Numbered from the stretch's first letter, positions 1 through 64,000 are shown. The stretch is 64,000 bases of DNA from Entomortierella parvispora E1425 (GCA_020891255.1 BQFW01000010.1:1178001-1242000); one strand, 5' to 3'. Numbers and translations are program-made. The notes: generated from the sequence alone by a model not told the origin.

Positions 1-9
1 GCCAAAAAA

Positions 10-3000
10 ATGAAGAAGGAGAAAAACGACATCGCCGACAAAATGGAAGAGCAAGAAGACTGGGCTCCGCATCACGAATATCTCCAGACGGTTCGAGATA
101 ACTTTGATGAGCTATGGCGAAAGGCCCTGAACAAGAACCGGTCAAAGGCGGACTCTGTGCCAAAGGAGAAGGAGCCTGAGGTCCAGCTGCGAACCATCTC
201 CGTACCATTAGAGAAGATTCTGCGAAAAGACTTTCAAGATGCCGATAAAACGGCCATCAAAGAATTGCTGACTCAAAAACAGGAAGCAATGTCATCTCAT
301 ATGGAGGAGCTCCAGTCGGCACTCGCCATGGCCCAACTAGAGGTTAGTGAACGAATGGACATGCACTGGTGGAGCATCATGAGCTGGCAATTGACCGTAT
401 GTGATCCTTTTATGGTTTGTAGGTGCTGCAAGGACGGTTTCATTCCGAGCAAGGCTCCACCAATGAATTCGATATTCGTCAAATTCTCCCTGAGGCTTTT
501 AAAATCCGCGATACCGATCTCATGGAGAGTCCTTCTATCAAAGTCCCCCTGGTTGCAGACGATTTCCAGCTGAACGTAAAGAGATATTGTAACGAGGACG
601 CTCGGAGGTCACCATTCGAAAGGGACAGCAAGGACCTGTTCAATCACGATTGTATCGTGTATATCGCAGCACGGCTCGTACAAGAAGTCTCCGAAAAAGG
701 CAAATCAAAAAAAAAACAGAAGCCTGGCAGTGATAACGAAGACTTTGGTTCAGATGGTAGCGACGCCGAAGTATCTGACCAAGATCCTGAGGAAGATGAC
801 CACGACGTGTGCGAATCTGGTCCAAGCAGTCTAACAAAGCCATCGTTATCGGCAGGTACCAAGCGCCAACGGCCTTCCACCAATGCCAGCCAGTCCGCAA
901 AAGCTTTGACGCACCCTGTTTGGAACGAATTGGCGGCTTTCGTCAGACAAGCGTGGAGTGGAGATGATGAATTTGCCACGAATGCTGTATGTCCAAAAGG
1001 CATGTCTCAATCACGCCCAGAGGTCTTAAAGACAATTGCCACCAGCTACCATAACATTTGGAAGGCAAAGCTATATCTCGACCTCAAACGGGCGGTTGTC
1101 CGTTACTTGTTGCGACTTCATCTTCGACCGCTTGGGGAGCAGCGATATAGAGATCAGAAGAAGAGGTTCGCGGAAAACAAGGCGTCAGAGGCAGCCGAGA
1201 AATTGAAAAGTCCGTATGTGCGCAGAAAAGCCTACCGCTGGACAGCAAAGAAGGTGCTTGTTCAACTGGACGAGGCCATCAGCACCTGCAAGACGGCTTG
1301 GAATGGTAACATCTTGGAGTTGCGGGATCCTCTCGACTTGAAGGATAGACAGTCCCGGATTGCTAGGGTCAGCAACGTCTTCCGACTGCTCAGAGATGTT
1401 GTTGACAAGACCAAAGCTGCAGATAAGGACATTGGTGATCTCAAGCTCAAACTTGACCGGGGCGGTAGCAATGATCAAAGTAGCAACAGCGAAGTAATTC
1501 CGACTTCGTACGACATCATAGAGTTGGCTCAGGAAGGGGATGACTTTGATGGCGAGTGTGATCTTCAGGAGGAAGACGACTTTGATGGCGAGTGTCAAGA
1601 GGAAGACGGCTTAGACCAGGCAGAGACGGAATCGGCACCCGAACCGGAGGTCGTCAGAGGTAAGGCAAAAAAGTTTGGCTTTGAAATACATCACAAACTC
1701 AGATGTCGCCCTAACAATAACGACTTGTTTTGTAGATGCTTTGGAACCAACAGGCAAACACCTTCGTGGGCTGGAGGCTGTCACCTGCCTCTTGCTTGAC
1801 AGATCTGACTGCCCTTCTCAGGTTACGCCGGCATTCGTTCGTGAATACCTCTTTGATGAGGAGATGTTCAACGATACTGAAGTCAGCACGGTCGTCCAAA
1901 TTGTCAACCAACTGCGACCCTATACTCCAAAACGAGATGACGAAAACAAGCTACATGAACATATTCTCGTGTTGGGCCCTTTCTGCATGCTCGCCAATCA
2001 CCTACTGCGCGCAATGGGCTTTTCCGACTTCACTCGTCGGTTGTTCCCAATTTCCTCATGTGGCAAATCTCACCCACTCCCACTGAACCCGAAAGGGATC
2101 TGCGAGGTATTGTGTGCAGAAGATCCAGGGCACTTCGACGTTAAGAGCAACGGCATGACAGTGTCATATGTGAACCGAGTGAAAAACAACGAGAAGACTA
2201 TTCTCGGCGCATTTTTCGACTTGGAACTCATACACGACATCTGTGGGAAACATCACCTTAAATTCGAAAACAGGTAAGGGCTATTCCGATTATTTTGTGC
2301 ACTGGAATAAGGAATCTGAAATTGACAAAGCTCTACCACTCTCCTCCCAACTCTAGACTCCAGTATGTCAATCCCTGGACAGTGCAAATCCTTGCTTCCA
2401 AGACAACGAAAGACGCTGCGCCAGATTTGTGGTCGGAAAAAAAGAAGAAGCACATCAAGCCGCCGGCCAGCTCCAAACATCCCTCTCGCCAACAGGATCT
2501 CATATCGTCAGGTATCTCGGCAGCGAGGGCCAAAGAACTCGCTCAAAGGTTGAGGAGACTCTGAAGGTGAAGACGAACGAGCTTCGACAACTTAACCGCA
2601 CCGTGACGAAGCAGACAAAGCGCCAATGTCTTTTGAGTAACACCATGTATGATCGTATGGCAACTCTGAAAACCATGGACGTGGATAACGAAGTTGTGGC
2701 CGATGCTGGTCGTGTCTCAGCTGAACAGGTGGAGATGGAAGTAGATGAAGGCGTCTACGATAGTACTCCAGAACCGGTCACTGCAGAGTCTATCCAGCAA
2801 GCCTACCGCGATTTGGGGGAGCAACGCAAACTTGTTCAGAGCACTCGAGCACTTACAGTTCCACTGGTACTGGAAATCAAAAACCTCAAGGAAGAAAAAT
2901 ACGCACTGAACAAGTATTCGAGAGAGAAAGCAGATTCGACAACACCTTCGACGTCGTCGCCGCGTGCTAGATCAAAGGGGAGAAAAAGGTCTGCTACAAG

Positions 3001-4539
3001 GGTTGGATCCACATCCACTGATGGCACCAGCGCCAATGTCAATGTCAATGTCACCACCAGCGCTACGGAATCTCCAAAGTCGCCATACACATCGATGCCC
3101 TCTGGAGCACGGCCAGGGTCAATGGATTATATTGAAGCTACATGCATCAGCAAACTCAGAGAGGATATTGCCGCGAACAATGAGAGGACGAGCACCCGCC
3201 AGATGACTCTGGTTCCTGGAGGAACGGACCCTGGTTCGAAGACTCTCTTCGAGACGGTAGTCATATCTGAATCAACTCTTATCAGCCTTCAGAACCGGTT
3301 CCATCTACTCTCGGATGAATCCGACAGTCCTCCAGAGGCTATCGCAGACCAGAATGTCTTTGAGGAGGCACTGAAAGTGAGCAGGAAGGGGGCGCTCGCC
3401 CAGATCAAAATTCCGGATACCCACAAAACGACCGTGGCGCAGATCCGCCATTTGTCAGGACTCACACAACAGGCAAAGACCAGAAAGAGCGCACTCGAGA
3501 GAAATCAACACATTGAGCCCCTGTTTTCTGAACTGGGTGAAAGTTCTCCTCACAAAGCAAGGACTGTCGCCGATTTTAAGAAGTCCGCCACGAACCGCCG
3601 AAAAGCCAGGGACAGACTCCGCGCCTTTGAGTACTCAAAAAGCATGACCAGAAAGAAAAGAAATGTCGCACGACGGCTGAAACGGACGTATGACCACATG
3701 GCATCCAAAGAGCGACAAGCGTTCAAGAAACTGGGCCAGGGTAAGCCGACTAATGTTCAGACTACTACAGTGCTCCCTAGTACCAGTCGTACTAATCCAA
3801 GATCTTTGTTACTATGGGGTGTTCATTAGGCAATCAAGCGGCGACGGGTCAGGAAATCGCAACAGATCTGCCATCCACACCATCGTCATCGATATCACTT
3901 GCAGCAGCTCAGCGCAAGTCCAACGGCTTTTGTTCATCGTGCGGAACCCACCATAGACCGGAGCTCGTTGCAGACCCGACTCATCCGACAGGAAAACGAC
4001 TTGTCCTAAAACACCTGAGAAACTGTCCAAAATCTCTTCCAGTCGTCATTCCACTCTTTTTTCACGGGGCTGCCGGCATGGGGGTAGGCTCTAGACTGAA
4101 GGGCAACTGCAGGATGGGCGGGAACGAAATACCCCGCAGACACAAGAACCATGGGCCAGTGGGTAAAACAAATGAGCACAACTCTTCAAAAACCTGCCCA
4201 TTTTGCTTTAGGCCAATTCGACTTGCACGAGGTCGGAGGATGAAGAAGGGAACAATGAAGCTCGTTCGCCTGAATGGCGCCGTGGAATGTACCAATCCTG
4301 AGTGTATTTCGCATCGTTGCGGCTATACGATCAGGGGCCGTGATCAAAATGCCGCCCTCAACATCGCCGTTGCCGGATACACCCAGCTTACCACTACCGA
4401 GAGGACCACACTCCCTCCATTCTCCACAACCACCAAGCGACTTTGGTCGCACCCCCTCACCAACACCGGATCAACAAGACCGGAAACACAACTTCCAAAT
4501 CCATCCGGGCGATGCGACGACGAACTAAACGTGGTTTAG
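10..4539 (+). CDS. Giant Fanzor-like (eukaryotic TnpB family) RuvC/zinc-ribbon nuclease, 5 exons, one -1 frame break; may begin upstream of the window
   Basis: GT-AG introns 343-422, 1660-1735, 2274-2356 and 3741-3829 join the ORF-track pieces in consistent phase. The exons total 4202 nt, so restoring one base between 2437 and 2548 gives 1400 aa + stop. Motifs: RuvC-I GTDPG (D 3227-3229); Gly at the canonical RuvC-II position (LFFHGAAG) with the downstream Fanzor-type Glu in TNEHNSSKTC (E 4174-4176); zinc ribbon CPFC...CTNPEC (4195-4305); RuvC-III RDQNAALNI (D 4342-4344). Confidence 0.85.
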
Positions 4540-4885
4540 ATTACGTAAGTATCATCAGGTCAAATCGATGCTGTGTCATATCATTACTATTAGCCTGAGA
4601 CTTAACCCGTCACTTACTTTGTTTACTTTGCATTTCTCTTGGTGACAGACACCGTACGTTGACAGTAAATGCAGCTGCGGTAAAACGGTAACGGTTCACC
4701 GCTGTAATCAACATCGTCATCGTCGCAGATATCGTCTTGTCTTGCTTTCCAGTTTTGTCCAAAGCTATTCCATCCTACACCCACTGCAGTTCTCTCTATT
4801 CTTTTCTCTATCGGCGCCAACTGGGACCTGAACGCGACAGCGCAGGTTGCATATACACGTGATTGAAAGTGTTGGTGGCGTATAG
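4540..4885 (+). ncRNA. Candidate Fanzor omegaRNA scaffold region
   Basis: Lies immediately 3' of the Fanzor stop, where omegaRNAs are expected. Visible pairings: GTTGA 4658-62/TCAAC 4708-12 enclosing GCGGT 4677-81/ACCGC 4698-4702; hairpin GACCTG-aa-CGC-GACA-GCG-CAGGTT 4825-4848 with a GNRA loop; CTAT-cg-GCGCCA 4808-19 with TGGCGT-ATAG 4876-85. The folding was done by eye, not computed. Confidence 0.35.
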
Positions 4886-4905
4886 TATTTATTGATGAGA
4901 CGGAC

Positions 4906-6980
4906 TTAGGCTGTCTTCGCCTTGACTTGCTCCTTGTTCTTTTCTTGCCACTTTGGGAGGAGATAGAACTGGTACGTGGGGTACGCTGTGAGAAGGGTCA
5001 GGAAAGTAATCCAGAAGTAGATAACAGCTGGTGGTGCAGGGTTTGGGAACTCGCCCTGACCGAACTTGAAGATAATCAATACTTCTGTTGCAATACTGCC
5101 GATCAAGAGCCACGCCTGTGGTCCGATACGTTTGCAGTTACTAGATGGAAGGGGAACCATTGCGTGGGTTAGAATGGCATTAGACATGAGGTGGAAATGG
5201 AGGGGTCTGTAAGGACATCCACAGAAACTTACTCATCATGGAAGTATTGATAAGCCTCACGGACTCCAGGGATTCCAAACATAAAGTAGGCAAAGATGCG
5301 AATGACATTGACGGGATGGGCTGGAGGCAGCCATAGAAGGGTCTTCAGGTAGAACGCGTTCAGCTCGCAGATCAAAAACTAGAAGCATGATGGAGGTTTT
5401 AGTACTCGAGCATAGTGTATGTTTCCGGAGCAAGTAGGTCCATGCCTCTGAAGACTCACCATGGTAAGCAGGAAGATCACGGTGCAGTAGCTCTTGAAGC
5501 TCTTGGTTGAATCCCATTCAAACTTTGTCCATGACTTTGGTGTGAACTGCTGCATTGTGCGCTTCATCTTTCCTTTCAGGGTTGGAATCTCAGCAAGGCC
5601 CTGCCAAGAGTACTGCTTCATCTCAAAGTACTCGCAGGTCTTAACACCAACGTACATTCCCAGCCAGTTACACAAAAGCACGTCCAGGATCCACTAAGAT
5701 CACAAAAAGACATAGTAACGGTGTTAGAGCGCTCTTCCGCCTGTCATTGTTCCTAGTGTTCGACATGATGCTTGGTTTGAGACTTACGTGATCCCACCAA
5801 CACTCGTCAAAGTTGTTGAGTTGATGAGAAAGTGAGTACTCCATGACTTCAAACATAACCGACAGAATCCAGCAGAAAGTATAGTCACGCAAGATCAGCG
5901 CCTTGCAGAACCATCCGATCGCGTGGGCCAACACAAACTCGTCAAAGACTTGGCTCTATTCAGAAAAAGTAAGAGAATCGTTTCAGTTAAACAATGGGTC
6001 ACAACACTAGATCACGTTTTGCATTTGTTGGGTCCAGGGGCAGGCCAATCACTGCTGTATGATCATACCACGATGTTGTCCCAAGTCAGCTCACAAGCGT
6101 CGCCATATGACTTTTCAGGAAGAGGAACTCCGAGGGAGGGATCAAGATATGTAAAGAAAACTCTTGCATCATGCTTGTTCTATTATATTCAGGAATTGCG
6201 AGTGAGTAAACAGGTGCCAGAGGCATGAGTGCATGATCCATTTTTGTCTATGGCTGTTGTCGTCATGGTTCTGAAAGAGTGGGTCGTCCTTACCTGGAAG
6301 AGCAGAAAAACCAGGAACAGCTGGTAAACAACTCCTAATGACAGAACAACACGCCAGAGAGCGGGATGGGGCCGTAATAACAGACTGTCCCTGAACTGAA
6401 GCATTCCAAAGACACAGAAGGCCCCGATGCAGGCTAAAAGTCCACTGAAAATGTAAAGGAGTGTGAGGATTATAAGAGGTTGGGCGAGCATGTTCCATGG
6501 TGACGCCCCACTTCTTTTGTCCCAGCCTGGAAAGTTGACTTTCAGGCGCTTACATTTTGACGTTTGTTGTTGTGTCATCAACTTCGGGTGTCAGGGCGAC
6601 GTAAACGAGGACAAGGAGCATTCCCCCCAGGATTGTAAGGGTTCGAGGCGTGTCTATTGTCGAAGACAAAGAGCAAGTCAGCAAGCCAGTCTCCCACTTT
6701 GCCGGCACTTGCCCAGGACTTCCTCTGTTACCGACGGAATCAACAGTCGACAAGGGGCCATGTTCTTACAGAAGAAGCCGACGGCAGGGTCCTGTTCAGC
6801 AGGTGTCTTCTGGAACTGGACCGAAGTATCCTTTGTGAACCATTCAGGCCTGTCATCAACAGATGACTCTGATGCAAACGACATTGACGATGAGCTCGAG
6901 GTTTGGCGAGACTTTTGACTAAAGTTCCCTGTCCTGGTCCCGTTCAAGTCCTGGGCTAGGAGCTGATCCTTGGATGTCAT
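4906..6980 (-). CDS. PTDSS: Phosphatidylserine synthase, base-exchange (PTDSS1/2, PSS family) type, multi-exon
   Basis: Exon peptides [71 protein letters not shown] and [11 protein letters not shown] match animal/plant PSS motifs. ATG 6980, TAA 4906-4908. Confidence 0.92.
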
Positions 6981-7351
6981 CTCTCTACGACCTTGTTTTT
7001 TTCGCTCTCAATTGTTAGAATAGACTGCGAAGGCTGCACAGGCAAAAAGCGCGTGGAGCAACCTGTTGTTGATGAATGGACGAGGATCGAGATGAATGAG
7101 TCGAGCCTCTTTTAGAAACAAAAAGAGGTCCAGCCGATGGTCACCGTGTTGAAAGAGGGGATTCGAGACAACAACAGAAGAATGAAAGAAGAAAAAGAAA
7201 AAAGAAGAAAAAAAAGGGACGAATGAAAGCAGGGACACGACTGATCAGCTTTTTTCTTTTTTTGCTTGGCCCGCCGGTTTATTATTTACATTTGCGCAGG
7301 GTTCGCACGCGTGGCCAGCGTGGGGTGTCTTGCATTTACAAAGGGTTGCCG

Positions 7352-9954
7352 TTACAGCTCCGGCTTCGGCAGCTTCACCTCAATCACAATGTTGGCCACC
7401 AGGCAAACCGCGTACACACCTAGCAGGAACCAGCCCCACCACCGTGTCAGCTCGTACCCGCTCCGTGGTACAACCACCAGTGCTGCTACCATCGTCAGCA
7501 GCACGCCTACTAGGGACACGATCAGCGTTGGCGCCGCTTCTAGCAAGATGGGATCCGAGGTTTGAACCGTCACGTATATACCGCTCACGCCCACGCCCAA
7601 CAACATATCTATTAGTTTGGAGAGTAAAAATCGTCAGTTGCGTGTTTCTTCCCTTTACACTCCTCTGCCTATTCCATCAACTCCAATATATTGCATACTC
7701 AACAATGGCCCTCCAAAGCAGGCAGAGAACGCCATGCGAGGAAACCCCATCCTAGCGATTGTAATGTTGGCAACCAGGTCACCCAAACTATTACCCTGTT
7801 GCATGAGAAAGAATCAAAGTTATTCAACGGCCAACATGAGGTTACCATAGAGCACTTCTAATGATGACAATATGACAATGTGCCTACCATTGCAAAGACC
7901 GTCAGTCCAAGGATAGCGTCACTGACCTTGAGGATCATACCAAGGGCCTGCAATATGCCAACCACTTCGTTCGCCACCAAAAAAATCCACGCCATGGCAA
8001 CAAGGAATCCTACAAATGCCAAAGTTTTGTGGCCCCGAGGGGGTTTTGTATCCGTGCTAAAATAACCCACCAAGGCCGACAGTACGACGCCCAAGGCTAG
8101 AGCCCCAAATATATAGAGGTATCCGCTGCCCACTACGCCTAAAACGATTGCCCAATGCCGAGTTAGCGCTTGTTATAACAAACATACAAACAAACGTTGT
8201 CGACAACTTACTGGTAACTACCGCAGCCAGAAACACTGGAGCTATGACCAACTGAATCATTGTCGCCGTCCGATTCCAGCCGTTTGGACCACCGGCGTTT
8301 TGTGTCAGAGCTGATCCATCTCTTTCACCTCTTTCGGCACTGGAGGATACCTCGTTTTCCTCTGCATCAAGGTCCACAACGGGTAGTGTCAGTTGTAGAA
8401 CAAGTACAATAGGTATGGACGCCACCGCCATTGCTTTCCCGATAAACGTTTTGTCGTGCCAGTCATGGAGAGTCGGAAAGAGAATCGGTATAAGCCTGGA
8501 GATGCCAGAGCGATCTGTGTTGGGCGCAGCACAAATTTCGGTGCTGGCCGTGCGATGGTCGTTAGAGTGTGTGGAGTGGTGACTGTGTCGAACGGTTAGA
8601 TCAATATCGGCAGATCCGTCTGTCGAGACTCTGCTGGCATGATCGAGGACACTTTCGACACCCGTATTATGAGAGATCACCAAAGCGGGGATCCTGTTCA
8701 GAGATGAAGAGCGGGAGTGTGTCGGTCGAGGTAAAACCAAGAGTGCCGAGCTTGATTCCCGGCTGGATGGCGGGGAAGGAGGGCCCTGATCCACTTTGTG
8801 AACCGCATCCTGGGAATCCTCCACAATGTTGACAGTAATGCCTGCTGCTTGGATTTCTTCAGCTTCTGCAGTCCGATCCCTGCGGTGTCCAACCACAGCA
8901 ATTATTACATAGGCGATATAGGCGACCACAAGGACAATGCTGTGAGCTAGCGTGATCTCTTTGTTCAAGACCATGTAGAGGGTGAAGACTATGCAGCCGG
9001 TGAAGAACGTCGTATCTCGAAGGAAGGATCCTTTGTTCACTTTGAATGGCTTGATAATCGCCATCGCTCCAACCACTACTGAAGATATGAGAGATGCAGC
9101 GCCTACGGGAACTTGTGTAAGTCAGAGTGTCCATGCCTGATGGTAGTCAGAAAATGTATATCCAGGTAAAGTTCACCATGACGTACCAACAACCTCGCCG
9201 ATTGCAAGGGAGCCACTACCAGCACTCATGGCCGAAAATGTACTAAATATATCTGGCGATGCATTGCCAAATGCAAGGAATGTTACTCCAGTCTGAAAAT
9301 AACAGTGTGGTTAGCAAAACAGGTATTGGTACCCATTTTTATGGTTCAGTTTCTGGAGTACGACGGGCATACCATGCTTTCGGAGAGATGCAGTTGCTTT
9401 GCGATTGTGTTGAGGTTAGGACCTACGGAGAAATCCAATTAGTAATTGCTCCAAAAGCAAGGCTAGAGGTGGCAGGCAACTGTCTCTTACAAAAAAAGTC
9501 GGACGCAGCCACGCCAACAAGTGCAAAGAGGAATATGATCCAGACAATCATGATGATTATCGCAAGCGCGGGTGCGGATTGTAACGTGCAAAAGTAAAGT
9601 TCGAAGTAGTTGATCAGCCCAGCATCGGTGCAGTACTCTTGCGCAAAGGAGCACCTATCTGGGTAATCCCAGACAGCCTCGCACTATTCGCATGAATATG
9701 AGATGGAGTATCAATGGATGCTGTCATAGACATCGATATTAGGCGATATAGCCCAGGTGATGTAGTCCAAAAAGTGTTACCAGCATGTCCGGAAGCACTG
9801 CATCTTCTTCATAGTCGAGGCGTTTGAATAGAAGAGAGGAGCTGCTGTGTTTCTGGCGTTGGGCGTGGTAGTTAGAGGATAGGACTCTGGTGAGGATCTG
9901 CGAGAAACAAAAGAGAGAGATCAAGAGGTAGAACAGCCTAGTCCCACTAGCCAT
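7352..9954 (-). CDS. Cation/Ca2+ exchanger, CCX/NCLX (NCKX6, Ecm27-like) family, multi-exon
   Basis: Signal-peptide-like N-terminus; DRCSFAQEYC..GLINYFELYFC; alpha-1 repeat LGNASPDIFSTFSAMSAGSGSLAIGEVVG (~9190-9265); alpha-2 repeat GNSLGDLVANITIARMGFPRMAFSACFGGPLL (~7700-7795); multiple TM segments. Confidence 0.92.
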
Positions 9955-10973
9955 TTGGAGTTATATGTGGGGAGTGAGAGGGTTGGAAAACAATGCTGTC
10001 CCGACGTCGCTCGGTTTTTATACTGGCAAAAGACCAATTTGAGGTCTGCCAGACATTTGGACACCGCGACACAAGGATCAACCTTTCTTCTTTTGTCCAG
10101 TGAGCTTGCCCAGAGTAGACGAACTTTGCAACACGACACCGCTTGTGACAGGGCCATGTTTCACTCATTCATTTGCCTGGCGCCTTTTTAAGAGCAATGT
10201 GATGCCTCTTTCAAACAAAGTGCGTCGTTGTCTCGGCGAAGGGCGCCAGCTGGGCGTGCAGGTCAACGGGCGGGACAAGGTTATGGCCGCGATCCATCAA
10301 GATAGCGTTGTCAGAGCTCGTCATGGCCACGGATCATGGAGTTATTCTGGGACACAAACGCCATGTGGGCCGCAGTGCTCTGTTTAGCTGCTCCTATTGG
10401 CTCTGCATCGCCAGCAGAGGATTGTTAACGGACAAACTCTATTCCCCAAGTCGTACCCGCCTCTCCGTAATGATATGATGTGTACGTGAAGTGTTTTATT
10501 TTGAGAAGTCCTTGAATTTTTTTTCTGCACTGGCATCTTCAATGCTCGACGTACATGTAACTGGTGGCTTGCACCTCAAGCTTGAAAGCACCTTGCAGAT
10601 ATTAGCCTTCAAAGAGTCCAGCAATAGGGAGGCATGATCGAAGGGGAAAGTGGGAGGATACAAGACTGAATGATAGCGAAGGGGGAGTCCGAGTTTTTGG
10701 ACAAAGCTTTCTCCGTCAGCTCTCGCCGGGCGCAGCTGTCTTCAGATCCCGGTCAATGTCATTTGTCATTTCTGATAGCGCACCCTTAATGAACTGTCGG
10801 CCAATCACTGAATGGCCGTTGAAATTGTGATCGTCAGCTGGGTCCCTGGGCTCACAGCTAATTCTGCTTTTGTCCTTCTTCCTTCGTCTCCACCGTCGTG
10901 AACCCGCACTCAAGGATACCATTACTTCCTACTTCCCTCTTACACTTTCTTGCACTCTACTTCACACTCTCTG

Positions 10974-11453
10974 ATGACTTCACCAAACAAGATCCAAAAG
11001 AGAAGAGCGTTCTTGGAGAAATACGGAAGTGGCCCAAGGGCTTACTTCCGCAGAGAGGGGGCGTTTGTCATGGCCGCTATCACTATTATCATTATTGGCG
11101 CTGGCGCCCTGGCTCTCTCAGGAGCAACTCTTAATATCGGCTATCTCTTTCTCTTGGCTGCTATAGCCTTGCTTCTCGCATTTATCTGCACTTATCTCGT
11201 AAGTGTTTGATTTTTTTTCTGAAAATCCGTCTTGCTGAAGAGAGAAGGTGGAATTTATTGTTGTTTCTATGATGCATGCGAATAGATCTTCCACTACAAG
11301 GTCACAGAGGCTCGCAAGACCATGGCCACAGTTTTCGAGGCTGACGTCGGTTTCAGCAATACCTTTGACAACACCAACCTCGACCGCGCCTGGAATGATG
11401 CGTCTGTTTATGTCCCCCCGCCTCCTCCACCTGCTTTTGTCACCCGACCCTGA
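10974..11453 (+). CDS. Small (130 aa) two-TM membrane protein with Pro-rich C-terminal tail, unknown function
   Basis: ATG 10974; phase-0 intron GTAAGT 11199..TAG 11285; the second exon is open to TGA 11451-53. Peptide: MTSPNKIQKRRAFLEKYG...AAITIIIIGAGALALSGATLNIGYLFLLAAIALLLAFICTYL|IFHYKVTEARK...VYVPPPPPPAFVTRP. Confidence 0.7.
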
Positions 11454-11803
11454 ATTCTTCCAATAAACACATACCCGTGCGCCACCAACTATAAAATCAC
11501 GTGACCATATATCAAAAAGCAGTCCTTGTTGTGGTATTTTTTTTTTGAGGAAGCTTTCTTTTTTTTTTTTTTTTTTTTTTCTAAAGAGGAGGGGTCCTTG
11601 TCCTGTGCCTCTCTTGTCTTTGTCTGTCCTTCATCCTACCTCCATCCCTTGTCAGCTCTCTTGAACGGGAGACAGCCTCAAAGGAGAACAAAGAAAAAAA
11701 AAACCACATCTGCATCCATCCAGCATTAGTCCGCATTCATTCATTCTCATTTCATCCTCATTGCATTCTTTTTATTATTACTCCTTTGCATCCATTCACC
11801 CAA

Positions 11804-14800
11804 ATGGCGTCCACTATCCACAATCCACTCCGCATGGACCTCTCGTCCGCAACGTCAGACCTGCTAGAGTTCCTTGATACCCAAATCCAAGTCAGGCCAA
11901 CAGAAGCGACCCTATCACAGTCCCAGCGCCAGACTTTGGTCTCTTTCGCCGACGGCGCAAACCCATCCTCGCGCGAGTCCACCACAGAGGCACTCAATAT
12001 CATTTCTCAACTGCTCAAGAATGAGCATTTTTCTATCAAAATTGTCGAGCTCTTTAGACCTCTTGTTGTAGATCTAGTTGCTCGCTGGCTTACAGCCGAT
12101 GCCTCCTCGCCGCGCCTTGGCAACTCCGGCAGTGAAGATCTCAACAGGAACACTCAGGGCGATCTTGAAAGCATGGCAAGGGCCTTCGCATTAATTCTCC
12201 CGATTGTACCCCAGACAACTAGGTATGTTGTGGAATTCTTTTTGCAGTTGTGAAGACATCGCTGTTAGTACGAACGGAAGAGGTGATTTGACGGCAAACT
12301 TACCGACTGCCTACTTTGTACCTTTATTAGCTTTGCTGTTCGTCTATTTACACAATATCCCTCGCCCTTGGAATGGTTCAATACGCTCACTGAAGTCAGC
12401 CTCCGTTCTCCATCAGAGGTAAAGCAAGCAGAAAGTGGAGGATATATTTCACGGTGGCAATTTGATCAGAGGCTAACGCCCAAGCAACTCATATTTGTAG
12501 GATGTGACTATGCGAGCATTGAGCACTCTCATGACTTGCTTTAGACTCCTCAACTTTTCTCAGTCGACATTTACAACTCTCTGGGATTGGACCCCCATCT
12601 ATAATTTGCTGTCCTACAATGACGAATCAATCAAATATCTTGCCATCCGTTGCCTCGCCATTGTGCTCGATATCAGGGACGATCAGATCGGAGAGGCGTT
12701 GAAGGCACATTTGAATGGAGCAGACGTGAACTGGATCACTGGATCTCAAAAATATAAGGCCGACCTCTTGTCGTAAGTTCTGCCTAATTCCGCATTGATC
12801 CATGAACTCAGGCGGAAAGACTTACATGTGTTTGTTCGTTGTGTAATAGTCTTTTAGAGCAGGATCGGATTTCTGCCGCCCAGCTTTCATTATTCAAGAA
12901 CCCAGCCATGTCAGTTGACAATGAGGGCACGCGTTACATCACCGAAGCGGATCTTTCGCCACTTACAGTCAACCTTTGCGGCGTATTATTGCCACGCTCA
13001 GTCAACTCGCACGGTGAATCCTCAACGTTGAAAGCCAAGCTTGTTCTCACGGATACGACAAAACACAATCTTCACTCCATTGGTCTGGCTCTCTCCATCG
13101 GTGCTCCAGTTCTTTTGGAAGGTGTTACAGGAGCTGGAAAAACTGCTCTCGTGGAAGAGGTCGCTAGAGTCACAGGAAGAGATGGTATGCCGAGCCTGAA
13201 AATGAATTTGTGGATAAATGATCCTCAACTAAACACTTCAGGATCTAAACTGACCTTACTTTCATTTTAATGGTGATTTAGATTTGGTAAAGATCCATTT
13301 GGGTGATCAAACAGATTCCAAGGTTCTTCTGGGCACTTATGTCTCGACCTCAACACCGGGATCCTTCAAGTGGCAAGCTGGCGTTCTTACAACTGCTGTT
13401 CGGGATGGAAAGTGGCTTTTGATCGAAGATATCGACCTGGCGCCAATGGAGGTTCTTTCAGTTCTCTTGCCATTACTCGAATCTAGGACACTGTTCATTC
13501 CCAGTCGAGGCGAGAAGATCCCCGCCAGTGAGGGATTCCAGCTATTTGCAACCAAATCCCTGATCCCCACTAGATCTGGTCGTATGATGGCTCGTAACAT
13601 TGGAGGAACAGACGGTAGCATTGGAAGTAACCTCTGGACTAGAGTTCAAGTCAATTCTCTATCGCACCAGGAGCTGTCGCAGATTATCCACGAGCGTTTC
13701 AGTAACTTGGGAGATGATATTCTCCCGAAGCTGATCATGGGCGTGTTCGAGAGAATTTCGGATATTTTCAGCTCAACGGAGTTCTCGACTTCTCAATCTA
13801 TGGTTTCGCGAGTCATTTCACCTCGTGATCTCATGAAGTGGTGTACACGTATTGATACCATGATCCAAGCTAAGGGTGGTATCGCCGCTCTCGGAAACAT
13901 GATCAGCCAGCGCAGAGGCATTGATGAGCTCATCCTTCAGGATCTGTTTGCAGAGGCAGTCGATTGCTTTTGCTCCATGATCGCCGAGTATGATGTCTGG
14001 GTCCAGGTTCTTATTCGTCTTGGCGCGGCTTTGACACTCCCGGAGCAGACAGTCCTGCATTACATCAACAACTACGCTCCCAAGCTGGACGAGTCACGCG
14101 ACGACTTTGTCACAATCGGTCGTGTCACCCTTCCCGTTTTAACAGTCGAAGATGGCGGATCCCGCAGACGAGGAAAGCGACCCACCTTTGCCAGGACGGC
14201 TCATGCAGCCAAGCTTTTAGAGAGGATCGCCGTATCTGTCCGTTTGAACGAACCAACGTTGCTGGTGGGAGAGACTGGAACAGGAAAGACAACAGTGGTC
14301 CAGCAACTCGCTCACTTGCTGAATCACGACCTCACCGTCATCAACTTGTCCCAGCAATCAGATTCGTCCGATCTTCTCGGAGGATTCAAACCTGTTGATG
14401 TCAAAGTGCTCGCCGTACCGTTGAAAATCATGTTTGATGAGTTGTTCACTCGGACCTTCTCCAAAAAGAAGAACCAGGAGTTCATGAATCTCGTCGACAA
14501 GCTCTACCACAAGAGCAAGTGGGACCAATTGATCAAGACTTGGACCAAGGCCGTCGAGATGGCCGAAATTCAGATCAACAAGTCCAAACAGTCAGCACAC
14601 GGTGAAGGTGGATCTTCCAAAAAGATTTCTCCTACTTTAAAGCAGGATTGGCAGTCGTTCTCGGATCAGCTTTCGAAGCTCAAGGAGACTTACTCGGCAT
14701 CCTCTGCAAAGTTTGTCTTTTCTTTCCTGGAAGGTGCCCTTGTTAAGGCTGTTCGTCGCGGAGACTGGATTCTTCTGGACGAAATCAATCTTGCCACCAC

Positions 14801-17800
14801 CGAGACTTTGGAGTCTTTGAGTGGATTGTTGCAAGACGAGAAGGGCAGTATTTTATTGGCAGAAAGAGGCGACTCTGAGCCTGTGGTGCGCCATCCCGGG
14901 TTCCGCGTCTTTGCCTGTATGAACCCCGCCACGGATGTGGGCAAGAAGGATCTCCCCCCTGGTCTCCGCAACCGTTTCACGGAATTTTATGTTCACCCAC
15001 CAGATGCTAGAATGGATGACCTGCAGGAGATCATCAAGGCGTATCTCAAGAACGTCGTCATTCGGGATGAAGTTGCCGTGGTCGACATTGCCGAATTTTA
15101 CATGGAGGTCAAGAAACTCAGCAACCTCCACAAGCTCGCGGATGGAGCAGGTCAGCGTCCTCACTTCTCCATGAGAACGTTGACTCGTGCTCTTCAGTTT
15201 GTGCGCGAGATCACTGAAACTTATGGTCTTCGTCGGTCTATGTATGAAGCATTCAGTATGACGTTCTTGACTCAGTTGGACAAGGCTAGTGAGAAGACTG
15301 TTCGTCAACTTGTCGTGAAGCATCTACTCAGAAACGTCCAGAATCCCACAAAGATGGTAGCGCAAATTCCTCGTCGCCCAGAAACTGGAGAAGGCGTGGA
15401 GGTCATCCAATTTGGACATTTTTGGCTTCAGTGTGGATCCCACCCTATCCATAACGACGCTCGTTACATCAGAACATCTTCTGTCGACATCAACCTGAAC
15501 AACTTGGCTCGTGTAGTAATGACCAGGCGATTCCCAATTCTAATTCAGGGACCTACTTCGTCCGGAAAGACATCCATGATCGAATACCTGGCCAATTGCC
15601 TGGGCCACAAGTTTGTGCGAATCAACAACCACGAGCACACGGATTTGCAGGAGTATATTGGCACGTACATTTCGAACTCGGAGGGACAGCTTGTCTTCCA
15701 GGAAGGCGTGTTAGTCGAAGCCCTGAGAAATGGATACTGGATTGTCCTGGATGAACTTAACTTGGCACCAAGCGACGTCCTTGAGGCTCTTAACCGTTTG
15801 CTGGACGACAACCGCGAGCTCGTCATCCCCGAGACTGGAGAGATTGTGAGACCCCACCCGGACTTCATGCTCTTCGCTACTCAGAATCCCGCCGGTTTGT
15901 ACGGAGGGCGAAAGCAACTTTCTCGGGCTTTCCGCAATCGTTTCTTGGAGTTGTTCTTCGACGAAATTCCAGAGAACGAACTGGAGACGATTCTCTCGCA
16001 ACGTTGTGTCATGGCACCAAGTTACTGCAAGAGACTAGTCGAGGTTTATAAGAAGCTGATGGCACGTCGTCAGACCACTCGTCTGTTTGAGCAAGGCCAT
16101 GGTTTTATTACTCTTCGTGATCTGTTCCGATGGGCTGGTCGTGGAGCGGGCAGCTATGAAGAGCTTGCCATGGATGGTTATATGATCTTGGCCGAGAGAT
16201 GTCGCAAGGACGAAGAGCGCTCTGTCGTCAAAGAGGTTCTGGAAGAGGTCATGAAGTGCAAAATTGACCTGGACCAGATGTACAACTGCCCCGAGGTCCA
16301 CGAGTACATCGAGAAGTTCCATGGTGGCCGTGAGAACGTTGTTTGGACCAAGGCTATGAGGCGCCTCTTTACCCTCGTCAGCCGCTGTCTCAAGAACAAT
16401 GAGCCCGTCTTGTTGGTGGGAGAAACTGGATGCGGAAAGACCACGGTCTGTCAGATGTTATCCGAATACCTTGGACGGGAGTTGGTTATCGTGAACTGTC
16501 ACCAAAATACGGAAACCGCCGATCTTCTTGGAGGGCAGAGACCTGTCAGAAACAACCAGGGCTTTGTTGCTTCTACCAAGACTGAGCTTGTCCGGTTTAT
16601 TATTCAGTCCGGTAGCGAAATTACTTTTGTCCCCGAGGAGGCCGACTTGGACGTGATTGTCACCGCCTTCGAGAACTGCGTCAAGGCTGGCCAATTGGAG
16701 TCGCGTGTTTTGGACGACGGAACGGAACTGAAGATTGTCATTGCTGAGCTCCGTAAAGCTTACCGACAGGCAACAACTCTGTTTGAATGGCATGATGGTC
16801 CTTTGGTGCAGTCTATGAAGGAGGGTCATCTCTTCCTGCTTGATGAGATCTCCTTGGCCGATGACTCTGTTCTGGAGCGTCTCAACAGTGTTCTAGAGCC
16901 TCACCGTCTCCTTGTCTTGGCTGAGAAGGGAGGCAAGACTGTTGAGGTGATGAACGGCGTTCCCAACTTCCAGTTCTTGGCCACTATGAACCCTGGAGGA
17001 GATTACGGCAAAAAGGAGCTTTCGCCCGCTCTTCGTAACCGTTTTACTGAGATTTGGGTCCCTGCCGTGACTGACCGTGAGGATCTGATCAAGATTATTG
17101 ACGAGCAGATCCAGTACAAGACTGAAATGGCAGGATTTTCCGAGCGCATCTTGGACTTCATCGCTTGGTTCACCCACGAGCTGGGTAAGAGCCGAGTTGT
17201 CGTCAGTCTGAGAGATATCCTGGCCTGGGTCCGATTTATGAACGCTCTCATGAGTAAGGGTCAATTGACGGCCGAGGAGGCCTTCGTCCACGGAGGAAGT
17301 CTAGTCCTCCTGGATGGTCTTGGTTCTAATGCTTCGGCAGGAGGAGCCTCTCTTACGGGCGACCTTTTAAAAGAGTTCCGTCTCCGATCCTTGGCGGCAT
17401 TGAGCAAGAAGGACGACGTTTTGAGTCTTGGAGAAGCTTCCGTCTTTGCCGACGGTACTGGTGCCGTCAAGAATGGTGACGGCGAGTTCGGTATCACTCC
17501 CTTTTACATCAAGAAGGGCCAGTTGGAGGACCAAAAAATTAAGTTTACGCTGTTGGCCCCAACAACAACCGACAACGCCATGCGAGTCCTGCGTGCACTT
17601 CAGCTTCGCAAACCAATTTTGCTAGAGGGTTCACCCGGTGTTGGAAAAACCTCCCTGATCTCAGCCCTTGCCACAGCTTCCGCCCACAACCTGGTCAGGA
17701 TCAACTTGTCTGAGCAGACGGATTTGATGGATCTCTTTGGTTCTGATCTCCCTGTCGAAGGAGGCAACAGCGGCGAGTTTGCTTGGAGGGATGCCCCTTT

Positions 17801-20800
17801 CCTTCAGGCCATGAAGAGTGGCGACTGGGTTTTGCTCGACGAAATTAACCTCGCCAGTCAGAGTGTTCTCGAAGGTCTCAACTCTTGCTTGGATCATCGT
17901 GGTGCCGTTTATATCCCTGAGCTGGACAGGACCTTTGACTGCGATCCCAACTTCAGAGTGTTTGCTGCCCAGAATCCTTTGCAACAGGGAGGTGGCCGTA
18001 AGGGTCTTCCAAAGTCCTTCGTGAATCGTTTCACTCAAGTTTTTGTCGAGCAGCTTTCCGACGGAGATATCTTGTTTATCTGCAAGCACCTCTTCCCTGA
18101 GGTTGAGGACTCGATGATGAGCAAGATGATCGAGTTCAACTACCAGATGTTTGAAGAGACGATGGTCAAGATGACATTTGGCCGCAAGGGTAGTCCCTGG
18201 GAATTCAACTTGCGCGATGTCTTCCGATGGATGGAATTGATGACCTTGCCTGATCATGGTCTTCGCTTCAACCATGACCCTGCAGAGCACTTTGATCTCA
18301 TTTATCTGCAGCGTATGAGAACCGAGGAAGACAGGGCGGCCACCACTGCCTTGTTCGAGAAGATTTTCGGTCAGACCTATAACCGCAACAAGGTGCCTTA
18401 TTATCATATCGACGACAAGAACCTTCAAGTGGGACACTCCCTTTTAACCCGTCAACATGGAGACACCAGCAACGTTCTTGGAAAGGACCTGCATATCATG
18501 CAGTCTCTCCTCACTCCTCTGGAGGGTCTCATGAAGTGCGTGGAAGTCAATTGGATGGCGATTTTAACCGGACCAGCTTCCAGCGGTAAGACCTCGATCG
18601 TTCGCCTGTTGGCAAACTTGACCGGAAACAAGCTCGAGGAGTTCTCCATGAACTCTGGAGTTGATACCATGGAGTTGTTGGGAGGATTCGAGCAGGTCGA
18701 CATTGCCCGTCACCAGGAGCACATCCTCTTTGGGCTTTCTCGTCTTGCCAGCCGTGTCTCCCGCGAGCTGATTCTTATCAGAGGCGAAGCTGGAGTCAAC
18801 AGTGTTGCTTACGCCCGTGAAATCAGTCAGAGTCTCTACCTTCTTCAGTCCCAGGACCGGTTTGCGAAGCGCGGTGCCTTCGATGGCAACCATGCTGACG
18901 ATCGTGTCATGCGAAACAACGCTATCGAGTCTCTTTTGAATCAGATCCGCTATTTGGTCCAGGAGTTCCGTCTCGAGTTTACCAAGGAAATGAATGAGCT
19001 TGATGAGAAGTTCAAGGTCCTTCGTGGTCTGGAGAACACGTCCGTGAGCGGCCGCTTTGAGTGGATCGATGGATCGCTGATCAATGCTCTTGAGCATGGT
19101 TACTGGCTCTTGATCGACAACGCCAACTTGAGCAACCCCTCAGTTCTGGATCGACTCAACTCGCTCATGGAGCCCAGCGGCACATTGATGGTGAACGAGC
19201 GTGGTTTGGTGGACGGTGAGGTCCGCATCATTCGACCCCACCCCAACTTCAGAATCTTCATGACCGTCGACCCCAGATACGGCGAACTGTCGCGTGCGAT
19301 GAGAAACCGTGGAGTCGAAATCACTCTTGTGGACGCAGAGTGGATCAATAACACTCACGATTCAGTCAAGATTACGAACAGCCTCGGTATCCGTGGTTCG
19401 GGTGTCACCAAGATGATCAGCAACATTCACCACTACATCCAGGATTACTTCAAGCTGACTATGCCCTGGAAGACGGTAAATGCCAAAGATATGCTTCTTT
19501 ACACTCGTTTTGTCGTCGAGCGTCTCCAGCGCGGCGAACCCTTGGAAATGGCCCTCCGCCATGGAGTTCAGCAAGTATACACCTTTGAGGGAGAAAACCA
19601 CTTGGACTTGCCTACCGCCGAAACTCTGGAGGCACCTTCATTTGAACTGGAGGCTTCTTATGACAAGAATCTGTCTGTTACCAGCTGCCCCCATCTCCTT
19701 GATGGTCGCATGTTCTCTCAAGAGTCCAAGCTTGCTACTGTCTCCTTGCACGGCTCGTATCTGATGTACTTGCTCCTACTGGATGCTCCTACTACTGCCA
19801 GCTGGACCGCAGCTCAGTACTTTTTGGAGACGAACTCGATCCATGACTCTGATCTTCGCCAGACTTGGATTCAGAACCTCATGCAGACCCATGACCTGGA
19901 GGATTCTAGCAGAGGTCAGGCTCTGTTGGTGGATCATATTCTTGGTATGCTCTCGCAGAGTCCCTTGTTGGCCCGCCTTGCAACTCTCAAGGAGCACTTG
20001 GCGACCAGACTGTCACTAGATGTCCACTTTTTGGGAACTCAGGTAAACATCAGATATAGGATGATCCTTGATCTTTTTGTTATTTAATGTTTCGTCATCA
20101 TTAACCATAATTCCTACCGTTGAAATTAGCCTGCTGACATGCGTATGAACCCCAATTTGTTCTGGGCCATCGACAGGCTTTGCGAGACAAACGAGGAGGC
20201 GATGGCAGACTGGCTCGAATACCAGGCTGTTGCTCGCCTGATTGGTCTTTTCATTCGTGTCAAGAAGCTGGACTATACGGAAGAAAAGGTGTATGCTCTT
20301 GCACGAGGCAAGAAGCCAAGCACAGTTCAAATCTCGCATCTCTACCAGCGTCAGCTCTGGGATAAGCCTTTGCAGCATCAAGTTGTTGCAGAGATCAGCC
20401 CTTGCCTGAATGCTATCAAGACCATTGTCACCCAGTGGATCACTGGCATGAATGGACTCAGTGCAGAGAATGTAAGAAAAGTACCAGATCTGATTACTTT
20501 TTTTTGCTGTGGATTTGGAAGACTTGTAACTAATATTACTTTACATTTTACTGCTTAGACCACAAAGCTTCACTTGTTCCTTGATAAACGCGACATGGTC
20601 TGGGAGGCTGTTCAGCAGCCGACTGTGAACGTCGGAGAGCTCATGATATTGGTCAAGATGATGTCTGAGGCCGGCGAGTTCTTGCTCCAGCTTTCTCCCG
20701 AGTTCTTCGGCCCTCTGTTCCAGAGTCTTAACGTCATGACCGAAGCTATGGTCTTGACTACAGGAACGCTGATGAAGAATCTCTGGAGACGTCTCCATCC

Positions 20801-23800
20801 ATCCGTTTTGGCTTCACAGGAGTTGGTTGAGGTCGAAGAGGAGCTTTTGGCAATTGCATCGACAATTGACGTCTGGTCTGACGATTCCTTGTTGGATCAT
20901 GATATCCTGGCCAAGGCCAGAGCTATCGGAAGGATGCCCGAGTTCAAGGATACTCTTGTCGACGCTATTGCAACCCTTTACTTCGTCGACCAGAGCCCTG
21001 AGAACGGAGCCCTCTTGCTTAAAACCATCAAGCATGTCCCAGCTGTAAGTATCAAGTTATCCTTTCGCATTCCATTTTTGGCAGGGGGGCTATAACTGCT
21101 CTTGTCAACTCACCATATTTTTTTCGTCATATTTCTAGCATCTTCGTAAACAAATCGAGGGAGTGCAGAAGCAACAGGAGGGTTACACCAAACTCAGATC
21201 GGCCACAGACCAAGACGCAGAGAACTTTATGTATCCTATCATGGATTTCTCCAGCTCTGTGACCGAGATGGCCTTGCTCTCCAAGCTGCAGCATGTTCTA
21301 CCTGCTGGAGCCAAGCTGTCCAAGGAGGTCTTGGATGAGATCAAATCCTTGCACGAGTTCTCGTTGAAGAGCACCACCCGATCTGCAGTGGATTTTGTCC
21401 CCCACAAGCGTTTGATCTGGGTTTTTGATTCAGACAGCAAAGGTAAGAATGTGAAATGTACGATGGGTTTGTTTTCATGCTTTCAACAATGCGATCATTA
21501 TGTCCTGACCATGCTGTTATGATGTCTTTAGATGTGAGCGAAACCACCACTGCGGTTTACAATCGCTTGGTCCAGGATGTGTTGCACAACTGGCACGCTC
21601 GACTCTGGCATAATGCCTTCAAGGACGCAAAGTTTGACTCGTATGGTGGCAAGAAGCCAACTGAGGATGTCCGTGAATTCACTGCTGTCCAGGGTCCTGC
21701 CAAGCTTTTCCAGAGTGTGGACAGTGTTGCATACTTCAACTACCTGTAAGTTGGATTCCACAGTTCCAACCATGTATTTGTTTTGACATAAGAGTTGACA
21801 GCTGACAACGTTTTTACTATCTTATTATACCTTTAGGACCACTCTTCCCAAAGCCGCTATCAGCTCTTTGGACATTCAGCTTGAGCAAACTCGTTCCTTG
21901 GTGTCGCACCAGGCGCGTATTTCCAAGCACATCAACCGTGTTGCTGCGTCGTTGATCAACTTGATCTCATCCATTAGCATGGTAGGAATTCGAAAGCAGC
22001 GATGTATTGCTCGTAGTGACATGTTTGAAGTTCAAGTTTATTAACTCTCTCTTTGTTCTTTCTCTTGCTCGTAGCTTTTGGATGCCATTGTTCTGGTGCA
22101 CACAGAGATTGATTTCTCTCAGCAGCTCGGTTCGTTGGAAGCACTTTCTGCGATCTTGAGCTCTGGTACCCGGCAACAGTCAGCCTTTGCTGGTAGCTTG
22201 GAATGCCTGACCCAGTTCAAAGCCACCGATGTCCCCATCAAGCCATCGACCATTGGACGACATCTTGCCTTGGCCATCTCCCATTTGGTAGAATCCGTTC
22301 GATACTACCAAGCTGTGGGCGAGAGCGAGACTCTGCTTCAAATCCATCATGGCAAGGCATGGGTTCATGTTGGGTTGACATTTTTGATTCTCTATGTCCC
22401 CGACTATTCATTGGATCCCACCGCCAAGCCCCGCCTGATGCTTCATGCCTTGCAGTTGAAGCGCGAGGCCCTTCAGTCAGAAATCAAGGTGCGCCAGGAG
22501 ATTGAAGCCAGCTTCACTGGCTCCACTGAGAATGCCATTGTACTGGAAAAGATTCAAGAGCTTTCCCGTGTCGAATACGAGATCGAACACTTCTCTTTGG
22601 ACGTGGCTCTTCGCCCCGCAAAGTCTCAATTGGAAGAGCTCTTCAAGCAGATCTGGCAGATCCAAAAGGCAGCTGTGAACGCTGACACTTTGTCGACTTT
22701 GATCGAGAAGATGGAGAAGATCAAGGACGGCGCTCAGTTTGACCAGGAAAAGCTGTTCCAGGACGTTACACAAGAGTTTATTCGCAGAAACGGTCAAAAG
22801 TTCAGGGCCTACCGCGATATTCTCCAGCCTTTGGTCGTGGCCATTTATCAAGTCAAGTTTGGTGTCCGTCAGATCTCTTCTGCTTGCGCTTTGGGCGATG
22901 TGCCCGACCGAGAGACGCTTGAATCGATTGTCACCAGTTTGGTCCGCATCCCCGATTATCATGTGGAGAACTCGGATCGGTTCAATTCGCTCCATGTCGT
23001 TACTCAGCCCGCCACTCTTCAGGTTGTTAAGCGTACGGTCTTTGACAAGAATATGGTCTCAAAGCCCTGGTCTTTCTACCTTAAGTACTTGATCACTGCT
23101 CTTCAGCATCAACGTCGTGAGGTTTCTGCCACGGGTCTTTTGGGTTTGGCTTCTGTCGATACCCTGGACAACCTCTTTGCAGAGGTGACTGACATCTGGA
23201 CCAAGGGAGAAGAACATGCTGCTAAGCTTGCTGTTGAGCAGGAGTCGCTCTACAAGCAGCGTGTCAAGAAGTATGAGGGACTGGACGATGATGCCATGGA
23301 TGAGGCCACGTTCAAGGAGATGTTCCCCGACTTCGCTGACGACTTCAAGCCTGCCGACGACAGTATGACCATCCCTGATGACGAAGGCAAGGAAGCAGCT
23401 GCCCCTGCTGTGGAAGAAAAGACCTTTGACGAAAAGGATGTGACCTTGATCGGCAAGCTCCACCGAGCCGTATTTGAGGTTGCAGAGTTGAACAAGTGCT
23501 CTGGTGCTGTCATGACCGCCCAGGAGCGCCGCTCTCGTATCTGGACCTGGTACAACCGTGCTTCCGAGTTGGCGGATGTTAGCGAGACTGTGTTCAGTCA
23601 TCATTTAGATGCCGCCTCTCAAGGAGCACATATGCTCTCGAGTGCTTTGATGGAGGACTGGTTGACAGGCAAAGACAACAACTATTGGGCTTCAGAACCT
23701 ACCTATGACTTCTACAAGGATCAGCGTGTTGCGGAGGCTGTTAGAATCGTCCCTATTCTTCAAAAGCTCCGTCACCGCCTCGAGGGTATTCTTGCCGTCT

Positions 23801-26800
23801 GGACCGAGCACGCCGTTATTCAGTCGCTCATTGACTTCTGTGACCGCCTGATTACCTTCCCCATGGACTCGCCCGTGGCCAAGCTTTTGGCTGGTCTTGA
23901 GGCCCTCTTGCTCAAGACTGAGGACTGGCAGTCGGTCGCTAGCAGGGAGTACTCTATTTTGGATAACCAGGAGGAGCTCAAGACTCTTATCATCTCCTGG
24001 AGACAACTGGAGTTGACCTGCTGGCCCAAACTCTTGGAGATCCAAGACAAGAACCAAGCTGAGAGTGTCTTTACTTGGTGGTTCCACTTCTACGGATCGG
24101 TTGTCAAGCCCACCCGTGACATGGATCTGGCCATTGACGACGGAGAGACCATCGATGTCAATGCCCACGTTAAGGGTCTGTTGGGTGTCATGGATCAGTT
24201 CTTGCAGGCCTCGACTGTTGGAGACTTCATGCCCCGTATGGATCTTTTGAGAACTTTCCATAATCATCTTCAGATCCGTGGTGAACTCACCTTGGCCGAG
24301 CGTCAAAAGCGTCACCCAGATCAGGTGCCCCAGACCGCTGTGGCCTCCAAGGTTGCCGACGCTATCTGGAACGTTCATCAGTACTACGCTCAGTTTATTG
24401 AGAATGTTCAGACCTATGTCGCAACGCTCAAGAAGCCCATCGAGAAGGAGATGAAGGAGCATGTCAAGATTGCCAGTTGGAAGGATACCAACATTCATGC
24501 TCTGAAGGCCAGTGCGCTCAAGACCCATCGTCGACTCAACAAGTTGCTGAGAAAGTATCGTGATGTCCTCCGAAAGCCCCTTACGGATATCATCACTGCC
24601 TATCAGCTCGAGACGCCAGTCGTGCACGCCAACAAGAAGGGACAGGTCTTTGAGATTATCCAGCCAAGCTCCAAGGTCTGGATCTCAGAGTTGGCCCTTT
24701 CGACGAGCAAGCACTCGGACAATGTCCGCCAGTTGTTTGAGAGCTCGATCACAGCCAGTCCCAACAAGGCTCTTGCTAATCTCGAGACTACGTTTGGTCT
24801 CTTGAAGAAGCACACTTTCAAGAACATTGTCTTCCCTTCATCCGACTCGGAACCCTTGGAGGAACTCTGTGGTGATATTATCCAGCAGATTGAGGACTTC
24901 CAGAAGGACACTCCTTCCAAGATGACTGAAGAGAACAAGAGTCAGCTCAAGAACTTGAAGACGATCAGAAAGCGCGCTTTGGTTGATTTGCTGAAGCTCC
25001 TGCAGAGACTCGGTCTGAATCGTCATCGTATGGTTCGTCTGGAGGAGGATCTCCTAGGATACGTCTTCCACCTCCCCCCCACCGAGATCCAGGATATTGA
25101 GGCCCAAGCCAAGTTGGACGATAAGGTCATTCCAGCCGGATCTCAGGTTGCTCAGCTCTGGAAGAAGTCGGACGATTACTTCTACCGGATTGTGGCTCGT
25201 ATGATGCAGCTTCGCCGTCTTTCCCAGCAGCCTCCCAAGGATATCACTGTGGTGGAGGCCGAGAAGGGTCGAGGTTACACCGAACATTTGGTCAACCTTG
25301 TGATTGAACAGAGACAGGAACTTCAGTCTATGAAGTCTTCTATGGATATCATCCGTGGTGTTGCCTCCCAGTTTGAAGGAATCTTCATCCTTTCTGAGAA
25401 TGCAACTATCTCCTTGAACAGAAGCGGCCCCGAGATGCTGATGCAGCACAAGGCCGCTCTTGACAAGCTCCTCGATCTCTTTTCAGATGCCATTTTGGCC
25501 TTTGAGGTCTCTATCCGTCACTCGACATCTGCAGTTCGTGGTCAAATGTTCAGTATTGTCCAGAACGCCCTGCAAAAGACAAAGTCGCTCAAGCACTCTC
25601 TCGACGCTGTTGTCAGCCACTGGTACTTGAACCCCATGGTCGCCGGTGGTGTTTCGCCTCTTCTTTCCAACCCAACTCTGCAGTCGTTGTCGCGGAGCAT
25701 TGAGTCGGTTCACGAGATTGAGCACTCTTTGGCTAACGTGCTGGAGCAGATGCCCGAGACCTTCAACATTCTTGGCCCTCTTCTCTGCCAGATCTCCGAG
25801 TCCTTCCCTCGTCAACTGCCCATGGATACTCAGAGCGAACAGGAGCTGCAATTGACCCTCTCTGGCAATGAGCCCGTTCTTCAACGTCTCCAGCAGATCA
25901 ATGATGAGATCGAAGGCTGTATTACCACAGTCCTAGTCAGTGTCCAGAACACCCGTCACTACCTCGACAAGGTCTCAACTGCGGCGGCGCCCACCTCTGC
26001 TGAAAGTATGTCCCTGGCTGCTGCTCCTGAGCAACCCGGCGCCGACGATACCAACGCGGAGCAAAAGGCTGACGAGGATGATGAGCGTGACGAGTATGGT
26101 ATGCCCGAGAAGTTCATCACTTCCGAGAACAAGAAGTTTGCTGCCATGCATCGTCACCTCCACATGGACTCGATCGTCAAGAAGACTCGCTCCATCAATG
26201 AAAAGATTCAGGATCTGGTCCAATACGCCGGCCAGCACGCCTCGACTCTTTCACCCTCAGAGCGCGCCGCCGCCGAGGCCCTTGTCACCATGCGTCTCCA
26301 GCAGCTTTATCCTTTTATCCAACAGTACCTCTTCTTGGCCCAACATCATATCTTCCACTTTGTTCAACACCACAAGACCATTAACAAGCTGACCTATGTT
26401 CTCTGCAACACCTTCTCGATCCTCTTCAGCAAAGGCTTCTGTATTCCAGAAATGGAACAGGAGATGAAGGAGGGCGAGGAGCAGAGCAACGTAGCTGGCA
26501 CTGGTATTGGTGATGGCGAAGGTGGTAAGGATGTCAGTGACGAGATCGAGGACGAAGAACAGGTCCTCGGTACTCAGAACGACAAGAAGCAGGATGAGGA
26601 TGAAAAGAAGGAGACAGAGGAAGAGGACAAGGGCATCGAAATGGAAAACGATTTCGAAGGCAACATGGAGGATGTCGAGCCCTCGTCCGATCAAGAAGAT
26701 GATGAGGATGACGAGGATGAGGACGAAAAGGAAGATCCTGATGAGGCCATTGGCGATGTCGACGATGATAACCCCGAGGCCATCGATGAAAAGATGTGGG

Positions 26801-29331
26801 GTGACGACGAAGCCGAGGACGCCCGTGATAACGACAAGATGATTGACGAAGACAAGTCCACGGAGCAGAACGAGCAAGAGAGCGACATGGTTGCCAAGGA
26901 TGAAGAAGATTCTGGCAAGCAAGACGACAAGAAGAAAAACAAGAAGGAGGAGAAGAAGGATCAGGGCAAGGAAGATCAGACTGAAGAAGGTCAAGAGGGC
27001 GGCGACGAAGAAAAGAACGACGCCGAAGCTCAAGAAGACGATGATGCCGAAGAAGAAGAATTCGAGGATCATAACGATGAAGAGTCTGCAGAGCACAAGC
27101 CCGATGACCAGCAGCAGGTCGAAATCCCCGAAGCCGAGACTTTGGACTTGCCTGATGACCTGAACCTGGACGGCGACGAAAAGGAGGGCGATGATGGCGA
27201 TGATGGCCCTGATGAGGAGCCGTTCGAGGACCAAATGGATGTCGACGAGCAGTTCTCCAAGGATAAGAAGGAGGAAGGCGGCGACGACGACCAAGATGGC
27301 GAGGATGAGAAGGACGACAAGGAGGGTGAGGAATTCCCCTCTGACGAAAAGGCAGAAGATGATGAGATGCAGAACCCAGAGGACGAAGATGTCGACATGG
27401 GTGAGCCTCCCGTCACTGCTGAAGAAGGCGAAGAGAAGGAAGAGGAGAACGAGGATGAGGATGAGCCTCGTGACGACTCTCGCCAACGTCCTAATGAAGA
27501 TGCTCGCAAGGCCGAGGAGAAGAAGTCTGAAGAAGAAAAGGACGAAGAAGATGAAGACGTCAAGGCCTCGGAGCAAGAAGAGCAGCCTGACCAAGATGCC
27601 GAAGCTCAGCAAGAGTTTGGTGTCGAGGGTGAGCAAGGCAAGGCGAACTCGAGCGAGAACCCCAAGGCGGAGGCTGACAGCCAGCGGTCCATGGACAGTG
27701 CACCTACTGCCTCTAAATCCGACCCCAACATGGAGGACCAGCAGGATCAGCAAAACCGACCCCAGGAACGCGGCGACGATTCACAGAAGGAGAGCCGACC
27801 CTCGAATGAGGAAGACAAAGAGAAGCCCAAGAAGAGGGAAACCAACCCTCATCGCTCTTTGGCTGAGGCTCTCAAGAACTGGAAGCAGAAGCTGCAGGAT
27901 CTTGCTGACCCCGACGAAGAAGAGGAAGAGGAGAAGACAGAAGAAGAAAAGACCAAGGACGACGAGGCAAAGGAAGGAGAAGAGATGGAGGTGGATGAGA
28001 ACCAAGCGTTTGAGTATCTCCAGAACGATGACGAGGCCCACGACATGGAGACCATGGGCAACGCCAACGAGCAGCAGATGCAAGACCGCAACAAGGACCT
28101 TGCCGCCATCGACGAGGAGCAGATGAAGGAGGATGAGAAGGATGAGAATGTGGCAGATATGGATGTGGACCAGAAGGACGAAGATGTCGAGATGGATGAA
28201 GGTCCAGATGAGCAAAAGCCCAAGGTAGACGAGGATGCTATGGAGGAGTCCAAGCCAGAGAATGCTCAGGGAGCGTTCTTCTCGCAGAGGATGGACAAGC
28301 GCAAGAAGGAGAGGGAGGAGAATGAGAACGAGGACGAGGAAAGCAACAAGAAGGAGAAGGATCAAGCAGCGGACGCTCACGAGCCATTGAAGCCAGAAGA
28401 GATCGAGGAACTCCGTCAGCAGCTCGAGACCTCCTTGGGTGATTGGCGCTCCACTGGCAGGGACCCCAAGGAGGCTCAGGCGTTATGGCAAAAGTACGAC
28501 AACCTCACTCAGGACTTGGCATTGGGATTGTGCGAGCAATTGCGACTGATCCTGGAGCCAACTCAGGCCACAAAGCTCAAGGGTGACTACAGGACCGGAA
28601 AGCGACTGAACATGAAGAAGATCATTCCCTACATTGCTTCTCAGTTCAAGAAGGACAAGATCTGGCTGCGACGAACAAAGCCATCGAAGCGTCAGTACCA
28701 GGTGATGATCGCCATCGATGACTCGACCTCAATGTCTGAGTCTCACTCTGTTCAGCTCGCCTACGAATCTCTCGCGTTGATCTCCAAGGCTCTTTCGCAG
28801 CTCGAAGTTGGTGAGATTGGAATTATGAGCTTTGGTGAGCAGGTCCAACTGCTCCATCCCTTTGATCAGCCATTCACTGGAGAGGCTGGTGCAAAGGTTC
28901 TGCAACGCTTCGGATTCGACCAGTCCAAGACCTATGTCAAGAAGCTTATGGAGTCCTCCATTGCGTTGTTGCAGCAAGCAAAGATGAACCAGTCTGGCGC
29001 CGCGCGTTCACAAGAGTTGTGGCAGCTGCAGATCATCATCTCGGATGGTATCTGCGAGAACCACGAGACCCTGAAGGCCCTTGTCCGCCAGGCCGCCGAG
29101 CAGCAGATCATGCTGATCTTCATCATTCTGGACAACAAGCCCGCCAAGGAGTCGATCATGGAGATGACGACCGCTAGTTTCAAGACAGTCAACGGCGTGC
29201 CCAAGCTGACGCTGGACCGGTACCTCGACAGCTTCCCCTTCGACTACTATGTAGTGTTGCAGAACATCAACTCTCTGCCCGAGACCCTAGCAGACGCGCT
29301 CCGTCAATACTTTAGCTTTGTGGCGTCGTAA
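11804..29331 (+). CDS. MDN1: Midasin / Rea1 AAA+ ATPase (60S ribosome biogenesis), multi-exon
   Basis: Six tandem AAA modules (GVTGAGKT, GETGTGKT, GPTSSGKT, GETGCGKT, GSPGVGKT, GPASSGKT, with DEINLA/DELNLA-type Walker B), a long helical linker, a D/E-rich region and a C-terminal MIDAS/vWA motif (IAIDDSTSMS). Confidence 0.98.
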
Positions 29332-29921
29332 ATGCAAACGGTCGGAGATCTGGACGACCGTTGAGAGAATTAGTAGAAAGTGAAAACCACAAGAACCACA
29401 ATAAAACCCCAATATGTAATAAAAAAAATATCCGTAAAACCCCTGGCGGCATTGGCGGCATTTGCCGCCACCCCCTGCCCCGATCTGAGTCTCTGCTGTG
29501 GCCGTTAAGGCAGCAATGAGCCGTTGGTGCGGTGCCTTTCCCCCTTCAAACAATTGCAAGATACCAGTGGTTTCTAGTTCCTTTTGCCCGCGCAAATTTC
29601 AACCGGCGTGTTTTAAAATTCTGGAGGCTGTGCGACCCCTGAGTCCTGCAACTGTGTTTTTGAATGAGCTCTTTTCTTCTCGGAGCTCTGCTACTATAGT
29701 GCCCACTGATTTTCACCATCTGCGTGTTCATGTTCTACCACACTATCCTGACAAGAAAGAAGAGATCAGGGGAGTGCTGAGGAGCCTATGGTGAATACGC
29801 CCACTCTCCCCCCTGTGTTCCTGAACTTTTTTAGGCACAGGGCTGCAGACACCAAAAGTGGGCTATTGTTAGTTCGCTGTGGCCAATGTGGTTCAACGTC
29901 TCGAAAGCAGACTGCGGCTCC

Positions 29922-30124
29922 AAAAAAAAAAAAAAAAAAAAAAAAAATCCAGTTTCCACACCCACCCCCTCTGCTGGTTCAATTGAGAGGTGTGTGGAAA
30001 TGAATCTCGACAGGTCTTTCAACTTTTTGTGCAACCATGCAATCTCTCTCCCTCTCTCGCCTTTCGCCCAACCTTGACAACCCATGACCCGCCATGTTTT
30101 TTTTTTTTTTTTTTTTTTTTTTTT
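29922..30124. repeat. Poly(A)26 (29922-29947) and poly(T)28 (30097-30124) tracts
   Basis: Homopolymer runs read directly from the sequence. Confidence 0.9.
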
Positions 30125-33100
30125 CCTCTCACTCTTTGCCTTTTTATCTCATCTCTCTCTGCAACAAGAAAAAAAAAGTAATTGGTGGGATAGAAATGTG
30201 TCGTCGCACCTCGGTCAATTGATGGGCGGGAAACCAATAGAAAAAACATGTCATTGCACAATGAGGGAAGCTGCTGACTTCAGAAAACGTATCGAGAAGC
30301 CTTGTTGGAAATGAGCAATAAAGTCCTGAAAGCTCGCGGGTGGGAATTAGAAAAAACTCCCCGATATTTTTATTACAATTTAAGTCAAGTTTCCCTGATC
30401 GTTGTTCTTCTGGGTCAGCCCCTGCCTATGGGTTACACAAAGGGGAGTGGTCAAGAACCAAAAAAAAAGGACCTGATCGAGGGAGAAGAAAGGAAAAAAA
30501 GGTCTGGGCACAGTCTATCATGGTAATGCGGGATTGCCAGAAACTTGCATAAGTGCCACACTGCTGCATGTTGGGGTCCACTAACGCCCGGCGGGTGTGT
30601 GATGTGTGTGGGACTGGTGTTGCTCACCCGTTCCCAATCCCTTTGCTGTTTTTCTTTCGTCACCTGACGGACTAAGCAGTTGTGGCGAAAACATTCAAGG
30701 AGAATTTCGTTCTTTGTGAGCCGATTGGCTTTGCCCGATGGCTGGACCCGAAAGAAGCCATGATGGAAAAGGGAAGGAACAAGAAAAGTGCAAGGCACCA
30801 TTCAGTGGGAAAAATAAATCAGCGTCAAGACGACGTCTATCTGATCTCACTCCTTAGCAAAGAGCACAAAGGCACAAAAGAGATGAGAGCCCTGTCACAT
30901 CATGTGGCTCGACGACATTTTTTTTTTCCTTGACGCCCAATTTGGGTCATGAAAAGGAGGAGAAAGAACCGAAGTAGGGGGGCGGTTTGGGTAATCATTC
31001 TGGAAACAGCAAGTAACCAGACTGAAGACAGAATCGTAGAAAACGCCCTTGTCGTGCAACGGGTGCAGTTCTGATCAGCAAGAGGACTCCTACCTACGAA
31101 CATGAAGTCAAGGTGGGACCACAACGGACAAAGGCTCTTTTTCTCGTTTTGCAGTCTGAACACCATCGCTCGAGCCAGGGTCGGATCTCCAAAATGAACC
31201 TGAAAATGGGCCCGCACGCAGCTGAGCAGACGCAAAGCAAACGTGCAGAGGGCAAGAAAACCTTGGGTAATTGCCTTCGTTGATCTGTGCATGGCTGATG
31301 TCTCCCTTCTCCCTCCCCTTCCTTCCCTCCGTCCCCCCCTTTCAACGACTCACTCTCATCTAGAGCATCTCGATCGTTTTATTTCTGAACGGCTCTTTAT
31401 TTCTTGCACATGATGAAGGAGGTTCTACACGACAGTTGGGGCAGTAGGGGGATGATAAGGTGAGATGGACTCAGTTCCCATGAAAATTGTAAGAGTCCCT
31501 CCTCCCCCGTCCCAATTGCCCCATCCGCACGACAGACTGCAATAACACCTGCAAAGCAGAGAAGAAGGTACCAGGGCCTTGGAAAAAAAGGGGGTGTTTT
31601 CACTTGTATGAATGAGTGCGTGCGTCGAGATATAAACTCACTTTCTTTTTTTGTCCTCAAAAACCGACATTCCAACTCACACTGACCCTCATTGGTGCTC
31701 GAGGGCGTTCAGTTTTCCGAAAGAGAAAGCCCAACGAACCCATAGAACGCGTTTTGCTTTGCTAGTTAACTCTTTTTCAGTTGTGAATGGAGAATAAAAC
31801 AGAAAAGGAAACGTGTTTCTTGGCTTGAGTGACTCTTGATGAGCGGGGTGCCACAATCCGGCAATTGGAAATGCCAGCTCAAACTCCATGTTGTGGTCAT
31901 CGGGTGTATTGTTATTTATTGTCCGGCCATGCAGAAAGGTGACTTGGAGATTGTGGGATGAGACGTTGGCTCTAACCACCATCTTGGAGGGATAGAAAGA
32001 GGAAACGCGCACCTGCCAACGACCACTATAACAACAAAAACAACATCAACGAGTTGCAACTGCAAAGAACAGAGAGGAATGGTTCAATGATATAACAAAA
32101 AATGCAATATCACCAAAACAGGACATATGCACCAACCGTCTATTGAATCAAAACAACACTCAACGGAAGAGAAAGCTGAGCCGGCATGATTTGTGTGAGA
32201 GCCAGAACAAGAGAGAGCGTGTGCAAGGTTGAGTAGGTCATCCATCCAGTTGGTGCAACAACACACAGGACAAGATGGAGATTTTTTGGCATGAACGAAA
32301 AAAAGAAATCTATCTGGAGACCTTTAGACTGAACTGAGACTGGAAGGGAGGAGAGGAGAGGGATGCTCATCCGTCTCCACCTTTGATTTCCGTCACGGCA
32401 ATGCGTGAAATGAAAGACAGAGGGTGAGAAGAAAGAAAAGGGAAAAAGAGGCAAGAGATAACGCGTCGGTAAGCTTACACGATGCAAAATGGTATTGACC
32501 GACCCGCCCGAGGACAACCCCCTGAAAAGGCTGTCGACTGGGATCGAGTATGAAAAGAAAGAAAAAAAAAGAAACCAATGAAGTCGTTTGTTGTTCGTTG
32601 GTGCTTCGCGTAGACTGTTTTCCGTTTGACTCGTCTCCTAACTGCCGTTGCCGCAAACCCATCCATCGCCTCTTCCAAATCAACCCAACCCAACTCAGCT
32701 CATCCGCCGAGCGGTGAAGAGATGTGAACCTGTCACATCCACCCCTGAAATGCTCTCACCAAGCAAGCAAGCAAGCCGCCCAAGAGAGAGAGATTCTGCG
32801 CCGTAGCTCATCTGGTGGTCTGCCTCGATATCACAAGTCCCATGTTCTTCAAGATAAAACAAAGACTCGAAAGCTCGCAACCACAACCCACGAACAAGAA
32901 GAGCAGTCGAAAAAAAAAAGAAACGAAGCAGGAACTGCAAAACAGAAAAATAAAACAGCGCGGTCGCAGAAGGGCAGGGTTGAATTGTTGTTTATTCATT
33001 CGAGCACTCCACCGGTGTCTATGTGTGGTGGTGGATGGGGACGATGGGATGGATGGCGAGGGAAGAGGGCCGATGGTCTCTTTTTTTTTCACTGTTTCTT

Positions 33101-34417
33101 TTGGATTCTCTTTGCCTCCACTCTGTTGTTACCCCTTTGTTTACTCGCTGTTGTTTGTGTTCGCTTTCGGTCGAAGACAGACATGGTGTTTATTGACTCG
33201 CTTCTCTCTCTCTCTCTCTCTCGCTCGCTTGCTCTCGTTCTCTCCACGCAATTGCACCTTCTCCTTCCCCCTCCCTCTCGCTCTTTTCTCCCGCCCAGCA
33301 GCACACAGAGTGCCCAGCCCTTTTCCTGCCCTTTGTCCCCCCAAGGGCCATTAACTTTCTCGGACTATTTATATGTGGCCATCTATCCCCCGTTCCCTTT
33401 TCTTTCTTCCCTTTTTCTTCATCCATCCTCCAGAAACGATTCTCTCTCAACTTCTTTGCTCAATCACTGAGATCTCTCTTTCCTCCCAACGTCTCTCCGG
33501 AAACCCTTGCTCGCTCTCGTCCTTCTCACTCTCGTCTCTTCTTCATCCCCACTCGCCTCTTTCGACCCACTTGAAGAGAAGCAACCTCTTTTCCTTGGCA
33601 CATCCTTGAAGACAGGTAAACTCCCTTCCCTCTCTCCTCTTCTACACATCACTCACATCACTCCAGTGTCTGTGGGTACCTTTGCCCGAAAAAGCGCAAG
33701 CCCAGCAAGCAGGCGCAACGGTCTACTACCGTGCGCGTTCGCACAGGACTCTCGATCCTCTGTCCCTTGCTGCCTCTCTCGTCCCCGAGCGGCGAAATGA
33801 ATTGGTGACGGTCTTTCGACTGGCGTCCGAGCGCCCAGCTGGACCCTTGGACCCTGTCGTGGGCACGCAGCATGGGCCACGAACGACTGTGCGCTGCAAT
33901 TTCTGCAGTTGTAGTCTCTTCCTTGTTTCCTTTGTTCACTCTCCTTCGCCTCCCAGGCTGCCATCGTACAACGAGCTCTAGAGCATCAACATCCAGGGGT
34001 GGGGAAAAGGAAGTGGCAAGAGAAAATGTTGTGCCCAACAGACACAAGGAGTGGAAAGGAGGAAACGGGTTGCACCCCCTAACTTTCTACATGGTTATCC
34101 TGCCCACTTGCCTTCCATCCTTCACCATCCAACCCATCCACAATTGAAAATATTCTGCCTCACCGCCACACACACATCTTTCTCTTTCTCCCCTTCCTGT
34201 CTCTCTCGCCCCCCACACACACTCTGTCTTACACACACAACAGCGGCGCTAGCAGTGCAAACAAACTAACCGCTCTTGTCCCTTCCCTCTGTCTCCACCC
34301 TCTCTGCACCTCTTCATGACAACAGCTTAAAAGGCACTTCAACAACCCCTCGTTCCACTCTACACCCATCTGCCGCTTCGGCTTTCAACCATTACTTCCC
34401 TTGCATATCCGCCCAAG

Positions 34418-35666
34418 ATGGACATCCTCGAACTTATCCATACTGAGGGCCATCAACATGATTCGAGACCTTTCCGCTGCACCTGGGACAACTGTGGCAA
34501 GGCCTTCTCTCGTCGCTCCGACCTTGCTCGCCATGGCCGCATCCACACCAACGAAAGGTAGCAAATCGATTGAAAGGATTGTCGGCCCCTCTCTCCATCT
34601 ATTGTTTATATATTCATCTCCTGTCTCTTTTATCTTTTAATTTAGACCCTTTGTCTGTCAAGAACCAGGATGCACAAAGTCGTTCATCCAACGCTCGGCC
34701 TTGACCGTGCACCAGCGCACGCACTCTGGTGAGCGCCCTCACATGTGCGAGCAACCCGATTGCCAAAAGAGATTCAGCGACAGCAGCTCGCTCGCTCGTC
34801 ACCGTCGCATCCACACCGGAAAGCGACCCTACAAGTGCGGTGTCGATGGTTGTGGCAAGAGGTAAATGCGAGGCCCCGTTGTTTTTTGGCCCTGTGTCCT
34901 GTTTGTGCCGTCCTGACTGCGCTTCCCACGCGTGTCACGAGTGGTTTTTTTTTGCTTCCCGTTATCTTTCGGCGATTAATTAACCTTCGTCTTGTATTGC
35001 TTTTCTCTTTAAACGCACCAACGATATAGCTTCTGCCGCAAGACCACATTGACCAAGCACCACCGCAAGGAACATGTCGTGATTCGTCGTTCGGGTGTCT
35101 GGCGTGGGGACATGGTTGGCGGCGCATTGATGGAGTCAGAGATGGGCCACCAGCTCCAGGTGCAGATCCCACACTACCAGAACATGTCGCCTGTTCACAC
35201 GCCGCCACACGAGAGCTCGCCCATGTCGCCCATGTCGCCCCTCTCGCCTATGACCCCGTTGACACCCATGGCCTCAATGAACATGGGTCCAATGGACTCC
35301 CTGGCGCACCTCCAGCCTATGATGCAAATGGACCAAGCCCAGGTGAAGCACCAACAGCAGATGCACCTCCACCACCATCAACAACATCAACAACAGCAGC
35401 AGCAACACTCACATCCTCACCAACACCCACACCCAAATCACCCACAGCAACAACATCACCACCAGCAACAACAGCAAGCTTACATCAAGCAGGAAGAGTA
35501 CGAGCAATATCCAGTGCAGATGCACTCGCGGCAACATCCAATGCATCAGCAGTACTTCCTGGCCAGCCTTGCATCCAATCCAGAGCTGACTGCGTCCAAT
35601 GAGTACCAGCGTGTTAATGCCAACGGTATCCCAGTCGAGGCTGCCTTCTACCCCCAGTATTACTAA
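34418..35666 (+). CDS. C2H2 zinc-finger transcription factor (4 fingers) with Q/H-rich C-terminal region
   Basis: Exons 34418-34557, 34646-34861 and 35030-35666 give [91 protein letters not shown] and [27 protein letters not shown]. The fingers are not in the ORF track. Confidence 0.93.
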
Positions 35667-37508
35667 GACTGCTACCCCACGGCTCTCGGCTGACCCGATA
35701 TACCCTCCAATCGTCCTGTGCTACCATGTTCTTTCTCTGTGTTCTGCAAGCGCGACTTTCAGGCTTTTGCCTCGCGTTTCCTTGATGTTCTCCGAGTCTG
35801 TCTGCCCAATGCTCCGTTCAAGTTCTTGTCTTCATCACCCTTACTCCCAGAGGCTCGCCTGTATATATTCCAAGATTCTCTACACACCCCTTTTCTATCC
35901 TCTTTGGACAGACCCCCCTGATGAAAACAAGGACGATGAGATACTGCTGCAAGTGGAAGACGGAGGAAATGTTTTCCCAATAGTTTTTTACTTTCATCCT
36001 CTCTCTGTTGGATGCTCCTCCTTTGTGGAAGATTCAAGTGTGTATATTTTTTTTTCTTTGTATAGTTCTCTGCTTCTGTTTGCTTCGCTCTTTCCAATCC
36101 CCTGCTCCAACTATCTGCATTCTTGCAGCCCTTTTTTTTTTTTTTTTACTTAACCACTATTGATCCTACCTCAAATCTGTTGTATTTTACCTGAGCGACA
36201 CTTTCCTCACAGAAAAGAAAAAAAAAAGAAAGAAAATAGTGAACCGCATCGTGCGGTCAAAGGTTTCTGAATAAAAAAAAGATAGCAATGGTCGTTCTAT
36301 CATAAACCTTTTCTGCTTTGGGTCAAAAACTTTTGGAAGTACCAAGAGAAACAGGTTTAAGAACCAAAAAAAAAAGGGAGGATGCGACCCTGGAGAGCGA
36401 GGGGAGAAGACCGGGGAAGGGATACAACCTGAACAATGGTTGGTTCCCTTGCGTTGTTTGATGTGTTTTTTGCCATTCAAGAACCTGAAACATTTGAGGT
36501 ACATCCATTCGAGGACCTTGCAGCAAGGACCCCGTACCTGCCTTTGCAAACAGGTGGCTCACAATATCTTCCTTGCTCTGGGCGTTCACAGTCGAGTCTC
36601 AGACACCCGGCTCGGCCTGCGGTGATGTTTCGGGGCCTGCAACGAGAGTGGGACAACCAGTACAACAACGCAAGTACATCCTGTCCGTGGGCAGTGGGTC
36701 TGTCGTTGGGTTTTTGCCTCCGACCGGGTTCCTGCACGTTTGCGTAGTGTTCTTGTCCCTTTCGGGGCGAGGGAACCGGCAAGTTGGGTTTCGTTTGTGC
36801 TTGCAGATGCAGCAAGAAATAAAAAAGAGGGAGCTAGTGGGATCGGATACCTGTCTTTTCTAGTCTGAATCCATCGCGTGGTTGTATCTCCGAGTTGATT
36901 TTTTTTCTTTTTTTTTTTTTGTCCGACAAGAAGGTGGAGTTGTAAAGCATCAAGAGAGCAAGAGACCAGCAGCAGAAGGAAGTCTCCCACGCCCTCATTT
37001 CATCACTTTCCTTGTCGGTCGGTCAATTTTCTCTGGCTCCTCACCGACACGAGGAACTGCTCCACTATGGTGCTATGTGGCAAAATAATCAGATTTCAAT
37101 CCAGATCCCAGATCTCACCGCTCGAACCAAAAGTACAGTACAGTACGCGAAAGGACTGGGGAGGCGGAGAGGAATGTAAAAGAGGCACTGTGGGGGGGGG
37201 GGGGGAGAAAGGTGAAAACGAGGGAACTCTGATGACTAAAAGTGGTCAAACTAGAAGGTTGGCCACATCTGAACACCATGCGAGCAAAAAGTCCCAGTCA
37301 GCTTACATTTATAGTCTAGAGAAGAAGACACAAAGACAAAAAAAACAAGGGCTGGCTCCCGCCTCATTTGGGCAAGAACCAGTTTCCTAAGGACAAAGAG
37401 AAAAGAAGCCCACTTGGCTTTCTCGGACAGGCCCAACGGCGAAACGCAGCTGTTGGGTCCGATAATCTCGCTTTGCTGGCGACCAGGAGAGGCAACAACA
37501 GTAAGGTT

Positions 37509-37533
37509 GTACAGTACAGTACAGTACAGTACA
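37509..37533. repeat. (GTACA)5 pentanucleotide repeat; shorter copy at 37133-37146
   Basis: Seen directly in the sequence. Confidence 0.8.
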
Positions 37534-39739
37534 TGTACATGTCCCCTGTACCTTTGCCGTCTTTTACGGGTGTCGTCGGGAATGAACTCTATTACGGACA
37601 AACGTAAAATGAACAACTGACACCATCCATCCTCCTACAAAACGAAAAATACTCTTCATTCACCCGTCCTATAGCTCGTTGGATTGCAATAGGATACTAC
37701 TGGCGAGGACAACGCCACAGAGTCGAATCGGTCTTAGATGAAAGCGATGACTGGTCCTAAAGCTCGTCACTGATCAGATTAGGAACACGGCGAGAGCAGA
37801 AGGAAGTGAAAGGCGAAGTGAAAGAGTGTGGCAGGGGGACGCCTGTCTCTTCATTTGAAATCTAGGGGGATGTGGCAGGGCAGGAAGAATGACCTTGCAC
37901 AATGGTTCCGAAAGGGTCCCAAGTTATGGGAGGGGTCAACATCTTTCTTATCGACTATCACCTGTCTTTGACATTGGAGTACACGCGACCATAGTCGCAC
38001 ACATAGAAGATTGAGCAAACGGATTTAACAGCAGGTATCCCTATTATTAATGCCGCGGATCGCCGGTCCAACGTGAAGGACATTGGTTGAAAGGAGGGCG
38101 GTATCCTTTGAGGTTGGCTCAGTTGCAGGTGGAAAAGACGCCGAGAATTCAGGTTGAGCCAATGGGCCTTTTTTGTTTTGTTTTGTTTTGTTTTGTTTGT
38201 GGATCAGTGAAAAGCGCCCGGTAAACTTTTGAATACATGGAGTGCAGCCCTGGCCCAAGAACAAAGAATGCAACCGTGGGGACTTGCCGTCTTCTTGTCC
38301 TACCCATAAGAGCGAACACACAAGAGGTGATGTATTTATTTTCTGTCAAAACGGCGAAAGACTTTATTTTCACTAGCCCAGGAAAATGAGGTCCTGGACC
38401 TTTTTTTTGGGCTTCTCTCCCTTTTTTGTTCTCCTTCAGAGTCGATGTTTAGCATGATGATGGACCAAAGAAGCGAAAGAATCACCATGCGCGCGTGTTT
38501 GTCGGAGGAGAGGGAGGAGGACCATCAGCCTGACGGCGTCAGCGGGCGTCAACTGCGATGCCTCTTTGGGCTTATTATTTGGGAGGCATTCTTTGGTAAG
38601 GAAATGTCTCGTTCGAATCCTGGTAAAAAAACAAAATACAACTCAAAAAAAAAAAAGAAGGCCCAAAATCAGACATTAGAAACAGAAACATGACAACTCG
38701 TCAGTGAACCCACTCAGACACTTGCAACACCACCATTCAGAACCCTCGTGGCAGTGCACCCTGTCGGGCGACCGTTGGGTGTCCTCTCCATGTAACTGAA
38801 TAAGGGAGGGTGGAGTTGGGGGTGCAGTCTGGTACATGTAGTTCAACTCTAATCCACTCGCCCGGCCGCCAATTGGATCTTGAAGAGCGAACTGGTCTTT
38901 AGGCACACGGACACGTCAAGAGGGAAACTGTATAAAAACCCTTGGCCGATTTTCCTTTTCTTTTTTTCTTCTCTCGCTCTCCATCTTTTCTGATCAATCA
39001 ATCCTCCTTGCCGCCTTCTTGTCTCCACCTCCTTGAATATTTCCCGACCAAAAGGACAACACCGCATCCTCACACATTCTGTTGACCGTTCCTGTCTTAG
39101 TCTGTAAGTTCCCACCCTCTTTTCGCCTGTCCTTCCCATTCTTGTACTCCTTTGTCCTCAGTATCTTTGCTCCGCAATTTGAGGTCTCGTACCTCTCGCT
39201 TATTTTTCAAGACAACCTTCAATGCAGGTGTTCTGAATGTATGTCAGTTCATACCAGGCCCTGCAGCGTTTCGCCTCTTTTTTCTCCGCTCAACCACCTG
39301 TTGTGTCTTGCAATTCGTTTCTGCCATACCTGTTCTCTTTTGGTACCGAACGCTCGATCGTTTGAGCGAAACAAAGAGCAGGGAAAGCGGAGGGAAAATG
39401 ATGTACGATATTTCCCAGGATTGTTTTTGTGATTTAGATACTGCACGTCCTTTTTCTTTTACCAGGGACCAACCGACCAACCACCACAACAAAAACAAAC
39501 AAACAAAAAACAGAAAAAAAAAAATCTCTAAAAAAACGAGTACTGACCGTATCTCTTTTTTCCCTTTCTTTTCTTCTCTTTCACCTTGTCGCCGAATTGA
39601 CATCCGATTGACATTCTACTCCACTCTTGCCTCCTTGTCGCTTTGCCTACTTGCCACATTGTAACTATAATACTCATAGCCAACCTTAAAAACGTACGCC
39701 CCCAACCATCCTAAGCAAGAACTCCTATAACAGTTATCG

Positions 39740-41410
39740 ATGAACACCCACGGTCAAGTCGACGCCTACGCCGATGAGCACTTAAAGACACTGCAGGAAC
39801 GCGGCAAAGTAGCCAGCTTCTTTTATACGCTCTTCAGACCATTGGGCATCATGCTTACGTTCCTTCGTCGTCGTACCAACATCACTATCTGGATTGTGGT
39901 GGCCATGATTTCTGGCATCCTTTTCGGCCAGTTCGCCCCCAAGGCTGCCGTCACTCTTGCACCCCTAGGAAGAGTTTTCATTCGTATGATTCAATGCGTT
40001 GTCGTAAGTCCCCTCCCCCTCCCCCTCTCCTTTGCAAACCACCTTTTGTGGCATTCAATTGGGCGACGGTTTCTCACCCTTCTTTCGCTATTCATTCTTT
40101 AGGGTCCCCTTATTTTCTCAACCTTGGTCGTTGGTATTGCTGGTCACGGCGACGATCTTGTACGCGTTGGCCGTCTTGCTCTGAAGTCCATTGTCTACTT
40201 TGAAGTCGTTACCACCTTTGCTTTGATCATTGGTCTTTTGTCCGTCAACTTGACCAAGCCTGGCCACGGATTCAGCATGGTTGACCTCGACGCCCCCGAA
40301 AATTCTGGCAAGCCCATCACTTGGGTCACGGAGATGGAGTCGATTGTCCCTCAGTCGTTCTTTGAAGCCTTGGCCGACCATGCTGCCGTTCTCGCGATTG
40401 TTTTCTGCGCCATCATGTTCTCGGTCGCCATCATGCGCGCGGACGCCCAGTCCAAGAAGGTCATGCTTGCTTTCAACTCGTCCCTGTCCTTGATCATGTT
40501 TAAGGTTGTCGAGTTGATCATGAACTACGCTCCCTTCGGTATTGGTTTTGCCTTGGCTGCCACCGTTGGTGAGCACGGTCTCAAGGCTGTCGCTGTCGCT
40601 GGACGTCTTGTCGGAACTCTTTACGGAACCTTGATCGTGTTTGCACTCTTGATCTTCCTGCCCATCATCTTGCTGTGCCGTCTCCCCCTCCGTGATTTCT
40701 TCAAGGCCGTCAGTCAGCCCTTCATCATGGCTTTTGCCACTGCTTCTTCCGAGTCGGCCTTGCCCAAGGCCATGGAGAACATGATCGAATTCGGATGCCC
40801 ACCCGAGATTGTCGCTTTCGTCATCCCCACCGGTTACTCCTTCAACTTGGACGGTTCGACCCTGTACTTGGCTTTGGCCGCGATGTTCTGCGCTCAGGTG
40901 GCTGGTGTTACAAAGACGTTGGGAGAGCAGATTGTCATCATGGTCACCTTGATGCTGAGTTCCAAGGGAGTGGCCGCCGTCCCTCGTGCTTCCTTCATTG
41001 TCTTGACCGCCACCTTGGCCAATGCCAACATCCCCTTGCAACCCTTGTCCTTGATCATGGGTGTGGATGCCTTCATGGATATGGCCCGTACCTCGATCAA
41101 CGTTCTTGGTAACATGACCGCCTGCGCCGTCATCGCCAAGTGGGAGGGCGAGTTCCGCAACGAGGCTTGGCACGCTCGCCAGGCCGGTCTCACCGCCGAT
41201 ACCTTGAGCATGGATGAGGTCGAGGGCCAAGAGTACAACGCAACCCACCACCATTCCCATGGAAGCCCCGTTGTCCGCGACAACACCTTGGGCGGCCTGC
41301 ACGCCGAGAAGATATCGATCCACTCTGTGCACTCGACCTCTTCTGGCTTTGATGGCAACCACGGCACTGCCACCCATCGTCAGAATCACCATGGAGACCA
41401 GATTGTTTAA
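39740..41410 (+). CDS. Dicarboxylate/amino acid:cation symporter (DAACS/SDF; GltP/DctA-like)
   Basis: Exon 39740-40003, intron GTAAGT 40004..AG 40102, exon 40103-41410. Motifs AFATASSESALPKAMENM, FVIPTGYSFNLDGSTLY and GVDAFMDMARTSINVLGN. Confidence 0.93.
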
Positions 41411-41830
41411 AGCGCTCCTTTGTTACCCCACTCTTAACCGCACCAACTTCTACAAGAGTCCTTAGAGTCCCTTATTGAATGCTCTCCTTTCATATCCTGT
41501 ATAATACCCACATTCTTGAATAAAAAAACAAAACAAAAAAAAAATCCCAATCTATGTTCATAGTCCTATTAACGCTTTAGTGTTGCACAGTTGAGACCAC
41601 ACCCACTGCGAACGAAAAGCGAAAAGCACTCATGTTGTCGAGAACTTAAGTCTTCAGTAATTGGAGCTTTTGAAGACAGAATCAGTATAAGGGAAGGAGG
41701 AGTCTCCCCGTTGCTTGCGAAATTGTTATTGATCCAGCATTTTATTTGGTATGTACAGAAGGTAAAGAAACAAAGTGTTTTCGTTTTTTTGGTATAAGGT
41801 ATGGTGATGTAGTACCCTCACTCCGTCTCC

Positions 41831-43760
41831 TTAATGATGGGTTTTCTCATTGAGCATGCTCTCATGGATCGACTGGGCCTCGACCTGCATGTCCTCAATG
41901 TCCTTGTTACTGGGCACAGGGCCGTGACGGTCAATGATGGGTTCGGAGGACATGGGTGGGTTGGCAGGCAGGAGCGCGTTCAGCACACAGCTGATGATGG
42001 CGCCGAGAGCAAAGCCCGTATCCAACACAATGTTTGCCGTGTTGATCAACGAGAGCACAAAGGCGTTCGTGCCAGAGTAATGGAACATGTGGGTCAACAC
42101 GCCCGGGACCAAGGCCGTGCCCATGCCCAACGTCAATGCACTCGCCACAATGAAGCGCTCTCGGCGTGTCCAGGGCAAGAAGGACAAGATACGAATACCG
42201 GACACGACCACACTGGCAAACAGGAATGTGGTCATGCCTCCAAGGACGGGGTCGGGCACCATCAGGAAGAGGGCTCCAAATTTAGAAAAGACACCCATGA
42301 GGATCAAGAAGATACAGCACATGTAACCGGCCATGGTGTTCGCGCAACGGGTCAAGGATATGATGCCGTTGTTCTGGGCGTAACAGCTCATGGGTGAGTT
42401 CATGCAGAGGGGAGCCAAGACACCGGCAATACCGTCGGCCAAGATGCCGCCCTGAAGACGTGATTCAAACTCACGACCCTCGACCGACAACTTGGAGACT
42501 TCGCACGAAGCTGTGATGTCACCAATGGACTCGACCATGGCCAAGGTATACGTGATGAGCAGCGGAATAATGGCTGGAGGGTAGATCGACAGCCTGTAGG
42601 TCTGGAGCCAGAGGAAAGTGACGGTAGGCGCGGCATCGATGGAAGCACTGTTGGTGTAGCCCAAAGCAACAGACACGACCATGCCGACGATCAAGCCGAT
42701 CACGACCTGAGCGTTTTTCATGAAGGGCGATCCAAAGAACTCGACAATCATTATCACAGAGAAAACCAAGAATCCGAGCCCGATCCATTGAGCATCACCC
42801 CAGGGGGCTGCCCGAGGAGCGCTGTTGCTTGGGCAGTTGACAAAGGGGCCAGTTGTGGGGTTGGACTTGCAAGGGCCGCTTCCACCACCCCATTGTGACA
42901 TGCCAGAGGTGACGAGATGGACTCCAATGAGCATGACGGTGACACCAGTGACAATGGGAGGGAAGACCTTCTTGAGCACACGAGGAGGCAAGAACGAGAG
43001 GATGATGGGCAGAACAGAGCAAACCATGCAGGTTCCAAGGAAGGCGCCCCAAGCATCGGGGCAAGGCAAGTACGATCGAATACCAGCGGCGTCAACGGTA
43101 CTCTTGCAGAAACCAGAGGCGTACATGTTGGCGACCGAGCTCTGCAGCACGGGCAGGAAGATGAAGGAAGTACCGACAACGGACAACAGACCCGTGCCTA
43201 CAAAATAAGGGGTCTTTGCTATCCTGAACCGCGTGATCTGGACAAAAGACAAGAGACCAGACGTGATCAAGGATGTAGACACCATCTGGGAACGCATCTT
43301 GTCTGGAACGTTCAGACCGTGATCGCCTGTTCCGGACATGATAATAGCGGGAGTAACGACACCAGCAATCATTGCCAACGCGTGTTGGAAACCTACAGTC
43401 GATAAGAACCGGGGCTCGATTAGATATCAATTGACTTTGATTCAACAATGAAAGCCAATATCGCGGTATCTTACCCATGATAATGGCCAAAACGAGAGGC
43501 AGTCTATCTTTGAGACCAAAGAAAGGAGGGATTCTCGTTACCGTGAACCCGGGTAGGGTAGGCATGCAAAGGAAGCCATAGTCGTAGTCGCCGAGCCAGC
43601 CAGATCGAGTTCCGACAGATTGCTGGACAGTCTGCCATGTTGGCATCTTGCCGACGGTATGGGATAGATCTACATCCTCGTCCCTGGTGCGATTTGCCTG
43701 GGGATCAAGGATGAAGACAGGCGAGGGAGTGGCCTCGGGAGCCTGTGTGATTTCTGGCAT
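41831..43760 (-). CDS. uapA: Xanthine/uric acid permease, NAT/NCS2 family (UapA/UapC-like)
   Basis: Exon 43760-43475, intron 43474-43393, then GFQHALAM (TM1 QH motif) and the NAT signature AQNNGIISLTRCAN; many TM helices. Confidence 0.92.
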
Positions 43761-45876
43761 GGATCAAAAGGCTGTGTTGAAAAAGGAAATGACCGTCGGA
43801 TGAGGAGCAAAGGAACCAGGGGAGAGGAGAGTGAAGGAGAGGAGAGGCTGTTGAGATCAAGTCTGAGGAATAGAAGAGAAAAGTGAAACGTTGGCCATCC
43901 TCGGGTGGTTTTTATACCCACCCATCTCAACAAACCTGCCACAAAACAACAAACGCGCCTCAAACCCGAACCCAAAGAGACACAAGCGCAGCTTGGCCTT
44001 GTGTTTGCCAGGGATCGAGACGAGTCCAAACCAAATGGCCGGGAATGGCATGTCAACAAATGCGGGGTCGTCTCAGCTCCGGTTTTGTTTACCCTTCTCC
44101 ACTTTTCTTCTTAATGAAGCGGTCCTTTTTGGTTCACTCTCGTTTGTTACCCCACCCAACACTGTCCAATACCGGGCGATTTGGGGGATACCTATTGGGA
44201 CATGATGGATGCTAAGTAGCACAAGGAAAAGGATTGAGCAGACGCCCCAAAGCGTAAAACAATGGGCCACGATTCGCGGGGAGTTCTCTTCTTTCTTTCA
44301 TGACCAAAGGGCTAGGCTACAACGAATTAGCAAAGGCAAAACTCCCACATTGGAGTGGACAGGCGGTGATATTAGAAAACAGGGTCTACAAGATGAATCC
44401 CGATCGTTCTCTCAAGATTTAATCTGCAGACAAGCGGCGTGCCGCGCAACTTCCTTCGGATCTAGACACCTGGTTGGCACTGTCTCGACTCAGCTCTGAG
44501 CAAATCGGGTCCTCGCAAAGATAGAAGGTCAGATCAAGGGCTGGACAGCAAGCAGAAGGAAGACAAGCACGGATGCAACGCAAAATAAAGTTGCCCGCGT
44601 TTGTGTGTGCTCTCTGGTGGCGATTCCTCGGTAAACGTGGTCTCTCTCGTGATGACTGATACACGGCAACAGACTGCAACTATGAGGACACACACGATAG
44701 CAGACAAACATTTAGTCATTCCGTTCAGTCATTCAAGACTCAACAGAACTCTACTCGAGAGGGAAGATAGTTGGCTGTTGAGCCCCATGGGTCAGCGGAC
44801 ACATGTGAGGAGGAGAACAATGTGCTCTAATCCAATCCGACGCACCTTTGGCCATCTTCGTCACCGCCTGCGTGTAATTCAACCCCACCTTGCTTTCCAA
44901 GGTTCGCCCCCTGGACCACCATCGTATTAACCCCGACCTGGCTCTGCTGTCACAGAGTCAAAAGGTGCTTCACTGTCTCTACCCCGCATTTTCTAATCCA
45001 ACCATCAATCGAAGAATTCTCCCCTCCAGATGCTGCGGTTGCACTCGTGCATCGATCACCGCATGCACCACCTTGAATCTTGGTTTTGGGGTCTGAACAT
45101 GAAGAGTGAGGGGACCCCCTGCAGGCCAAGTCGCCTCAACCCCCCCTTCTTGCCTTCCCAAATGCGTACCATGTCCCATGCACCCCATTTCGTAAAAATG
45201 TGCCAACAGAGACACTGCCGCACGGAAGTCACCTTCCGATCCTTGTCTGTCCTTGTGCGCAAAACCTGCCTGTTTTTATTGTACCATTCGTGGGTAGGTT
45301 CGATCGCAATTGACTATATGATGCCAAGAAAAGAATGGACTTGGCCCTACATGAAAATGACAGTCGAACCATTAGCAGAGGAGTCTTTACCCCAGTTGCC
45401 ATGATGGCTCTATCCGTTTTGAGACGCCTTTCTTTCTTGACACCTGTGTGATTTCCATTGCGCACATTTGACCAACGACATTGAGCTAGTTGCCCGTTTT
45501 TTTTTCTCTCTCGTTTGGCGCTCTTTAATGTCTTCTCCTTTTCTTTTCTTCTTGAGTGCAAAAGGATGCATATTGCCCGCATTTGTAAGTGATCGAAACT
45601 TCCGTTCGAGGGAAGAAGGTCATGAGGACTAAGAACAACCAAAAGTCCTCTTCTAGCTTCGGCATTGCGCCCAAATTCTCATCCAAAAAGTCTTGCAACG
45701 CGGGGAATAGTGCAATGATTACCGGAAGCAAGTCCCAAAGAAGCAAATGCAGACATCAACACAAAACGCCATGGTCATAGTTCAATGTCCTGAAATAAAG
45801 TTGGCCGCTCCTGTGCGCTTTTGTGCAACAAATAGTTGGTAGAATACCTGAACAGTATGTCAGGGCTGATCATCTC

Positions 45877-45908
<32 letters not shown>
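45877..45908. repeat. Compound microsatellite (TA)9(TG)7
   Basis: Seen directly in the sequence. Confidence 0.9.
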
Positions 45909-46346
45909 ATGTTCCTCGCGAGGAGAATGAGAAAATTCGGTTCTCCACACAGAATATGATTCTATGCTGGCTGCATGTACTGGAGCAAGAAAAAAAAATG
46001 GAAGTAAAGTAAAACTAGGTGTCCAGAGGCGCAATCGAAAAGTCAGGAAACAAGGAGTTAGGCCATCGGTCAGCAGCATGTAACGCGCAACAGCTCGTTC
46101 AACTCGAAAGAGTGTGCCCCTAGGGCCATTTTTATTTTGCAAAGCAATCGGTCATATTTCCTATTTTTTTTTTTTTTGTATCCAATGACACAAAAACGCC
46201 AAGAGTAGAGCTAGACTCTGTCTTCCACAAGAGTGAGTAACTACTTGTGCTGTGCATGGATGTGAGGAAAGAAAGAACACAATGGAGAGAAAGCAAGATT
46301 GCATGATATGAAAACTGAAGTAAACGTATGAGTGAAGAAATCTACG

Positions 46347-47921
46347 TCAGTCCATGCAGTCCATCACGAGCGACTGAAGAGAGGGTGTATTCTTCATGTA
46401 CTCAAGAATGGCTTTCAATCGCCATTCCTGTTTCTCATCCTCGGTCATAACATCAAATACATCTCTCATATCCGCAACATCACTTCTTGGGAGGAAATCG
46501 ATGTCTGTCGCTTCTCTTTGAAAATTCCCCCCTTGTGAAGAAGATACAGATTCTTCGGGCCATATGGCAGTTTCCTTACGCGTCATCCGAATTGAATCGC
46601 GGAGAAGACATCGTCTCCGATAAGGTGTGTTCTCTGTGGCCTCAGCGGCAGGAATGTCCGAGATGTCTGAGATGGGCTCGTGAGCAATTGCTTGGAGTAA
46701 AGCTGCTCCATCCTGAAGTCCAAATGTGCAACTCACGATCGCGCCCGGTTCCAGCCAGAAAAAATGCCACGACGATCTCAGGTCCGTGAGAATTATCACA
46801 GGGTTGAAACTTGACGACATACTTGCCGACAAGAGTTGCAAAGTTGCCTGCATGAGGTTTTCTTCGTTAATACTCCTCTTTAGTTCAATACCGACTTGAA
46901 GTCCAGCAGAGTGACTCCAGGCCATGTCGTATTCTTTCCCCATAATTGCCAAATCGACAGTCCCCCTGAGGTTACATATGGTACTGGCCACCCTGGTAGA
47001 AAGGAGGTTAATCCTCTTCGATGCATCGTAAAAGATGGTGTTGGTGGGAAGGCTGATGTTCGTCTCCAACCACTCCAGGTAGTCCTTAGCTTGAGCATTC
47101 TCCTTTGCGCTGCCCCAGATGAAAGGCTGGATCTGCTTCTGAGTAGAAGCGGAATGGGCAACAGATTCAACAGAAAAGCTAACAACTCGTGTCGAGAGAC
47201 CGTGCTCCGCAAGAATCTGGTCAAACATGGCCTTTGTGATTCTTGAGAATGGAATATCATGTTTGCTCTCGCGTTGGATGTCTATGTCATTAGAGAGGAC
47301 GAGGAAATGAGATGAATGGCCTTGGCTGATCATTTGATGCCATCAAATTGATATCCTACCTTCCAGCTGAAACGTTGATGGGCTAAAGCTACGCTTGGAG
47401 CCTGCGGCTTGTGTACCAGAAAAAGCAAAGTTCAGTTTGACAACAAAAGATAGGTACAACTCATCAACAAGGACACCTAGAATACCTGGAGACATATCCG
47501 AAGACGAGGTAGAAGCTACAAGAAGAGCCAGAAAACGTGAGTAAATACCATGAATAGATAATACAACGAAATTTCATACGACGACATAGCCTGTTACATT
47601 ACGTTGTGGGGGCAATTCAACAACAATATACACACGTTGAAGGTCGGGAACACCTGGAAAGTGAGTCTGAAGATTATCAAGCTCATCAAGCTCAACAAGC
47701 CCTTCGAGGCTTGCAGTTGCAGCAGGCAACTCTACCTTCGTAGCTCCGTGTTTGATAAGGAAGAGAGCAAGCTCTGACGGTCCGAAGTTGTTGAGTGTTT
47801 TTTCTTTCTCCATGATTTTGTTCTTGAGTCTGCTGACAGTTTGGGAGGACTCGACATCGACAAGGAATGACCTCGAGGCACCTCTTACAATACAATTCAA
47901 AGACAGCATCTTGCTGGCCAT
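46347..47921 (-). CDS. Crinkler (CRN)-family effector-like protein, copy 1 (~440 aa): ubiquitin-like header + PD-(D/E)xK REase-like domain
   Basis: Exons 47921-47603, 47515-47486, 47401-47360 and 47281-46347, all phase 1 and GT-AG. Header LSLNCIVRG..SFLVDV..SQTVSRLKNKI...ELALFLIK (LFLAK-like)...RVYIVVELP (HVLV-like). Core GTVD...GIELKR...QATLQL. Confidence 0.85.
47045..47919. repeat. ~875-bp direct duplication, copy A
   Basis: Matches 49091-49965 at a constant offset of 2046. No mismatch was seen by eye in exons or in the three introns. Confidence 0.9.
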
Positions 47922-48319
47922 GGTGTTTTCGGGCATGGAAGCTGACGTAGGAGCTGGTTGAAAGGATGTTTTCGTCATGGAATGGCTCGAGTGGCTCTGT
48001 GGTTGGCGCAATGAGCTCTCCTTTGGTCCTGCACCAAGATTTCTGGATGTTTCCTTCCCTTCGCCTCTAATCCAGGACAACATTGTGGAATCGGGATGAA
48101 TCGTTCGTGCAAATGCTGCTAGTAGTTTGGGGAAAGAAAAAGCGTCGCCTGACATTTTGTTCTAAATGCAGCACAAAAGCATTGGCCTCCAAGATTTCGC
48201 GCAATGAGATCTCCAACTGACACGAAGGCTTTTTTTCTTTCTTTCCCAATCCCCCTACCATTATTAGTCCGCACAGCACCCTTTGTCCGTTCACGGCCAG
48301 TTTCTTGACACATTTGGCA

Positions 48320-48522
<203 letters not shown>

Positions 48523-48626
48523 AATCAGTGGACGACAAATGATGCGAATTATACGCCGTACAAGGTGATTTTTTAATTGTTAATCATCCTGACTTTTTTG
48601 TCCTTGGCGAGGTGGTTTCAGGTGAG

Positions 48627-49955
48627 TTAAAAAGTAGCCTCCTCGAGCGTGCATCGTTTCCTATACGGAGCATTCTCGGTAGGCACAGAGACTTGCAAGG
48701 CTGTGTCTGAGATGGGCTCGTGTGCAATTGTTTGGAGTAAAGCTGCTCCATCCTGAAGTCCAAATGTGCAACTCACGATCACGCCCAGCTCCAGCCAAAA
48801 AAAATACCACGATGAGCTCAGGTCAGTGAGAACCACCACAGGCTTATAGCTTGACGAGATGCTTGCCGACAGGAGCTGCAAAGTTGCTTGCATGGATGAT
48901 CGCAAGTCAGTGTTTCTCAACACCTTTTTCAACTCCATTGCTATCTGAATTCCACCACTGCAGTTTGTACTGTCGGCATACTCCTTGCCCACAATGACTA
49001 CGTCTGTGGTGCCTTTGATCTGTATGTCCTTCGCCAACCTCGCAGTAAGGAGGTTGATCCTCTTCGATGCATCGTAAAAAATAGTGTTGATGGGAAGGCT
49101 GATGTTCGTCTCCAACCACTCCAGGTAGTCCTTAGCTTGAGCATTCTCCTTTGCGCTGCCCCAGATGAAAGGCTGGATCTGCTTCTGAGTAGAAGCGGAA
49201 TGGGCAACAGATTCAACAGAAAAGCTAACAACTCGTGTCGAGAGACCGTGCTCCGCAAGAATCTGGTCAAACATGGCCTTTGTGATTCTTGAGAATGGAA
49301 TATCATGTTTGCTCTCGCGTTGGATGTCTATGTCATTAGAGAGGACGAGGAAATGAGATGAATGGCCTTGGCTGATCATTTGATGCCATCAAATTGATAT
49401 CCTACCTTCCAGCTGAAACGTTGATGGGCTAAAGCTACGCTTGGAGCCTGCGGCTTGTGTACCAGAAAAAGCAAAGTTCAGTTTGACAACAAAAGATAGG
49501 TACAACTCATCAACAAGGACACCTAGAATACCTGGAGACATATCCGAAGACGAGGTAGAAGCTACAAGAAGAGCCAGAAAACGTGAGTAAATACCATGAA
49601 TAGATAATACAACGAAATTTCATACGACGACATAGCCTGTTACATTACGTTGTGGGGGCAATTCAACAACAATATACACACGTTGAAGGTCGGGAACACC
49701 TGGAAAGTGAGTCTGAAGATTATCAAGCTCATCAAGCTCAACAAGCCCTTCGAGGCTTGCAGTTGCAGCAGGCAACTCTACCTTCGTAGCTCCGTGTTTG
49801 ATAAGGAAGAGAGCAAGCTCTGACGGTCCGAAGTTGTTGAGTGTTTTTTCTTTCTCCATGATTTTGTTCTTGAGTCTGCTGACAGTTTGGGAGGACTCGA
49901 CATCGACAAGGAATGACCTCGAGGCACCTCTTACAATACAATTCAAAGACAGCAT
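48627..49955 (-). CDS. Crinkler (CRN)-family effector-like protein, copy 2 (~359 aa, C-terminus 78 aa shorter than copy 1)
   Basis: Exons 49955-49649, 49561-49532, 49447-49406 and 49327-48627. The header is identical to copy 1. Core GTTD...AMELKK...QATLQL. The start may be extended upstream (MELSAINTAASKM). Confidence 0.8.
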
Positions 49956-49965
49956 CTTGCTGGCC
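49091..49965. repeat. ~875-bp direct duplication, copy B
   Basis: See 47045-47919. Confidence 0.9.
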
Positions 49966-50529
49966 GCGGTGTTAATCGCACTGAGCTCCATTGACTCGGG
50001 CGAAACACTGCCTGGAGTCTGTTTTCCTTTGCTCCTGTTGCTTGAAGTCGAGAAGTTCAGGCCCTTCCGTTTCCACATGTTGGTTTGAAGTTGAATGGTT
50101 CACGAGTGCAGTGATCGGGTAAGGTAGGTATACACAGAGAGAAGATAAAGAGACGGACATACACTCACAGAGCGAGAGAGGGGGGGGGGGATTGGGAACG
50201 GAAAAAAGGTCTTTGATGAGAGAAATTGCCTGCGAGGCCAAAGTGGGTTGAAGGTTAAAAGTGATTGAGGGCGAGAACGATCAGTGCTACGTGTGTGCAA
50301 TGAAGATCACCACTACAACAAATATCGGGCAGATTCAACATACACTCGCCAAGTGAAATGAACGAATACAGAATTTTTTATTGCAGATGCAAAACGAGAA
50401 CGGCCTTGTGTATGGTGTCTGTCTACTCTCTTTTTCTTGCACGTTCTTGACAAGTAGGCAACATTTGATTTATGACAGGCAGTGCAATCGTCGAACATTC
50501 GCCATTGCCTCAATCATTTTCTCGTACTC

Positions 50530-50930
50530 CTAACTGGTCTTCTTTAGGTGTGCATTGACCCTGGCTCTGCTTTTTGCTAACCATCGCCCTTCTTCGCATT
50601 GAGAGCGCCCCAGTGCATCCTCCAGTTCCTGTTTTGAGACCTTGTTCAGGGCGTGCACATATTCCCACTACTACACGAAGTCGGGACTCGAGGTCCATGT
50701 TTCCATTGCCGCCAATGCTATCCAATTTTTCCGCCATGGCCTCAGCCCTTTGTTCCGAGTCGTGCAAACGGCGGGAGCTCAGCAACTTCTCCTCGAGTCC
50801 CTCCTGGCTTTCTTGACTATTAGTGGTGTCGGCGTTCTTTTGGGCTGTTGGAGCTCGTCCTGCAGCTTCCAGTCCTTGAATCCGATCATCCTATTGTTGC
50901 TTGCTCTGTGTCCGCTTCTCGGCCTCCTCC
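50530..50930 (-). pseudogene. Decayed coiled-coil-like gene fragment
   Basis: Reads GEEAEKRTQSKQQ*DDRIQGLE...EEKLLSSRRLHDSEQRAEAMAEKL...ESRLRV, then after a +1 shift (~50670) EWEYVHALNKVSKQELEDALGRSQCEEGRWLAK...KKTS*. In-frame TAG at 50891-93. No family was recognised. Confidence 0.35.
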
Positions 50931-51039
50931 CCATTATGTTAGTACTTTGGCGGTGTCTAGGCATCACGTGGGTGTTGCTTAGCCCCCGTTAGCCTCGGAG
51001 CGGGATGAGTGTGCGGTCACGACAGACATCTGGAATACC

Positions 51040-51581
51040 ATGGTTGCACTGTGGCTAACAGAGAGATATCATCAAGATGCCGAGCTCAGGATAGGAAAGA
51101 GAACAACAAAAAAAAAAAAAAATCGAAATAGCAGAATATGTGCGGTTGGTTGAAATATGAATATGAGCCTCAAAGTGTGCGGTTCTACGTGTTTCTCTTT
51201 CTTCGGTGCCCTGTTGATTAGCGGCCGCTGCTGAAATCGCAGAGGCCGCGGCACAGCCCTATCGCAGACATCATTTATTCTTTTGAGGCGGAGCTCGAGG
51301 AACGCGTCCAGATCTTTGCCGCTCTTGAGACGGCTGCAGAGGATGACAATGGCAACCTAGCTCTTCATGAGAAAACAAAAAACAAGAAAAACAAGCAGCA
51401 GGCGCAAAAGAAGGTCGACCACAGTCACCACAAGAAGGTGCATCATTCTCGTCACAAGAAGGTGGATCATTCTCATGACAAGAAGGTCGACCATAGCCAT
51501 CATCAACAGAACCAACAGCAAAACAAGAAGCAGCAAAAGAAGAACGACCATTCTGATCATCGCAAGGTCAAGGCAGCATGA
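51040..51581 (+). CDS. Small basic His-rich repeat protein (KKVDHSHH x4-5); 5' exon uncertain
   Basis: Open frame 51222-51581 follows an intron-like acceptor (pyrimidine tract...ATTAG 51221). Synonymous codon variation across the repeats supports this frame. One intact model is ATG 51040, intron 51145-51221, 154 aa. Confidence 0.5.
51408..51503 (+). repeat. Four imperfect 24-nt tandem repeats encoding KKVDHSHH/KKVHHSRH/KKVDHSHD/KKVDHSHH
   Basis: Seen directly in the sequence. A fifth degenerate unit, KKNDHSDH, lies at ~51537-51560. Confidence 0.85.
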
Positions 51582-51967
51582 ACCAAGAAGCAACAGGGGT
51601 GGACCCAGGGCAAGGGACAGATACAGCAGTTCAGTTATGACACCCATCGACAGTTCAATGACGCTGGGTTGCCCATTGGGGAGCAACCATTGTAGGAACC
51701 CCTAGGCGCCGCCCGCTTCGAGGCCTTCAACAACGGTAGTAGGAAAAGAAATGGTTGCACTGTCTACTGGGAAACCATCACGATCGTCCCTCAGTGTGCC
51801 CCTGAACTCAATGCCTGCCCTGCCCCTCCCAAGGCGTAAAAAACTGCTGGCAGAGAGAAACTTGAGCCATTTTTTTGTTCATTCCATCATACACCCGTGG
51901 ACGGAACAGCTCGATTGACACTTAATAGTAATAAAAAAATGGGGTCCCGTAGAAAAAAAAAGGATGT

Positions 51968-54105
51968 TTATTTGACAACATTGGCTGCTGGGAGAGGAGG
52001 GAACTCAAGGTCCACCTCCAAGACATCCAGCTCCATAATATCGGCCTCACATCCAAGGATTGACGCCAAACTGGGCTGGTTTCGTCCAAGATCGCCATGC
52101 ACAAACTCCTTGATATAGGTGCCCGCCTCTGTATGCAGGTGCACAACAAAGAAATGTCCCTCGAGTGGGAAAGCCTTCAGTGAGTGAATCTCTTTCTTGC
52201 GAATCATTTGAGCACGTCTAAAAAAAGTTGACGATATTGGTTAAGGACCAAATTCCGTTCATATAGTCAAATTTAGTGGTCGTTGTTGTCGGAATATACC
52301 TTTGCAACACACGAATGGGTGTCTGCTGTTCCACAATGAAGGCTTTGTTGTTGTAGGCATTCACAGCCTCGATCATGGTTGGAGTCACCGGTTCAGAAGC
52401 CCAGCAGAGAGCGCTATAGCTCTTTGTCTTTGTATCTTCACCATCCTTGATGATTTTGGTATCTTCGGGGTTCAAGCCGGTGAGCTTCCGGATCTGGACT
52501 TTATCTGGCATGATGGTGTTGATTTCCTTCTCGATTAGTTCCAGGGTCTCATGAGGCAACGAGGGTATCCTTGGATTGATCAACTCCATGTAGAAAGGTC
52601 GTCCATTGCCCAACATGCGCACATTCGCGTCCTCACGTCCAGCTGTAACAAACTTGAAATCTAGTCGTATCATGTCAAGAAATTTAAAAGTTAACACACA
52701 CGCCAACCCTCGATTCAAACTGTCAGAAAAGCCTGCCTCTATTCTACTTACCATCAGCCTTGAAGGCCTTCTTCACGGTTTCGCATACAATTCCAGAGAC
52801 TGAGAGTTCTGCCAAGACTGTAGTTCCAATGGTCCAGGGTGTTTGACTAACATCTCGTGTATACTTCAGATAACGACCACCAACATGGACAGAGTCCCTC
52901 GTCATCTCGATCGATTCCAGCACGGGCTTGGTTGATACAGCACATGGAGGGACGCTCTTTCCAATCCTGAGAAGGGTAACAAGGATTTAACGCATAAATT
53001 AGTCCCTTGATGGTCTTGCTTAAGTCTCCACTTTAGAATCTCTTTGTCCATCTTACGATGTGAATCTGGCATCCGTAACAAGAGTCAATGCCTTGACAAT
53101 GTTATGACGACCATCGCCTACTACAATCATTTTCCGCTATATCGTGGAAAACATAGAGCCACAGTTAGAGGCCTGCATATCAGTCAATGGATCGCATCTG
53201 CCTTACCAGGAGAAAGATGTAAACCCTTACCTTTTCGCGTTTGCTCTTGATGATCATTCCAGACTCTGGCATTGTTGAAAGAAAAACGTGGTCATCCTTG
53301 GTTTCTTCATGGCTGACTGAAACTTGCATCCTGAGCTCGCTCTAGATCGGCACAAGAACAACATAGTGAGCCCAATGAACAGTCCATACGAAATGAATCC
53401 TGATTACGAGCCAAGAATTGTACCGTACCGTAAAGTCAAGGGTGAGTCCTGTTTGGGCCTCAATTGGCCAACTTATGAGCAATTTGAAAATTTCCTTGAT
53501 GTCCACCAAATCCTCGGGGCTGATGTTGAACTTGTTACGCCAGACAATCCGTACAGCATGGTTGCGAACAAGTGTACTTGTGGGCATGGTGACGTTCATA
53601 TTGAAGGTCTTTGTAATGTAGTTTTCCTTGTTGATACGCGCCACGATCTCGTCCACAAATCCTTCCGCAAATTGAACAGTTCCAACACAAACAGTGCAGA
53701 TGGGTTCTTCAGTTTCGTCCGAGGAGGTGGCGGTATCGTCTGGGGTGGTTCGAGAGCCGGAGAGGATCTGTTTGATTTCTCCTGATGACAGTTGATACAC
53801 CTCATAGTCGCGAACACCCAGGAACCGCAGCATGCAGCGGCCACAGCACGTCAGACCAAAGAGGACGTCGATGCTAGTTGGGCGACTCCTGAGTTCCTCA
53901 TTTCCTGCGAGTGACTTTTGGAGTCGAGTCTTCAGCGCTACGATCGGGAAGGATCAAATGTAGAGAATCAGTGTTGCGCCATAGACATTTGATATCGCGG
54001 CCAAACGTCTGCCTCATAAATACAAGCGCGAGGTGTTGTGCAATGCATGCATGCAAGCTATTTCATTCGACTCTAGTTCATGGCTGCTCAAACATTACCA
54101 TCCAT
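51968..54105 (-). CDS. PUS10: tRNA pseudouridine synthase Pus10, multi-exon
   Basis: CCGRCMLRFLG; GGRYLKYTRDVSQTPW; catalytic AGREDANVRMLGNGRPF; QQTPIRVLQR; HTEAGTYIKEFVHGDLGRNQPSL. The start (ATG 54105, 7-nt first exon) is tentative. Confidence 0.93.
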
Positions 54106-55290
54106 AGTATCGTCCAGCTTTACTCTTTTGGCGTCGTTCTCGCTGTCGGATGGGCGCCTCTTGTCCATGATGTGTCCGTGTCTGTTGATGCTCTTTGTCC
54201 GCTCTGTCTTCCCTTGCTACGCTACCCTCATTCGTGGCAAAAAAAAAAAAAAAAAGAAAAAGAAAAGAAAAAAGCAAACGCTCAGCCACTGCACGTGACC
54301 TGGAAATATTTGCTCGCATCGCACTCCAAACCAAGGTTTCTATGTAGGAGAGCGGCAAGTATTTTTAGTGGTGTGGATGGCGATTCTACCCTTGGAGTTT
54401 TGTCCACTGCGGGGACAAAGGTTCTTCCCGCCAAAGACAAAACAGAAATCTTTTATCGTGAAGGACTGGGTTGTGCTCCGCCCGAGGGAAAAAATAAATG
54501 GTGAGCAGTCTGAATTGCAAGAAAAGTCCCGGGTGGGATGAGGGGGGACAAGGTCCAGACAATTTCTTTTCTGGTTGCACTTCCTTCCAACCGGTGGTTC
54601 GATGGTACCATGAAGGAATTTGAGTTTGCGATCTGTGCTTGTGTTTCTTTTTTCTTTGGGGAGGATTCATAATTTATTTTGTGCAAGTGGGTACAGGGCC
54701 AGAGAGGAAGAAAGAAAGGGCGACTCGATCCAAGATCGCCGAGTAAACGCAGGACAAAGGACAGGACAGGCTTTCTGTTTGTTAGTTTGGTTGGATGAAC
54801 AAAATTCATGCAAGCCTGTGCGTTCCAAAGGAGAGAAGACCAATCACTCAACCACACATACATGCACTCGCACACAAAAAAGAGACGAAACCTTTTTCGC
54901 GCGCATTTCATAAAGAGGCGGACCCAAAAAGTCAGACGGATGCGCGCGCGCGATTAGCTCATCTCCAAAGGGGAGAGAGAAAAGGTACAGTACTTCATAA
55001 TCTACTCCCTCAACGGCTGTGGCTGTCCACCTGGGCTTCCCAAGGGGACCCTGGCGCACTTGTCTCGGAAGAGGGAACAACGTTGCAGGACGGTCGTCTC
55101 CGTGGCGCAATGTCTGTGAGACTGATGATGACAGTGATGGACAGGGCAGCGCGAACCAAGGCCAATCAGCTAAACAGTCTCGCCCGCACACACGCGACGC
55201 AGATTGGGCCGATTGGGCGGGGATCACATCAGCAGTAGAGAGAGCCAAGGCGATGACGGGAAACAAGGGAAACGAAGGGAACGAAAATTA

Positions 55291-55347
55291 GGAGTGGAGT
55301 TGGAGTGGAGTTGGAGTGGCCAGTGGCTAGTGGACAGTGGATAGTGG
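55291..55347. promoter_or_regulatory. Array of seven AGTGG (CCACT) motifs in the PUS10/tricalbin divergent intergenic region
   Basis: AGTGG starts at 55293, 55304, 55315, 55322, 55329, 55336 and 55343. The regulatory role is inference only. Confidence 0.3.
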
Positions 55348-56446
55348 ATGGTCCAAGAGGATCGAGAAACGGTCAGTGTCAGTATCATGAGACTGTGATC
55401 TTTGAACTTCAAAACGATCTTTCGTCCTCGGTCCCCCTTTTCTCTTTTCTCTTCTTTTCTTCTTTTTCTTTCTCTGCTTTCTTCATCCTACTCCTCTCGC
55501 ACTCTCTTTCCTCTGGCATCCCAGCACTCTTTTGCCTGATTGCCTCTTCCCACCTCTTCGCACCACCTGTCATCACCGTTCCCGCTCAAAGTGCAAGCCA
55601 AACCCCGTCAACAAAGGTATGGATGGTGCAGTAATGCCGCTAGATAGCACGCGTCACCAATCCCGACTGTGTTTCTGTATTTCCCTGTGAAGCTCCTTCG
55701 GGGGTGACATGGCGTCCTCATGAGGTGCCAACAATCGAATGGAGAGGGGAAGAGAGGAGATGCATTCTCGAGCTCATGTGTCTTTTCCGGTTGAACCTTG
55801 AGCCCCGCTTTGCTTGTTGGGTCCCTTGCCTCTTCTGGGTGCTGTGGAGGAGCACCCGATGACGGTGCAGAGCGAGCAAGAGCAGCTGTTCATATGATAT
55901 GGACTTGTGGACCGTGGATCAGGAACGAGAACAGGAATAGCAGCAAGAGTCGTAGAGCAGGAGCAAGGAGCAGGACCAGGAAAGAGCAGCGAGAGAGGAG
56001 CACCTTTAATAGAAGCGAGCGCTACCCTTGGGACAGCAAATGTGTGAATGTGAATGTCCATATGTCCATATGTCCATGGGACCTCCGTTTCATTTCTTTT
56101 CCATTCATTCATTCCTTCCTTCCTTCCTGACCCTCTTTCTTTTTTTCTTTCTTTCTCTCTCCTCTCCCCTGTTCTCCCCTCCTCTTCCTCCCTTTTTTTC
56201 GTCTTCTTATTGTCCCACGACCTTCTTTGACCATCGCCCTCCTCCCACCCTATCCACACCCACCCCCCATCGATTAAGCTCTCGTGCGTGTTTATTCCTT
56301 TAGTGTGTGTCTCACGGTCGCGTCGATTTGTCTCTCTTGCTTGCTAGCCAGATTTGGATGTGAACACTCATCTTTATCATTGTCTCTCTTTCTCTGGTTC
56401 GTCCTATAGACTGAACGCATCTACACCCAACTGAACGTTTGCGCGA

Positions 56447-59400
56447 ATGGACCCTACCCAAAACGGCCTCTCGGCCCAGGATCCGAGTGGCCTCAACGTG
56501 GCCCCGCCTCGCGCCGAGAATGATCACCCTTCACCACAGATTCCCGGACAAGCCCGTTTGGATGACGCTGTGGGGAAAGTAATTGGTGGAACAGTCATTG
56601 CGTCGGATATCCGTCCTTCAGATTTGCCCAGTGCCGCAAAGCTCGATGCAGAAAAGGCCGCACAGCACCCTGTCACTCCACCCTCGCAGCCAGCGACCCC
56701 AGTTTCCGCCCAAGGTGAAAGGTCGTCTGTGAAGAGCAATGGTACCAACGGATCTCCAGTCAACGGTAAAGTGGAGAAGGAAGTTGCCGCAAACGGAGTT
56801 CCTGTTCCTGTTCCTGTTCATGTTGAAGATCACACCGTCGGTGCCTACCCTGTCATGACCCGCATCGGATGGCTAGAGGCCTACAAACGCACTGATGGGC
56901 CTACGAATGAATTCCGTGAAAAGTCGATTTGGATGGATGAATTCGCCAGCAGTGCCCTGTACGGAGCGTTCTGGCAGAATGCCGTAGCAGTAATTGTCAT
57001 TCCTGTTGTGTGCTTCATTGTCTTCAAGCTGGGAGGTGGTTTTGTTTCTCTTGTCTTGATCATCGCCTTTGGAGGTAAGGAGAGTTGTGCATCACTGAAT
57101 AATCGCTTAACTTTCAGGGGTTGGACGCCAAAGTGTTGACGTGTCGTTTTTTTGTGTTCCATTGCAGCCACCTACTACAAAAACTCTATCCGTCGCTTCC
57201 GTCGCAACGCAAGGGACGACATTACAAGAGAGTTGATCAAGAATGCTGTAAGTCCTGCAGACGGAACCCCCTGCATCCTCTATCTGTTCACTTTGTTTTG
57301 CCTTCTCTTGTAATGCGCCAATTATCAATTGTTCGCTAATCTAATCAAACTGAATGATATTCCTCGCAATGCAGCTTGAAAACGACGCCGAGTCAACCGA
57401 ATGGATCAACAACTTCATGTCCAAGTTCTGGCTGATCTACGAGCCAGTCTTGAGTGCAACAGTGGTTCAGACGGTCGACGGCATCCTGGTCGATCAAACT
57501 CCCGCGTTCTTGGACTCTATCCGCCTGACAACTTTCACTTTGGGAACAAAAGCCCCACGTGTGGAGAGCGTCAAGACCTTCCCCAAGACCGATCCCGATG
57601 TGGTGGTAAGTTATTTTTATCCCTCAAAAAGATCTCCATATCGAGGGACGGCTCTTTCAGCCTCCATCCATAAATTGGCTGTTTCATAGAGTCAAAGAGC
57701 AGACGTGGCTGAAATGTTGGTGCTCATGAACCTTTATCCGCTAACCACAATTGCTCTTGAAATGCCCCTGTGACGGCCATTAGATGATGGACTGGCGTGT
57801 ATCATTCACGCCCACGGATATTGAGGACATGACCCCCCGACAGCTGCGTACCCAGATCAACCCAAAGATTTGTTTGACAATCCGCGTGGGCAAGGGTATC
57901 ATTGGTGCGGGCATGCCCATCCTTGTGGAGGACATGTCCTTCAAGGGATACATGCGGTTCAAGATCAAGCTCATGGCCAACTTCCCTCACATCAAAACTG
58001 TCGACTTTTGCTTCCTCGAGCCCCCAGAGATTGACTATGTCTTGAAGCCTGTCGGAGGAGATACCTTTGGAATGGACATTGCACACGTAGGTTGACCAAC
58101 AACATGATTTCTTGAGCTTCAGCTTCCCATTGTGGCATCTGCTAGCTTTCACACTAACTCTTGTCCTTTCTCAACCAACAGATCCCCGGACTGCAGACTT
58201 TTATCCGTGATCAGACCCACGCCATTCTCGGCCCCATGATGTACGCCCCCAACGTCTACACCCTTGATATGGAGCAAATGATGACTGGCGGAGCCTCGTT
58301 GACTGCAGCCGCTGGTGTTGTCCAGTTCACCATTTATAATGCAAAGGATCTCAAGAACACTGAATTGATTGGAAACTCCGATCCATACGTCAAGATCCGC
58401 CTTGGTAATCGTCCTGAACTGGCCTCGACAGCCGTGAAGCAGGATACTTTGAACCCCGTGTGGAACGAGACCAACACCATCTTGATCAACAACCTTAACG
58501 AAGTCGTTTGCATGGAGCTCATGGATAAGGATACCGTTCGAAAGGACCGCCCCCTGGGACAGGCCAACTTTGATTTGAAGTCGCTTGAGGAGGATCCCAT
58601 CCAGGACGACGTTTGGTGCAAGATTCTTCGCAACGGCAAGGAGCGAGGTGCCATCCGTATCCGTGCTGCCTACTTCCCTGTTCAGACTCCAAAGCCCTCC
58701 GCCGACGGAAGCGAGATGATCCCTGTAGAGTCCAACTCGGGTATTCTGGCCATCAGCTTGGCTCAAGCCAAGGATATTGCTCGCACAGGAAAGACAAAGT
58801 CCCTTTGCCACGTCTCCTTGAACGGACGCATTGTTCACACCACAAAGAAGATGAGTGGCGCCAACCCTGCTTTCGGTGCTGACGTGGACGTTTTCGTCAC
58901 TGACCTGGAAGCAGCTCATATCACAGTCGAGATCATTTCTGACGGCGTTGTGATCGGCTCTTACGGCGTACCTGCAAGCAGACTCATCAAGGACACAACA
59001 AACAAGGTCGACTGGGTTTCCTTGAAGGGAGGTGAAGGCACAGGCAAGCTCAAGATGACAGGCGTTTGGAAACCCATTTTAATGGGCGACGATCTGAATC
59101 CAAACGTCTACAAGCCCGCATTTGGCGCCCTTCGCATTCAACTTTTGGCTGGACGTGACATTCGCAATGTAGAGATTGGAGGCAACTCGGATCCTTATGT
59201 TGTTATCACTGGAGACAAGGGTATGAGCCGTGGTCGGACCAAGGTCATCGATAGCAACTTGAACCCCGTCTGGAACGAGATTCATTACGTGACGGTCAAC
59301 TCCATGAAGCAGTCCTTCGAGTTTGAGGTGTTTGACTACCAAAAGGTCACCAAGGACAGAACTCTTGGAAAGACGGAGTTCATGGTCAGTGAGATCATCG

Positions 59401-61740
59401 AGGAGCTCGCTGACAAGGCTGGCTACGCGGCCAGACCTAACATTGACCGATGGGCTCCTTTGAAGCAGAAGGATGGCTCAATCAAGGGCGATCTTCACTA
59501 CATCATTTCGTTCCATCCTTCGTTGAAGCTTGCTCAAGAAGCCACGGAAGCCGAGAAGACGGTCGCAGCGGGTGTCCCTGTCGAAGCCGGTGTCCCTGTC
59601 GAAGCTGGTGTCCCTGTCGAAGCTGGTGTCCCTGCCGAAGCCGGTGTCCCTGTCGAAGCCGAGAAGACGGTCGCAGCGGGTGTCCCTGTCGAGACCGTGG
59701 ATACTACTGAACCTTCTCCCATGAATGCATTGAACCCCGTCAGTGCTGTTGCGGGTAATGCTGCGACGACACTGCCTCCCAACACCATTTATGCTCACGA
59801 AGCACTGGATTATGACTCGGGTATTCTTGTCACCAACCTCATTGGCGCCGACCTGGACCGGTCTGGTACCTACTGCGAGTTCTATATCGACAGTGACAAT
59901 TACCAATTCAAGTCTCAGCTTCAAAAGTCTCGCAACCCCAGGTGGAATGAAGTTGCAGATATCTTTGTCAAAGAGCTCGAATATTCCAAGCTGGTTATTC
60001 TCGTCAAAGAAAAGACTTCCCTTGATAAGGATCCCATCATCGGCAACTTCACGTGCAATATCCGTACATTGCTGGAAACAACACCTCCCGATGGAGGACA
60101 CTTTGTTATCCTGGACAGAACGGAGAAGCGCGGTTCACTTCACTTGAAGTTCGAATACCTCCCTGTTCAAATTGAACTTTTGCCCAAGGAGCGTCTGGAC
60201 AGTAAGTTTTGATATTCAGTTTCGCTTGGTGTAAACTCGACTGTTGCTACCATACGCATTTATTAATCCTCCACTTCAATAGACATGGGTAACTTGACAG
60301 TGACTCTGGTCCGAGCCAAGAACTTGATTGCAGCCGATAGAGGAGGATCCAGTGACCCCTATGTCGTTTTCAAGGTGAATGGCAAGGAGGTTCACAAGTC
60401 CGAAGTGGTGAAGAAGACCTTGAACCCAGAGTATAACGAGGCCTTTGTCATACCTATTGTAAGTTGTCGGTGGTATGCTATTGACTTAGCTTGCCCTCAA
60501 GGAACAACGCATCTGACCTGTATGTTTTTATTTGATTCCTAAGGCATCTCGCGCGGACGATCAGTTCACCTTTGAAGTCTTTGATTGGAACCAGGTGCAG
60601 ACCGCCAAATCACTTGGTACTGCCGCCTTGGATCTGAGCAACATCCAGCTGGTCCTTCCCAATGATTTCCTGATCCCGTTGCATAACAAGACTAACCAGG
60701 GAGAGGTTCAGGTTCGCCTGAAGTTCATGCCCGAGTTCTTGTCGAACAACAAGAGAAAGTCCGGCTTTGGCGGAACCTTTATTGGCAGCGGTGTGGGCAT
60801 GGTTGCCTCTGGTGGACATATGCTTGGCCATGTTGGCATGTCTGGAGTGGGTGCTGTCGCCGGAGGAGTGGGTGCTGTCGCCGGAGGAGTGGGTGCTGTC
60901 GCTGGAGGAGTTAGTGCAGTTGGGCAAGGCGCCTTTGATGTCGGCGGAGCTGTCGGCAAAGGTGCGATAAGGGGCGTCGGATCCATGGGCAAGGGAGTGG
61001 GTGCTGTCGGCAAAGGCGTGTTTTCGGCCGGTGCATCTGCCTTTGGGCTAGGCAAGAATAAGGACAAGTCTGAATCACACTCGTCTCTTGATTCGCCGGG
61101 TGTACTGGAAGCATCGCTCCCTGCGTCGATGCAAGCTGGTACGACGGTCGCTGACCCCAACGTCTCCCTGCAAGGAGTTCGTCCTTCGAATTCGGATGGG
61201 TCGCTGAATGTGACGTCTCCCCCTTTGCCCCGAACCAGCGTTGGCTCGATCCGATCTCGGACCTCAATGGTGTTTGATAGCGGCGATGTTGTTGGCGAAC
61301 CTGGCAACTTGACGATCCATGTGATTGAGGCAGATACGCTTATGGGCGTGGACAAGTCCGGGACGAGCGACCCCTACGTGAAGGTGAACTTGGGAAACAA
61401 GAACCTCCTCAAGACCAAGGTCAAGAAGGAGAACCTGTCCCCCAACTGGAGCGAGTCAGTCGTTGTCCCTGGCCTCACTGGCCACCCTGTGACGATCAAC
61501 TTTGTGGTCCGGGACCACAACACCATTGGCAGTGACAAGGATCTCGGCGAATTCGATCTGAGATTGTGGGAGTACATCCAACCCGCCTCTGAGGCCCATC
61601 CTGGCGAGTACCGGGCCGACTTCTGGGCACCTCTGGGTGGATCTGGTGGACGTCTCCATCTCGCCCTTGAATTTGAGCCTATTCATGACGGTCCTGGAGG
61701 TGAAGCTAGTCGGAAGCGCGGCATCTTTGGCCGCAAGTAA
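56447..61740 (+). CDS. TCB: Tricalbin / extended synaptotagmin (TM hairpin, SMP domain, multiple C2 domains), multi-exon
   Basis: N-terminal hydrophobic hairpin; SMP ESTEWINNFMSKFWLIYEP...RLTTFTLGTKAPRVESV; C2 motifs SDPYVKIR, SDPYVVIT, SDPYVVFK and SDPYVKVN; TAA 61738-40. Confidence 0.95.
59547..59692 (+). repeat. In-frame 18-nt (GVPVEA) repeat array with duplicated EAEKTVAA unit inside tricalbin
   Basis: Near-perfect nucleotide repeats; the ~38-nt block at 59547-59584 recurs at 59655-59692. Confidence 0.9.
60844..60906 (+). repeat. In-frame 21-nt repeat x3 (GVGAVAG) inside tricalbin
   Basis: GGAGTGGGTGCTGTCGCYGGA x3. Confidence 0.9.
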
Positions 61741-62142
61741 GCATTGGAGAACGAGGAGGGAACTAATTCGTTTGTAAATAAACAACTTCTGAAAGAAAAA
61801 GGACATTTTTTGGTCCTCACAGCAACATTTGCCGATCTCTTGAGCGAGATGAATACACCGCTATTGCGGCAAGGAGAGGCCCTTGGGCAGCCGGCCTCCC
61901 CATGAGATCTCAACAGAAAAATAAAAGATCACGACGCGACTTTATATCAAAAGCATGGGTTGCAAATGACGACGCCTTTATCTCGAGTCATGACTGGAGG
62001 ATTCAGGGCTCCCAAGCGGAGGATGTGATCCTGTTGGACCAATGCAACGTATCAAAACCGTCCATGGCATAGATTGCTCTAAAGATATTTGATTTAATGG
62101 GGGGGATTTTTTTTTTTTTGTTCTGGCTAAACTTTAGGACAT

Positions 62143-64000
62143 TTACTCCTCGTCCGACTCTTCCTCGGATTCTTCCTCAGACTCTTCCTCAGACTCGTCT
62201 TCAGAGTCGGATTGTTCCAAGAAAGCAATCATAGGAGCCGCCTAAGAAAAATATCAATCAAATAGAAAAGAGTAAAGTCAGCAAATGAAAAATAGTTCCT
62301 CTTTTTTGATCTTAGACAAGATACAGGTTGGGGGGTTTCTCCCTCTTACCAATGCACGAAGCTTCTTCTCTTCCTCAGAGCCCTCTTGACTCTTCTCGGA
62401 ATGGTACCAAATCAAGATAGCATCCTCCTCCAGGATATCGGCATCATAAAAGTATCTCAAGGAGGGCGCAAAGACCTTACTGCTCGTGCCTGGGGCCAAG
62501 GCAGCCGAAGCCCGCTGCAAGATATAGAGTCCATCGATCTGATCGTCCTTGTCGTGCACCATCCTTCCGATCAAAGGTCCCCACTTGTCCAAGACATCCT
62601 TCACGGCCTTGCCCGATTTCACGGGGGCAGTGACATCCATATGCTTCAAAACACTGGGGATAATACGCTTGCGCATCTCGTGGAAGCTCGAGTTGGACGC
62701 CATTCTCAATGTGTTCAACTCCAACGCCGCAATGTCGACGGTATGGTTCTCCTTGAAGGCTCTCTCCAAGGTCTGGGTCACTTCTCTGTCCAAATCCTCA
62801 GCAGGGTTGACCTCATCCTCCTCCAGATCCGAAGCCTCACTCTCGAACTCTGATCCTGAAGCCAACTCCTGTTGGGCCTGATCCAACTCCAGGGCAGAGA
62901 AATCATAAGCGAGTCGGTTGACCAGCTTGTTGCGAGGATCCACTTCATCATCCTCATCATCCGATCCCTCAGCTTCTCTAAAAGTCCTGCCACGTCCAGT
63001 TGCTCCCACGATAGCCTGCTCCGACTCCAATTCTGCCTCAGAGTCATCCTCATCCTCGGGCAAAGCCGTCAAACGCGAGTAGGCTGGCACAGTAGAACCA
63101 GCACCAACCTTGACCTGCGAGAAAAAGAATTGTTCAAAAACCGGAATTTGTTAATAATCAATCCTTGATGTCCACTCTGACTATTCCAACGGCAATAGTG
63201 AAAATGGAGAGGAGCAAGTGGATGACTTACATTGAATGAAATTAAGCATCCCTTCTCGACGGTCACTCCCTTTTCCAGAACAACCCCATTGGCAATAATA
63301 CTGTGCTGAACCACGCAGTCATCCATGATCGTGACATTGTCCCAAATGTATGCATTATCAATCTTGACATTGGCGCCTAAAGTGAAATCGAAAATTCATT
63401 AGTCCTTGCCGTACTTTTTTCGCCATGCTCTTTTCTTTTCTCGTCAAGAAATGAAATAAGCAATCGCAACACCAGACTCCTTTGAGCAGCTTACCGATGA
63501 CACAGTTCTTTCCGATCACACAGTTAGAAAGGACAGAGCGCTCAGCAATCTGGGTATTGGCTCCAATAACGACCTTCTCCTCCACCACACAGGTTCTTGA
63601 CAGGACCACACTCTTCTCCTTGTAGACCAATCCTCTGCGGAACTCGTAACAATCTCCGGCCTGCAAATTGCTATCAGGGACCATGGGGAAAGTCCAGCGG
63701 GAAATAATATCCTTCGAGACTGCATCGTACATCTGTGTACTCCGAACACGGGCCGCATACACATCCGTGACCTCCTGGAAATGAATCGTCTTGCCCAAAA
63801 GATCCGACGTCAAGATACCATGGACGAAATCCGTACGAATATCCTGGTAATCGAAATTCTCTGTGAACAACGCTGGCACCTCCACAGAGCAAATATCAAT
63901 CTGACAATCAATCAAGTCGTTCCTGATCTGAACCTCGGGGTGTTTGTCAAAGATCTCCATGTCCATGGTCATGCGACGGTCCTGACGACTGCTCTTGAAG
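62143..64000 (-). CDS. GCD6: Translation initiation factor eIF2B epsilon subunit (5' part beyond the window)
   Basis: RNDLIDCQIDICSVEVPALFTENFDYQDIRTDFVHGILTSDLLGK; hexapeptide (LbH) repeats; W2 domain FYDADILEEDAILIWY; last exon AAPMIAFLEQSDSEDESEEE...* (TAA 62143-45). Confidence 0.95.

Follow-up and report, generated by a model that had tools for sequence, protein, structure and literature searches.

The left edge of a 64,000-nucleotide stretch of DNA from the soil fungus Entomortierella parvispora E1425 (hereafter the window) holds a Fanzor-like coding region split over several exons, and raises the question of what protein it encodes, where its gene begins, and whether it belongs to the host or to a mobile element. 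Fanzors are, to our knowledge, the only known eukaryotic RNA-guided DNA nucleases. We conclude that the window probably contains the last 4,654 bp, on the 3′ side, of a non-autonomous element that measures 6.0 kb, has ends of the Tc1/mariner type and carries a single Fanzor1-type gene. This sole gene of the element has seven introns, six in the coding sequence and one directly after the stop codon, and encodes a Fanzor1-type nuclease of ~1,727 aa.

Gene layout and splicing

All five coding segments in the window have GT..AG borders and compatible phases (Table 1). Contigs from the run X2, which are intron-free, skip exactly positions 343-422, 1660-1735, 2274-2356 and 3741-3829, and the genomic run X1, made from the same sample, contains none of these splice joints. 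The four spliceosomal introns of an earlier note on this DNA are confirmed by these exact joints and by the GT..AG borders, and the X2 contigs join the exons (10-342, 423-1659, 1736-2273, 2357-3740 and 3830-4539) as that note first proposed. The transcripts seen in X2 derive from another copy than the one in the window.

The 5′ end of the gene lies outside the window. P0003 and P0161, two close paralogue proteins (92-98% identical), read VAKKMKKEKNDIADK across window bases 1-30 and reach 86 and 327 residues further upstream than the window, respectively. Two upstream coding exons (~327 aa) are seen in L001, a copy at a different locus that is 98.6% identical over window positions 1-4654; with these two exons to the left of the window the full protein comes to ~1,727 aa. 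The start at position 10 and the size of ~1,400 aa that had been suggested must therefore be given up: a look upstream for the true start finds the coding frame continuing past the left edge of the window and into two more exons.

Table 1 Features of the Fanzor1-type gene and its element in the window. Window exons are numbered 1 to 5.
Feature	Position	Strand	Evidence or remark
Third coding exon of the gene (window exon 1)	1..342	+	5′ end beyond the window's left edge; frame open from base 1; ATG at 10 is an internal Met
Intron, 80 nt, GT..AG	343..422	+	Exactly skipped in X2 contig
Exon 2, helical N-terminal extension with acidic and basic low-complexity stretches	423..1659	+	Alignment A2; BLAST collinearity with relatives of 1,285-1,626 aa
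Intron, 76 nt	1660..1735	+	Skipped in X2 contig
Exon 3, first domain of the Fanzor core (putative WED/REC side)	1736..2273	+	VIA-align and family BLAST
Intron, 83 nt	2274..2356	+	X2 joint 2271->2355, cut +2
Exon 4, basic stretch, long coiled-coil hairpin, Ser/Thr-rich linker, RuvC-I, helical insert	2357..3740	+	Secondary structure of model m468ac0b3c8ba; motif conservation
One-base frameshift site	2544..2545	+	CAAAG in window, CAAAAG in other copies
RuvC-I GTDPG, D codon	3227-3229	+	Within exon 2357..3740
Intron, 89 nt	3741..3829	+	Skipped in X2 contig
Exon 5, last coding exon	3830..4544	+	Pfam PF07282, motif conservation, alignment to SpuFz1
G.AG.GVGSR strand, Gly where canonical RuvC-II has Glu	in 3830..4544	+	
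Relocated Glu, in TNEHNSS	4174-4176	+	In last coding exon
Zinc ribbon CxxC...Cx4C (CPFC/CTNPEC)	4195-4305	+	In last coding exon
RuvC-III Asp, in RDQNAALNI	4342-4344	+	In last coding exon
Hairpin CCGG-N10-CCGG, candidate omegaRNA scaffold element	4466..4483	+	In tail-coding region
Disordered tail, then stop TAG at 4537-4539	in 3830..4544	+	
Terminal intron, 104 nt	4545..4648	+	Begins 5 nt after stop
Last 6 nt of element (ACACCG) and flanking TA	4649..4656	+	Right end at 4654

Fold and catalytic motifs of the Fanzor core

The Pfam family PF07282 (Cas12f1-like TNB) matches exon 5 with E = 1.7e-5 and 25.3 bits, just below the gathering cut-off of 26.3, and Pfam gave nothing above noise on window exons 1-4. 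Single-sequence searches of exons 4 and 5 against solved structures returned chance matches only. In the family alignment A1, the motifs GTDxG, T[DN]E..[TS]S..C..C and RD are preserved in nearly all of the 40 aligned members, and all four Cys of the zinc ribbon are conserved in the family. The family profile aligns the Glu and the Asp onto the catalytic residues E541 and D606 of SpuFz1 (numbering from PMC10432273), at a marginal profile similarity (E = 0.016). Judged by these alignments, the Glu and Asp are the predicted catalytic positions of the Fanzor1 type, with the Glu relocated before the zinc ribbon. The earlier reading of a RuvC domain with a zinc ribbon, Gly at the canonical RuvC-II position and Glu before the ribbon agrees with the motifs, with the PF07282 match below cut-off and with the SpuFz1 alignment; the three catalytic residues that it took to be retained (D 3227, E 4174 and D 4342) are in place and, by sequence alignment, conserved throughout the family. 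No XPG_N or XPG_I match was found by Pfam at E <= 5 in the window pieces, P0161, full-length P0155 or P0156, nor any XPG domain at E <= 0.01 in 14 other long relatives.

Structural comparison was made with an AF2 model of the paralogue P0156 (pLDDT 71.6), which is 50-60% identical in the core and stands in for the window's own protein. The best Foldseek matches to it were SpuFz 9cey (E = 2e-4), 9cez, 9ceu and PpFz, followed by Cas12 and TnpB. VIA-align gave Z 14.8 for SpuFz 8gkh, Z 13.4 for PpFz and Z 10.2 for GtFz; the SpuFz alignment covers model residues 163-843 and SpuFz residues 51-633, so that model residue 163 meets SpuFz residue 51, with 259 residues aligned at 5.4 A. Set against SpuFz1, TnpB and Cas12, as had been suggested, the paralogue model is thus closest to SpuFz, PpFz and GtFz.

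The N-terminal extension

From its N-terminus the protein consists of an alpha/beta domain coded outside the window, a helical extension of ~500 aa and the Fanzor core, in which a putative WED/REC part is followed by the long coiled-coil hairpin, RuvC-I (Asp), RuvC-II (Glu), the zinc ribbon and RuvC-III (Asp). The N-terminal domain is weakly OTU-like (Foldseek against the PDB, E ~1; VIA Z 3.5-4.8; AlphaFold DB probability 0.57-0.97), and it gave no match in Pfam or in a profile search of solved structures. An OTU cysteine protease was considered and rejected, as no Cys or His is conserved (alignment A4).

The helical part carries acidic linkers and basic stretches, the latter of which could serve as nuclear import signals; basic stretches spotted by eye in the protein sequence include KGKSKKKQKPG and SKGRKRSATR. 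The exon of the helical part contains a conserved block, HP.W...P.G.S.T....ATN..NIW.G.IY...R.LLR.HLRP, in the 23 family members of alignment A2. The best conserved block on the N-terminal side is the domain of exon 3 (25-50% identity), at which relatives of 700-800 aa begin. Searches of the extension revealed no recognisable enzymatic family, and an Atlas feature search reached 0.69 at best. With residues 210-800, the model of the N-extension has Foldseek matches (E = 3e-6 to 5e-4) to the first 480-510 residues of Mucorales proteins in the AlphaFold DB, which implies that the helical part is older than the Mortierellaceae. These Mucorales proteins (A0A1X2GGQ0, A0A1X2HEI3, A0A168HZD0 and others), compared through the N-extension model, are uncharacterised and, at 750-1,150 aa, shorter.

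A giant family in the Mortierellaceae

A phmmer search with exon 5 found 368 relatives. Collinear relatives of 1,285-1,823 aa are present in seven Mortierellaceae species, with the same block order in at least 10 lineages. As predicted from these sequences, the giant architecture of a weakly OTU-like N-domain, a helical extension and a core with coiled-coil insert is recurrent across the Mortierellaceae, and the proposal of an expanded subfamily in early-diverging fungi is upheld by these proteins. Published Fz1 proteins are mostly 600-700 aa long (PMC11423790); a nuclease of ~1,730 aa is more than twice the usual Fanzor size. We found no description of an oversized Mortierellaceae form of Fanzor in the literature searched. 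The accessions of the long relatives do not occur in the available portion of the supplementary text of Saito et al. 2023, which does not imply that they are absent from that survey.

Such a length might be an artefact of the gene model, in which an N-terminal unknown protein and an adjacent ordinary Fanzor of ~870 aa are read as one gene. The relatives of 700-800 aa that begin at the exon 3 domain would fit this, as would the gaps that the X2 contigs leave over exon 4, which is not gaplessly covered in X2. However, one X2 contig joins window exons 1, 2 and 3 and includes the exon 3/exon 4 joint (99 letters on the shorter side), another joins exons 4 and 5, and the frame is continuous save for a single missing base. 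Given also that the block order is identical in at least 10 lineages and that the short relatives are fragmentary contigs or partial models, we consider a fusion of two gene models extremely improbable and treat the protein as one.

State of the copy in the window

The spliced length in the window is 4,202 nt, or 3n+2. An extra A behind 2544 is carried by X1 (254/254), X2, X3 and the paralogous copy L001, and it joins both frames; the one base that the earlier note wished to restore within 2437-2548 is this A. Since it is present in every other copy or run, the window copy is either freshly broken or mis-assembled, and with one base missing in exon 4 it is, as assembled, unable to make the full protein. 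Splicing around the site was also considered: on paper, the frame would be restored by a micro-exon at 2357-2362 or by an acceptor at 2383, at 2413 or at 2425. This bypass was rejected because X2 is spliced to 2357 and the extra A stands in all other copies.

The missing base might instead mean decay of this copy, and possibly of the E. parvispora family as a whole, with real frameshifts, no full-length protein and motifs that reflect recent descent and not present function. L001 has at least four further shifts (+G at 713, -C at 3325 and two in an upstream exon), and another copy, L002, is truncated and interrupted, all of which is in keeping with decay. We nevertheless think decay unlikely. 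The X1 and X2 contigs are free of such shifts wherever they cover these sites, the gene is transcribed and correctly spliced, and pN/pS between the window copy and L001 is 0.33, with 27 of 57 changes synonymous (binomial p = 4e-5). The catalytic motifs are preserved between genera whose sequences are more than 50% divergent, and one-base indels in repeats are also expected from an imperfectly polished long-read assembly. The gene of this family is transcribed and under purifying selection.

The carrier element: ends, copies and mobility

The element begins with CGGTTGAAGTC, ~1,349 bp before the window, and ends with GACAGACACCG, with TA as the flanking dinucleotide. At the right end, identity with L001 stops at 4654 and an X1 contig diverges at the same base, and unitigs of X4 and X6 that are similar to 4604-4656 terminate at 4656. 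In a third copy, seen in X1, the shared sequence extends 10 bases further (to 4664), which makes the right end uncertain by at most 10 nt. Compared in register, the left end matches the reverse-complemented right end at 14 of 24 positions (chance rate 0.0004); a generic inverted-repeat scan missed these ends, which are visible only by in-register comparison of the termini. On the left side, both L001 and L002 have TA next to the element; on the right side, TA is present in the window and absent from the flank of L001. In X6 and X8, which come from other strains and were searched for an empty site, the flanking gene is ~88% identical and similarity stops at 4803.

Counting of genomic copies, likewise proposed earlier, showed that the element is multi-copy: besides L001 and L002, assembler depth in X1 is ~254 over the gene vs 76 over unique flank. 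No further copies lie within the 64-kb window. A Ty3-type element cuts L002 short, and a TIR transposon interrupts it. As its copies have sharp ends, lie at different loci and in one case have been disrupted by other transposons, the element does not fit the possible domestication that had been envisaged. The search for element ends and a transposase succeeded in its first part, with short inverted ends flanked by TA, and failed in its second, as no transposase is encoded in the element of the window family. Three sister families (L003, L004 and L005) contain remnants of an HTH_23 + DDE_3 transposase inside TA-flanked ends.

A terminal intron and a candidate omegaRNA

The 11 letters that follow 4544 in X2 match 4649-4659, which places a fifth intron of the window at 4545-4648. 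The other E. parvispora families and, in the corresponding position, four further genera likewise have an intron that lies at the stop codon or spans it; its 5′ part, GTAAGTAYYCTMAGSTCAAAT, is conserved, and it ends 6-9 nt from the right end of the element. In 9/9 lineages, a hairpin of the form CCRG-N7-11-CYGG is present 79-126 nt upstream of the terminal intron (background rate, 0.045 per 200 nt). It is read in two codon phases and is hence frame-independent, and its arms are CCGG/CCGG in the window family vs CCAG/CTGG in the others. Folding energy of the 3′ region was not significant (z between -1.2 and +0.4), and RNAalifold on 7 sequences gave a weak -2.4 kcal/mol on a MAFFT alignment that is partly misaligned.

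The terminal intron and the frame-independent hairpin point to a putative omegaRNA. The intron sits between the hairpin region and the flanking DNA that would be the guide. Its removal could join scaffold to guide; alternatively, transcripts that retain it could be set apart from the mRNA as omegaRNA precursors. Either route, if true, would mean a spliceosome-dependent guide RNA, and we know of no TnpB, Fanzor or Cas12 system that has one. That splicing decides the fate of the transcript in this way, and that the ~850-aa extension couples Fanzor cutting to a host pathway, is a speculative proposal to which we attach little credence.

Comparison with known systems

The closest known system is the Fanzor1 protein SpuFz1 of Spizellomyces punctatus (PDB 8GKH, 9CEU-9CEZ), also from an early-diverging fungus and the best structural match of the paralogue model. 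Both have RuvC with a TNB zinc ribbon, the RD motif and a Glu that directly precedes the ribbon, in DEYKTS..C..C of SpuFz1 and in T[DN]E..TS..C..C of the window family; the WED/REC part of the SpuFz1 core has a putative counterpart here. Both are carried by single-gene, multi-copy elements with inverted ends and without an internal transposase. The element of SpuFz1 measures 2.1 kb, has inverted repeats of 30 nt and encodes ~640 aa, whereas the present element encodes ~1,727 aa in 6.0 kb, has TA-flanked ends with short, imperfect repeats, and carries seven introns in its gene, including one at the stop codon. Added relative to SpuFz1 are the ~850-aa N-terminal extension and, before RuvC-I, the coiled-coil hairpin and the Ser/Thr-rich linker.

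PpFz1 of Parasitella parasitica (PDB 9CF0, 9CF1), a Fanzor1 from the Mucoromycota, also exceeds the norm in size through an added domain; its match covers model residues 163-841 and chain residues 134-844. The addition in PpFz1 is the FRI domain, which has ~100 aa, lies inside RuvC and binds cyclophilin (PMC11423790), whereas the additions in the window protein are N-terminal and before RuvC-I. TnpB of IS200/IS605 (ISDra2; PDB 8H1J) and Cas12f share the RuvC/TNB fold with the window family (Z 9.5-11.5), and TnpB and the window element presumably both take their guide RNA from the element's own 3′ end. In contrast, TnpB is prokaryotic, has ~400 aa, no introns and its Glu at the canonical RuvC-II position, and its partner is the HUH transposase TnpA, in elements without TA-flanked inverted ends.

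Proposed function and significance

By analogy with SpuFz1 and TnpB, we infer that the protein would bind an omegaRNA derived from the 3′-terminal part of its own transcript, with the DNA just beyond the right end of the element as guide, and that the complex would cut matching DNA beside a short motif. Such cutting would help the element to persist or spread, and to move at all the element would need a Tc1/mariner DDE transposase from elsewhere, acting in trans.

The family might instead have kept the Fanzor fold and lost the guide-dependent nuclease role, with the extension acting in RNA-guided DNA binding or regulation or as a transposition accessory. Nuclease-independent offshoots of TnpB are established, and the extension, which lacks a recognisable enzymatic family, is conserved as strongly as the core across the Mortierellaceae (alignment A2). 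But the known nuclease-dead offshoots have lost the RuvC residues, while here nearly every member retains the D, E and D residues together with the zinc ligands, and we hold such a loss to be very unlikely; an active nuclease is the reading that we prefer.

Standard annotation leaves genes of this kind as 'hypothetical proteins', often split by frameshifts. A family form of 1,300-1,800 aa means that Fanzor has gained substantial new modules in the hands of eukaryotic hosts or of their transposons. Through the stop-codon intron beside the transposon end, a connection of splicing with guide-RNA production becomes testable. The extension may act in nuclear import, in the recruitment of chromatin or repair factors, or in control of the partner Tc1/mariner transposase, and its role could show how RNA-guided nucleases come to be tamed or targeted in the eukaryotic nucleus.

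A spliced Fanzor gene with one frame-breaking difference

On the plus strand, positions 1–4654 of the window contain five long open segments, distributed over three frames. They are joined by four GT..AG introns with compatible phases, as in the five-exon assembly of the earlier note, and all of the C-terminal motifs that the note had read are present at their codons. Exon 5 resembles the Pfam family PF07282 (Cas12f1-like TNB, E = 1.7e-5; 25.3 bits, cut-off 26.3), and no Pfam family was matched by the other exons.

Features of the Fanzor gene, its element copies and their surroundings
Feature	Location	Strand	Remark
Exons 1–5	10–342, 423–1659, 1736–2273, 2357–3740, 3830–4539	+	
Introns	343–422, 1660–1735, 2274–2356, 3741–3829	+	
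GTDPG motif	Asp at 3227	+	
LFFHGAAGMGVGSR motif		+	
TNEHNSS motif	Glu at 4174	+	
CPFC and CTNPEC	4195–4305	+	
RDQNAALNI motif	Asp at 4342	+	
Terminal intron	4545–4648	+	Starts 5 nt past stop
Imperfect direct repeats	1529–1615		30–36 nt; code for acidic DDFDGEC stretch (linker, end of exon 2)
Multi-exon neighbour gene	4803–7110	−	
Open frame, 2,267 aa	13284–20087		GETGTGKT, GETGCGKT, GPTSSGKT
6.9-kb DNA transposon	L002:3005–9890		DEAD/Helicase_C and DUF6589 genes
Transposase modules	L003:330–2691, L004:464–2744, L005:319–2160		HTH_23 + DDE_3 remnants
Crinkler genes (PF20147)	L002:164–2626, L003:1–178		
'Ghost' right end	L002:18254–18360		
Tandem repeats	L010:6620–6860		About six of ~39 nt

Three sequencing runs under one species label contain DNA of the gene. 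The four introns are exactly absent from contigs of the run X2, and none of the four intron-skipping joints occurs in contigs of the genomic run X1, which shares a single sample with X2. This makes X2 almost certainly a transcriptome, despite its record label 'DNA?', and the introns predicted in the earlier note are observed to be spliced; none of the runs listed is labelled RNA. One X2 contig joins exons 1, 2, 3 and the start of exon 4. A second joins exons 4 and 5, continues to 4544 and ends with 11 letters equal to 4649–4659, indicating a further, terminal intron.

The spliced in-window length is 3n+2. One extra A after 2544, which joins both frames, is present in all of X1, X2 and X3 and also in L001, a paralogous copy; it is the base that the earlier note had wanted restored at 2437–2548. 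Alternative acceptors that restore the frame are possible on paper but are countered by this A. Given its presence in three runs and L001, the window copy is either privately broken or carries a homopolymer error of the assembly; the Logan contigs used for this comparison drop minority variants.

Catalytic core

A profile of 40 core sequences, compared to solved structures, matched SpuFz1 (8GKH, E = 0.016). In the aligned block, DEYKTS..C..C / HG..C.NP.C / RD, the corresponding SpuFz1 residues are E541 and D606 (construct offset 394), which are metal-binding and catalytic (PMC10432273). Nearly all members retain the GTDxG of RuvC-I, the relocated Glu, all four Cys and the RD.

As a stand-in for the window protein, the paralogue P0156 (931 aa; 50–60% identity in exons 3 and 5) was modelled with AlphaFold2 on the 40-sequence core alignment (pLDDT 71.6). 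Foldseek, a check proposed in the earlier note, ranked SpuFz first, with PpFz and GtFz also at the top, then Cas12o, Cas12p, Cas-phi, Cas12f and Fanzor2. VIA-align gave Z 14.8 for SpuFz (model 163–843 vs chain 51–633), 13.4 for PpFz and 9.5 for ISDra2 TnpB. Motif conservation and these matches support the predicted RuvC and zinc-ribbon Fanzor architecture, with its catalytic residues kept. Ahead of RuvC-I the model has a helical hairpin of 100 residues, along with a Ser/Thr-rich linker that is disordered.

A long N-terminal extension conserved in Mortierellaceae

The reading frame is open from window base 1. Exon 2, used as a query, retrieved the 300-aa P0003 of the window's own genome, whose cluster led to P0161 (551 aa). 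Both are 92–98% identical to exons 1–2 and reach 86 and 327 residues, respectively, upstream of the Met at 10, so that this Met, previously taken as the start, is internal. L001, a copy on BQFW01000004.1 with 98.6% identity to window 1–4654, includes two additional coding exons and two additional introns upstream; the gene has six coding introns and one terminal intron. The earlier estimate of ~1400 aa or more corresponds to the part in the window alone (about 1,400 aa), and the full protein, summed with the P0161 extension of 327 residues, is about 1,727 aa.

A phmmer search with exon 5 of 1.84 billion representatives gave 368 matches at E ≤ 1e-3, including annotated 'hypothetical proteins' of 1,285–1,823 aa from six other species: Mortierella alpina, Mortierella sp. 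AM989, M. antarctica, Linnemannia hyalina, Gryganskiella cystojenkinii and Actinomortierella ambigua. Modicella reniformis joined them in a later search, as did four further lineages of E. parvispora. All long relatives exhibit the same BLAST block order (part of exon 2, exon 3, RuvC-I region, exon 5), in agreement with the expanded subfamily in early-diverging fungi suggested earlier. Against Pfam they matched no family except for weak TNB and coiled-coil matches. Since relatives of 700–800 aa start at the exon 3 domain, sequence comparison defines exons 3 to 5 (about 875 aa in the window copy) as the putative Fanzor core and the earlier part as an extension, which is conserved blockwise between genera in an alignment of 23 members (A2).

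A model of residues 1–800 of the relative P0155 (pLDDT 68.9) has an alpha/beta domain at 26–190 and, after it, helical regions. These helical regions resemble the first 480–510 residues of unnamed Mucorales proteins of 750–1,150 aa (AlphaFold DB, E down to 3e-6). The alpha/beta domain, coded outside the window, exhibits a weak likeness to OTU proteases in structure comparison, but this identity was rejected, as the domain has no conserved Cys or His and no profile match. An XPG/FEN1 domain is absent from the window-family Fanzor.

Mobile element and its copies

Identity between the window and L001 ends at 4654, and a loose end in X1 equals the differing right flank of L001. The left end common to L001 and L002 is TA followed by CGGTTGAAGTC. 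SpuFz1 forms an element of 2.1 kb that has one ORF and 30-nt inverted repeats (Saito et al.), whereas in the window family the left end and the reverse-complemented right end match at 14/24 positions in register (chance rate 0.0004). TA lies beside three of the four ends seen. The element has no transposase and consists of a 196-nt leader, the gene and 115 nt. Elements of the sister families L003, L004 and L005 (TTGTGC...GCACAA, flanked by TA) include HTH_23 and DDE_3 transposase remnants. Between these families the upstream modules are 87–92% identical and the Fanzor genes less than 72%, which points to an exchange of modules or to a recent capture by a single transposon backbone.

The L002 copy is disrupted by two other elements; a Ty3-type element cuts it short at window coordinate 894. 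The 6.9-kb transposon in the Fanzor element leader at L002 is bounded by perfect terminal inverted repeats of 222 bp, with a target duplication of 9 bp (CTGAAAGAT). With a multi-locus element, sharp ends and a copy disrupted by other transposons, the possible domestication raised in the earlier note is not supported. Of the 57 coding differences that separate the window copy from L001, 27 are synonymous (pN/pS 0.33; binomial p = 4e-5). Crinkler genes adjoin two different Fanzor element copies.

The neighbour gene on the minus strand is only ~88% identical in the runs X6 and X8, which have the same species label and in which its introns are replaced; this label seems to cover deeply diverged strains. 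X6 and X8 contain no sequence of this Fanzor element save a high-copy 53-nt match to 4604–4656. The 2,267-aa frame, with its several Walker-type motifs, resembles a portion of a midasin-type AAA ATPase gene and is ordinary chromosomal context.

Terminal intron and hairpin

All families and genera examined have an intron that lies at the stop codon or spans it. In the E. parvispora families the 5' part of this intron is conserved and its end lies 6–9 nt from the right end; two families form their stop codon from those last bases. The hairpin CCRG-N7-11-CYGG lies 79–126 nt upstream of the intron in 9/9 lineages, in two different codon phases (background rate 0.045 per 200 nt), and is compensatory CCGG/CCGG in the window family. 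Folding energy of the 3' region was not unusual and RNAalifold was weak. Intron and hairpin are a lead as candidate guide-RNA features.

The 'ghost' right end at L002 combines the conserved terminal intron (GTAAGTATTCTCAGGTCAAAT...) with the sister-family TCACAA followed by TA, and its upstream sequence does not resemble a Fanzor coding tail. In P0068 of Mortierella alpina, tandem repeats (GCGGAGCCGGATCACGGTGTCGGTGC...) in the C-terminal tail lie just ahead of the conserved hairpin.

Comparison with known Fanzors

Fz1 is common throughout fungi 'incertae sedis' (Saito et al.). Among the papers searched, none linked Fanzor to Mortierella, Mucoromycota or OTU. Fz1 proteins are mostly 600–700 aa, a notable exception being the 100-aa FRI insertion of PpFz1 (Xu et al., PMC11423790), whereas the window-family protein has about 1,727 aa. 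The window gene is genuinely of Fanzor1 type, unusual in both its size and its architecture, and lies in an element of probable Tc1/mariner type; the gene is transcribed, spliced and conserved in Mortierellaceae, with one frame-breaking difference in the window copy.
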